Shown here piece by piece: positions 1 through 64,000 of a DNA stretch of 64,000 nt. The stretch's first letter is position 1. Every line of letters begins with the position of its first letter. A program made the translations under genes and the position numbers. The stretch covers positions 992,001 through 1,056,000 of the forward strand of contig JBLDXI010000013.1 of NCBI GenBank assembly GCA_047495785.1, written 5' to 3'. Under the pieces are notes generated by a model. The model was not told where the DNA came from, ran no database searches, and saw only the letters and a list, made by a program, of their open reading frames with translations. Source of the DNA: Lepidodermella squamata. Its lineage: Eukaryota > Animalia > Gastrotricha.

Positions 1-949
1 TTGATGAAAAAGGAGAACGAGTTAGTAAAGAGATAAGAGAGAGAGCAAGACAGTTGACAAGTAGAGTCCAAGTAGACGCATGTTCATAACTTAACATCAA
101 TTAAGCACTCAAAGAGAAAACAGAAGGGCCCGGGGCCTAACGGCTAACAATTCTCCACAATTTACAGAACATTGCGAGCCAAAATTATGAAATGCGAAAA
201 ATCCGAAGTTGTGAAAGAGTGCCGTGTGTCGTAGGCGCTAAAAACTCTCGCGTGAGCGCTTTGTGATCATGAGAATCGCAAGCTCTGTAGCATCAGATAA
301 TTCTGAAGCTGACTATTTAGCTGAAGAGGATGAAAGAACTGTTGACCCCTATGAGTGCATGGCTGTTGGCTGCCTTCCGCGAAATCTGGAGCGGAGAGCA
401 AACAAACCACTGAGGGGGCGTAAGATCGGCGCACTTTGCTGAGTTACCAGCGGAAAGAGAAAGATCCCGCGCAAACACTTTTAAAATCCATTGGAAAATA
501 AATTCTACGTAAATCAAAATAATTTTTTGCCTTCAATAATTTGGTCTTTTACAGTGAATTGTGGTAGCTGTTTAAGTTTACATTTTGCCGCATGTTTTTA
601 ATTTTTTTTTGAAAATGGTTTCTCAGCCATTAGCAGCCGCTGTCACCGCCTGCTAATCCCCATAGCGTCCTTCCGCAGCCCGCAGATACATACGCTTATT
701 ACGCATCTTTTAAAGTTACGTCGAGCAACTAGGGAACTTACTGGAGAGTGTGAGGTTACACAACAATAACGTCAACAACAAAATGACACCTCGGTGTTGA
801 CCATTTGTCTTGGGAATAAGTATAATGGGGACTACCGCATATCATGGTTGACATTTTATTCCGATTCGGAAGATTCGAGCGCTGAGTGTTGGCTTCATGA
901 AACTTCCAGGCAAAAATTCATTTACTGACCAAAATAATCAGGCATTACG

Positions 950-1900
950 TCGTGCGCTCCTTCGATCATCGAACATCCGATATCTTACTTTTCTTTAGCT
1001 TGTTGACATCCATTCCAACCTTGCCATTACTTCGAGCCTTATAACAAGACGGCCTTGGCCCGGCAGCTGTAGACGCGCATCTTGGTCGTCTTTCGACTTG
1101 CGAAGGTGCTTCGGTCACCAGACCGATTTCAGCGAGGAGAATCATCGTCTCATGTTCACCACCGGTTACGTTGATGTGTTCGATTTTATTGATTATGGGT
1201 TGATTATTGATTCCACGTCTTATTGCCGATGTAGCTCCATTTGAGCTTTTGAATATCCTTGTGGGGCAACAAGGAGCCACGGATCGCTCCAGGTAGCCAA
1301 ATAATCAGCAAATCATTGTCGCTTCGGGTGCCTGCCCATACACTGGCCGTAGCTGGTATTGTAACTCCAACCTTAGCACTGGGTAATTTAGATTATGCAA
1401 TGACGCACCCGGGATCTCACTTCGTTGCCACTATATCAGGCGGTTGTTCATAAATCCCAACCGACCAGCACTAGAGCTTTCAACAGCAGCAGACGCCTCG
1501 GTGATGATGAAAATAGCTTCCAGAAAGGAGAAACACAGAGCCGCTGGCAGGATTCCCTTTCCAACCCATCTTATTTCAAACAGAGCGAGAGAGAAATGTC
1601 CGTAATTCCCTCTTGTCCTCTGCTAGAGCGATCGTCGTAGTTACTAGTAGCGTTGGCACATCAAGTGTCCCAACTCTCGAAACCTCAACCGTCCTATCGG
1701 CTTTGGGCCAATCGAGTCATATAGCGCCCAGGTTCACCGGCAGCTTTCAAGACCTATAGAGGACAACTCTGAACGTTTAGTCGTCCCCTATAGCCAACTG
1801 TCGCCACCTTAGCTAAAGTCCACTCGCCGCAGCAGGGTATTAAAACGGGGAATTATAATGCTAGGATCTTCAAGTAAGAAGACAATTTGGTTCTGAGTGA
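950..1900 (-). mobile_element. Decayed non-LTR retrotransposon (RTE-like) ORF2/RT relic
   Basis: Minus-strand translation at ~1021-1096 gives RKTTKMRVYSCRAKAVLL*GSK*W, matching the RTE-clade post-RT motif (TK..vY....vLLYGsEtW) with stops. Weaker RT-like pieces lie further 5' (VDFS*GGDS near 1820; FEIRWVGKGILPAALCFSFLEAI near 1520-1580). Boundaries approximate. Confidence 0.55.
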
Positions 1901-3221
1901 GAGACTCTCCACAAGGAATACGAATCGCGCCCAATTTAAAATTTAACTCTAAGCGATTTACGAATAGCCGGATGCGAACGAATTTTAGTTTATTAAGAAT
2001 TTTTAGGGCACTCTTAGCACATTATTAATCAGGGAGGGGCTGTGACAGTTAAACTTAAAATAACTAATGAGTTAAATGGTGAGCGTAGCAAAAAGCTGAG
2101 TAAGCGTCGCAAATGTTGGGGGAATGTGGCAAACTTCGCATGCGATTATGATACAATACCTACACTGGAATGACACTGGATATTGCGACGTTCACTCATG
2201 TTTTTGCTACACGCAGTTTCTTGCGACAGGCATGCATATTATCCATAATAATTTACGCGAAGCGCAGATTTGATGCATACAATCAAAATATAACTTACGC
2301 GGGGTGTTTTCTTTGCGTTCTCAGTTACGGGTGCTGCATAGCTGTGTCTTTTCGTTATCACACAAGGAAGCTGGTGAGCGTCGCATGATGGAAGTTTTTT
2401 CCGCAACATTTTCTGCATGTACTGAACGGTGTGGTTAAAAGCCGGATTCTTATATCGCAGCAGTAATGATCATCTACTTATTCAAATTTAGTGCTCAGTA
2501 GATTGGAGATGGACGTCACATTGTGACGTGTTACCATTAACTACATCATTACTCTTAATAATTCGTGTGCGTGGAAGCATGTATACCTGAAAGGTTTATA
2601 TCAAGGAGTAAATTTCATTAACTACTTATCAAAACATGCTGTCCAGTTTACTTATTTTCCAGTCCAGTATAAACATACATACAGAGTACAATTGCCGTTA
2701 GGACTATTGGCTCCCATGCGCGGGCTCCCATGTCATGAGCGGACATCGGCCCAATAATTATTGCTGAACGCTGACGTCCCCTGAACCTGCAAAGGTAAGG
2801 CCTACTTTTTTAAAATACCATCAAATTTTCAGCCGAAGGTGTACGATAGATAATATCTCTTCGTTTCCTTCGTTTGGGGTCTTGAAAAAAATCCGACAAA
2901 ATCAGGAACTTGATTTTTTAGAAAAACCATCCAATCCAGGGGTGAAAATTGTTGCCACTTGTTAGCTTCAACATCAGCCGTCAGCTCGTAAATATATATC
3001 AGTAGGTATATCAGTCAGCAAATCAGCAAACATGTAACACATAGGTACGCTAAAATATGCTGTGTTCCAAGCTTGCTTCCTAATAGATTTGCGTGACAAC
3101 GCGCAGTTAATTGATAGACAAACTAGATTATTTCGACGCAAACAAATTCGTTGGTACCTACTCTTCCAATTGCTGTGCGGAAAGTTCTGTACTTTATCAG
3201 TTTCTCTTCCCTAATTTTTCC

Positions 3222-3710
3222 ATGATAAATAACAGTCGTTACGACAAAGGATCTTCTTCGAAAAACCACCTTTCGGGAAAGGATCCCGATTGGTTTTATG
3301 AAGAATGGGCAGAGTGGCGGGCCCAACTTAATCTCTATCTGATCTCAACTTTGTCGACAGGCAGCAAAGCTGATATTACTCAGCCGAAGTCGAATTCCAG
3401 CAATGACCCTCTTCAAAACGAATCGCCGAAATCTGATGGTAGTTCATCCGGCGGGGATATAAGGCCTGTCATTTCGATAAAACGCCGTCTAGCAGAGGCA
3501 CTTCGATTTCATCAAGCACGCATCGAGCAAGAGCGCCAACTTCTTGCTCGACTGAGCGAAATAGACCTAGCGATGCCAGCTAAACTCAACGATGAAGACT
3601 CTGTCGAGCGATCGACCGACAGTTTGGACGAAAAGACGAGCTATGAACTATTTGCTTGTTTCCATTTGCCTCGCGTGAACTTGGATCCAGCATTTGATCA
3701 ATTAAAATAA
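3222..3710 (+). CDS. Orphan single-exon ORF, possibly gag-like or TE-derived
   Basis: Open frame from ATG 3222 with AATAAA overlapping the stop. EEWAEWRAQLNLYL resembles gag N-terminal W..W...Y motifs; coiled-coil-like segment IKRRLAEALRFHQARIEQERQLL. No recognisable family. Confidence 0.25.
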   Translation: MINNSRYDKGSSSKNHLSGKDPDWFYEEWAEWRAQLNLYLISTLSTGSKADITQPKSNSSNDPLQNESPKSDGSSSGGDIRPVISIKRRLAEALRFHQARIEQERQLLARLSEIDLAMPAKLNDEDSVERSTDSLDEKTSYELFACFHLPRVNLDPAFDQLK

Positions 3711-4148
3711 AATGAACGCTTTCAGCGAATGGTAAATAATGAAATCTTTTATTCTCTTCTGTTTAATCAGCGCTGCATAATTCCGATCTCAATCATCTTT
3801 GCTAGAATGAATAATGAATAGGTATAATCATAAATAGCTGTCATTGCACAGGCCTATATAATGTAGTATCGTGAGACCTTTCTACGCCAGCTTTGTGGCC
3901 AAGGAACCGGCGGAAGAACCTAACAACGAGCGACGCAGATTTGCAACATTAAAACAATAATGCAATTTTTCCATGTAACGTTTGAAAAATCACAGCAGGA
4001 TACAAAAAATGTCGGCTTTTTCACATGCCAGGCCGTGTTCGGAACACAGTTATTCACAACGACAACATCAGACACAATAAAAATAATACGAAAATATTTC
4101 CAAAAGTTAGCAACGAACTCATCATATATCATCAACTATTAGGTATAA

Positions 4149-7100
4149 CTATTTGTTGAAAAACGTTATTGACTGCTGTTTAAATTTAGCAAGCTTGCTC
4201 TTGGCGGCTTCGGCAGCTGCGGCAGCAGGGCTTGAAGTGATGATTGAACCGATCGTTGCAGAGGACGATTGTCCGAAAGCTGTACCAGGGCTGTTGGAAG
4301 CCGTCGAAGTTACGCTCGCCGTTCTGAAAATTCAAGAAAAAAAAGGAAATAAATTCACGATCTGCTTCACAATCGAATAAGAAATCTGCAAAAATTTGAG
4401 AATATTTTGAAGCTTACCGGTCTTTTGCTGAACCAGTAAATGATAGTTGCGATTGGAGAGAAAAACCAGCACCAGGCGAAGAAACTTGGGCCGATAACAG
4501 ATTATGGGAGTGATTGGTGTTGTTAACTTTTCCCTCAACTTCTTTCGTTAACGCATTCAACTTCTCCTCGTCGGCCTTCAGTCCTAACGTTTGAAAATCC
4601 ACCAGCAAGCACTTCAAAGCCGGGACAACAAGCCGACGGAGCGTTGATTCTGGAATGTAGCAGCAGTTTGTGGTATTATAGGCACTGAGTAGCGCAACGG
4701 CTATCGATTGCCGAGCAGCTCTATCTTGGCAGTGATTGTTTTGCGCAGCCATTACGGCAAATCTTTGGAGGACAAATTCATCCCTAAATTTCGCGTCAAC
4801 GTGAGGAATTATATTGGTGAATAATTCAATGGTGCGTAAATGAGCGGTAGTGTCATTCGCGCATTGAGGGTCGTCGAGGACCTGCTGAAGTTGGAAATAA
4901 ACTTTCTCCAGCAACTGGGCATTGTCAGTCTGGGTCAACAGGGCGACAAGAGGCCCCAAAGTCGCTAATCGCACCGACAACTGGGCGTCGTTCGATAACG
5001 TGACGAGTGCTGAAAAAAGGCGAGAACTCAGCACACTGGTGTCGACCAAACTGATCATATGCTCAGCTAGATGAGCGGCCGAAGAGCGAACAGCCGGTAG
5101 AGGGTGAACGACACAGTCCCAAACGACGCTCAATAGCAGTTGTAAATGAGGCAGCGGGGCGAGCATGGAAAAGGCCGTTAGAATAGGCGATAAATCACGG
5201 TGGCTTGTAGACAGTGCTACTATACAATCGAGGAGAAGAGGCGAAATTTCGTCACGTAAAGGCGATGGACAGCACCCGAGAAAAGCACAGTAAACGGCGA
5301 CAAAGCCAGATTGAGCCAACTCGTTTTCGGATTTTACAAGGGCTAGCCCCAATTTTTCACCGTATTTCAACACTTGCTGAACAAAAGACGGGCCGATAAT
5401 ATTCGAGCACACATTGGGGCCGAAGGTTTCGGCGAAGAAGCACGTGATTCGTATCAACATGTTCAGCTCAGGCTTGGCCGAATGCGAAATGGTGGCAGCT
5501 AATTGAACCAGTAGCGGAAATCTAGCAAAATGACATCAATTGTAATGACTCTGTGATTGAAAAGCGCACTTACATTTCTTGGCATATGGTTCCAAACGGC
5601 TGAGCTAAACTATGAGATAAACCGGAAAAGGCATTAATGCCTTCAGCACCCTCGAGTTTAGCACGTTCGATGCAATCAGTGACATGCAAGTCAAGTCTTT
5701 CCAACATGCGTTTTAACTTGAGTTGATCCGGCTCTAGAACACCCCAATCGAAAAGTTCGCTCTCGATGCGAGGAAGTTTGATGGGATCAGCTGAATTTAA
5801 AATTACATCGATTACAAACAGTTCAAATACTTGGCTAACGCTTACCATGCCAACTGTCCTTTACCGACGCGGAACTAGGCGGTAGAGATCCAAGGCATCG
5901 AAAAACGATAACAGGCAACGAGTTGTAAAGCCCAGTCATAGCTTGAAGAAGGCTTTCGGATGAATTAGTCGGACTGCCGCTAAGCGACGATGTAATTTGT
6001 TTCATGAGCATGTGGATGAGCTGCAAAAAGGAAGCTGGGTTGTGACTCGACCACAGCAGCAACATTGGCATATACACAGATTGCGTTCGTTGAATCATCT
6101 TTTCGTTGCTATCTCTCGTTACAATTTGAATGTATAAATCAGTCAGTTGAGGAAGCTTGTCGTAGTCGTCGAGATACATCAAGACATTAACCAAGCTATC
6201 CAGGGCAGCAAGACGTACTGCGGAATCTTTGTCCTCGGATAGAAGCTGGCTCAAAATGCTAAACAATAACGAAGAACGAATTTGAGGCTCCAAATACGAC
6301 GCTAATGGACCACATAGATATGCGACGATCAAACGCCTCGACGCATCACGATCGTTGATTTGTTCCCAACAAACTGCTAGCAAATGCGACTGCACCTCTT
6401 GAATGTTGGCCAGATCTGCGTAGCAAAGCAGGGCGGCCACGATCAGTTTCACGTGTCTCATTTCACAGCGGGCACCGAATAATGAAAGCAACTCTTGAGT
6501 TATTTCTTCGCGTTGATCGCCAGAAGTCCTCAGCATCAACCAAACAAGGAACGGCACCACATCTTCCACTTGGTTAACTGGTATCGCCTTTTTAATGCCC
6601 TTGTAAAATTTCCATGATAAAGTGCAATCGTAGGGCGAAAACGACGTCTGCATTTTCTCTAGTTCGTCGTAAACCTGCGTGAACTGCTGTTGTTGGTTAG
6701 CATTAGTTACAACCAGAGATGCAAGAGACGCGACAGAAATAGAAGCCGAATCAGTAGCATGGGATACTGCTCTTGTTCTATGGTCGACCATGCCCAACAT
6801 TTTCGAGATCAATGAGCTGGGAATGTGGTGGCATGGTTCAGCTTTTACTTTCAAACAAGGCGACTCGAATTCTTGTTGCAAAGTATTTTGATCTGCATCG
6901 TCAGCAGCACCGGTGGTTGAAGCGACTGAGTACGAACTTACGTCTTGGCGCAGTTGGCCACCTCCACCGCCAGTCATAGCAACGGCAGCAGTTTTCTTGG
7001 CCTTCTTTATCTCTTCATTCAAACGCTCATTTTCAAACATTAGTCTGGAGATTTCGCGCTCGGCGTCTTGCTTCGATTTCCGCAATTTTGATTCGAGCTC

Positions 7101-8154
7101 TTCGAGCTTTTCAGTCAGCGTTTCATTCCTTTGTTTCTCCGCAGCATGTAATGCGCTATCTGATTGTTTCGAATCACTAATAGTCATAGTCTCAGCGTCC
7201 TGCTTGGGCTGCACTGACTGAGAAGTAGCTGATGGCCGATAATTTAAATATCGACGATACAACTGCAATAAACTGGGTGGCCGTGCAGTAAGCAATCCCA
7301 CCTGCGAAAAAAAACTCATGATCTTACTACGAAAAAATATCTGCCGAACTCACGTCATCCCAGTCGTCAAAATCTTGATCCGTATTTTCTTCAGAGAAAG
7401 TAACTGCAGTCATTTTATTGTTATTCTTCAGAACATATTCATGCACCAAGAAATTGAGAGCGCGCTTTTCGACAAGCTCCATAGGGCGTGGCGGTCCAGT
7501 ATTCGGCTCCTCAGTAACAATGTTTTTCAAAGTTGCACTGCCATTATTTGCTGCAGGGGTCTCCGGATGTTCGGTAACAGATGAGGAATGCTGAGTGGCG
7601 TTTTCCCTCAGCCTTTTGATTGTTTCTTTTGCTTTCCGCAGTTCATACTCCAATACTAAATTTTCGTTTCGATTATCACTGCGAGTCTTTTTATCGAAAA
7701 ATTACCTGCAACCCTGTCTTGTTCAGTGTTGTTCACGTCACTCATGCGATCAAATTCGATGGAGTCAAATGTTTGCTGACTTGGTGAGCGGCCTGTCAGC
7801 GTAAAGTTGCAGCAAATGAGTTACTTTATTACATTTAGACTTACATAAAGAATGTTCGAATTTTGATTTCTGTTCCACATTAGCCGGGTTTGAAAAAAAC
7901 TGGCGCAACTTTGAAATTTCGTAACCAGCCTCCAGCAATTCAGCATGGAACTCCAGAGCCGTGAGAAAGAATCGCCCTCTCAATAAGGTTTCAGCTAGGT
8001 CTTCAACGGACTTCCGATCCAAAACGTGATCATTGCCTCTTCTGTCGTAGTCTTCATTTGTAAGACCGAGTTGAGGCGAATCTGTCAGCGCTGATGAATA
8101 ATCAACAAGTGATACGTCGCCGAGCGACGCACCAAGTGAAGAAGATGTAGCCAT
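4149..8154 (-). CDS. RELCH: RAB11-binding LisH, coiled-coil and HEAT repeat protein (KIAA1468), multi-exon
   Basis: Spliced translation contains LLRGRFFLTALEFHAELLEAG, RSPSQQTFDSIEFDRMSD..EQDRVAVLEYELRKAKETIKRLR, LisH-like EKRALNFLVHEYVLKNNNKMTAVTFSEENTDQDFDDWDDVGL and HEAT repeats (VWDCVVHPLPAVR; FRDEFVL). Last exon ends ...KQQSITFFNK* at 4149. Confidence 0.93.
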
Positions 8155-8480
8155 TTAAATAGACATGTTAAAATGCCTAGATTTTAGATAATAGGTTGTA
8201 GAGCATAATTTTCCGTCAATTAAATGTACCATCCGCTTTTAATCAGTCCCAATCTCTTAAAGGCAGAGTTTTTTTCCGGGATTTTTGCGAATACTTAGCA
8301 CAATAGTACTTCTAAATCGACTGAACAACAGACTAACGCGCTGGTAGAAACAAAAACACATATAATACATAATACCTATAAGAGTATCTATAGTTCGGCG
8401 ATCGTTACTGGAGCACTCAGCTACTGTGCTGCAAAGTTTTTTCTCTACATGAACTTTTCGATATTCCGATTGAGAATAAC

Positions 8481-8900
8481 TTGAACGCGAGCAATTTCAA
8501 CAAAGAATTGCTAAATCCCACAGATCCGTGGTTAACATCCCCACCAAGAACGGTTGACCAGACATTGGTCAACCGACTTCGCCAATATGACAACGACAAT
8601 GACGCGAAATATGACAAGAACAACAGGATGGTTGCTTCGAAAAACACACCTCCCGAGGTCCCTGCTTGGGCTGTCGCCATGGAAAGCCGAATCACCGGCT
8701 GCTTTACGGGGTTAATCAAGTCCATAGTGAAAGCCCAAGTTGAAGAATTTGAAAAGATCCGCGGAACTCTATCAGCTGTCAAAACGGAAATCGAATAACT
8801 GAAGGCGACGAATCTCTAGCAAAACAGCAGAATTTGAACAGCAAATTCTACATTCTGAAAACGAGAGTCTTAGAATGACCATTAACAAGCTATGCGAGGT
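8481..8900 (+). mobile_element. Decayed LINE ORF1-like coiled-coil relic
   Basis: PPEVPAWAVAMESRIT...VEEFEKIRGTLSAVKTEIE*LKATNL*: heptad-like frame continuing through stops. It is followed at ~9083-9115 by a motif shared with the 3' flank of the LINE fragment at 30.9 kb. Confidence 0.35.
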
Positions 8901-9899
8901 GACTATGACTCGCCTCTTAGCCATCTGAGAGGGAGCCCTCTGAGAGCGATGCCCTCTGAGAGCGCACTTCTACCAACGAAATCGGAGGAGGCTCAATTTC
9001 AGATAGCCATTCTTAACTGATGTCGAAGGATTGGCAGAATGCCTTAGACATTAGAGCTCTTATACGCCCGATGATTGACTTTGCTTTCTAGGGAATCTAG
9101 GTATGAGGGCAGGGCAAACTATTCAAGGCAGATGACAAAATAGGACGACACAGGCTGTTTTCTGTATTAGTGATGCCATTTTTTCGATTCATCGTAAGTT
9201 GGATTCGCTACGAGAGCGGGCTGCCATGTGCCATCCAACCAGAGTTCAGATGGGTGCGTCGAAGTAAGGTGTAAGGGACGATTCAAAGAAGTTTCTTCCT
9301 TTCAGATTTCAGAGAAGTGAGAGGGCGGGATTACCTTTTGGAACGACGCCATTGATCGGCAGAACCTATTTTTGCGGGGGTGGACTCCCTGCGGTCAACC
9401 GGGCAAGCTGCGTGTTGGGTTTTGAACATAAAATGAACGAACAAAAATACCGCTGTAACATCTGTGAAAAACTTCAAAAATGAAGCTGCCAGATAGATAC
9501 AGTCAGTCGTCAATTTTATGACATTCTTAACGTTTTCTTTATTTTTGGCGCTAAATTTGTCTAGTAACGTTTCGCGTCCCTCCCACTCACCCGTGGGTAC
9601 CGCATCATCGACGCTGTTCGTTTATGAATCATCATCTAACATGTGTGTGTTATTCATCGCGGCCATGTTACTTGGAAATACTCTCGAATCCGTTCTTGCT
9701 TTCCTCAATTTCATCAACAATGCATTTCGCAATCTTCGCCGTGTTTACTTAGTCTTTACTGATTTTCTTGTCTTAGGAAATCACACCATCACTATCTTTG
9801 ATACAGCCGTCCTAAATATAAGGAGACGAAGATGATCATTATTATTGTAGATATCAGATATCTCCATATTAATGTAGCTAGGAGCTAGGAGTCTAGTAA

Positions 9900-11600
9900 A
9901 CAGGTGCCTTGCTTTGATTTTTTACATGTTTTCGTTCCAAAACAGTTCGTTTGAGGATTCTCAAAGGGTGTCTTTGAGGAACTCCCATTCCTAGAGTCTA
10001 GAGTCGTCTACTGACAACTGTCCTGTTATGCGCCATTATATGAGACCATCCGCAAGAAACGCTGCTATTACCAGTTGGTGATTTATCTTAAAAAGCTCAG
10101 ACACAATGGTTTTTCAGTTGTGACTCATGGTGCAGGTTATCAAAGCTGTTCTTGCTGACTGTCTCAAATAACACCATGATGATTATACATACAGAGTGTG
10201 ATTTCACGATGCAAATTCTACATTTTTTATCGTTTTACTTACAACTTTGCTACTATACTTGAGATTTGTCGATAATTAAGGTATATGGCTTCTTTATTTA
10301 CCGCGGGGATGTGACCCCGGTTTTCCTTCCATGTCATTACATACTGTTCCCCCATTGTTTGCCGTTGTTCTTTTCACCGCGGCTCTGGATTGCGCTAATG
10401 AGGCGTGGGAGTGATGACGGGACACTGCACACGTATTGCAAGCTTCGAGCAAGTGTCTCAATTTGTACTCGAAGTAACTCGAAGTACTCGAACAAAAGTA
10501 CCGATATTTTGATTTTCAGCTGTCGTGAGCACAACTTCTTGTGCGGGCGCGGGCGTCGATCCACTGCCTCACTAGAACCACTCTAGCATACTCTAGCTGG
10601 CTTGTTCTTATTATTAATAATCGGAAAATGTTGTTGTCTCAGACGAGCATGGCATTTTCAAATAGGATGCACAGGGGCTAGCTTCTTCAATTAAATAGGG
10701 CATCGCGCCTATTGATTGCCTATTTACCATGAGTTGTGTGCTCTAATCTCGTTTTCTTTCATCAACTAGGATTTCATTTTTTGCGAAGATGTCTTCATGG
10801 ACTATACTGAACCAACGTGAGAAGTTTCGAGACGATGACTTGTTTCAGTTTTTGTCTCAGAGCAACGAAGTAATTTATAACCTGAGGTTTATGACAGCGC
10901 CAACTTATTTGTATTTCTTTCCCCTAGATTCGATTCGTTTGCTCCGACTCCTCTATTCAGAAAGGCAAGCAGCAGCTGGAAGCTGATTTTCTTAAGGGTG
11001 TTGTCGCCATTGTAAGAATTTTCTCTTCTAATTCCTAGGAGTTTTTTTACTATTTTTCTTTATCATAGGTTTTTCTTCGCTCAGGTCTTAATTTGGAGCT
11101 ACTCTTAGATAGTCAAAATTCCCGCTTTGATGAGATTTCTAGAAGAGTAAGTTTCTTGATTTTGTATAGCTGATTCAAATTTTGACTATACCTCCAGTTC
11201 CACATAACGTCTCGATTCGTTTTGGATGGCGTCCGGGTTGTTTTCAAGGGCTACATTTGTTCGGATTCGCTCAGCGGTGTCGGTCGGATTGAGTTTGATG
11301 GCGATGGCTAAAGATCTTTCGAAATTTTCAACCACATGCATTTGTTTTGTTAATGATTTTGCGCCTTTCACTGAATATCAAAGATCTTCCGGTACCAATT
11401 TTGTAATATTGCTCTGTGAAATATCTCTGCTATCTGCTACATTTTATTAATTTTGTCACTTAGTATCTTCAATATGTGCAATCAATCTTTAGTTTCTTCT
11501 AAAACGACAAATTGTTTCATGTGCCCCAGTGATTTTTATTACTGCTATAGTAAATGCTATTTTCATTGCGCCAAAGTCAGAAGAAAGTCATAGTTATATG
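9900..11600 (-). mobile_element. Decayed non-LTR retrotransposon ORF2 (reverse transcriptase) relic
   Basis: Three RT motifs in the correct order on the minus strand: RGHIPAVNKEAIYLNYRQISSIVAKL* (~10240-10319; K..NYRPIS), SKNSFDNLHHESQLK (~10115-10160; KAFD) and GMGVPQR (~9971-9991; GVPQG). Many stops; limits approximate. Confidence 0.6.
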
Positions 11601-11730
11601 CTTCTTATTTTTTTGGATGTCAGTTTTAAAATATGAAGGATAATAAAGTTGTCAATTAAAGACTGCGTCTCTCTAGAGGTCAAGCCGCTGGTGTTTGGTT
11701 ATTGACGCGGAGTCAATAAAAATATTGTGG

Positions 11731-12604
11731 CTATTTCTCCAATAATGAGCACTGTCCAGCGATACAGTTGCACCCTGAAGTTTTGCTGAAAGATCGAAAT
11801 CATAATTGATTCAAATAAAAAATAGTGGCGTAAAACTTACCAGCAGGAAACTATATCTCTAGCTGAATCGAAAGAAGTTTCACGAAGACTTTCCAGTGGA
11901 CAGTGAATTCTTCGTGCGCAGGTTTGAGTGACGTAACCAGTCGATGCACTAGATTCCAACTATAGATAATGGTGATTTAAGCGTCATGACATTCGGTATA
12001 TTGGAAAAAACCTTGCAAAATTGGCTTTCTCTGGGGCATCGGATGAGCTTGGAGCTCAAGCACTGTCCGGCGTTACCTTGGCAGCTAAAACAACGCAAAA
12101 ATGCCGAACGCTGACTACTGTTGCTGCTTCGAACAGCTGGTTCTGAAATAGGTTTAATTCCAGCACATTGTCGCTGCCCGAAACAATTGCAGCCATCGCT
12201 TGAGCTAGAAAATAAACGAAGCAGATGAGAACAGAAAATAATTATTTGCTACACGATACCAGCAAACTAACGACTGTCTTGTGGGATCTTGGTATCCACC
12301 TGCGTTTAAAAACGATTCAGGCGTGCAATGCACATCCCTTGCGCAAGACTGGGACACGCTATGAGGAGTAACTTCAAGGCGACAAAAAGTCGTTAGTGGC
12401 GAGCAATTTATCATCGACCCGCCGTAACAAGTGCCACTTGATCCATAACAATTGAAACAACGGATGGCATCTGAACAAATATATAGCATGGGGCATGGGC
12501 AGAAATTTGTATCAGGGAAGTCACCAACCATATTTAGCAGCGCAGAGCAGCTCCAAAAAAACAAGCTGCGATACAAGCTTTACTATTCTTCCGTAACAGA
12601 CCAT
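11731..12604 (-). CDS. Ly6/uPAR three-finger protein A, two tandem LU domains, no GPI tail (5 exons)
   Basis: Spliced: MVCYGRIVKLVSQLVFLELLCAAKY|DAIRCFNCYGSSGTC...SLVC|CSSDGCNCFGQRQC-linker-LRCFSCQGNAGQC...QFCK|LESSASTGYVTQTCARRIHC...SC|CKTSGCNCIAGQCSLLEK*. All introns GT-AG. Confidence 0.85.
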
Positions 12605-12942
12605 TTTACGATGCTGGAAAACGCGAATAAATTAATTGGAGCAGATCAAATGAAATCGACTATAAGCGAGGAAGCGTCTGAACGTGCGTTTGATTGCGAT
12701 TCGGATCACCGCTCATTTGCCCGCAACACAAATGGATTATATCCTATCACTTCACTACCGAGTCTCGCCATGGTCTGATGATGATTAATTATACGCGCCC
12801 AGGGTGATAATAAAAGAAATATTGGTATTCATGCGATTGCTTTAATAAATCCTGTTCGTATATTTTTCATCAACAAAATTTCACTATATTTTTAACTGTG
12901 TTGGTATCAAATTGAGTCAAGTGATAAAATGATTTATTCGTA

Positions 12943-13465
12943 TCAAAACAGCATCGCGAAGGCAACGGCAGCCACTGAAAGCGCGACAGGAGCGTAGAAA
13001 CGGAAACCAGCGCCAATAGCATCGCATTGTGTGCCTTGTATGGAGAAAAAAATTAGAAAGCAGCAGAAATATTTAATTCATCAACTTACCAACACAGTTG
13101 CAACCATCGTAGTTGCAGCAATTGCTAATATCGCCGATGGTACCGTCGGGTTGGGCGAAAGACCGGCCGATTTGACGCTTCGATAGTGGCGAGGCAGGGC
13201 ATTCAGCAGAGGTGGCGCAAGTCTGGACAGTGAGATCTGTGGCTTGCGTCCATTCAAGCTATGAGAGAAAAAAGACTCAAATACATGAGGTCATATATTT
13301 AACGCTTGAAACCTTGCAGAATTGTGCCGCTGCAGGGCAAGCCGTAATGATACCAGTCGCACAGTTCGCGGTTTTATCTTGGCACAAGAAGCATTGAATA
13401 GCCGAGGCGCTGCTAGCGAAGGCAGAGACCGCGAGAACAACGGCAAGAACGATTTTCGAGTGCAT
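12943..13465 (-). CDS. Ly6/uPAR three-finger protein B, predicted GPI-anchored (3 exons)
   Basis: MHSKIVLAVVLAVSAFASSASAIQCFLCQDKTANC...QFCK|LEWTQATDLTVQTCATSAECPASPLSKRQIG...SNCCNYDGCNCV|GTQCDAIGAGFRFYAPVALSVAAVAFAMLF*: signal peptide, CCxxDxCN, hydrophobic tail. Confidence 0.9.
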
Positions 13466-14403
13466 TTCGATGTGATGGTATTTTAAGAACAATGATAAAA
13501 TTGATCGCTAGTGTTGTTAAATTGTGTTGAGAAATTGCTGATGAGATCGGATCTGTAAAGGATTATATACCCCGTGTAATTTAAGGAATCGCGCGCGACT
13601 TTGTTATTCGGCACGTGCGATGATGGTCTCGTGATTACACTTTCGGCACAGAAGGCAGACAAATGGCGCGCTTGAAGCTGAGCTTCCATTAATTAATTTT
13701 TCACTCGAATCCTCTTTGACAGCAAGGTTTCTGCAACTATGTTGTCGAATTCCCAGTCAAAAAGTGCGTCGAATCAAATATTGTTGGTTATTCGTAAATA
13801 ACGGGGGATCCCAACGCAAACACATGCCCAAGAGAATTTTTCCGAATTTTTCCTTTTGGTATGTTATCGGAGATAGGACGGCTAACAAGCCACCGTAACG
13901 AAACTACCGCCTGGCAAGAATGATCTGCTCATGTTCTGTTGTGGTGGGTTAACTTTTCTCCACAAAATAGAATTAAAAAAATACCCGGTGAATTCTCAAT
14001 CGATAGGTGTGTCAAATGCAACTTTCAAGAGCGTGAAAATCGGTCAAGTTACCCAATAAGTTCGAGTTTTTACCAAGGCAATTTCAAACCGTCTTTCTGG
14101 TGAATGTGTTGTGAAAATGAAGATTTTTTGGTCTCAGAATTTCGAAATATGAACGCTCAAATGTTAGCGCCTGTATCATTGATTGCAATTTGCTGAAACT
14201 GAACAGTTGTAGTTGCAATATACCGACCCAAGGCTAATTCAGAGTTTACACATTTTATTCCGACTATCAAAATTTATCGATAAATGAAATGAAAGTATCA
14301 TGGGCATACAACAATATCTTTAAAAACAATTGAGATTTCTTTATCGATTTACAAAGCAGGCACGATGAGCTAAAATGACAAAAGGCAGGCGCCATTTCCT
14401 GGT

Positions 14404-14957
14404 TTAAATTCGTTTGTTGATCGCGAGACCGATTACGAGCCCAATGGCGACAAGTAAGAGGCTGGCTGCCACCTGGGCCGCTCCAACGGTGCTGCACTGT
14501 ATCCCTAGAAAAATATCGAGAAATTGTGAAATACAACACAGATCGATTTTTGATTAAAAAAACGAACCAACGCAGTTGCAGCCATCGTAGTTACAACAAT
14601 TACTAATGTCGCTAATTGTGCTGCCATCTTCACCAAGATAGGGCTTCCCTGGGACAGCTTCTGGATCTTTAGCAGGACAATCAAGTGCCGTAGCGCAAGT
14701 TTGAACGGTGATATCTTCAGAAAAAAAAATCAATTTTATTGAAGCTTGAACGAGCATCGCAAACTATCGTTAACTCTACCTGTTAGAGCCGTCCATTCAA
14801 GCTTGCAGAATTGCGCGGCGGCGGGGCAGCCGACCATGACTGCCGAGGCACAATTGGCCGTTCTGTCAGTACAGGTGAAGCACTGAATGGAAAGGGATGT
14901 CGCGATGTTTCCATAAAGAATGGAAAGAAAGCAGAAGATAGAAATTGAACGTAGCAT
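14404..14957 (-). CDS. Ly6/uPAR three-finger protein C, predicted GPI-anchored (3 exons)
   Basis: MLRSISIFCFLSILYGNIATSLSIQCFTCTDRTANC...FCKLEWTALT|DITVQTCATALDC...SNCCNYDGCNCV|GIQCSTVGAAQVAASLLLVAIGLVIGLAINKRI*. Closest paralog of gene B. Confidence 0.9.
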
Positions 14958-15467
14958 AATAAACAGTTATGAAGAATTCGAACTACTAAAAATGAAGAAA
15001 ATATGGCGATTTTTATATGCATAATTATTCCAAATGTTAGACATGCTGTTAGTCATGCTTGCACAATGCCAAAATAAGTGGGAAATTCGATCTTGATAAT
15101 AAATTTTCCATCTCCAAGAGTTTTCAAGAGTTCTAGAGAGCTACACTAGATTTGGGCGCCTATGCTAAAAGAATCAAACGGAACTAGGCCAGAATACATT
15201 TTTGAAACAGCAGTTGCTATTATCACATCGTACCTTCGTTACTTCAATTAGGTATTCATAATTTTTTCATCCACGTGGCCATGTTCATGTTTCCCGGGCT
15301 ACACCTGCTGCCGAACGCTCGTGCTGAACACGCGACTTTAACCTGATGCCACACTGGTGCTCCTTCAAAAGCCGAACGAAGGAAACGTTAATCAACATTA
15401 ATCACTTGAACATTCGAAACACACATTTTTTTAGCTCTTTAATTACTTTTTCAATTACTTCTCAAAA

Positions 15468-15990
15468 ATGTCGACTGCTTTCGTTTTGCTTGCTTCCTGC
15501 TTGCTGCTTGGCGCCGCTGGTAAGCCGCCTTTAGTTTATTTCATACGAAATTTCAACAGGAATGATTTTGCATTGTAGATGCTCTTCAATGCTTCAACTG
15601 CATGGGCCAGTCAAGCGATTGCGAATCCGGGTCCCCCATTGAATGCCCAGCTGCTTCGGAATATTGCAAGGTATCTTGAAATATTTCAAACTGGTTAATA
15701 TAGTTATATGTAAATTATTTTAGGTTGAATGGACTTCTAGCACCGGTTATACAGCTCAAACCTGCGCTGTTAAATCGGATTGCCCGGTTGCGAATAATCT
15801 GAAAAAGCGTCAAGCTCCCAACGAAGGCGAAACTGAGAACAAGGGTGCCAGTGACATCAACACCTGCTGCAACTACGACAAATGCAACTGCATCGGAGGC
15901 CAGTGCAACAACGCGAAGCACGTTGCTGCCGCTAGCGTCGCTGTAGCAGTTGCCGTTGCTGCCCTCGCCATTTTGGTTTCACGCCAATAG
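15468..15990 (+). CDS. Ly6/uPAR three-finger protein D, predicted GPI-anchored (3 exons; missed by ORF track)
   Basis: MSTAFVLLASCLLLGAA|DALQCFNCMGQSSDCESGSPIECPAASEYCK|VEWTSSTGYTAQTCAVKSDCPVANNLKKRQAPNEG...NTCCNYDKCNCIGGQCNNAKHVAAASVAVAVAVAALAILVSRQ*. Confidence 0.92.
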
Positions 15991-16716
15991 CCAATTTTCT
16001 GTTGAAGTCACCAAGCGAAATAGTTTTATCAAAGACTCAACCTTGATTTTTGTATCTTTAATGAAGATTAATACCTATGTCGTTTTCGTACGAACACATA
16101 TCAAATGACAATTTGTTGCCGAACAGAATAAACTAAGAGCTAACAACAATTCTGTTTCTTTTTATGTTACGCCCCTGTTCTTAACTAATTTTTGAGCTAA
16201 TTCAAAAATGAAAAAGGTAACTCGCACACAGAAAAAAGTATAAAATCGGTGTTATGGGACGCGCGCAGCTTTCATCGTAACATGGTCGACATTGCTTTTG
16301 GCCAAGCAGCAAAGAGGCCTATGGAACTCGGCAAAAAGTAAATTAATTTCAGGGAAGTTTGTCCCGATTTAAGGCAGCTTTCCGAGAAGCGTTTAATTTA
16401 GGAGTGATAATTTAGGCTGGAATTGGATGACCGAAGGCGGCTTTTATAAGGGGCGTGGATCCGAAGCATAAATAGATTGCTTGAAACTAAAATACAGCTC
16501 GCCTGGCGATCAAGAGGGCAAAGGACGGCCTGTACCTTTTCAGATGAGTCCTTACCACAGAGCTCATCACGCGATCCTGTCATAACAAATTCAAGTAACA
16601 TATGATGTTTGCAAAGATGTTGCTTGAAGTGCTGTCGCACCAACTAATTCTGGAAATAATGGAAAAATCATCCGATGCTATAACTCCATCTTTTGTTTTC
16701 TGGCTTCGCACAAATA

Positions 16717-17303
16717 ATGCAACTGATAGGTCTAGCTATCATCGGAATTTTCTATTTTCCGATCACATCTGGTGCGGTGTGATAACACGCTCAAACTCCG
16801 AAATTTACTTACTTTGTACTCAATTCCAGATGCAATCGAATGTTACAGCTGCAATGGTTATACGGGGGACTGTGCCAAAGAAACTGTTGCAATAAGGTGC
16901 TCCAGTTACTCGCGATTCTGCAAGGTTGGCTTAAATTTACTACGATTTTAACAGGTTATACCTTTCGACTTTCTAAAACCAGCTCGAATGGAATTCTGAG
17001 AGCGATTTCATTTCGCAAAAATGCGCGCTTCCATCTGACTGCGCGACGTTTGCCGTTGCGAAAAAGAAACGCTCGCTCGGCATAGCAGGCTACAACGATG
17101 ACAGGTCTGCGGACAACTCGAGCGAAGCCGCGTCAAAAATCACGGTTTCAAACTCTGTCAACGATTGCTGTAGTTATGACAAATGTAACTGCGTAGGAAG
17201 TCAATGTTCAATAGCCGGGCATTCATTTTCGACTACATCAAATTCGAATTTGTTACCCGCTATTTATTTGATCACAGGCACTACTGTTATCGCGAAGTTT
17301 TAA
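16717..17303 (+). CDS. Ly6/uPAR three-finger protein E, probably GPI-anchored (3 exons)
   Basis: MQLIGLAIIGIFYFPITS|DAIECYSCNGYTGDC...RFCK|LEWNSESDFISQKCALPSDCATFAVAKKKRSLG...NDCCSYDKCNCVGSQCSIAG...LLPAIYLITGTTVIAKF*. AATAAA overlaps the stop. Confidence 0.88.
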
Positions 17304-17610
17304 TAAAAATGTGCAGCAATGTGAATGTTTTTTCCTGATATAACAAAAACATCTGGATTTTTGAATGACTCTTCATTTACTGTTCAGTTACTGGGGCAAT
17401 TAAAAAAAAAAGCTGTGTTCGATTTCTTCCGAAAGGCATAGGTACCAAGTATCCACTTTCCCAGCAAAAGATAAACTGAAATTTGCGCAGTGAATCAGGA
17501 ATTTTTCGACTTGTTTTTGTAATTTTAATTATCAAGGTATCGATTAAAAATCGATTAAAAACCAATTTAAAATTTCCGAAAAACCATACCATCGACACGA
17601 CGACGCACTA

Positions 17611-17799
17611 CCGTATTTGTTCCAATATAGTAGCCCATTCACTAATAATCGCCCATCCCTAATAGTAGCCCAGGGTTGAGGGGTCAAGTCGGTTCGAAAA
17701 CATCAACAATGAACGATTCACCAACAATTATTTTTTGAATTTTCCAAAATTTCGAGGTTGAAATTTTAGTAGCCCGGGCTGCTATAGGAACAAATACGG
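17611..17799. mobile_element. MITE of Tc1/mariner superfamily (Tc2/pogo-like CCGTA termini)
   Basis: TA|CCGTATTTGTTCC...GGAACAAATACGG|TA: 13-bp perfect TIR extending imperfectly to ~25 bp, TA target duplication (17609-10, 17800-01), internal TAGTAGCCC repeats, no ORF. Confidence 0.85.
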
Positions 17800-17999
17800 T
17801 ATTTTTTCTTGCATTTTTTGTCCCATTTTTTTGCGCTTCGCTGGTCATTCCACGTTTACCCCATTCAGTTTTTATACAATATTTGGGAACTTCGAGGCGG
17901 AATCAAAACTTTTTTATTCGGTTACTTTCATAGCCAACAAATCGTTCACAGTATAAATTTGATAAAACAAGTTCGTAAAATCTGTCTAAAATCTGTCTT

Positions 18000-18559
18000 C
18001 TAGGCAAGAAATAGCACCAGAGAGATGACGGCGTAGACAATGGCGATGGTCGTTCCAATAATTTGAGACGCACCGTTTCCACATTGAGTACCGATGCAGT
18101 TGCACTTGTCGAATTTGCAGCACGTGCTATTGTTGCTATCCAGGCTCCGCTTTGTCAAATCGGGTAAACCTTCGGTTTCACCCTCTGAGCCTGGAGCAGC
18201 GCAGTCTTGGGTGTCGGCGCAAGACTGAGTGACATGACCAGACTCAGGATTGGCTTCCAACTTGCAAAAATCAAAATAAAGATGCAACAAAATAATGAGA
18301 ATAAGAAAACTCTTCTAATGCGGCGAGCAATAACGAGTCTTTAAAACAACTTGGCTTACCCGGCAAAACTCTTCGTTCTCCAAGCACTGAATGGAGACTT
18401 TCGCTTCGCATTCATGGGAGTGATCAGCGCATTGGTAACACTCAATGCCAACTGTTGAAATCGAAAAGTCGGGGAACTGGATCACATAATATCTCAAGTC
18501 AACTTACAGGTGCTGCCGTAGAATAAGCAAGAAATCACAATCACGAGTGAGAATTGCAT
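18000..18559 (-). CDS. Ly6/uPAR three-finger protein F, predicted GPI-anchored (3 exons)
   Basis: MQFSLVIVISCLFYGST|FGIECYQCADHSHEC...EFCR|LEANPESGHVTQSCADTQDC...DLTKRSLDSNNSTCCKFDKCNCIGTQCGNGASQIIGTTIAIVYAVISLVLFLA*. Confidence 0.9.
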
Positions 18560-18724
18560 TTTGTTGGTTCGAAATGTGATTTTTGCGAAGTATGTAGTGA
18601 GGGTTAAATGTTGTAGATTTTTCGCAAATAATCAGCCAGTCAGTCATATTTTAAGGTGGAGGCGGTGTTGAGCACACGTCAAATGTTGTCGCGTGTCAGC
18701 AAGCTGCAGCAATGAAAGCTGACG

Positions 18725-18858
18725 GTTCTGACCGGAGATTCAATACCTAAATTTGACCCTTCTTCGCGGCCATTTCTTATGGCGTAGATCAATAATTGAA
18801 AATGTGCAGTGGCCATTGTCCATGGAGAAAGGTCAAATTTAGGCAGCCCGATCAGAAC
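18725..18858. repeat. Small imperfect inverted repeat (possible decayed MITE or hairpin)
   Basis: CCTAAATTTGACC (from 18746) pairs with GGTCAAATTTAGG (ending 18843). The outer GTTCTGACCGG / CCGATCAGAAC pair with one mismatch. Confidence 0.5.
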
Positions 18859-19181
18859 GAAATTATCATGGCTAAGCGACGTTGATTTTCAACACAATAC
18901 ATGTAATACACCTGTCGGCCTTTCGAAATACCAATAGCCTACTGATTGGCATCAGCGGCATAGCGGTTAACAACGACATTTGTGGCTAGATCCTTTTGGA
19001 AGTTCGGTTTTTTATATTCTGAATAAAAGCATGCGTGATAGCCTGAATCCTGAAACATTCTGAACCTAATCAGGTAAACGATAGCCGGCTCGCTTTACTG
19101 CTTCAGTTGAAAAGTTTAATAAAAATTTTCACCGAGTAATCAGGAGTAGGGTACTATATAATTATTACATAAATGCACGAT

Positions 19182-20103
19182 TTAGGAATGATGGTGATCA
19201 CTGTCCACCGAGGATATGTAAGTGCGCACCAAGCCTAGGAACTTGGCCCAAGTGCCGCAGATCGGGCAAGTTTCTTCTAGATGAACACTGCTGTTACTGT
19301 TGGTACCGAATTCCGGCTGAACGTTGCTATTGTTCACTGTCGTGCCGCTGCTGTCATTTCCACTTTTCGACTCGTCCAGCGTCGATAGTGCAGCTAAATT
19401 CGATGGCGAAGAAGCTTGTGACGGCGAGCGATGGCAATGAACCATCTGCAGATAGGAAATCATGACGCTTTCGAATGAATCCACACTCTCAACCATCATG
19501 TACGTCGTAACGCCCCACCGTTGCTTGTGCTGCTTTGTCAGCCTTGAAAGCACTTGCTTCAGCATTTGCGGTTTATCAGCTACGGCTAACGCCTGTTCGA
19601 TGCCATCTAGAAATTTAAATCCTTGGGCTGAAAATTGAAAATAATATTCATCATTATAAATTTGATGAACCTTAATCTTACTTGTGAGTATTTGTGTTTC
19701 TTCTTCTGGGTTCGAACTGTTCGGATTATTGTGCATGAAGGTTTGGAGAGCTTCGGGTACTCGAGCGACGATCCTAATCGAAGAAAAAGTGGGTCACAAA
19801 GAGCTATGAAATTGCCGAAATTTCCGAGACTTACATGTTCATGGCATCAGTTGCCAACTGTTTTTTAAGGCCTTCGCTGGATTTAATTTTCTCGTAGCTC
19901 TCGTGCAGGACTTTCATGTCGCTCTCTCCCATTCGGGCGCCAGAGGCGCCATGGGCACGTCCATTGACGCCATTCATCTGCGTCGCCACCATGGAATGAT
20001 AGCCATTCGACGTTACTTTCTCCTTGTCCTTCTTGGAGGAATGGTTTCGATGCGGGTCGTGTACGCGGATTGCAGCATTGTTCATTGAGCACTCATTTCC
20101 CAT
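19182..20103 (-). CDS. Globin 1 with N-acylation motif (MGNEC), distal E7 Gln, long GH insertion (3 exons)
   Basis: Exons 20103-19835, 19773-19682, 19627-19182. First intron is at the classic globin B12.2 position. Pro C2 and Phe CD1 (VPEALQTF), E helix LTTQGFKFLDGIEQAL, proximal His in LTKQHKQRWGV, H-helix Trp (GTWAKFLG). Confidence 0.88.
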
Positions 20104-21235
20104 AGTCTACCGTCTATGCAATGAACAAAAAGCTCGGTTATGTATCAAATTGGCCAAGCTACTCAGCTAGGTTTGCTTTTCAGAAAAGCTGAGTTGAAGT
20201 ATGTCAAATAAGTATGCTGCTTTCAAAGCGAGATCAAGGTGTATACTAGAAGAATATCCCAAGATGATTAATGTCGTGAAGTCGGATCGAGTTTCCAGGG
20301 GAAGCAATTTTTTCGAAAGAGAGGTCGATATGTTGAGCATTTTTTACCTTGCGCTATCAAATGGAAACGGCAGTGAGAATATAATAATAAAAGCGCGCAT
20401 AGATCAGATGCGCCTTTAATCCAACTCATCTATAGCTATTATAAAAATTGATAGGAAAACTGTCGAAATTAATATAGGCGAATTTGAATAGGAAATTTAA
20501 TCCACCTCTATATGAAATTGCTGATGTTCGAATCAGCAAGGAAGTAACGTTAGAACACTATATATTAGCATAGTTATAATACAATCCTCACATATACGAA
20601 CAGGAAAAGTCGATGTATGTAGATTTTTCAATACAAAAAGTAGAAGTGTACCAGTTAGTTGCAGAAGGAAATGATTAAAGTGAGAATTAATAACTCATTT
20701 CAGCATTCCCCATGTATGTCGGGATTATCGGCGAGGCCGCTGTGTCGAAGTATATTGCAGTTTTGATCTCTAAAATTATCCGACCTAATCACACCTGGCA
20801 TTTACCCTCCCACAATGCTAGCGCTTGATTTATTTCAGTTTAAATACAGAAAAATCTACAAAGAATTGAGTTTATTATTTGTTTTTAATTATGTAGTTAT
20901 CAGAGAGATTATTGCAAAAATCACCAAGTATAGCACAAATTGCGACATCTAAACATTCAAAATATATTTGATCATGTGATTGCGGCAACCTGAAATCGAT
21001 ATCTAGGTGCTTTCGTGCTAAGTGATCGCTGATGCGACGTCAGAATTTCCTTGCAATCGAGATTTTGAGTGTGCTCGACTTTTTACTGCTCGGGAATAAC
21101 AAGTGACGTTAATGATATAAGCATGACCAATATTATCGAAGCTTATTTCGATGATCACGACACTCGAATATGAATAAGAATAATGCGACGTATGTCAGTT
21201 GATTCCTCCAGAAAAATCACGAACGTAGAGTTATT

Positions 21236-21966
21236 CTAGACATCGATGGTAGCGTTGAAGAGGGCTTGCAGATGCCCGAAAAATCGTTCCCAAGTCGCGC
21301 AAGTTTTGCAACCCTCTTCGCCAATATATTTTGCCTCAAGTTTTGTTCCTGGTGCTCTTGCTTCCACGCCTTTGTTTCCCTGATCAGCTAGGATATTCGC
21401 TGGATTCGCTGCTGCAATTAGGCTAGATCGGTGGCCGTGCCTTACTTTCAAATAGGGGAATACCACACTTTTGAGGGCGTTCAAACCTTCGGCCATCATC
21501 GGCCCGTCAACATTGTGGCGCTGCTTATGTTTGGAAACCAACTGGTTAATAAAGTCTTGAAGCTGCAATGGTTGGTCGGCTACTTTTAAGGCCTGCTCAA
21601 TGCCGTCAAGTAGCAGTATTCCACGACCTGACAAAATTTATTAAAAATGGACTTCGCTGAGAATGAAAATATACGCATAAGATGTGAATTGTCGTCTCGC
21701 AACCTGGCATCGCTGTTGATTTTTTCCTTCGCACCTGCGACTGATGTCAGCAACCTATAAACCAAACAGGCTTTCGACCTTCATACTAAGATGGAAAAGG
21801 GCTCATACGTATCCACGCTCTTTTGCGCCAATCCACGCCTTTGACCACCAAACTTGATAGAATCGAAACTGTCGCGCATCAACTTAACCTCTTGTGGTGA
21901 AAACGTAACGTTGCTGAAATCTTCCTCAGCCTTCACAGCCATAGCTACCGTGCATTCGTTACCCAT
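21236..21966 (-). CDS. Globin 2, paralog of globin 1, MGNEC N-terminus, divergent distal pocket (3 exons)
   Basis: Exons 21966-21809, 21754-21675, 21627-21236, with the same intron positions and phases as globin 1. A helix FSPQEVKLMRDSFDSIK, LMRRGILLLDGIEQAL, proximal LVSKHKQRHNV, ATWERFFG. Confidence 0.85.
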
Positions 21967-22476
21967 TTTTATGAGGCGATAAAAAAGTTCTTTGTTTCAG
22001 CAAAATTGAAGCGAATACAACCTGGTTACAACCTGGCAATGCCTTTCATTCACAGATTAGCTCATTGTTTGCTGAGCGCATTTAAGCCATTTCATTATCC
22101 TCTCGTTAATTCGCCTGTGGATTCCCCTGATCTCACCTCGCTCTTTTTTTCTCATGAGAGGAGATCAGTGGGAAAAACTTGTGAATGATTTGGCAGGAAA
22201 GTTTACGTCATCGGTGAGCTGTCTTTTTGGAAATCCAGGCAGGATTAGATGCTAATTACGCTGCTATTTTCGGGGCTAGCTGCGAGTGCGCCACGTGATG
22301 ATTGTCTAATTATCGCACGCAATCGCACACGTAATTATTCGACGTCTCTTAAATCTCTCCGATCAACTACACCTGGGAAAGAGAGCGAATTCGAAATACC
22401 TGATAGTTTTATTCGCGATAAAATTATAAAAATGAAGCAAATGTATCAACAAAGTTTGAGAAATGTTTGAATCTCA

Positions 22477-23939
<1,463 letters not shown>

Positions 23940-24963
23940 TGTGTTGAATAAATTTGTGTTTTCAGCTATTTTGAAAAGTTAAGAAATGAGGATGAAATTT
24001 GCACGAATTAATAGGCGTTACGCTGGTGCGAACATGTGTGGTTTCCAAGCACCATCTGATGACCGGAAACATTCAAAGCAGACGCGTCTTACACTTGGCC
24101 TCACCCACTTGGACACTTGGCTTCAAAAACTTCAAAAACAAAAAAGGTAATTATTTTTAGTAGTTGGAAAGGGAAGTTGTTGGATAGGCATCAACGGATA
24201 AAACCCGATGTTCCTTGGGCTAAATTAAATTTTAAAATAAATATGTTAAAGAAGAAATAAATGGTGTAAATGCCGGTCGAGCCGCACCGCCGTTAAAAAC
24301 AGAAGAATCCGGCGTCATTTGGGCACAAAAACAAATGTTATGTACCGCCCAATAATGAGATATAAGCCTGAAATGAATTTCGCGATAGAGTTCAGTTTTG
24401 AGTCTCTCTGCTCTGAAAGTTTCTCAGTTGGTTCGCCAACTTTGGTAACTGCAACGCTGAGTTTCTTGTGGTTCATTGCCAAATTCGAGTCATGCAAGCC
24501 ACTTGCACTAGTTATTAGCCAATATCCCACTATTTATCGGCAATTATATCCGTGATTTTCCGCTAATATTCTACTTAAATATTTCCATTTAATGAGCAAT
24601 TGCGGATGATTCAACAGAATCGTCGCCGAATGTATCGAATATTCCAAGGGCACATTTTCCACCTTTTTTATAAAGGTGGACGTCTGTTTTTATTTGCTAG
24701 AAATTCGATTCCGATCCCAAATCCAGAAGCTTGACGCCAAAGTTTTATTGTTTCAATAAATTAATCAGTTGTTTCAGTGTTTTCATTAGCTTTTCATGTT
24801 TAGGAAAGGATACGCACAACACATTGTCAACGATTAGAGATAAAATCTGAAGATCACAATTGTTCCATACTTTTTGTGTATAAAATTTGTTTAAAATTTC
24901 GCTAATATTTTACAAAAATCACATGAGCTCAAGGTCTATCAGGTAGGAATGAGCCTGATTTTC

Positions 24964-25485
24964 TCAGCGCAGCAAGAAAAACGCAAAGACCGCCGCTAAA
25001 AGCACCGAAAGAATAGCCGTTCGCTGGTCAGCCCCGCCAAGTTCGACAAAGCACTGGTTACCAGCGCAGTTGCAACCGTCTTGAGCGCAGCATTCAATCA
25101 TCGGGCGGTTACTTGGGCGCTCTCCAGGGTACGCCGTCGTGTCCTCAGGCGGGTGGCAATCGATTGCTGAAGCACAAGTCTGAATCACGGTGTCGTTATC
25201 CTCGTACATTTTGATCTGAAAAATGAAATTAGGGTCATGCATATGTCGCCATATAATTATCAAAATGAGACTAACGAAGCAAAATGGAAGATCACCACAA
25301 TTGACCAGGGCAAACTTTTTCTCGCACTTGTAGACATCGTCGTCGCAGTGATAACAAGAAATCGCTATAAATGAGAAATTTATCTGTGGAATCCGACGCC
25401 TGCGAAGAAAATTTGTACCTGAGGTTGACGCAAAGAAAGCGACGTTGAACAAGAAGATCGAAGCGATAATGACTGAGAGCTGCAT
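24964..25485 (-). CDS. Ly6/uPAR three-finger protein G, predicted GPI-anchored (3 exons)
   Basis: MQLSVIIASIFLFNVAFFASTS|AISCYHCDDDVYKC...PFCF|IKMYEDNDTVIQTCASAIDC...ECCAQDGCNCAGNQC...AILSVLLAAVFAFFLLR*. Both introns (54 and 60 nt) are in frame and stop-free. Confidence 0.9.
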   Translation of the reverse strand: MQLSVIIASIFLFNVAFFASTSGTNFLRRRRIPQINFSFIAISCYHCDDDVYKCEKKFALVNCGDLPFCFVSLILIIIWRHMHDPNFIFQIKMYEDNDTVIQTCASAIDCHPPEDTTAYPGERPSNRPMIECCAQDGCNCAGNQCFVELGGADQRTAILSVLLAAVFAFFLLR

Positions 25486-26078
25486 GTTAGACTAAGTCGT
25501 AGATGAAAAACAAAGTTAGTAATACAATGAGTAACAATAGTAATCGTGTTGTTGAAAGTATAGAATGATGATTTGAGTGGTTTCACTGTCCAAATAGTAA
25601 TGAAGTTCAGTTTCTGGAATGAAAAACGCGCGTGAGATGTTGCGCAAGCGCGCGTGATTCAAAAAAGCCGGCACGCGCGCATTAATGGCGCGTAATACGC
25701 GTTGGGGCAGCCAGGTGGCGCTCAAATCGTTCTCTTCTTTTTTTCGTTACACTGGTGTGAATGGGAAATTTTCAATTTCGCAGGATTATCTAACTTTACC
25801 GTCAAGTCTTTCGAGCTTGCAAAGGGAGCCTGTATAGAATTATTGGTAAATACATCAGTCACGCTTACTGGTTCCAATCGCTACTTGTTGCTTCGAGATG
25901 CCATGAGCTATAACTTGGTCGCGAAATCCATTTGGCATTCCAAATTTTAGCACGCGATCTTTAAGAGCACGCTCAGAAAAATATTATTATTCTCCTATGA
26001 CATGTTTTCTAAAATGTTTTCGTTAGATCATTTTACACGATTGTTCTCTTTACTACAGTTGTTCTAACAACACATAAA

Positions 26079-26640
26079 ATGGCCATTCAACTTCTTGCTA
26101 CGATTTTTATCGCCCTTACGGCACTCACCGTGCAAACTGGTAGGAGCCTTACTTGCTTTTCTGGCCTTGATTATCATTTTCATTTTAAATTCAGTTGCTC
26201 TCAACTGTTATCAGTGCTATGGCGTTCAGTCTTCGTGCCAGTTCCAGCAACCTAAATGGTGCAACTCAGGAATTTACTGCAAACTGGTCTACGACCACAC
26301 AACTGGCTACGTGCAACAGACATGCGCTACCGAGTACGACTGCCCCGGCTCACCTGTCACCGACATTCGCCAACAAACCGGATCTAACAACTTGAACAAT
26401 TTCCAAACCACAATTGTTGACTGGTAAGCCATTGTTTGATTTATTGAAAGTTATTCATCTCAAATTTCAAAAAATTAAAAATTGTTCATCCTTTTTTCTT
26501 TCTTTTACAGCTGCAACTACGATAACTGCAACTGCTTGGGCACTCAATGTCAAATGTACGGGACGGCTAATAAACGCAGCCAACCTCGCTGGGCTATCTA
26601 CTTGCTATGCGCCGCCGTCGCATTCGTGCTTTTCCACTGA
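26079..26640 (+). CDS. Ly6/uPAR three-finger protein H, predicted GPI-anchored (3 exons)
   Basis: MAIQLLATIFIALTALTVQT|VALNCYQCYGVQSSC...IYCKLVYDHTTGYVQQTCATEYDC...VD|CCNYDNCNCLGTQCQMYGTANKRSQPRWAIYLLCAAVAFVLFH* (last intron splits the first Cys codon of CC). Confidence 0.9.
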
Positions 26641-26847
26641 ACAGAAATCACATATCATTTTATCTCTAAATCTACCCGGTTTTATCTTTCTTAATGATAC
26701 TTATTACTTCATGACATGAGGCAACTCTATTTCCGATAAAGAACATTTAATAAATACACTATCGACTTGATGATTCCGCAATATTTTATTCGATCAGAAA
26801 ACGTAAAACTATAACAACAAAGCAAAGAATGCACTTGTTTCAAAGCA

Positions 26848-28887
26848 TCACTCGAGCAGCTGGTAGGCGCGGGAGTTCAACGGGCCAGTCAGTGGCGAAT
26901 CGAAGCAGGCTGTCAGCACAGAGGTAGGTAACGGTAGTGGCGAAGCAGCCATATAGTTGTAGGAACTATCGCCAGCAGCTGTTTCATCGCCACCTTGTCC
27001 AGATCCGCCAACAAGGCCGCTGATTGGGTCGGCAAAGCAAACTAGATTTGCATCGTATTGATGGTGGTGGTGATGACGATCGCCGGTCGGCGGTAGGGCT
27101 TCGTAACTAGCATCGGGTGCCGAAAAGGCAGACAGATCTACCAATGAGCCGCAGGTGAAAAAATTGCCATCAGCTGGGATAATGCCAGAACCGTAGGGGT
27201 CATCAAGATCTGAACCGTTTGCGCCTGTTACTTGAGGGAACTCCATGCCAGGTAACGGGGAAATGAACTGGTTTGAGCAAGTCACGTCGCAGGATGGAAT
27301 GAACGACTGTTCCGCTGAATCCATGTAACTTCGATGCTGACCCGCCTTCCTTTGCCTTGAACTTGACCGATGAAGTCCGATTTCAATATTGCTAGCAACA
27401 TCATGGTCCTAGTGAGCAAACAGCTTAAAGAAAATTAATCTGAGAGCCAAGAAAATTACATTTATCAGGCTGGTATTTCGCAAGATAGTAGGTATCAACT
27501 GTCGATGAAGCCGACGGAGGTGCCGAACTAGACGAATTCGAAGCGGGTAATTTCTCCCTAGACCTGGCTGACAGAACGGGCACTCGAAGCACGGCAGGTC
27601 TTCTTTCATACTCGGATGGTCCAAAGATATATGGAGCTTTAGTAAAATAAAATAAGGCTTAGAGGATAATTAAACGCTATGAGCAGTACTTACTTTCATT
27701 TCAAGTTGCGACGGCAAAGCAAGCGAGCAAAAAGAGCAGAAGTATTGCTGATTTGTTGTTGATAACGATTCTTCCTGAGTAAATTGTTGATTGAGATCTG
27801 CCATAGGAATAACAGGTATTATTTGATTTGGATGCCGCCCTTGAGCGTGAATCAGCAAATCACTGTGATTTCTGAAGCCGACCCGACATAAATCACATCG
27901 GAATGGAAATTTGCTGTATGTTTCATCTGGCTTTGGTTCCAACGTAGCAACAATGCATTTGGGTCCAGGGCGTTTTTTCGTCGAGGTAACAGCTGTGCTG
28001 ACGCTAGCGAGCGCTTTTTTCGGATTAGATTCGGTTTTGGGTCCACTGCAAATTTCCTCGTGATCCTTAAGCTTATCCTTTCGCCGAAAAGCCTTTCCAC
28101 AGCGTGAACAATGACCAGCTGGGACATCTGAATGAGCACTTGCAGCATGCTTCCTCAGCCTCTCCATTCGAAGGAACTTCTTACCGCAGTCCGGACATGT
28201 GACATTCATGTCCACATGCGTTTGCCACACATGTCTTCTGGCTTTAGCGTAGGTATCAAATGATTTCAAACAGTGCGTGCACTGGAATTTTCCATCTTCA
28301 ATTCGATGGTTCGCATCGCCATGATCATTCAAGTCGGTGTAAGTTTTAGCCGAAAATTCGCACAAGTGGCATTTGAACCAGCTAGCTCTATCTATATCTG
28401 AGTGCGTTTTACGATGAATAGCCAACGCGGCGGGAGAAAGCGCGTAAAAATCACATATTGTGCACTTGTAAATAGGTTTATTGCCCAATGATTCACCGAC
28501 ATTGCCGCTTGGCTGTGAACTGATTGCATTTTCCTCTTCCATCTCAGTGTTGTCATCCATAACATCCATAGCAGCTGCAGATTCAGATATCCTCCCACAC
28601 CCATCGATATATCCTTCAACTCGACTGGTGTTCGTTCTCGAACTTGGGCCAGAAGCTACATGCTTAGTGATCATATGTATCTTGAGCTCCTTCGAATTGA
28701 AAACTTCGTTGCAATGAAAACATTGAATGGTAGGAGAGTCGGAAATTGATGAAGAGAAATCCGCCTCAGTGGATATCAATTCTACATCTCCATGAAAGGA
28801 TGTTGAAGCCATAAGCGTCTCGTTTGGCTCGTTGTTACGATCGACCAAGTTGCTAACACAATACTTGACGTTTCCGATATGTGGCAT
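26848..28887 (-). CDS. Multi-C2H2 zinc-finger protein (~9 fingers), 3 exons
   Basis: Repeated CxxC...HxxxH fingers (CTICDFY...HRKTH; CPDCGKKFLRMERLRKHAASAH; CSRCGKAF) and an acidic, Pro-rich C-terminus. Start codon uncertain (28887 or 28812). Confidence 0.85.
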
Positions 28888-28982
28888 CCAGATCGACCAC
28901 GATTGCAAAAAATGTCAAGAAAATATCATTTCTAAAGCAGATTAATTTTTGAACATTAGCAAGACGAAAATTGAATTCAAAA

Positions 28983-29700
28983 CTAGAAAGAAGATATCAA
29001 CGGTGAGCCGACTTCCGGGCCTTCCGGGCCTACGGCCCATAAAGATTCCAAGTCATAAAACTCCCTCGTTTCAGGATTCATTATATGAACGACAATCTGT
29101 CCCAAATCAAGAGCTTCCCATTTGCCTTTGCCACCAGTTTTCAATCCGTCTAAATTTGCGTTTTGTTGTTGGCTTGCAATTTTCTTCTTAAACTAAATGA
29201 CAATATCAATTGTAGCTATACATGCTGCAACCAAGAATTTTATATACCAAATATCTCACTGATTCGGCTATTTTGATATTGTGACGGCTCGATAACCCAG
29301 AACAAATCACGATGTAATCTACGTAACGTAGTTCTGGACTGACCTTTCAGATATAACCATATAAGTTTCGATGTAAAGTTTTGCGATTAACCGAAGTAGG
29401 TACCTTACAAACAAAGATGTCTCGTGCATTTTGCAGCTTCAAAAATTCGACGAAGTCATCGATACCCAGAGATTCTAACAAGCACTTGAAAATGAGCGAT
29501 GGAGAACACACCGTAATCTTACTTGAGAGAAATTCTGCAGATATGTCGAATTTCGCCACTCTTGGCTTCGCAGTAGGACGGAAGTCAACATAATCTTCAA
29601 CGATCATGCCCTTATCGTCAGAGCTCAAACTTCGAGAACCAGCAGCACGCATCATACATCCAATTTTTCCAAGACATTTCCGTGTATACCAAGATAGCAT
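28983..29700 (-). CDS. MALSU1: Mitochondrial assembly of ribosomal large subunit protein 1 (RsfS/Iojap family)
   Basis: Spliced: [20 protein letters not shown]|[21 protein letters not shown]...[32 protein letters not shown], matching MALSU1 motifs, with a basic N-terminal targeting-like peptide. Confidence 0.92.
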
Positions 29701-30348
29701 GGTTACACCGTAAATCGGGCCAATTTTCCGCAGCCGGTAGCCTAAATGGAAATATTCTTTCAAGTCTGTAATTCCTAACCACCCATTCACGTGACAAATC
29801 AGGTAAGTAATATCAACTCTATGCCCGATAAGGAAACCTCAATTCTCAGGAGCAAAGAGCAAAGAGTAGCTATCAGGTATAGGAGCACATTCGGCCATAT
29901 GGCACATTTAAGAAGAGAATGAGCTGTCGGCTGTCGCTAATGGGTCTTGGCTTGCGGCCAAGCACGTGAGCACGCGTGATGTGTGGGAAAATGGCTGATA
30001 GGAAGTGGGAGTCATGTCCTGAGTTTCTTTGGGCTTCATTCCTGATTCATCAACCATCAACTGTCAGTGAGCATGGCGCCTAGGAGCCGTCCGATTGCTT
30101 GCGTAGAAAGCAGTGCGCCTAGAAAGTAGAAAGCAGCCGCATTCCGTATTCCGTATTCCACGTGCAGGGCTGCCTGGCGGAGCAGATGGGCGGTTGCCAG
30201 CTCACTGTACGTCGTGAGCGTCCCCTCAAAACTAAGCGCTAAGCTACCCTTGAAGACAGCGTGGTTTTACTTTTCCAACTTACATGTTGTTGAAATTATA
30301 AAGCAAGTAATGTTTAATTTGTTAAAGCATTTTTTATCATAAATACTG

Positions 30349-30891
30349 GTGAAAAATGCGCGCGTCATTTTTTCGTATTTTGGTGACGGCGGGCTTACTC
30401 TGCTTAACCCTATTCATGCAGCCCGAGATTTTCTTGTTTCTTACAATATAACACCTGACTTTTGGCTATTACGAGATCCAACCTTCATGAACCAGATTTT
30501 TAAGCTGGTCAAAGACGTTTACACCACAGAACTTTCAGTGAAGTTTCACCTTAAATACGATAATACATATCTATTAGCTAAAAAAGGATACTTCGGTATT
30601 AGCAATAATTTCGAAAACTACCCGCCAGATTTACGTGCGACTGCTTTTCAAATTATCACTAACACTACTTTCCGTCGTCTAGAGCACATTATTTTTAGAA
30701 TCACCAATGTTAAGTGCATGTATTGTGGCGATGATACACCTCTTAGACTGCTAGCATATCATCTATCATACGAATGTGCGTCCTTAGTTAGTCATGATCC
30801 TGAAAGATTGCTCAGTTCCGACAATAGCATAGTCAAAAACACCTTGATTTTCTTTAAGCGCCTACTCAAGGCATTTAATTTGGCCATATAA
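30349..30891 (+). mobile_element. 3' fragment of non-LTR retrotransposon ORF2 (L1/Tx1-like)
   Basis: GDGGLTLLN (GGLGL-like motif) and C-terminal CCHC knuckle CMYC-x11-H-x4-C (CMYCGDDTPLRLLAYHLSYEC). No ATG start, no introns. Confidence 0.7.
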
Positions 30892-31149
30892 ACTGATGTC
30901 TGAGGATTGGCAAATTACCTCTGACAATAGGGCCATATTCTGCCCAATGATATAATTTGCTTCCTAGGGAACCTGAGGTTCCCTAGGTATGAGGGCAGGC
31001 AGGCAGGCTTACTCTGCGCTGAATTGAGCTAAATTGAGCCGCATTGGTTTTCTGCTTGGGGCTGCAGTCATAATTCTATAACATATGAATCAAATTCTAT
31101 AATATATATAAAAATCAATCATATATCTGTGCTTTATTTGCTTCTTTGT

Positions 31150-32200
31150 CTTCGATACCCTGTGATCAAATTGTAGATTCTGAGAATCACAATAAAATTT
31201 CTGTATCTGTATCTGGCTTACTCTGCGCTGATGCTCTCCGCCGCACAGCTTTGCGATGCAACTCATACCGAGAGACGAGAGCTTCTAACGTTCCAGCAGA
31301 TTTAAGTCTGGGGCAGACTAGCAAGTTGGCGAAAATGCACGCTATTAACGGTTTCACGCAGCCATCCGTCTCGTCATACCAGAAGTTCCCGTCGTTTGAG
31401 AGCACGATCGAGGGCCGCAATTTCAAAGCCGTTTTTTTACAGTTCTTGAATTGTTCATTCATGTCCATTGAGTCTTTTAATTTTGCGAATCCCAGATCCT
31501 TCCCGGCGTATTCGTTGATTGCTTTTGAGAAGATAGTCTTCGCAGTCTTTCAACTTCTAACTCTTTAATTGGATTTCGACCATTGATCTCCCGCAATACT
31601 CGGTGTTGGCGGTTGCAGGGCTTAGCTTTGTTGAAATGGATCAGCTTCTCGATCGCTTTTTTGACCTGGCCGCTCATCGATTCTTCAGCTTTAAACTCAG
31701 CCCTCAGCCTAGGCCCAATCCGCCGTCATTTGTACCGTTTTGAAGCCCAGTGACAATCAGACTGCAGGACGCAAGTTGTTCAGAAAGGTCGCATCACGCT
31801 AGAGCTTTAGTTTCAATTTATCCAGTTTCACAACTGTGTTTAAACTGTGAGTATGTAGTCAATCCAAGTTTTTGTCGGGACGAGTTGGTTCTTTTTCGTG
31901 TTAGTTCCTACTGTGGACATTCTTATCACTGAACATTTTGCAAGGAGTCAATTCAGCGACAATTCCTAACTGAATCTGCTGAAATTGCTCAAACGTATTA
32001 GTAGAATCTTGCTTGCTAATTTTGATAGCTTTGACTTGCAATTTTGCGGGCGAATTTGAACCTCGCGAGAATTTCCTCATTAGAAAATGTCCCTCTCTTG
32101 TGGCGAGAAATTTCGTCGTTAAAATGCTATACTTCGTACAACTGCGTTCATCGGCCATCTCATTTATGTTTGAGAGAGCCCGAAGTGAGAAGATAAAATC
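31150..32200 (-). pseudogene. Degenerate, stop-interrupted coding-like sequence of unknown (probably TE) origin
   Basis: Several colinear minus-strand ORF fragments (31187-31468, 31477-31677, 31901-32158) with no splice signals joining them. No recognisable motif. Confidence 0.25.
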
Positions 32201-32588
32201 CGTTCAAAGCACATTGGAGCCATAGATGACGATTTGCTGGGTTAGCCAGCGATTTATGTTTGTAATTCGCTGCCTGTAAATACTGGTAGTAGGTACTCTC
32301 CTGTAAGTAGTGGTATATACCCGGTGATTTTCCGTTTTTGACGGCTTTTGTAATCGCAAAAATTTCAAATATTCTCCCCTAATTTCACGCCCTTCTGAAT
32401 CAAGATTATCTTCTCTGGCTCTGGGTATTGTTTTCCCCGTGATAAGAAGTGTGAACTATCATTTCTGAGATATACGAAGAATCGACGCCTACTGAAAATG
32501 TCAGTACCACTTATGGGCAAATTTTTCTCACTGAAAATATCGATTATTATTACTGTTTACCCTAGCCCTAACGTCATTCAAGTTTAAA

Positions 32589-33418
32589 ATGTCTTCGAAA
32601 CGATTTGTTGCTTTGCTCATTGGGGCCCCTGGTTCTGGGAAAGGAACTGTCGCTGATAGGTAATTTTTATTGAATATAATATATTTTCTCAACTTATATT
32701 TTATTTCGAAGAATTCTGAAAAACTTCAAATTGCGTCATTTGGCTGCAGGCGATCTGTTGCGTAGCCATGTCCGGACTGGCACGGGTTGGATTCAAGAAT
32801 ATTTTAAGCATTTCTATTTGCGTTTAAATTTTTGCAGATTTGGGCAAAGAAATTGGAGAGAAATTGAAAACTGGCGAGTTGCTCCCTGATTCATTGATTA
32901 CGCGAGTAATGCTGCATGAGCTGAAGTCTAATAACGAGCCGTGCTTACTGGATGGTACATTGGTCTATAGAATTTTCCTAATATTGGTTTAATATTTTAA
33001 TTTAGGCTTTCCTCGCACCATGCCCCAAGCTCAAGCTTTGGAGGAATACACCGGACTAAATACTGTGATGTATTTGAATATTCCATTCCCGATCATTGTA
33101 GACCGTCTTAAAAGCCGCTGGACGCATTTGCCCAGTGGCCGCGTTTACAACATCAGCTTCAACCCACCCAAGGTTGCGGGTAAAGATGACGTGACCGGCG
33201 AACCTTTGGTTCAACGCGACGATGACAAGCCTGAAACCGTCACGCGTCGCCTGGACGTTTTCAAGAACCAAACTTCACCACTTCTGGACTTTTACCGCAC
33301 CCGCAACGTCCTTTCCGAGTTTGCGGGCGAGACTACCAACGAAATTTGGCCTCATGTCTTGAAACACTTGAAGCAAAAGGTTCCGAAATCCATCCACATC
33401 GCTCACAGCCAGAATTGA
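32589..33418 (+). CDS. AK3: Mitochondrial GTP:AMP phosphotransferase (adenylate kinase 3/4 type), 4 exons
   Basis: MSSKRFVALLIGAPGSGKGT, GDLLR, LLD|GFPRT, and LID region RWTHLPSGRVYNISFNPPKVAGKDDVTGEPLVQRDDDKPETV typical of AK3. Confidence 0.93.
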
Positions 33419-33602
33419 GCAAAAGTTATAACTGGACTGACGATTGAAGAGTTTGTTGAAGCTTAATTTTTCGTTTGCCTCACTGACTTATCGTAAGAAA
33501 ACATTCCACGTAATTGGTGATAAGCTCTCCTCCTGATTCCCCCTCGTGAATTGACTGAATAAATTGCTATTTGGTTCTAGATTTTTACTTAATAATCAAA
33601 AG

Positions 33603-35505
33603 ATGGACGTTGCCGAGCTTATGAAATTCAAGCCGAACCTTGTTGGTTCAGAGTCGACCAAAGAAAAGACAAAACAACCAAATGTGTCATCTCATCAGTC
33701 ACAGCCTCCGGCTTCAGCTCTTAGCTCGAAAAAGAGACACTCAAGGTTCGAAGAAGCTGATGATTTACCAACCGTTAAGTCTTCAAAAGACGCCGGTCCG
33801 TCAACTTCCTCCGGCAAAACTGAAGATCGCGATCGTTTATTGCGGCTGGTCGATGAGCTTCCCGATGCTGAACCTTTTGACGCTGTCGCCTTGAAGAAAT
33901 TAGTCCTTAAATTCGAAAAAATTGTTACGAAGAATCGCGAAATGCGTATCAAGCATCCGGAAGAGCCCCAAAAGTTTCTTGATTCTGAGATCGAGCTCAA
34001 TGATGTCATTCACGAGATGCATATAATTGCCACTGCTCCTGAACTATTCCCCATCATAATCGAACTAAACCTTGTTACATCAATCCTTCAACTTCTTTCG
34101 CATGAAAATGCTGATATTGCGATCGCAGCAGTTGATCTGCTGCAAGAACTGACCGACGTCGAGTCTTCCGATGAAGATGTTATCGAAATTCTGGAACGCT
34201 TCGTCAACGTTCTAACCGAACAGCAGCTTGTTGCACGTCTAGTTCAAAATGCAGACAGGCTGGACGAAACCGTTAAGGAGGAGGCTGAGTGTGTCCACAA
34301 TTCGATGGCAATCATCGAAAACTTGGTTGAAATGAAGCCGGAACTCGCGACTGATATTGCGAAGCAAGGTGTGATGGCCTGGTTGTTGAAGCGACTTCGA
34401 GTTAAGATGCCTTTTGACGCCAACAAATTGTACGCTAGTGAAATTCTTTCAATCCTCATGCATAACAATGACGAAACTCGTGAGTTGCTGGGTTCTCTTG
34501 ATGGTGTCGACATATTGCTACAACAACTGGCGGCCTATAAACGACACGACCCGACCTCAGCTGACGAAACTGAATTTATGGAGAACTTATTCAGCGCGCT
34601 GTGCTCGTGTTTGATGCTCAAGTCCAACAAGGACAGATTCCTTGCTGGCGAAGGATTACAGCTGATGAATTTGATGCTCCGCGAGAAGAAAATGTCGCGC
34701 ATCAGTGCGATCAAAGTTCTCGACTATTCAATGACTGGCCCGGATGGTGCTGATAATTGCAACAAATTCGTCGATATTCTCGGACTGCGAAGTATTTTCC
34801 CATTGCTGATGAAGCCTCCGAAGGCCCCGAAGAAGAAGGAAGCTGAGAGCACGACTGACGAAACCGAAGAACACATCTGCTCGATTTCGGCTGCCCTTCT
34901 TCGAAACACGACTGGAGCCGAACAGCGTGCTCGGTTGATGAATAAATTCGTGGAAAATAACCATGAGAAAGTGGAGCGTTTGCTCGAACTACACTTCAAA
35001 TATTCAGATAAACTGAAGGCAGCTGATGACCTTATTAACAAGGAAAAAGCGGTTCGTCAGAAATTTTTGATTAATTCTCTCTTTTGCATAATTTTTCTAC
35101 AGCTCTTGAAGAAACGCGGTGAACAAGTCGATGACGACCTTGAAGACGAATTCTACATGAGGCGATTAGATTCTGGCCTTTTCACTCTGCAATTAGTCGA
35201 TTACATGATCTGCGAAATTTGCGTCAGTGGCGAAGATTCGGTAAGCTCAACACTGAATTTGATTCGTCGTTTTGCAATTTTTTTGTGTCAGATTCGCCAA
35301 CGTGTTCTGGAAATGCTTAACGTTCGAGGTGATTCGGTTGACAGCATAAAACGAATTATGAAGGGTAACTTTCGTTGGTGAATACTTTTCTTTAGCTGAC
35401 CTCTCTATTATTCTAGAATATGCCTCAACTGTTGGTGATAATCTCGATCCAGAGCAGCGACGCGTTGAGCAAGACAGACTTCTGAATTTAATGAACAAGC
35501 TGTGA
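33603..35505 (+). CDS. CTNNBL1: Beta-catenin-like protein 1 (PRP19 complex)
   Basis: MDVAELMKFKP, LLSHENADIAIAAVDLLQELTD, FDANKLYASEILSIL, FLAGEGLQLMNLMLREKK, EFYMRRLDSGLFTLQLVDY; three short 3' introns. Confidence 0.96.
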
Positions 35506-35654
35506 AAAATGCACAATCCTCGCTGAAAATTGCTGCCTTTCTTTTATCATGTTTATTTGATATGAAACATTTTCTGACACAGTTAAATCACGATTTTTCA
35601 TATCGAATAGGTTCAGATATTATATAGTATTTGTTTTATTTCAACTTTTGTTCG

Positions 35655-36251
35655 ATGAGTGGCCGTTTCAGGCCCGCGGCCGTCTGGGATCCTGTCCTCA
35701 TCATCTCAAATATCGTGTGCATTCAATGCTCGTATTACGCCTCTTTTGGATTTCAAATCCTTGCAGTTTCTATGTTTTTGAGCGGAGGCGTGCGCCACCC
35801 ACCACTCGAGTCAATTTTTGACTACAAAGTACGTTTGCTTGCTAGCCAAACCACGAGCGACTAATTACCTTTATGCCATCAAATTAGTCGCTTCAAATTT
35901 CTGATTCAAATGGTCGCCTTCTGATATACGCGTGGATCGTGAATTCCTTTTTTGTGTAAGTTCATGTGTTTTTTGTTAACGAAATTGACCTAATTTGCCT
36001 GACATAGTGCGTTGGTGGTATGGAAGTTGGTTGGCAGGTCAAGATTGTGCCTTGACTTCTGCGCAACGGTGCTACTCTATCACGTTTTATCCACATGGAT
36101 CTTCAGCGGCGCTTTCCCGACCGTTTTCGTCTTCTGGCTAACACATATAGTGGCGCTCATAATTTCCACTGTGCTCGCCGAGTATCTTTGCATACGAACG
36201 GAAATGGCGGCAATCACACTAGCAGTCACCGGTTCAAAATCAGATGTCTGA
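35655..36251 (+). CDS. SYS1: Golgi membrane protein SYS1, 3 exons
   Basis: MSGRFRPAAVWDPVLIISNIVCIQ...IFDYK|...VGRSRLCLDFCATV...LAEYLCIRTEMAAI. Confidence 0.92.
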
Positions 36252-36299
36252 ACCAATTTTGTCCTTATCTCACTGAGAAAATTTATTGTTAATTTATAA

Positions 36300-39200
36300 C
36301 GTTTTCATTGTCGTTTTGGCGGCAAGGAAGGGAAAACCAATGCCGTGCAGATTTGAATAAAAAAACTGGGTAATATGCTTGCGTCTTATCTGACAAGAGT
36401 GTTATTTTTCGTTAGTATATGAAATTTATAACTCGTAGCGTGATGGTCGCTAGAAAACACATTGCGTCGCGATTCCGCCCAGAAGAGATCGTTCGGCCGT
36501 GAACACGAACAACGAATCTATTCGAGTTGCCGTACGAACCAGCTCAATAAGTTGCAAATTTCGTTATCACCGTCGCACGGTGTTTTTTCGTCTATGATTT
36601 TGTTATTCCATCACTCGTCACCCGTTCTCGCGTCGAGATAACAAAAAGACACTAGGGCCCGTTGTGCGGCAAACTGCATTATTCATAACGTCGAAAGCGC
36701 GCCTATAGGGTGCGCGCTTCGGATGCGACGGTGCGTCGCATTATAGCATCACAGAGAAGCGCGCGAGGCATGTGTTTTTGTAGGCCATAACAACACGAGA
36801 AGAAGTTTTTAGAAACACTAGCTGCCGATACATTAATATTGTATTATATTTGTTCAATGCAGAGTGTGTTCTTTCTTTTATTTATGTGATGATAATTCTA
36901 TACTTCCTCCTCTGCTGCCATCTTGGTTGCCGGCGATCGGCAGAGCCTTGCCAAGTATAGCCTAATACGCGGCTTCACGTGTAACTTGCCGCAATTGCAA
37001 TATACATGACAGTTTTTGTTGGCTCCCTGCATAAAAACGCAGCAAATGAGACCATGCACTGATATGCGCAAATAATGATAATAATAATAATGACAAATCA
37101 TGATGTAGCAAAATATTTGATAGCTTCTCTCTGCCTCAAAATATCGGGCAGGGTGAACGGAAATGAGAGCTAATAGATATTTCGGCAATTTTCATGTATT
37201 TTACACGACTGAATGGCGAATAGTTTGCATATCATCGTTATTATTATGATTACATACTATCATCATCATCATCATCATCGTCGCCGTCGTCATTGCCGTA
37301 GACTTCTGCATTTTGACTGGCATCTCAAATCTATTGATAGAGAAACCTCCTTGTATCATCAGATCGCACGCAGTGTAGTATCAAGGATGGCCATTTACGT
37401 TTTTGGCATTGCATTTGTCGTCGCCCGATATCACCCACAATCTATTTGCATTTGTTTCTTCAATAACGCGCTTGTTGTAAAATGCGATAGCCAAAATAAT
37501 AATAATAATGACATTTTGTGCAGCGTTTTTGCGTATGGTTTTTCGCCCGTCTTGTCCTCGCTTACGCTATTTTATTCCCTACACATCACAGCCGCATCAT
37601 CATATTCATTCTCCATCATCATCAGTCAAACACATCCTTTTGCATTTGCCCGCAAGACCGTCGATCTATAACAGTCTGATATATAGCATGGAATAAATGC
37701 GAATATTCGTTGCCGATAGTATTATAGCAAGACGTATGCAATTTCATATAGATGTGAAGAGATGTGTTATAATAATGATGGTAGCGCGTAAGTTTGCGTT
37801 TCATTTTCCTTCGCCGTCTCCCTCTTACCGCTCAAACAGTGTGATAGCCGGCGAAATTTTATTACTTGAAAATATAAATGTATTTGATATAATATATAAA
37901 AAGACACGCGGCCGTAAGAACACGGCGTCGGTCACAAAAAATCGATAGCGCCGAATCGATTCGTTTTCCCTTTCGTTATAAACACAGTTTCGGTCGTAAA
38001 TTGCCGTATATTTTCGAGTATTACAATATTTGTTGTCGTCCGTAGTAATAGCATTATTGTGGTTGTATTATTATTAGTGGTCGTATTGGGTTTTCTACAT
38101 TTATTATTTGCCGCTCTTCCTACTTGTTCTCTCAGCTGATTTCGATCGAAGCAATGTATGAATGCGAGCGTGTGTGTCGCATATTGCGCGTGTGTGCATT
38201 CGCCGCATTCAGCGTCACCCCCGTCGCCTGCCTAATATCGATACGCCGTGCGCGCGCACGCGCGTATGCACAGGCCGTGCCGCACCCTCTCTGGCACATT
38301 TAGATTTATCTCCCCGTCCATTTAATATATTTCTTTTATTATTACTGCGAAAGCGGCAGAATCGCGCGCTCTTTCCTCTTCTCTCTCTCTGTGTATTATA
38401 CATTTATATGCTACGCAGCGCTAAATTTTGCTTTGTGCAACTCCCTCCTCTTTCTCATCTTTGTCCCGTGCCTGCCTGTCTGCCTGCTGTTGCGAACGAG
38501 TCGCGGCGATCGATATTTTCGCGTAGATTCGTATGTGAGCGCATACAGCATTTAGGCTGAATGCTGAATACTGAGACGGCGACGAATTTTACGATATTTT
38601 CTGAGCGAATAAAATTAATAATAATGGTAATATTGCGGCAGCTCAAGAACAACAATATGTATGTGTGCATCAATAAGGGCGGCACATTCTTCGATTTTTC
38701 GCCATCATCCTCACCACTCGCCCATCGTCGTCGTCATCGTCGTCGCCGTCGCCGCTGTATGTGTAGTGCTTTAAAATGTATTATAGTAGTAGAGTCGTTT
38801 CGTTTCGTTGTCGCGATATAGCTGTTGCTCGTCTGCTTTCCGCCGCTGTTGCCTGCTGCCTCTGCCTGATTGCCGCCTATGCATGGTGTGTGTGAGCTGC
38901 GCGCATCCTGAAGCATATTATATTGTATTATAATACGAACCGAATGCATCGCTATATTTTACAATATTTTTCTATTTTCAAATAATAGTAATAATAATAG
39001 ATGGGCTCGCTTCGCCATCGCCGCGTTCGATTCGTTGCGATTATAAAACAGCCCATACTAGCTTCCATATTATTGCGCTACACTTTCGCATAGATTGTAG
39101 TGCATAGTGTCTATGGCCGATGTGTTATATACTGATGATTATTACACTATTTTATATATACAAATATGTCGTCATGATCATCGCCATCCTATGATCGCTG

Positions 39201-41350
39201 CGATCATGATCATGATCATCAACAGCAACTGCACACGCTGTTCTTTTGTCGCGCGTCGTTCGCCGCGTTCCCCTTCACGGCCATCGTCGAGTTTCGCGCT
39301 AATTTTTTATTACTCTTTTTATCATTATTATTAGTATCACTATTATCTTTACTATCGCCATCGCTATACAACAGGCCTTTCGCTGTCCTGTCGTCGACGT
39401 CGCCCTCGTTTCCACCGTCGACTTTCCGATTTACCCCCATCCCAGCCTGTGCGATTTCTCATCTTCACCGCAGACACTTTACGTGAATGTCACCATAGAT
39501 TACTAGCCTAGTCCTTATGAAATTGGACAGTGATCGAATTCAATCTCCTTTCCTGAAATTATTTACCAGAAAAAATGGATGCACGGCAAATTGAGTCGCT
39601 CTTCAAATTTGACCCCTTTGATTCCGAATTTGTCCTACTTTCAAGGTTTATTTACAGGTGTTACGTAATTTATTGACATCCGCCGACTGATTACTAATAA
39701 GGTAACTTGGATAATGTCCGGTTCATCGAAGAGACTAACCGGCGGTGGTTTAGGTACCGACACTGGTTGTAATATCTATAGATACACGTTACTACTATGG
39801 AGGTAAAAAAGGCACGCTGATCGGCTGGGATGCTTTTTATTACACAATGGCAACCCTGCAGACCCGGGCGCTCGAATACGGCTGATCTTCGATTCCATGC
39901 CGCCTAGTAATTTATTATTATTGTTTTGTACAGCTGTACAAATCACCATTACCCGGCGTCCTAATGTTATTGCGAGGTTGAGACATCGCGATATTACTGT
40001 ACAAACGCTATTATTGCGTTATTATTATTACCGTGCCAATGATGGTAACTTGCAACCGTGCTTCCGTTGTATACCAACCCTACGAAATACCGATATCTGC
40101 CTGGCTATGCCTGCGTAGCCGACGAAATCGGGCTGCTTCGCATTCAGTAAAGCCTTTCCCTTCTGCTATATTCTCATACACGGATTAGCGGAGGACGGTG
40201 GTTTTTCTATAGGTATATACGTATATATTATATTAAGGCGGTTGCGCCGCAAGCAAATGCCCATCGTTCACAGCTTCCACACTTTTCACCGTGTTTTAAT
40301 GATAATATTCTCATACGTTGCTCCATCCCAACCGCACTTTTTCTATTGCGCAGTTTATATTTCTTCCGTTTTCTTTTTCAACAATAATATTAGGTATAAC
40401 ATCATGCTATATAGCGCCATGCTATAGCCATATATTCACATTCGGAATGTTCGATATTCATGCATAGGTATACAGGGGTTGTGAATATACACTCATCATA
40501 TTCTGCATGCCTTAATACGCTGCTAGTGACCGGTAGCCATGCGATATAATGGTTGTGAATGTAGTCTGGTCGGCTGGCTTCTAGGTTCTAACCACTGTTA
40601 CTGCTACTGGTTCTTAATGCCTATCCTCGACCGGTCTCTCCTCGAATACTATTAGTTCTAGCCAAGCAAAATGTAGCAACAACAAGCGTAAAAGAATCAA
40701 CAGAAGTGTGCTAAAGCCGCTCGCCCGTTGTGTGATGATGATGCTTTTAATCCATCTTCCTCAGTTCCTCCGCCTCGCATCGATTCCCTGCATTACCTAT
40801 AGTATGGGGCAAAAGAGGTAACCCGTGAAAGCGCAGGAAAACATCGGTCGTCGAAAGGCATTACACCAAATAATAATGATAATTTTCTCCGTCATTTAAG
40901 GCTGACTAAATAATCCTGTATTTGTCATTTTTTCTAGTTTTTAATTAATCTTAATTAATCGGTGTGTTATGCATTCATCAATATTATTTGGCGTCTATTC
41001 GCTAGTCGACGTCCATCTTCATCGTTATTCGTCCTGATTTTCCGGCCTATACGGATATATCGCTGTCGGCACCGTTAGACAGGGTGACACCAGCCGTCCA
41101 TTTCCCGCCCGGTTATCGACAACGAAAATCCATCACAGCCTTGTGGATAGCATTGTTTACTAACCACAATTTTTAGACAGAAATAACGACCATCGCTTAC
41201 AACAATTTCGGCTTTATTACCTTGGAGTAGTCAAGCCGAATTATTTACGCCTCAACCTTCTTGACTTTTACGCAAACCGGAGATACGCTAGCATCTCCTA
41301 TCGTCGAATTTAATTTCGTCGTCGAAAAAAAGCAACCATTGCAATTTAAA
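36300..41350 (+). promoter_or_regulatory. ~5 kb non-coding, microsatellite-rich 5' domain of G-alpha-o (likely UTR exons/introns and enhancers)
   Basis: No credible ORF. Dense (CAT)n, (CGT)n, (AAT)n, (TAT)n and CG-rich tracts; similar composition recurs in the long G-alpha-o intron and 3' region. Regulatory role is inferred. Confidence 0.45.
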
Positions 41351-41351
41351 A

Positions 41352-43846
<2,495 letters not shown>

Positions 43847-46520
43847 ACTATTTTCTTGTTGCTGTACCTATTGAATTCACTTTATAATATGTTAACATAT
43901 TCAAAATTATGAGCGCAGAAAATTTGAATGACTGAAATATCTTATTGATAATTCTTACGTATTTATTTCCTGAATAATCGGCGCAATTTACGATAAACAG
44001 AGCAGCGACTTTCTGTAGACATCGCATCTTCTCTACAATTTTTTCTTCTCATCCGTAATTGTAATGAGCCACATTGCATCTGTGAGATGTTAATATTGGT
44101 AATACGCTTCAAATAGGTGAGTGATATATAGAGAGGAAAGGAAACGCGCAATTGGTATACCTCTCACCTAATTCTAAAAAAGTTAATGTATGATGAGGCC
44201 TTTACTCTCGGTTCTTGAAGGAATTTGACAAGATACCTAACTTTTTTTGGGCGTGTCACATAAGCAGCAATGCGATATAAAGAGTGTTATATAATTAAAT
44301 ATAATTTTAATTAATTTTCTCTTTTACTCGCCATATCGCCACATGTGTAAATGTGCGTAAACCATGCATCAGCAAAAATTTCCCGAAATCTTTTATCTTC
44401 ATCTAAACCTTCCTTCAGATAAATCATAATTGTAGAGTTTGACCTTTTGCGATGATTCTGAAAAACCTCGTACTATAGTGAAATGAATCGCAATGAAGTG
44501 AAATGAATGGTCATTCGGCTGACCAGTCCTTGCACGGGCTGTCTAGCTCTCGGACGCAACGTGACACAATTTTACGAATTTAGCGAGTTACTTGTGCTTT
44601 GTCTATGATACGGAAAATATTCTTACTTGAAATGATTGTAATAACTTACAATCGGTTTATACATACAGCGATGATAGTGCCGTCTGTGGTGGCTCAAATT
44701 TTCATTGTCTATTCTATGCGCGTCTCTTCATCTTCATCTTCTTATTCTTTATTTATGATTTCTATCAATATTTCTAAAATAACTATATTATGAATATTTT
44801 ATTTGTCGAAACCGGCAGAAGAAAGGTTATATAATGTATATATAACACTTGATAGTTTCGAGTTTGAGCATCTTGCAACAAATTTTATTGACGGCGGAAA
44901 TACGACATCAGTCTTATGTCTTGATTTTTGTTTGAGAGAGGGAAACAGCAATATCTTGGACGCCTTTTGAAAAACGAAAGCTATTTCTTTTAAATTTCTT
45001 CATATTGTTGTTGTACTTGTGTACCATGACCATCGCATCTAGTCACCTTTTTAAAAGATAATATCTGGTCATTTTGTTGCGACTTAATCAATCATTGATT
45101 TGTACAAAGAAATCCTAAGATCTCGTCTATAAAATACGCACAATTTTATCTGAAAAAAATCAAGATTGCTCGCTTGCCAGATTTCTCCTGTATTTACTTG
45201 CTAAGCAGAGACAAAATGTGTGGTTCGTCCTGAACTGTATTAAAATTTCGTGGCAAATGACGATTACATGAAAATATTGTCCGCGATCGCTCGCTCTTTT
45301 CCTTATATAGTATCGCTGCTCTCATTATGCTTCGTGTGATCGAGAGACTTAAATACCTGAAAATTTGGCAAATATTTTAACGTTTTGTCGGTGTTCTCAA
45401 TCATATTATATTTATTGGAAAAAAACCATAGCCTCAAAAGCGCAGCCTCTGCTAAAATAACTGTTCTATTTTAGTTAAATTTCCCTTTCTTACTTGCAAC
45501 AACTACGAATACAATTTAAAAACTGCGGTGTCATCGATACACTTTAAACCTACGAAGCAGTCGAGCGTGGTGCAAGTAGCTTCTGCTGGTCAGATAATTT
45601 TCTATTTACGTCTTGAAACCTTCGCGTATCATCAGTGTTTTGATACAACATGAACACCTTATATCATCGTATAAGTGTTCTTACATTCATTATAAAACTG
45701 CCCTTCAGCGTTGAACCGTGCGTTGTAGCTCCGATTATAGCCACTTTGTCATTTAACCGGAAAGTCCTCTCAATCTTGTTCGCTAGGAAAATCTGGATAA
45801 CAGAGCAGGCGCCACTGTTGAATGCTGCGTAATTATCTAATAATTATCTTATGATGGCGATATCTATTGCAATTTTTGTATATCAATTGGACATAAGAAA
45901 CGACTCTCTTATTTTCGACCCTGCGAAAATGCGAGGTCGCCATTATAGTTAACACATTGCTCTCTCTCTCTCTTATCTGAAGACCTTCGGCTGTATCTCG
46001 CTCGGAGATGGAGCGGAAGCTGTTTATTACTTGTTCCGGCTCCGCGAAAGAACGAAGATGCGATGATCTTTTTCAACCGGCACCCGTGCCCACCTGTGAG
46101 AAGTTGGTCAAATTTTTTATCTCTTCATTTTCTCTTTTCTTCTTCTTCTATAATATATCTCTCGCCGCGCCGCCGCCGTCTCTGCTGTTTCGTTTTTATG
46201 TTTTGTCTATTGCGTCTCTCGAAATGTCGAATATCAATGATCAATTTTTCATTGTTCTCTCTAGATTAATTTAAGGTATCGTTGTCGAGCTAATTCTATA
46301 AAAATTGAACTTTTTTGCTTCTTGATAATAATAATAATTTTCATTATTATACAAATCTATCAAATCATGTTCTACGATTATTACAATTGATTATTATAAA
46401 TATACATATATCAATTAAATCATGTATATGTATGCGATAAACTCTGGCGTTCACTATAACTGTTATTAATAAAATTTGGAGCATGTTCGAAAAAGTTTTA
46501 TTCGCCCGTTTTTCATCACC

Positions 46521-47553
46521 TCATCCACACATCACATTTTTAAAGCCAGGAATATCGATTTCATCCTTAACGATAACTTTTGGTTGGCCCATGTTGTGCC
46601 ACATAACGGCTGGAGATTCGGTTCGTGCAAAAGTCTGAACTGGTAATTGTGGGCGCTTCTTAAATTTCCGTGATTTAGGTCTCGATTTTGCTGACTTGGG
46701 GCGTTTTTTGTTGCCGAAGAAATCGAATTGATTGTCGTGTTTAGCTTTAGCTTCAGCAGCTTCTTGCTCCCGAACGGTGCAGGCCTCGCAATTAGGCCTT
46801 GTTGGCGTAAATTGACGCAGTTTCGACGGTGCCGGGGACTCCGATCGTTTTTTATCCGAGTGGTCTCCCAGAGGTAAACTCTCATAGCCATTTTCCCACT
46901 CCAGTTCAACTGTGCGCTTTTCTGCATGGATAATTTGAACGAATCTGGAGAGAAATCTGTAGTCTTCTGGCTTCGTCAGCATCTCCTTCAATTGACGCGA
47001 CATGGAATAGATAGATTGCCCCATATGTGGAACCACGTTCTTTAAAAATTAAAATAATGTTTTAAAAGGCTGTAATTATAATAACTATGCGTCAACTTGC
47101 ATATTTATCCATGATCAGTTCATTTTCAGGGAAATCAATTGCGACCTTAGAGCGCCCATCAGTTATCGCTTTGTCGGTTTGTCTCTTCCACAGAGGCTCT
47201 ACGTCGAGTACGGGCCGAGGCATTTTTGTACCACTCGTGCTCATAATTATTGCCATTGATTTTTCGAGCAGCAATCTCGTTTCTTCATCATCGGCCAAGT
47301 CAGCTTCCTCTGCATCCAAGTCTTTCTGAACCTTTTTGATCACCGGAACTATGGGAACCTTCAGCTTTTCTATTGTAATTGCATCGCTGTTGGTCGCTGT
47401 TCCTACGTTCCGGCGGCCATCAGCAAATGTGAAGTTAGGGTCATAGTCACACGTCTCATCATCGTCAGAGAGGAAAACTGGAAGCCCTCGGCTGTTCAAT
47501 CTTATTGCGTTTCTTGAGATCGGCCTAGATGGCGGTGGTTCCTCACCCAGGAC
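46521..47553 (-). CDS. Uncharacterised protein (3' exons; 5' end unresolved)
   Basis: Two long adjacent minus-strand ORFs (47092-47703, 46521-47036) separated by a ~55 nt AT-rich intron-like gap. No recognised domain. Confidence 0.5.
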
Positions 47554-48252
47554 TATTAGGCATCTTGAACTTGAGCTTCGAGTGCAAAGAGGTATGAAAA
47601 CGGGTGCCGTAGGTGGATAGTAACCTGAGTGAAGTTTAATTCGTTCCACTCTAGCTTGGCAGCATTCCTTTTTTGTAATAGACAGAACAACACAATTACC
47701 CAAACAGCTGATGTCTTTTTGGAAGAGCTATAAAGAGAGACCCCGCAACTTATGAAGTATTGCAAAATCTCGTCCCATATAGCTAGAAATTCGGCTTAGG
47801 TAGTATTGATCATTCCTGATTATCGATTTAGTACAAAATTCAAAGATTTCAGACATAGAGAATAGGCAACTTTATTCTCTATGATTTCAGGTTAAAAAAA
47901 ACGTCTCAAGAAATCAGAATCTTACTGAGAAAATTTATAAGAGAAACTAATAAAATTTCGAGCCACAATTGGTTTGAATGAAACCATCAAAGCGGCTTTG
48001 GGAAGTGGGGTTCTTTGACATGCCGTAATAACGTGAAGTGACCTATCAAACGTCGAAAATGGTAATGTAGAGACCGCATTATTAGGGTAGGGTACCGTTT
48101 TATACCATGGAGAAAGGGCAATCTGAAAATTGCTTATGAACTTCCATTTTTGATTAGGCGGCTTTCATTGAACAGTCACAGAGAATGGAAATTTTCCAAA
48201 ATTGTCCCATAACTTCGGAAATGGGGTTTATTGACACATTCATTGTACACAT

Positions 48253-48453
48253 TCAGGCTGGCCTTTTGGGGTTATACAACGGCACCCCGCTCATTGGGCC
48301 ACCTTCGATGTTCGAAAAGCCAAAGCCTAACATGCCAAAGTCCCATTTTGGCATGTTAAAGTAACCCCACTGCCGAAGTGAACAATGCAAATTTTTCTTT
48401 AGCCTCATCCACTGGTTCGTAGTCGGCTTGTGAAAAAGTATGCCCAACGTCAC
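48253..48453 (-). CDS. Possible exon of a small uncharacterised gene
   Basis: Protein-like frame LFHKPTTNQWMRLKKNLHCSLRQWGYFNMPKWDFG...PKRPA*. I could not build a full model. Confidence 0.2.
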   Translation of the reverse strand: MTLGILFHKPTTNQWMRLKKNLHCSLRQWGYFNMPKWDFGMLGFGFSNIEGGPMSGVPLYNPKRPA

Positions 48454-49959
48454 CTCATTTAATTGAATTTAATCCCCTAATTTTTGTCGAGTTGTTTTAG
48501 GCTAGAAATGTCCGGGTTTCTCATCAGGTATTCTGGCATTGGCATGTGTATTTTAAAATTTTACTGTTGATATTGTCGACTTCTCCAGCTGCTTTATTGG
48601 ATTAATGACGACAGGCTGTTGTTTCGGTCGTCCTCTGAAGTGAGCTGAACTGACGCGCAGTGACACGTCCAAATCGCTGAGGTGCGTGGGAAGCTCAACA
48701 GTATTGCAAATGTACATTTTCGCTAATTTTTAGTACCACCTTTGGATAAAATCAGTATATTACGCGATAGAAACCTGTGAACGCCCGCCGACATCTCTCG
48801 TAAATACGTATTTTCAACGAAAAGCTGCGCGTTGTCAGGGCACACTACGACCGCTCATTCATCGGCAAACTAATCCTTCATTATACAAAAGGTGCGTCGG
48901 GTTTCTTCTATACACGCACCGACTGAAGTGCGACTTATCCTGAAAAGCGACAGGAAGAGGAATTTCAGTGCCGTAATTGAGGTTTTATTTCCAAGAATTT
49001 CCATTATTTTAAGGTATTACTTATCTCAACCTACAGCGATAACTCATTTAATAAGTAAATAATTAATAGCTTCAAATACAGAAATTCCAACCAGAACAAT
49101 GTTATGAGATAAACTTCATTCAATATTATTTCTGAGAAAACTTAACAAATAAATCAAGCTTAAATCCAAGTTAACATTTCAATTTCACCAAAGTGCGTTC
49201 ATTGCCTTCAAGAGATAAGCACGTACTTGATAGCCAATTTGACGTAAGTGGTAGCCAATAGATGCCTAGTTGCAGAAACAAATGCAGTTAAACATTTAGA
49301 AGCTTTCGAATTCACGAGAAAGAAGTAGCACAACATACGGAAACTACGTTAGGCGAGAAAAAGTAGCCTGAAAGATAGCAAGAAAGGGAATCATCATGCG
49401 TTGAGAGAACGAATTAGACGAGGACGGCAGTATAATTTATCAAAATTAATCACGTGTCCGACCAGATTTCGAAGAGCAATCACGAGAAAAACCGGCAATC
49501 AGTTCGTTCAAAGAAGAAAAACAAAACAACGACTTTGTTCCGCGAGCTATTCATCGGGATTGCTCTAAAACAATCGCTAGCAAGGTGAATGCCATATATA
49601 AATGCATAACACATTCACACCGAGTCGTGAAGCCTTTAGCACGCACATCGCGAAAGAGAAAAATAAAAAGGTGATGCGTTACAAATATAATATATGACAC
49701 GACCTGTTTGTTCTCATCTTTAAAAAATTAGCAAACCGACAACGTGAAAGGATGCTAACTAGGAATTTCAGCATAGAGGCAATTATTTATGCATTTCGAG
49801 TCTGAATGTTGTTCAATGAAGTTTATTAGAAAATTTTATAACAAGATCGTAAAAGATTTTTTATGACTGCTACTACGGAAACAAGTCGCCAAGACATTTG
49901 ATAAATCAGAAGCTAATGTTTTATCCTTCAACCGCCTCGTATCACTCACTAATTCTCGC

Positions 49960-51940
49960 TCAGGGATGGTTGTGAGGCGGAGTTTCAGGTCCAACACCCT
50001 GCAGAGTAAAGGCAGGGCCTTTCATGTTTCTCATCATTTCATCTATTTCATCTTGGTCCGGATCGTCCTCCACGTCGCTCTCGTCGACTGGAAGCCTCCG
50101 AATCAACTCAATGATGAACCTCTCCATATCTTTAGCACGCTTGCGAGCTGTGTCCAACACCTCGATGTGATTTGGTTCTCGATGATCGTCGAAGTCGACG
50201 ACGCACTTGTTTGTGATCAGCGACATGCCGAAACAACGCATTCCGCAATGAAGGGCGGTAACTACCTCAGGAACAGTACTCATACCTGGATAAATATATT
50301 ACGGTTTACATTAAAACATTATAATAGGCAAGTCCGAAAATGTGTCGAAATTGATCGAGCCGATGAAAACCGATCAATAACGTCTGAGTGCACACACAAC
50401 TCATGTATTCAGTCGATATAACTCAATCAAAAAGTAAAATGAGTCGTAATAAATGAGGCGTCTATCGCGCTGGCATTATTATTAGCTAGTTTGCCCGAGA
50501 AAAGGACAGTTTTCAAAAACATACCGCAAGCATCGGCTCCCAAAATTTGGAACATTCGGCATTCAGCAACAGTTTCAAAGCAAGGGCCAGCTTGGCAAAT
50601 ATAGACACCTTCCCTGACCTTGACATTAAAAATAGAGAGTAATCAGCATTGCCACCTGTTACGAGAACGAAAACTCACGAATTTTTCCATTTCGAATTCT
50701 TTCGATATGGCTTTCGCCATGTCCCTCAACTCCTTATCATAGGCTTTGTTCATTGGCGGGAAGCGAGGACCGAATCTGATAAAAATATCAAATTTAATCT
50801 TATCTCCACGACCCCAGTAAACAGTAAACAAACCGGTCATCATTGGGGCCAACCAACGGGCCTAATCCAGCGAACTGGGGCAGGTTGATGTGGTCTTTGA
50901 TAATCATGAAATCTCCGACTTCGTAATTGCTGTTCAAGCCTCCTGCAGCGTTTGTTACTATCAGCGTATGACAGCCAAGTAGTTTGAGTATTCGAACAGG
51001 TATCGCCAGCTAAAAGTAAACGCGATTGAATGAGCGAAATAATTAAAGAACAAATTTACCAGAGTGGTGGGATATCCTTCGTACATGTGACAGCGCCCTT
51101 GCATACAAACCACTTCCTTTCCACCCAATCTTCCAAATATTAGCTTCCCTTCATGGCCTTTTACAGTTGACACAGGAAAGTATCGTATTTCGTTATACGA
51201 TATAGTGTCTTTATGCTCTATGCAATTTCCAAGCCCTCCAAGACCTGTTAATGACATGTATAAACCACCAGGCGAATAGCCGACAAAGGTTATTACCTGA
51301 CCCCAGTACGATACCAATTTCCGGACGGGTTGAAGTTCGCAACAATAGATTCGCTGCAATAGCTTGTAGCTCGTCATGTGTGATGGGCAAGAGACTGTAA
51401 ATTGAAACATCGTATCAACGGCAACGTGAAATTAAAATTTAAATACGGGACTAGTTCTACTGGACGAATTTGGTATAAGTATTAGTGCATTCAGCACAGC
51501 AAACAAAAGATCATGCGGTGAGTCAAGAGTATGATTATAGGCGGTTGTATATCTAGACACTGACATGACAATAACTCCTATAACTATATCTGATGAAAAA
51601 CTTACTCAGCTTTGAGTTGAGGACTAAAAGTTGTTGTAATTACAAATGAATTAGGCATATGAACTCATTAGTCAAAAAATTAAACTGTAATAAATCCAAT
51701 GCGTTAAGCGTTTTTTCAAAAGATTGAATGATTTTAGGCTCTACTTGGAAAATATGAGAAATTCCTTTTGACTATGGTTTAACGCATTATATTTTTTCAC
51801 AGTGTGAAATTGCTCTTAAGAACTTACGTTGGAGTCGTAGCCCAGTCACAATGAGGAAGCCCCATGAGCGATTGAGTTCTTGACGGAGTTGGCGATGGTG
51901 AGGGGCTGAGGCCTGGCAGCGTCCACGGAGATGCGGTCAT
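49960..51940 (-). CDS. PNP: Purine nucleoside phosphorylase (trimeric PNP), multi-exon
   Basis: [10 protein letters not shown]|[86 protein letters not shown]. Exon 1 (ATG 51940) joins exon 2 in frame. Confidence 0.94.
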
Positions 51941-53569
51941 TTTTGGAAAGAGCGAGTTGAATCAAAAGTTATTGAATTAAGAGATAAGCGCCTATTTTAG
52001 AATTGCACATCAGTATAAAATGATTAAACACTGTGGCATGGACAGAAGCATCCTTGCGTCGACTGTCGTCAATGAAACATAGCATCTTTTATTGAAGAAG
52101 ACTTCGTCGGGTCTTGATGCCGAAAAACGATCAAGTCAATTTTGAAGATTCAAGCTGATAGCTGCGTGATTATTTTTTGGAAGTTGGAAGCAAGTGGCAA
52201 TAAGCAATATGACGCGGCGTTACAAGCTATGAGCAGAGAATAAATGGTTCACCATTCACCACTTTATACCGCAGAAGATTTGAGCTGATCAGGTGGTAAC
52301 ACATTGTTCAGCAGTGATCCAAAATATGACCGAAGCAGAAAATTAGGTTTTCGTGAGAGTAAACATTCCTGGGCGCATGTTAGTAGCTAGTCTCTTTGCG
52401 TCCCATGCTGTTATAATATAGTCTCCTCTGAAATGTTATGCTTACCGATTTATTACTAGCTTGTTAATAATTAATTCAACTGGGTTAACAGCAATAAAAC
52501 ACATTGTATTGTATCACGGACATTACGTATACACCAAGTATCGCGTAAGGAGCGCTGAAGACTCTTGCGACTTGCGATGTACGAATTCGCCACGCTGATC
52601 ACTCTTGCGGACAATATATCTTGTCTCTGAGATCTGAGAGGCTACCTTCTAGCTTGCACAGCACGAAAATCAATGCGCTGAACGCTGAATGAGCGCTGAA
52701 GAAGTAAGACTAGAGCGACTCTTGAAGTCAATGGGGTCAAGGCCGGTTATTTGACCCTATGGTTACTTTGTTACATAAAAGTGGGCTCAAGAATCAAGAA
52801 GCCACCGGTCGTCAGTCGTCAAGAAGACTTTGAGACGATAAGCTGGAAGGGAATTCAGAATACCTGGCGATTGATGGATGAAAAATGACATCTGAGATAA
52901 TTTTAAAACTATTCTGTACTGAACCGCAACCGCAAACCGCAAATCGCACATGATGCAATGCTGACCATTTTACTTGCGGTCTGACCAATAAGCAATGCTG
53001 CTTCTGACTTTGAAATCGGCCCACTTTCGGTTTTTTTGGCTTTCGTCCAAGAGGTGTGGCAAAAGTTTTGTTTCGTGATCACTGTATTTAAAATTATTCC
53101 GTAAAGCCAAAAAATCCGAGACAAATTATAAAAAATAATATGCGTCGAATCCATTTACGTTTTGTTTGAGCGGGGCGATGCGTTTTTGGCTTTAGGGGTT
53201 TTGGGTTTTGGACAATAATCTCTTCAGGAAGCCCATCCAGAGCCCAAGTTTAACCTGCTTCCTGTCAACTACAGTTGTACGATGCTTTTCTTTCTTATAC
53301 ACTACTAATTCTGATGATATTGTATTTTGATTGATGCAGGATGCAGAATGCAGGCTATAGATTCGAGCTAAAGTATGTGTGATCTGTTGCTTTACTGAAA
53401 ACCACATATTAAGCTCCTTTCGCATCTCGCATCTGAGATTTTTGACTAGTAGTTAGTGGTTTTAGTGTAAAAACTGAAGCTGTCATTTATTGCTTTAATT
53501 ACGTTCGTTCTTCGCGTTACTGGGCCATGGGCCATCGCTTTTCAGCATTACCTACTTCAACACCAAGTT

Positions 53570-53609
53570 TAGTTATTGAGTTATTTAGTTATTTAGTTAT
53601 TTAGTTATT
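53570..53609. repeat. Short tandem repeat of 8-bp unit AGTTATTT (~5 copies)
   Basis: tagttattgagttatttagttatttagttatttagttattg abuts and overlaps the left arm of the long palindrome. Confidence 0.85.
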
Positions 53610-53790
53610 GAAAATACGCTATCAATAAGAAAAACAAACCTAAAAAGTATACGAATGCAATTCAAGTCTCTAATAAATATCGATGTAAGCATCGAGAGAT
53701 TCGATGCTTACATCGATATTTATTAGAGACTTGAATTGCATTCGTATACTTTTTAGGTTTGTTTTTCTTATTGATAGCGTATTTTCAATA
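53606..53790. repeat. Perfect inverted repeat: 90-bp arms, 5-nt loop
   Basis: 53606-53695 is the exact reverse complement of 53701-53790 (checked base by base); loop GAGAT. Confidence 0.97.
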
Positions 53791-53811
53791 GCGCTATCGG
53801 CCGTCAAATAC

Positions 53812-55462
53812 ATGACTCGTCAATCTGTAATCGTTCAAATCTGTCGCGGACTTTCCTTTAAAGTTAATATACCGATACATGGTCCTTTGAGGAGGACACT
53901 CATAACAGATGTCGCCGCTGAAATCGCTCGCCTTACTCCATCGCAGGTTTGTAATCATCTGCCGAATTCACATTTCAATTATCATATTTTTTACCTATCC
54001 AAGGTTTCAGCGATCCTTCGCAAAAGGGAAGCATCTCAAGTCATGTCTAATCACCCCTTAATCAAGCGAATTGATGTCAATCAACTACCAGCGAACAATC
54101 CAATCGAAGATTCTTATAATGCGGCTATTCTTCCTGCCACCAATGATGTTCTAGTGGGAGTTTACGATGGACACGGTGGCCCCGCTTGTAGCCACACAGT
54201 ATCTCATCGTCTCTTTCATTACGTTGCAGCCGAATTGCTATCTAAAGCAGGAATTGATCAGCACATGCATGCGGTAGAAAAGTCAGACCAACCTGTTGAC
54301 TTGGTATCCACCCTAGCTGACCTCATGTTGCCTGTTAGTCAGCAGCATGCGCATGCACATGGAAGTTTCATGGACTTGCTCTTCAAAAACAGCTTGGAGC
54401 TCTACATAAACGAGCTCAGTAAGAAGCAAAGTCACCAACACGACATTCGTCACGCGCTAGAAAATGCGTTCACTCGCTTGGATTCCGATATTCAATCAGA
54501 GCCTGTGAAGAATAATTGGTTGGTCGACGCACTTTCAGCAGCGTTCAGTGGTTCAACCGCGTGCCTTGCTTATATTGAGGTAATCTATTGGATAATTTCG
54601 CGTTCGCAGCACATTCTCAGAGCAATATTTTTATAGCAAGGTAAAGGCCGTCTTCATGTAGCTAATGTCGGCGACTCGAGAGCCGTCATTGGGCGGCGAG
54701 ATCCGGCCACTGGACAATGGAGAGCTATCCCACTTTCCAAAGAGCACAACGCCGAAAACCTCGATGAAGTTCGTCGGATCTACGGTGAACACCCTGCAAG
54801 TGAGAAATCAACAGTGATCCGCGATGGAAGGCTGCTGGGGTCATTGGCTCCTTTCCGGTGGGTTTATCGGCTTTTTCTGTAATTTCAATTAATTGTCTTC
54901 CTGTAATTGCAGCGCATTTGGAGATGTTCACTTCAAATGGCCCATCGAAACTTTGCAGAAGTTGGCCGAAGCCCAACGCTCTCAGCGATCAAGAACGCAA
55001 GATAACAGTTTTGGCCTATATCGTCTCAAAAATTACCTCACACCTCCTTATCTGACGGCTAAACCTGAGATTGCGACTCATAATATCCGACGCGGCGAAG
55101 ATGCGTTCTTAATCTTGGCTTCGGATGGTCTTTGGGAATGGGTGGATGCGCAGAAAGCTGTTCAATTCGTTGGCGAGCACTGCTCTGCATCTGAAGTCAA
55201 GGACGAATTCGAGCCGCCGAAAAACATAACTTTGAAAGATTTACACGGTCTATTGCAGCAAAGAGCTGAGGCGATTAAAAATCGCACTCAAGATACCAAC
55301 AGCGCGACTCACTTGATCAGGGCTGCCCTTGGCTGGTCATTGGAGGCAGGTGGAGCGATTCGCCACATCAAATTGTCAAACATACTCTCCGTGTCGGGCA
55401 ATCCTAGACAGTATCGTGACGACATCTCTGTCGCAGTTTTGTTCTTCAAAATGGGTCATTGA
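53812..55462 (+). CDS. PDP1: Mitochondrial pyruvate dehydrogenase phosphatase catalytic subunit (PP2C family), 4 exons
   Basis: NQLPANNPIED, GVYDGHGGPACS, AFSGSTAC, LHVANVGDSRA, RLLGSLAPFR|AFGDVHFKW, YLTPPYLTAKPE, FLILASDGLWE, NSATHLIR, YRDDISV. Confidence 0.93.
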
Positions 55463-57107
55463 TAATGCGCATCTGTGAAAATCGGATAGTTATTGGTGGA
55501 CTGGAAGAGCCGGTGACTTATTTTCTTATTAGAGAGAGAAGCATATTTTGATATGAAAAACACAACCTCGCATCTTTTATTATGCATATTATTGGGGATT
55601 TTTCCGCCAGTCGTTATCGAAAGCGATCACGCAGCACAAACACATTGCCCGGTTTGTCCATTGTCTTCAACCATGAATTGTGCCAGCCGCTTCAGTTTAT
55701 TTTTTAATTTTATTGCCCCAAGTGATGGTTTGTAAATACGATTTGGACTGAGAAATGCTGAGGTTTTCCCGAGTTCCGTATAATTTCGGTCAAAGATGAA
55801 TATACCTGTAACATTTGATTGAGTTGCTAATTCATAACATATATATTGACGACAAAATTTCTTACCCGGTTGTTAGAAACGCTAATTGTTTTCTTCATTA
55901 TACCAGATTGATTATTACTCTTTGAATTATGCACATTAACGCATCTTGTTTGCAGTGATGCGAAGGCCGAATGAGCCAAGAAATCGAACCTGTTTGCTCT
56001 AGTTACCTTCAGTTCTTTTTTTTTGCGAATTTCAACGTGCTGTCAGGAAATATTTTAGCTTGTTGGAAAGCACATTAAACAACGGAGACTCGGGATGACG
56101 TCATTAAATAACCACGTAATACTTAGTTAACGCGCTTTATTTCTCCGTCAGACGCTCTCTTGTACATGTATAATACATACGTCATTATATTCTTCTTTTC
56201 AATACACGCTGTTGGCGTGATTGTGAGTCTGCTTTTTGTTTAATGAAAGTAAAAAATGATGATGGCATAACTTTCCTTGTTTTTTCTTAACACATCAATG
56301 ACTAAGTGGTGACGAAATAGGTGACGAAATAGGTGACAACCTATTGTAAGTAGGGCGACACTGAAGAATTGCGGGCATTGCTGGTTCATAAGCAAAATTT
56401 TCTCTTGCGCCATTTCATTACATTAAATATTTAGCTCCAAGGATTTTTTGTATTGTACAGAAAAGTTGCCTGGAAGAAAAAGAAATAAATTTAAAGTCGA
56501 ACCGACAATCCGAAGATGGAACCGTCAGAATAAGGCGTTGGAAGTTATCTTGGTGCAGCGGGTGCAGCAGCCTGTTTATTTGTAATTCCTGATTACTCGC
56601 ACACACCCCAACCAATTGAACTTCATTTTCCATTCACTGCTTTGACTGAATGCACTACTGGTCGAAAAAGAAACGCGCAATAATACTACGAAAAATATTT
56701 TTTGATACTGTCTCCTTTACCTGTATCATGTTTTTTCCTACGGCGCAGGTGCGCACGCTCTATAATATCGACCAGAATAGTGAGAGCACAGCGGAAAGAA
56801 GGCGAGCCTCAGTGGAGACGGCGTTGCCAGTGGTTAGTAATATTATTGGAAAAATGCGCATTGCATATAGATTAGAAATAAATGTTAAGTGAACAGGTAG
56901 TTTAGCGCGTTTTCACCATAATATTGCATTATATCGTATCGAAAACGTAAAAAATACTCATCAACCTTACAATTTCCTTTTTATAAAGCCGAGCCGATTC
57001 AAGATTTAGCATGCGCATTCAACGGAACGGCGAGCTAGTTTTTTAATTTCTCATATCGCCATCAAAAGAAATTTAAAACTTGACTCTTAATCGAATAGTT
57101 TCGTTTA

Positions 57108-58535
57108 ATGAATTCGAGCAACCAGGAGCTTGACGAGAGCTTCTCCTACCACTTCAGCCCTGTCACACAACATACTGAAGATGACGATCTTTCTCGGGGT
57201 TATTCGACAGTTGGAAAGTCATCGCCAGAACTACAGCCAGGTTTATCGACATTACCTATTTCCGACGCTTCGGCGAAAAAAGAAACAACAATGAGCGCTC
57301 ATGAATCAAAAAGCGGTGTCAGCAATCAGCCTAAAGTTGTCAAAGCTTTGGTTCCGAAGTCGTTTGTGAACACAGAATTATTACAACCTTCGCATTCGAT
57401 TACTTCCCGAGCTTATTTGGGTCAGACAGCAATGAAGAGAAATCAGCAAATGCTCACTACAACTTATACATCTTCGAATTCTTCTTCGCAGCAATCCTTG
57501 ACTTTTTACATTGGGAAGCAGCAGCAGCCCACTCCGTTTATTCAAGAAGTTCCGGAGTCGGAGGCGTTGCTGAGCGCTAGAGCTGGTCAGAAAAGTGGAA
57601 AATTGTATAGCAGAAACGGACAGCCATCTAAGTTCACTCATGCGATGTACATCAACAAAGCTGCTGAAATTCCGCAGACAGCCGCGCATTTGGTCTCAGT
57701 CTCGTGGGACCAAAACAATCATGAAGGCTTAGATTCAAGAAATAATGGAAGGATAAGCGAAATCGGAAACAAAGTATCCAGCGACTGTTTGCATATATCC
57801 AAGGTTGGCGCTGGCTTTGCGAATTCGCTACCTTATGATTCCGGGTCATCATCGCCGCCAAAATCATCGCATGTGAAAACCAGCGAGAGATATTCTGGCC
57901 CGTTTCGGCTTCACTTTAAAGATCCTCATCTAGCGTTCCAGCAATTAATCAACCCTCCTAAACCGGAAGATCGGAAGAATCCAAATTCTCATCGCAGCGG
58001 GAGAGTCAATGCCAACAACAGGCCTGCGAGCAAGCAGCTCACCATTATTGGAGGCCAACTTGATTTGCCATTTAACTACAGCAGTTCAGATTTAGCTTCC
58101 TATAGTAACTCGGGGTTCCATTCGGCGAGAGCTGTCGGAGCGGATTCTATAAAAGCGATTATCTCTGGTGCAAATACCAGTAGATTGCCTTCCCATTCTG
58201 TTTTCAAGCAGCCGCTAACTGAGTCGATCATTTCCGGTAAAGCCGTACCATACTCACCGCTTCCAAAGTTGGCTCAGTCTCAGACTACACCCTCGCCAAG
58301 AAACCTAACAGTTGTAAAGTCTGGAGAGGAGAGCTACCAATTGATCAACGTCGATCAACGCGACTTAGTGCGGCGAATGCCAGAGAAAAGTCCTCATTTT
58401 GCGGTTCTACCAACCATGCTTTCAGCTGCGGCGTTCAAATCAGCGGAATCGCGACATTTTCCTATGCGGAACATGCCCACGGAGTCACCTCGACCGTCGT
58501 CGAACGGCCTGATGACGCGGCAGTTAGCAACTTAA
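57108..58535 (+). CDS. Intronless Ser/Pro-rich uncharacterised protein (475 aa), likely disordered
   Basis: 1.4 kb uninterrupted ORF from ATG; AATAAA ~230 nt downstream. No recognised domain. Confidence 0.6.
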   Translation: MNSSNQELDESFSYHFSPVTQHTEDDDLSRGYSTVGKSSPELQPGLSTLPISDASAKKETTMSAHESKSGVSNQPKVVKALVPKSFVNTELLQPSHSITSRAYLGQTAMKRNQQMLTTTYTSSNSSSQQSLTFYIGKQQQPTPFIQEVPESEALLSARAGQKSGKLYSRNGQPSKFTHAMYINKAAEIPQTAAHLVSVSWDQNNHEGLDSRNNGRISEIGNKVSSDCLHISKVGAGFANSLPYDSGSSSPPKSSHVKTSERYSGPFRLHFKDPHLAFQQLINPPKPEDRKNPNSHRSGRVNANNRPASKQLTIIGGQLDLPFNYSSSDLASYSNSGFHSARAVGADSIKAIISGANTSRLPSHSVFKQPLTESIISGKAVPYSPLPKLAQSQTTPSPRNLTVVKSGEESYQLINVDQRDLVRRMPEKSPHFAVLPTMLSAAAFKSAESRHFPMRNMPTESPRPSSNGLMTRQLAT

Positions 58536-59130
58536 TTTTTAACTGAAGCGTGTTTTTTTACCCCTAGATCAACCCCTTCGTTAGACTTGATCAATAATTA
58601 TGGTAGCGCTTTGTTTACATTGTTTAGTTTCTTAAAACTGCTGGAATATGTGATTAACTGGGGCTTGCTTAAAAATGTATTATCAAAATATTATTTTGTG
58701 AAGAATTATGGCATTATACAAGCCCTGTGAAAACAATTTTCCTCGAATACTATTCCCGTGTGACGGAATAAAATAGCTCATTGTACTGCAAGGTCTAATG
58801 TTTCGACGATTCTGAACTCGGACTTGGAATTGAAAATTATTCGACCGTGTATCAAATTATATCATTTTTTATTGCGTCTTGGATCATAATTGTAATCGGC
58901 GAAGTCACAAACATACAATAAGGCTCTAAACACCACGAATCATAAATGAAGCTTTGTAAGGCTCAGAATCTTCTCCCAAAAAGCGACCAACGATAGAAAT
59001 TTTGCGACGGAGAGAAAAAAGAGAGATGCGGCATTACAATAATTTTAAAAATTAGATAATTGCTCGTTACTCTACACAAAAACACGTTACACGCTTAATA
59101 TATGCGATTTATCGCACTAGAATTAGTCCT

Positions 59131-61584
59131 TTAGGCTTGACTTTGGTCACCTGACGGAGGCGGACGATGGTGAGATCCAGGCGACGCAGGAGAACCTGAA
59201 ATTTTTAAAGGTGAAAGCGAAAGAGATAACACGCAATAATCTCACTCGTTCTCAAGGTTGCAGAAGGCCTCTTGTTTAGCAGACTGTTGAAAAAATTGGA
59301 AAGAACAACTTCATTGCTAGGAGGTTGACCGCCAGCTCCAGCTGCTTGGCCCGGCTAAAAAATTATTAAATATTTACAATTCCTTGCAATGTCTTGGACT
59401 TTATTACCCTGCGCGGAAGCGAAACACCCCCAGCCCCAAGAACTGGAGACCCGACATTTTGAGCCGCCGCTCCCGGCAATGGCGACGCCAAACTTTGAGC
59501 AGCCGTTCGGCTTTGGATTTGCTGCGCATCCGGAAGAGCAGATGATGAAGTATTTGTTACTGTTGCTTTGGGCTGTGTTGACAAGTTTTGCGCGTCACCC
59601 TTTGATGCTGCCGAAGCTGATGGCGCCGCTGCAGGTGGTTGATGCTTGCTCAGAAGAGTCTGGATTTTGCTCAGAAACACCAGTTCTTCGTCAACAGTGA
59701 CATCGCTTTCACGAGTGAATGCCTTCAGACCCGATGAAAAAAAATATATTCAATTATCCAAGTCAAGAGTATACGTCATTGAAACAGCAGATACGGTTAA
59801 GGTACTCACCTCTGGAGGGTGCACATATAGATGAGCTTACCGAATCGCTAATTCTAAGTGTGTGATTTATTCGAATTATAAAAAGAGTGCGCCGTTGAAC
59901 AGACAGTTATAATAGAATTTAGAAATTGACTGATCTTCAACTCTTTTTTAAACGCAAGCCCCTCTCCGAAGCAATTAAGTTGATAATCGTGTAAACAAAG
60001 TCGAAATTAAAGTGCACGAGTCGCTTATAACCCAACATCGAAAGCAGAAACCCAAGTTACCTGAATTTGAGGAGCTGACTCCACACGCTGTTAATATGAA
60101 AATATAGACACGATGATTGAAACAATTCATGGGCAGGTTAGTATCACATGATGGCAAGGTTAGGTACATAAAGTAAACTGTAGATCAGCTGGTCATAAGA
60201 AACGAACCTTCAACGTTGTCGGCCTCTTGATGATTGAGTCATACGTGTCTTCGGGTTTGATGGTAGTAAAACTCTCCTAAGATTTAGAAGGAAATGTTTC
60301 AAATTAATTACCAAAAACACCTTCTCTCACCTGCAAAGCATCAATTTTCTTTTCAGTATCCCAGCCAGATGGCACAAATACATCGTCTTTCTCTAGCACA
60401 CTTGGCTGGTATCCGAATTTAAAACCGTACATCTCGTGCTTTAGGTAACTGAAGAGTCGCTCGCTCTTTTTGTTATCTTTTGAAGATACATAGATTAAGG
60501 AAGCACCATCTGAAAGCGCAATAATTAGTTGGTTTGTTTAAGCAAAGAAGTTGTTATTACATTGTAAGCAGAATCGCCGCAAATGCATTTGAATAAAATC
60601 CCAATGCTCCTCTTTGAAGTCGTAATCTTTCTCCAGTTGGCTGATAGAATCGACTTTGCTAACACAAACAATAATAGGAAGACCAAAATTGTCTGCTATC
60701 GCATTTTCAGAGGAAAGCGATGCCGATGAGGGCTCAACACCATCGACGCCATCGCTCATGTGATGTTGTGCGGTTGACCACGGTTCGTTGGTACTCGTCT
60801 GTATTCCCGATAGCTTCCTCGAAACTGTCAACGTAAAAATCACGGTTAGTTAGGAGAAATCATTATCAAAGATATGCTCACGTCGGGCCTGGGCTTCTTT
60901 CATGACATTTGGCTTTAGCTTTAAATTGTCGACGTGAGTTCTAATGACATTTATCCACTTTTCCAATGATGATATCATGGACCATGGGGAAGCCATCGAA
61001 ACTAAATAAAAAAACAGGAGCCGGTAATTGACATAATCACCAAGAAGATTTTAATGAATTACCGGTGACTAAAATTGTAGTGTTCTCGAAATTATCTTCA
61101 TTCACAGCAAATTTCAACAAAGACGCGCATTCAACGCTGCCAGTAAGAATCCATACACCAAGACGAGTGGAATCTGAGAGATTTTTTAAAGCATTTGATC
61201 ACTAAGATTTCAGATTAATACCTTCTGTCTGCTCATCGCGTATATTGACAAAATGATATTCGAGTTGCGACCCTCTTTTCACTTCCTCAGTTTCTAACCA
61301 TTTCGCCAGAACTGTAGACTTTCCACTCTCGATATCACCTGGGAGAAAACGTTATTTCATTTACATAACTATTACCAAATGCATCCTCACCGAGGATAAC
61401 AAGGTTTTTGTTGCCAGGAAGTCTAAAAGTCGTAGCACTGTAAGTTTCACTTAAAACTGTCATCCTGGATCAAGGAAAAAATCTGATTTTAAAAATATCA
61501 CCGAATCAATCAGTAAGCATACCATAAGTTGGTTCCGTCGCCCTCGAATGCGTCACTGACTCCATCTTGATTATCCTTTTTCAT
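59131..61584 (-). CDS. DYNC1LI: Cytoplasmic dynein 1 light intermediate chain, multi-exon
   Basis: NLW|MTVLSE, LVIL|GDIESGKST, LEYHFVNIRDE, RLGVWIL, DNFGLPIIVCVSKVD, EEHWDFIQMHLRRFCLQ, VFVPSGWDTEKKI and C-terminal adaptor-binding helix EVVLSNFFNSLLNK. Confidence 0.95.
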
Positions 61585-61779
61585 CTAAAAGCTCTCAACT
61601 AGAAATTGTCGAATGATAATTTACTGCGATGGCAGGGTGCAATTCAGGAAAAAACACTGGTCACTGATCGCTATAAAAATACCATATAAGGCGGGTCAAA
61701 TACACCATTTTTCAGTAAAACTGGGCAATGATATCCGCTAGATTGATTACAACTGCCAATCTGAAACCCAAACATCTCA

Positions 61780-62149
61780 GGGAGCATCTTAGCGAACAGT
61801 ATTAACGAAATAACTACGACGTCCAAGTGTGAATTCGTCATTCGTAAATGCGCCGTCGAAAATCGAGGTGTTTCATCAACAGAGCTCGACGGCACAAGCG
61901 AAGCAATATGCACAATCTTCGATTTGCCATTGTCTCATATCGACCAAGTCAGGTCTTTGAATATTGAATATTGAATGCAACGAACGCAAGCACGTCACGT
62001 TCTGTGGCTGCTACATGCCAACCGAAGTCGTCGTAGTCGGAGACCGCAACTCGATACTTAAGCAGAATTCTAACGTATTTGGTGATGGCTTCTTCTCGAG
62101 CAGCGAGCAGCCATGCCACGATCATGATAATCCCCGCCCCATGCATTGA
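61780..62149 (+). mobile_element. Possible decayed LINE endonuclease (APE) fragment
   Basis: Frame broken by a 7-bp duplication (aatattg x2 at ~61960). VTFCGCYMPT and VVVVGDRNS resemble the APE YaP and GDFN motifs, but are abnormally close together. Confidence 0.3.
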
Positions 62150-62519
62150 ATATGGTTACATAGAGAAGGTTTGGCCGCTTTCTTTCGAAACTGAGTAACG
62201 CAAAACAAGGGACGTAAAATGGTCGGTGGATGAATGGATTATTAAGCCCAATCGCCAGTCGCCCGACGATGGGCTTCATAGTTTGAGAGTTTAGTTTGCG
62301 GTGTTTTACATGGGCCACGTGGCATACAAAGGAGTAGAAAAATATAACACGGATCTAATAAAATAATGTCTTCTTTAGTTCTTTAGCGAATTCGACGTCG
62401 ATGGTAAATGTCGCCAAAAAAAGCAAAAACGATCGCGCACATCAGCGCGTTCGGCGTCAAAAGATTAATAAAATCGCCCGCCAAGACTTAGCAGAGCTAA
62501 TTTTTTGACGTATAATAAA

Positions 62520-63340
62520 ATCAAATTTTTTGCTTTCGGTTTATGTGCATAAAAGATAGCGCTAGTGATCCATAGGAATATGGAATAATTTTTCGTACAT
62601 TTTGGCGCAGAGTTCGCGAAGGAGCGGTGCAAGTTTTAGTTCTCTGTTCTGGACTGTCGCCAGAGGAGGTTGACCTTGTTGTCCTGGAGATCGTGAATTC
62701 GTTCAAATTTTGGCCTTTTAACCTTTTCATCTACCTGGCGTACCTGATTGCCAACCGTCCGAGGACAACATCCGCGATCTGCTACCTTTGCGCTTTTGTA
62801 CCTGGCGCGAAAAGCTTGTCGAGACTCAATAGATGTATGTCATTGTCATCTAATTGGATAGGTTACCCATGGCTTGATACAACTGAGACTTCTTTTATAA
62901 TAGTGCTTGGTGGCTAGGTACTTGACTTTTTGAAGCTGATTTTCTTATCAGATCTAACGGACTCTGCTCTTATCCCATATCGAAGCTTCATTGATCCTAT
63001 CTTACTATGAGATGAGAGATGCGCCTTTTAGGAACTCTCGTCGGTTTACCTTCATCATTCTGAAGGATTGAAAGCGTTGTCGGAGTTAACTGTCGTTACT
63101 GAGATGATGTGTGATAAGATATCGAGTTCCAAGCTAGTCTGAACAGTTGCTACCGCCTGTTGCGGACTTGACACACGTCTCCCTTCCCTTGGGGTTTGGG
63201 ATATCACATTTCTAATATGGTACGCATTCAATGCGGTTATTTTTTGGATGTGGCTGAGATGTGAACTCAGCAAAACAGCTTGTGGATATTCTTTGACAAT
63301 ATTCAATGGGCAGTTGAACGAGGATTGTAAATGAACCACT
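62520..63340 (-). mobile_element. Possible decayed DDE integrase/transposase relic
   Basis: Stop-riddled minus frame with LNIVKEYPQAVLLSS and VTTVNSDNAFN, weakly like integrase-core motifs. Confidence 0.2.
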
Positions 63341-63515
63341 TGTTGTCAGTGAGTAAAGCTAATGCTTGATGTTTAATCCCTGATCTCTCATGGTGATAGC
63401 TTGATTGTGCTGAGAGTACCGGTCAAACTTGACTCGTACGTCCAACGTTCAAATTACTGAAGTATTTAAGTTGAGAGTTGATGTCTATTAATATATAATT
63501 ATTTTTATTGTTTAG

Positions 63516-64000
63516 ATGAGTTCATTTAGCCGTGAAAGCTTTTTATCCCGTTTGCGAGGACTAACAGCCACTCAGCAAGCTATACAAACGTTATCTCTCT
63601 GGTGCTTACATCATCGAAAACATTCGAACGTTATTGTTTCCATTTGGCGCGAGGAAGTCAATCAATGCCAGCCGTCTCGTCGTATTGTATTGTTGTACTT
63701 GGCGAACGATATTATTCAAAATAGTCGGAAGAAAGGTCCCGAATTCCGTCTTTCGTTTCAAACGGTTTTAAAGGATGCGATCCGCCTAGCTTCTCAAACC
63801 GACTCCAAGACCTACACAGCCACACAGCGATTGTTAGAAGTATGGGAAGAACGTGGGGTGTTTGATGAAGATTACTTGCGTATGCTGAAGTCAGTTCACG
63901 TTGAACCAAGGAGCTACAACAATGAGCCTGTTGACCAGCTGCTGGTCGGGGCTGATGATAATTCTGATGGCAACGAAAAGCGGAAACATGAAACTAAGAA
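63516..64000 (+). CDS. RPRD1: RPRD1-like CTD-interacting domain (CID) protein, 5' part, runs off the window (missed by ORF track)
   Basis: MSSFSRESFLSRLRGLTATQQAIQTLSLWCLHHRKHS...LLYLANDIIQNSRKKGPEF...RLLEVWEERGVF. Confidence 0.92.
   Translation, partial: MSSFSRESFLSRLRGLTATQQAIQTLSLWCLHHRKHSNVIVSIWREEVNQCQPSRRIVLLYLANDIIQNSRKKGPEFRLSFQTVLKDAIRLASQTDSKTYTATQRLLEVWEERGVFDEDYLRMLKSVHVEPRSYNNEPVDQLLVGADDNSDGNEKRKHETK

Follow-up and report, generated by a model that had tools for sequence, protein, structure and literature searches.

Two adjacent globin genes of the gastrotrich Lepidodermella squamata, here called A and B, encode proteins with a cluster of Cys and His residues at the two ends of a long loop inserted between helices G and H. 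The cluster most likely binds one tetrahedral Zn(II) ion and may form a redox-sensitive clasp around a loop that is predicted to be disordered; we put the chances of this assignment at about even. What is new here is the Cys/His cluster at the ends of the GH loop, which was not found described for globins, while a long GH loop as such is already known.

Structure, expression and globin identity of genes A and B

The stretch of DNA analysed, referred to as the window, comprises 64,000 nt of the L. squamata (Gastrotricha) assembly GCA_047495785.1 (contig JBLDXI010000013.1, positions 992,001–1,056,000 of the forward strand). Its minus strand carries the two neighbouring three-exon globin genes (Table 1), the products of which share 30% identity. 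The contigs of run X1, which are RNA-like and spliced, were used as a check on the gene models. All four modelled introns of A and B have GT..AG borders and are absent from these contigs. The introns are short (47–61 nt), with TTTTCAG acceptors. A search against Rfam gave no match anywhere in the 64,000-nt window. The tandem globin paralogues described in the first-pass annotation are two spliced genes, both of which are represented among the X1 contigs and are expressed.

Table 1. Positions of genes A and B and of their features in the window
Feature	Position	Strand	Description	Basis or remark
Gene A	20103-19182	-	268-aa globin	Spliced model and X1 contigs
Gene A exons	20103-19835, 19773-19682, 19627-19182	-	Stop included	
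Gene A intron 1	19834-19774	-	61 nt, position B12.2	
Gene A intron 2	19681-19628	-	54 nt, position E6.1	
Gene B	21966-21236	-	209-aa paralogue of A	Spliced model and X1 contigs
Gene B exons	21966-21809, 21754-21675, 21627-21236	-	Stop included	
Gene B intron 1	21808-21755	-	54 nt, B12.2	
Gene B intron 2	21674-21628	-	47 nt, E6.1	
MGNECS, gene A N-terminus	20086-20103	-	Gly2 and Ser6 match the N-myristoylation pattern	Candidate palmitoylation site at Cys5
MGNECT, gene B N-terminus	21949-21966	-	Same acylation-like signal	
Proximal His F8, gene A	19527-19529	-	Context L-T-K-Q-H-K-Q-R-W-G-V	Aligns with annelid F8 region
Proximal His F8, gene B	21527-21529	-		Sequence alignment
HCH, gene A	19431-19439	-	C-terminal end of helix G	Translation
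CPICGTW, gene A	19248-19268 (CPIC 19257-19268)	-	Start of helix H	First Cys is the helix N-cap in the model
HGH, gene B	21431-21439	-	End of helix G	Same in orthologue P0002
CKTCATW, gene B	21290-21310 (CKTC 21299-21310)	-	Start of helix H	Translation
Spacer, gene A	19269-19430	-	54 aa, Ser/Asn-rich	Predicted disordered
Spacer, gene B	21311-21430	-	40 aa	
His at -5 from first Cys, gene A spacer	19281-19283	-		Also in A orthologue and relative C

The loop between the two halves of the cluster, here called the spacer, is low in complexity and little conserved, as might be expected if it were an unrecognised intron or if the genes were mis-modelled and the mature proteins had a normal GH corner. 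This reading is highly improbable and was rejected, since the same X1 contigs from which the four real introns are missing extend over the CxxC motifs and most of both spacers (19209-19354 in a single contig for gene A; 21255-21354 and 21369-21472 for gene B) unbroken, with no joint inside either spacer, and the reading frame of the spacers is kept in two species despite the low identity given below. The spacer is thus expressed coding sequence, and the doubt that it might be spliced out, raised with the first annotation, is removed.

Proteins A and B are real, very divergent globins. In gene A, the landmark residues are recognisable as a Pro at C2, a Phe at CD1 six residues on, and Q-G-x-x-F at E7–E11. 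In gene B the F8 His is kept, with Arg in position E7 and Ile in position CD1. The Pfam Globin model (PF00042, cut-off 22.0 bits) matches gene A with 22.3 bits when the query is an ORF that lacks helices A and B, and exon 3 of gene B taken alone reaches 15.9 bits, which is under the cut-off. The sequence matches in the PDB are annelid globin chains over helices E–G, with chains of annelid giant hemoglobins being the best. Intron 1 of both genes splits a codon after its second base six residues before the C2 Pro, a site and phase that are those of codon 30 of beta-globin (B12.2), the classic animal globin intron. The G7.0 intron is absent from both genes.

The fold was assessed with AlphaFold models of partial chains, namely helices E–H of gene A and a fragment of the orthologue of B (mean pLDDT 68 and 64, respectively). 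In VIA-align, globins and globin-fold proteins make up about a quarter of the best 50 rows for the gene A half model and include ranks 1 and 2. The globin-fold N-domain of RsbR was matched with a Z-score of 7.9, and several hemoglobins are also among the best matches. The superposition on cytoglobin has a Z-score of 6.7 and an rmsd of 2.7 Å over 90 residues, and residue 1 of the model (E7) aligns with cytoglobin residue 81. Most of the best 50 Foldseek rows for this model are globins, but all of them have E ≥ 1.3, and Foldseek gave no significant E-value for either half model. The fragment of the B orthologue (pLDDT 64) showed no clear fold match. The feature search of the ESM Atlas returned weak globin leads only (score 0.83), and its shape search returned no match. 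Taken with the Pfam match, the F8 His and the B12.2 intron, the resemblance of the E–H half model to globin structures upholds the original assignment of A and B as globins.

The Cys/His cluster and its conservation

The minus-strand translation reproduces the HCH and CPIC motifs of A and the HGH and CKTC motifs of B exactly where they had been annotated, and each CxxC is followed by x-T-W. The lengths of 54 and 40 residues for the spacers, counted from the last His to the first Cys, are likewise reproduced. The motifs had been assigned to the points where helix G ends and helix H starts, and both AlphaFold models, which are partial and of moderate confidence, place them there: helix G stops at the His/Cys motif, helix H begins at the first Cys, and the second Cys of the CxxC is found within the first turn of that helix. 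In the gene A model, helix G is formed by exon-3 residues 41–64 and ends at H63-C64, and the spacer (exon-3 residues 67–115) has pLDDT values below 50, as has the spacer in the other model. AlphaFold places no metals.

Cysteines are scarce in both proteins. Gene A encodes four and gene B three, all of which belong either to the acylation signal or to the cluster. The pattern [HC]x[HC]-x(20,80)-CxxC arose in only 0.5% and 0.2% of the shuffles of the two proteins. A c-type heme motif was considered for the CxxC and rejected because no His follows it.

Judged by their sequences, A and B appear to belong to a small family. An exhaustive HMMER search of 1.8 billion representatives retrieved only three ORF fragments, all from one diverged metagenome relative, and no named globin at E ≤ 0.001. 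The contigs of this relative carry four genes, two of which are syntenic orthologues of A and B; the other two are referred to as relatives C and D. Word-index protein searches with the gene A ORF, a six-sequence profile and relative D yielded nothing beyond the metagenome fragments, and a scan of JGI metagenomes with a profile of B and its orthologue found no relative. The comparison set consists of six sequences from two species, which represent four independent paralogue lineages.

The position of the cluster is conserved across these six proteins. The sequence C-x-x-C-x-[T/H]-W-x-x-F is invariant in all of them, and its Cys, Cys, Trp and Phe are the only invariant columns among proteins that are 16–40% identical to gene A. 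The motif at the end of helix G varies (HCH, HGH, CGQHH, a single H in SHM, and CHC), and its positions are not fixed. Each cluster contains four to six Cys and His residues, all of which lie in the CxxC, at position -5 or where helix G ends. The ligand sets are HCH + H + CC in A, HGH + CC in B, H + H + CC in C and C + CHC + CC in D. The four ligands that the first-pass annotation regarded as conserved have therefore to be described differently: the CxxC is invariant and every member has at least four Cys/His residues, but neither HxH nor a fixed Cys2His2 set is kept. Relative D has Ala instead of the proximal His at F8 and still retains CHC and CxxC, which indicates that the cluster is independent of the heme. 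The view that the spacers are largely unconserved holds. Their identity is 21% between A and B, 20% between A and its orthologue and 28% between B and its orthologue, compared with 45%, 51% and 67%, respectively, in helices E–G.

The N-termini of the six proteins read MGNECS, MGNECT, MGACSS, MGAECS, MGSACT and MGAVCF. They were inspected for an acylation pattern of Gly2, a small residue at position 6 and a nearby Cys, with the consensus taken from PMC4686822 and general knowledge. By this pattern, A and B are putatively of the membrane type, with a predicted myristoylation/palmitoylation signal.

A proposed zinc clasp and the alternatives to it

We propose that myristate and palmitate at the MGNEC sequence would anchor the globin to the cytosolic face of a membrane. 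An apparently disordered insertion of 40–54 residues separates helices G and H and carries the Cys/His cluster at both its ends. In the globin fold, helix G ends next to where helix H starts, and we infer that the two halves of the cluster are close in space. Two to three His/Cys residues at the end of helix G and the C-x-x-C that caps helix H would serve as ligands, joined in the A type by the extra His at -5. The zinc ion would fasten the loop at its base and keep the G–H helical hairpin together. Since a CxxC pair supplies two of the ligands, oxidants could drive the zinc out and allow a disulfide to form, so that the clasp would be a redox-sensitive element beside the heme pocket. Cys and His replace each other at the end of helix G, and no member has fewer than four ligands, which is the pattern expected of a tetrahedral metal site. 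In a cytosolic, acylated protein, which would reside in a reducing compartment, a conserved Cys pair probably serves more often to bind a metal than to form a structural disulfide. Against the clasp stand the unfixed positions of the ligands at the end of helix G, one member having a single His there, and the lack of a match to any zinc-binding family model.

The strongest competitor, although clearly less probable than the clasp, is a redox pair without metal. The CxxC would cycle between dithiol and disulfide with the His residues tuning the thiol pKa, and the globin would act at the membrane as a sensor or relay of oxidant signals. The invariance of the CxxC alone, with varying His partners, would suit this reading, and so would the placement of the first Cys as helix N-cap and of the second in the first turn in both models, which is the geometry of redox-active CxxC motifs. 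Acylated globins such as GLB-12 of Caenorhabditis elegans do work in redox signalling (PMC4686822). The reading leaves unexplained at least two additional, swapping Cys/His residues at the end of helix G or at -5, and it is also weakened by the fold: the CxxC is placed at a helix start as in thioredoxin-like proteins, but the fold is globin-like and not that of thioredoxin. The absence of a thioredoxin fold lowers only the membership in that group and not the possibility of redox chemistry.

Zinc could also be bound between molecules, as in the Rad50 zinc hook and the CD4-Lck zinc clasp. In this case, the CxxC of one chain would find its counterpart, either a CxxC or the CxC/HxH, in a second chain or a partner protein and mediate dimerisation or docking at the membrane. 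That only the CxxC is invariant fits such an arrangement, the combination of CHC or HCH with CxxC is reminiscent of the CxC and CxxC of the Lck clasp, and in the gene A model the cluster appears to lie at an exposed corner beside the disordered loop. Each chain, however, already offers at least four ligands in two places, which the globin fold should bring close to each other, and we regard an intermolecular site as unlikely. No higher a probability is assigned to the absence of any special site, in which case the Cys and His residues would be kept for helix capping, packing or additional S-acylation and the loop would be a tolerated insertion. There are C. elegans globins with long GH extensions that lack such a motif (PMC2228317). 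This explanation is at odds with two invariant Cys residues at fixed spacing in proteins so divergent from gene A, with the near absence of other Cys residues in the proteins and with the compensating Cys/His residues at the partner site.

Still less probable is a redox-active metal centre, such as a rubredoxin-like Fe, a Cys/His-ligated [2Fe-2S] cluster or Cu, which would pass electrons to or from the heme. The layout of [H/C]x[H/C], spacer and CxxC loosely resembles the Rieske boxes, which have the form CxH...CxxH. Several acylated globins have been assigned a presumed role in electron transfer (PMC3106018). The proteins match no Fe-S family, the ligand sets are too variable between the paralogues for a cluster site, and relative D, which lacks the heme ligand, would have no electron partner.

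With the zinc clasp as the preferred explanation, we tentatively suggest, as a possibility that falls short of even chances, that A and B represent a class of membrane-tethered globins that is not yet described and has expanded in an animal lineage with sparse sampling, with a redox-labile Zn(Cys/His)4 clasp at the GH corner. The thiol/zinc status would control the G–H hairpin, and hence the reactivity of the heme or the exposure of a disordered signalling loop, and the clasp would work even without a heme ligand. Globins are among the best studied protein folds, and their redox control by Cys pairs is under active study in neuroglobin, cytoglobin, globin X and C. elegans GLB-12. If the proposal is true, a conserved metal/redox clasp inside a globin domain would be a new coupling of thiol/zinc signalling to a heme protein, and the survival of the cluster in relative D, which lacks the proximal His, suggests that it may be a portable module. 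If the cluster binds nothing, these proteins are merely another lineage-specific group of globins with a long GH loop. The signature [H/C]x[H/C]...CxxC-x-[T/H]-W is simple and testable and can be used to sort the globins of this genome.

Comparison with known globins and zinc sites

C. elegans globins are known to have GH extensions of 17–40 residues (PMC2228317). Those with long extensions include GLB-17 (F49E2.4, 40 aa), GLB-21 (R102.9, 32 aa), GLB-12, GLB-2 and GLB-4 (PMC2228317). Like A and B, they have a GH corner of tens of residues in an otherwise globin-like protein, and they are members of a gene family that is both large and highly divergent, with introns at variable positions. Their kinship to A and B is not detectable by sequence search. 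The published C. elegans alignment shows at most one Cys before the Trp of helix H, with no CxxC-x-x-W and no HxH partner. The motif was found neither among 33 C. elegans globins and their relatives nor in literature searches. The suggestion that the architecture is not known from described globin classes is thus supported as far as the motif is concerned, but does not extend to the long GH insertion itself, which is known (PMC2228317).

Globin X and the X-like globins are animal globins that are bound to membranes and N-acylated (Blank and Burmester 2012, cited in PMC7771090). According to PMC4686822 and PMC7771090, C. elegans GLB-12 and GLB-26 have Gly2 and a nearby Cys for myristate and palmitate, and roles in redox signalling or the handling of reactive oxygen species, rather than in oxygen transport, have been proposed for them. 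All of these are, like A and B, single-domain globins with an N-terminal acylation-type signal. In literature searches, a Cys/His cluster at the GH corner did not turn up for globin X or the X-like globins. The introns of globin X are located at B12.2, E10.2, G7.0 and H10.0. Of this set, A and B share B12.2 alone, and E6.1 is the site of their second intron.

Binding of Zn(II) to a globin chain by side chains outside the heme pocket has a precedent in the C1 hemoglobin of Riftia pachyptila (Flores et al. 2005, as cited in PMC6862839). The same source describes a site of three His residues at B12, B16 and G9 at the interface of extracellular A2 chains, which is not conserved among tubeworms (PMC6862839). 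In A and B, by comparison, the candidate ligands are Cys and His residues located in the GH corner of a presumably intracellular protein, and they are conserved across paralogues. Gene A lacks the Riftia triad: its residue B12 is Met, its residue B16 is Arg, and none of the triad positions holds a His.

The CD-loop disulfide of neuroglobin and the Cys38-Cys83 pair of cytoglobin change the heme coordination with their redox state, which is the same kind of coupling as would be expected of A and B. These Cys residues are far apart in sequence, do not form a CxxC and are not accompanied by His partners or an inserted loop. Small Zn(Cys/His)4 sites built from a CxC-like motif and a CxxC occur in the CD4/CD8-Lck zinc clasp, in which the N-terminus of Lck is dually acylated, and zinc sites of the treble-clef type have a CxxC at the start of a helix. 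Such sites are formed between chains or in dedicated small domains, whereas in A and B both halves of the cluster are located in one globin domain, with the putatively disordered loop between them.

Gene structure and splicing

Genes A and B, the tandem minus-strand globin genes whose Cys/His clusters flank a long GH loop, lie in an animal genome that has about 42% G+C and short introns. Their products share 30% identity, and no further family members were found within the window. The gene models were compared with two sequencing runs: X1, a public run labelled as possibly RNA, whose contigs are mostly at least 99% identical to the window, and X2, a DNA run that is the likely source of the window. 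Four joints in X1 contigs, all minus-strand and bounded by GT..AG, correspond exactly to the four modelled introns, and none of these joints is present in X2. The X1 contigs carry no information on expression levels or transcript ends.

Coordinates of the globin genes and their introns (window positions) and of the helices in the gene A exon-3 model (model residues)
Feature	Position	Strand	Description
Gene A	exons 20103-19835, 19773-19682, 19627-19182	minus	three exons, 268 aa
Gene B	exons 21966-21809, 21754-21675, 21627-21236	minus	three exons, 209 aa
Introns of gene A	19628-19681, 19774-19834	minus	X1 joints
Introns of gene B	21628-21674, 21755-21808	minus	X1 joints
Helices of gene A exon-3 model	2-13 (E), 19-37 (F), 41-64 (G), short helix 112-119, 121-146 (H)

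The first-pass annotation had left room for the spacer, the residues between the last His and the first Cys of the cluster, to be a spliced intron. This objection is removed by the spliced X1 contigs, which run unbroken across 19209-19354 (the CxxC and the second half of spacer A), also span 21255-21354 and 21369-21472 (nearly all of spacer B plus the HGH), and contain no joint inside either spacer.

Base differences, probably between strains or alleles, were noted at 19584 (A in a spliced X1 contig, G in the window and the DNA run) and, between the DNA run and the window, at 19392 and 19780. Between the two genes, at 21006-21093, the X2 contigs split into several short pieces with a summed depth of 216 against about 100, suggesting that this stretch is heterozygous or holds a small repeat. 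Four X1 contigs in and around gene B (21041-21719) contain joints between opposite strands (21041/21168, 21255/21362, 21561/21706 and 21563/21719), which may reflect chimeric assembly or antisense RNA. Elsewhere in the window, an uninterrupted 605-codon ORF (33564-35381) encodes a homologue of beta-catenin-like protein 1 (Pfam CTNNBL, E 9e-158) and is apparently intronless, which the surrounding genes are not; a minus-strand ORF at 27670-28908 encodes several C2H2 zinc fingers.

Relatives and globin identity

Gene A exon 3 served as the query of an exhaustive HMMER search through 1.8 billion representatives; six proteins reached E <=0.001, of which only three are true relatives. The other three, long proteins with short stretches matched in many places, were taken for low-complexity noise. 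The true relatives come from metagenome assemblies (ENA and Logan) as unnamed ORF fragments, and their contigs belong to a diverged relative. Its syntenic locus (L001) has the order trypsin-like gene, B orthologue (P0002), A orthologue, and the orthologues are 41-55% identical to A and B at the protein level. A second locus (L004) carries two more tandem paralogues, C and D. The comparison set thus consists of six proteins from two species and four paralogue lineages. The trypsin-like serine protease gene adjoins gene B in both species (window 22668-23600, L001:2852-3430), and DNA matches at window 12382-13140 carry the conserved gene order past gene A.

Both A and B are globins, very divergent members of the superfamily, and presumably bind heme. 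Against the Pfam Globin model, which has a cut-off of 22 bits, the gene A ORF scores 22.3 and exon 3 of gene B scores 15.9. The best matches among sequences of solved structures are annelid giant-hemoglobin chains, aligned across helices E to G, and the His of L-x-x-Q-H-x-x-R-x-G-V aligns with the annelid proximal His. In gene A, six residues separate Pro C2 from Phe CD1, the motif Q-G-F-K-F supplies Gln E7 and Phe E11, and F8 is His. Gene B (21627-21966) and its orthologue (L001:4122-4440) carry Arg and Ile at E7 and CD1, where His or Gln and Phe are usual, so that gene B has an unusual heme pocket, with an odd distal side that the two species share.

In both genes, intron 1 follows the second base of the codon six residues before C2, and so matches the classic B12.2 globin intron (beta-globin codon 30) in place and phase. 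The C gene of the relative seems to lack this intron. Intron 2, a phase 1 intron at E6, is shared by A, B and the A orthologue; the B orthologue lacks it (L001:4300-4440 against window 21628-21674), so it was gained or lost after the two species separated.

Only contiguous pieces were folded: gene A exon 3, from E7 to the C-terminus, with the six-sequence alignment, and a fragment of the B orthologue. The gene A model has a mean pLDDT of 68, with 85-90 over helices E-G and 88 in helix H; residues 67-115 are disordered (pLDDT below 50). In an unbiased structural comparison, globin-fold proteins were prominent among its best matches, which included the RsbR N-domain (Z 7.9) and cytoglobin (Z 6.7, 90 residues at rmsd 2.7 A, with its residue 81, E7, paired with model residue 1), although for helical proteins Z values at this level do not settle the matter. 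Further matches were Lucina and trematode hemoglobins and globin-coupled sensors. The top Foldseek rows were mostly globins, none of them significant.

The Cys/His cluster

The motifs HCH and CPIC in A and HGH and CKTC in B were found exactly where the first-pass annotation had placed them on the minus-strand translation, with x-T-W after each CxxC and spacers of 54 (A) and 40 (B) residues. In the gene A model, the span of helix G puts its end at H63-C64, with H65 directly after; alignment with the annelid chains suggests that this helix exceeds the canonical 19 residues by about one turn. Helix H has Cys120 as its N-cap and Cys123 within its first turn. The B orthologue fragment shows equal motif placement at lower confidence. 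Because in the globin fold a corner of about five residues links the end of helix G to the start of helix H, the two motifs are likely to be near each other in space.

Conservation of all four ligands had been claimed for the two paralogues. The CxxC is indeed invariant in the six proteins; its two Cys, the Trp three residues on and one Phe are the only invariant columns of the alignment. The end of helix G, however, is not always HxH: it reads HCH in A, CGQHH in the A orthologue, HGH in B and its orthologue, and SHM in C, and D has a Cys with CHC ten residues after it. An extra His five residues before the first Cys occurs in A, the A orthologue and C; the B type has its two His at the G end and none at -5. 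Each member has four to six Cys/His in the GH corner. Upstream of the CxxC, the E-G part contains hardly any other Cys or His except the proximal His, and, apart from the cluster itself, the spacers of A, B and both orthologues (40-59 residues) have none. Spacer length ranges from 19 to 59 residues in the family, and the divergence proposed for the spacers holds between orthologues, with 20-28% identity against 51-67% in helices E-G.

All six proteins start with MG..C and are predicted to be N-terminally acylated. Gene A encodes four Cys in total and gene B three, every one in the acylation signal or the cluster. With Ala at the proximal His position, D (P0009, L004:10756-11673) still has the MGAVC start, the CHC and a CxxC-S-H-W; the cluster is thus kept independently of heme ligation, and D is probably a protein of globin fold that carries no heme.

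A possible zinc clasp and known globins

We propose that the cluster is a tetrahedral, possibly redox-labile Zn(II) clasp at the base of the loop, a reading to which we give an even chance. It draws on the fixed CxxC at a helix start, on partners that are Cys in some members and His in others, at positions that vary by a few residues, with a total that never falls below four, on the near absence of other Cys, and on the cytosolic location that the acylation signal would imply. Zinc would bridge the base of the disordered loop and hold the extended end of helix G against the start of helix H. Two of the ligands are the Cys of a CxxC, so oxidation could drive out the zinc and turn this pair into a disulfide. 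The loop would then be freed, or the G-H hairpin, which forms one side of the heme pocket, would become looser.

That the CxxC is instead a metal-free redox pair is rather unlikely, and an intermolecular zinc hook or clasp is improbable, as is, to the same degree, the absence of any special site. A redox-active Fe or Fe-S centre is slightly less probable again. An artefact of the gene models, against which the match of all four introns to X1 joints and the lack of joints inside the spacers both speak, is very improbable.

The architecture had been thought new, and full-text literature searches turned up nothing relevant on a CxxC or zinc site in the GH region of globins. Long GH extensions, however, are already known: six C. 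elegans globins carry extensions of 17-40 residues (PMC2228317), and the loop expansion of A and B is of this type. A CxxC before the H-helix Trp is absent from the rows of the nematode globin alignment in parts 6-7 of 9 (PMC2576238 supplement 2). Zinc binding by a globin also has a precedent in Riftia C1 hemoglobin, where the metal is held by His B12, B16 and G9 at an interface between extracellular subunits, a site that is not conserved (PMC6862839). N-acylated globins are widespread, and include globin X, X-like proteins and numerous clades of Platynereis and C. elegans globins (PMC7771090); GLB-12, anchored through Gly2 and Cys6, has a role in superoxide signalling (PMC4686822). The membrane signal of A and B is of this known type. 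On this evidence, the membrane signal and the loop expansion belong to types already known, and the Cys/His clasp is the new element of A and B.
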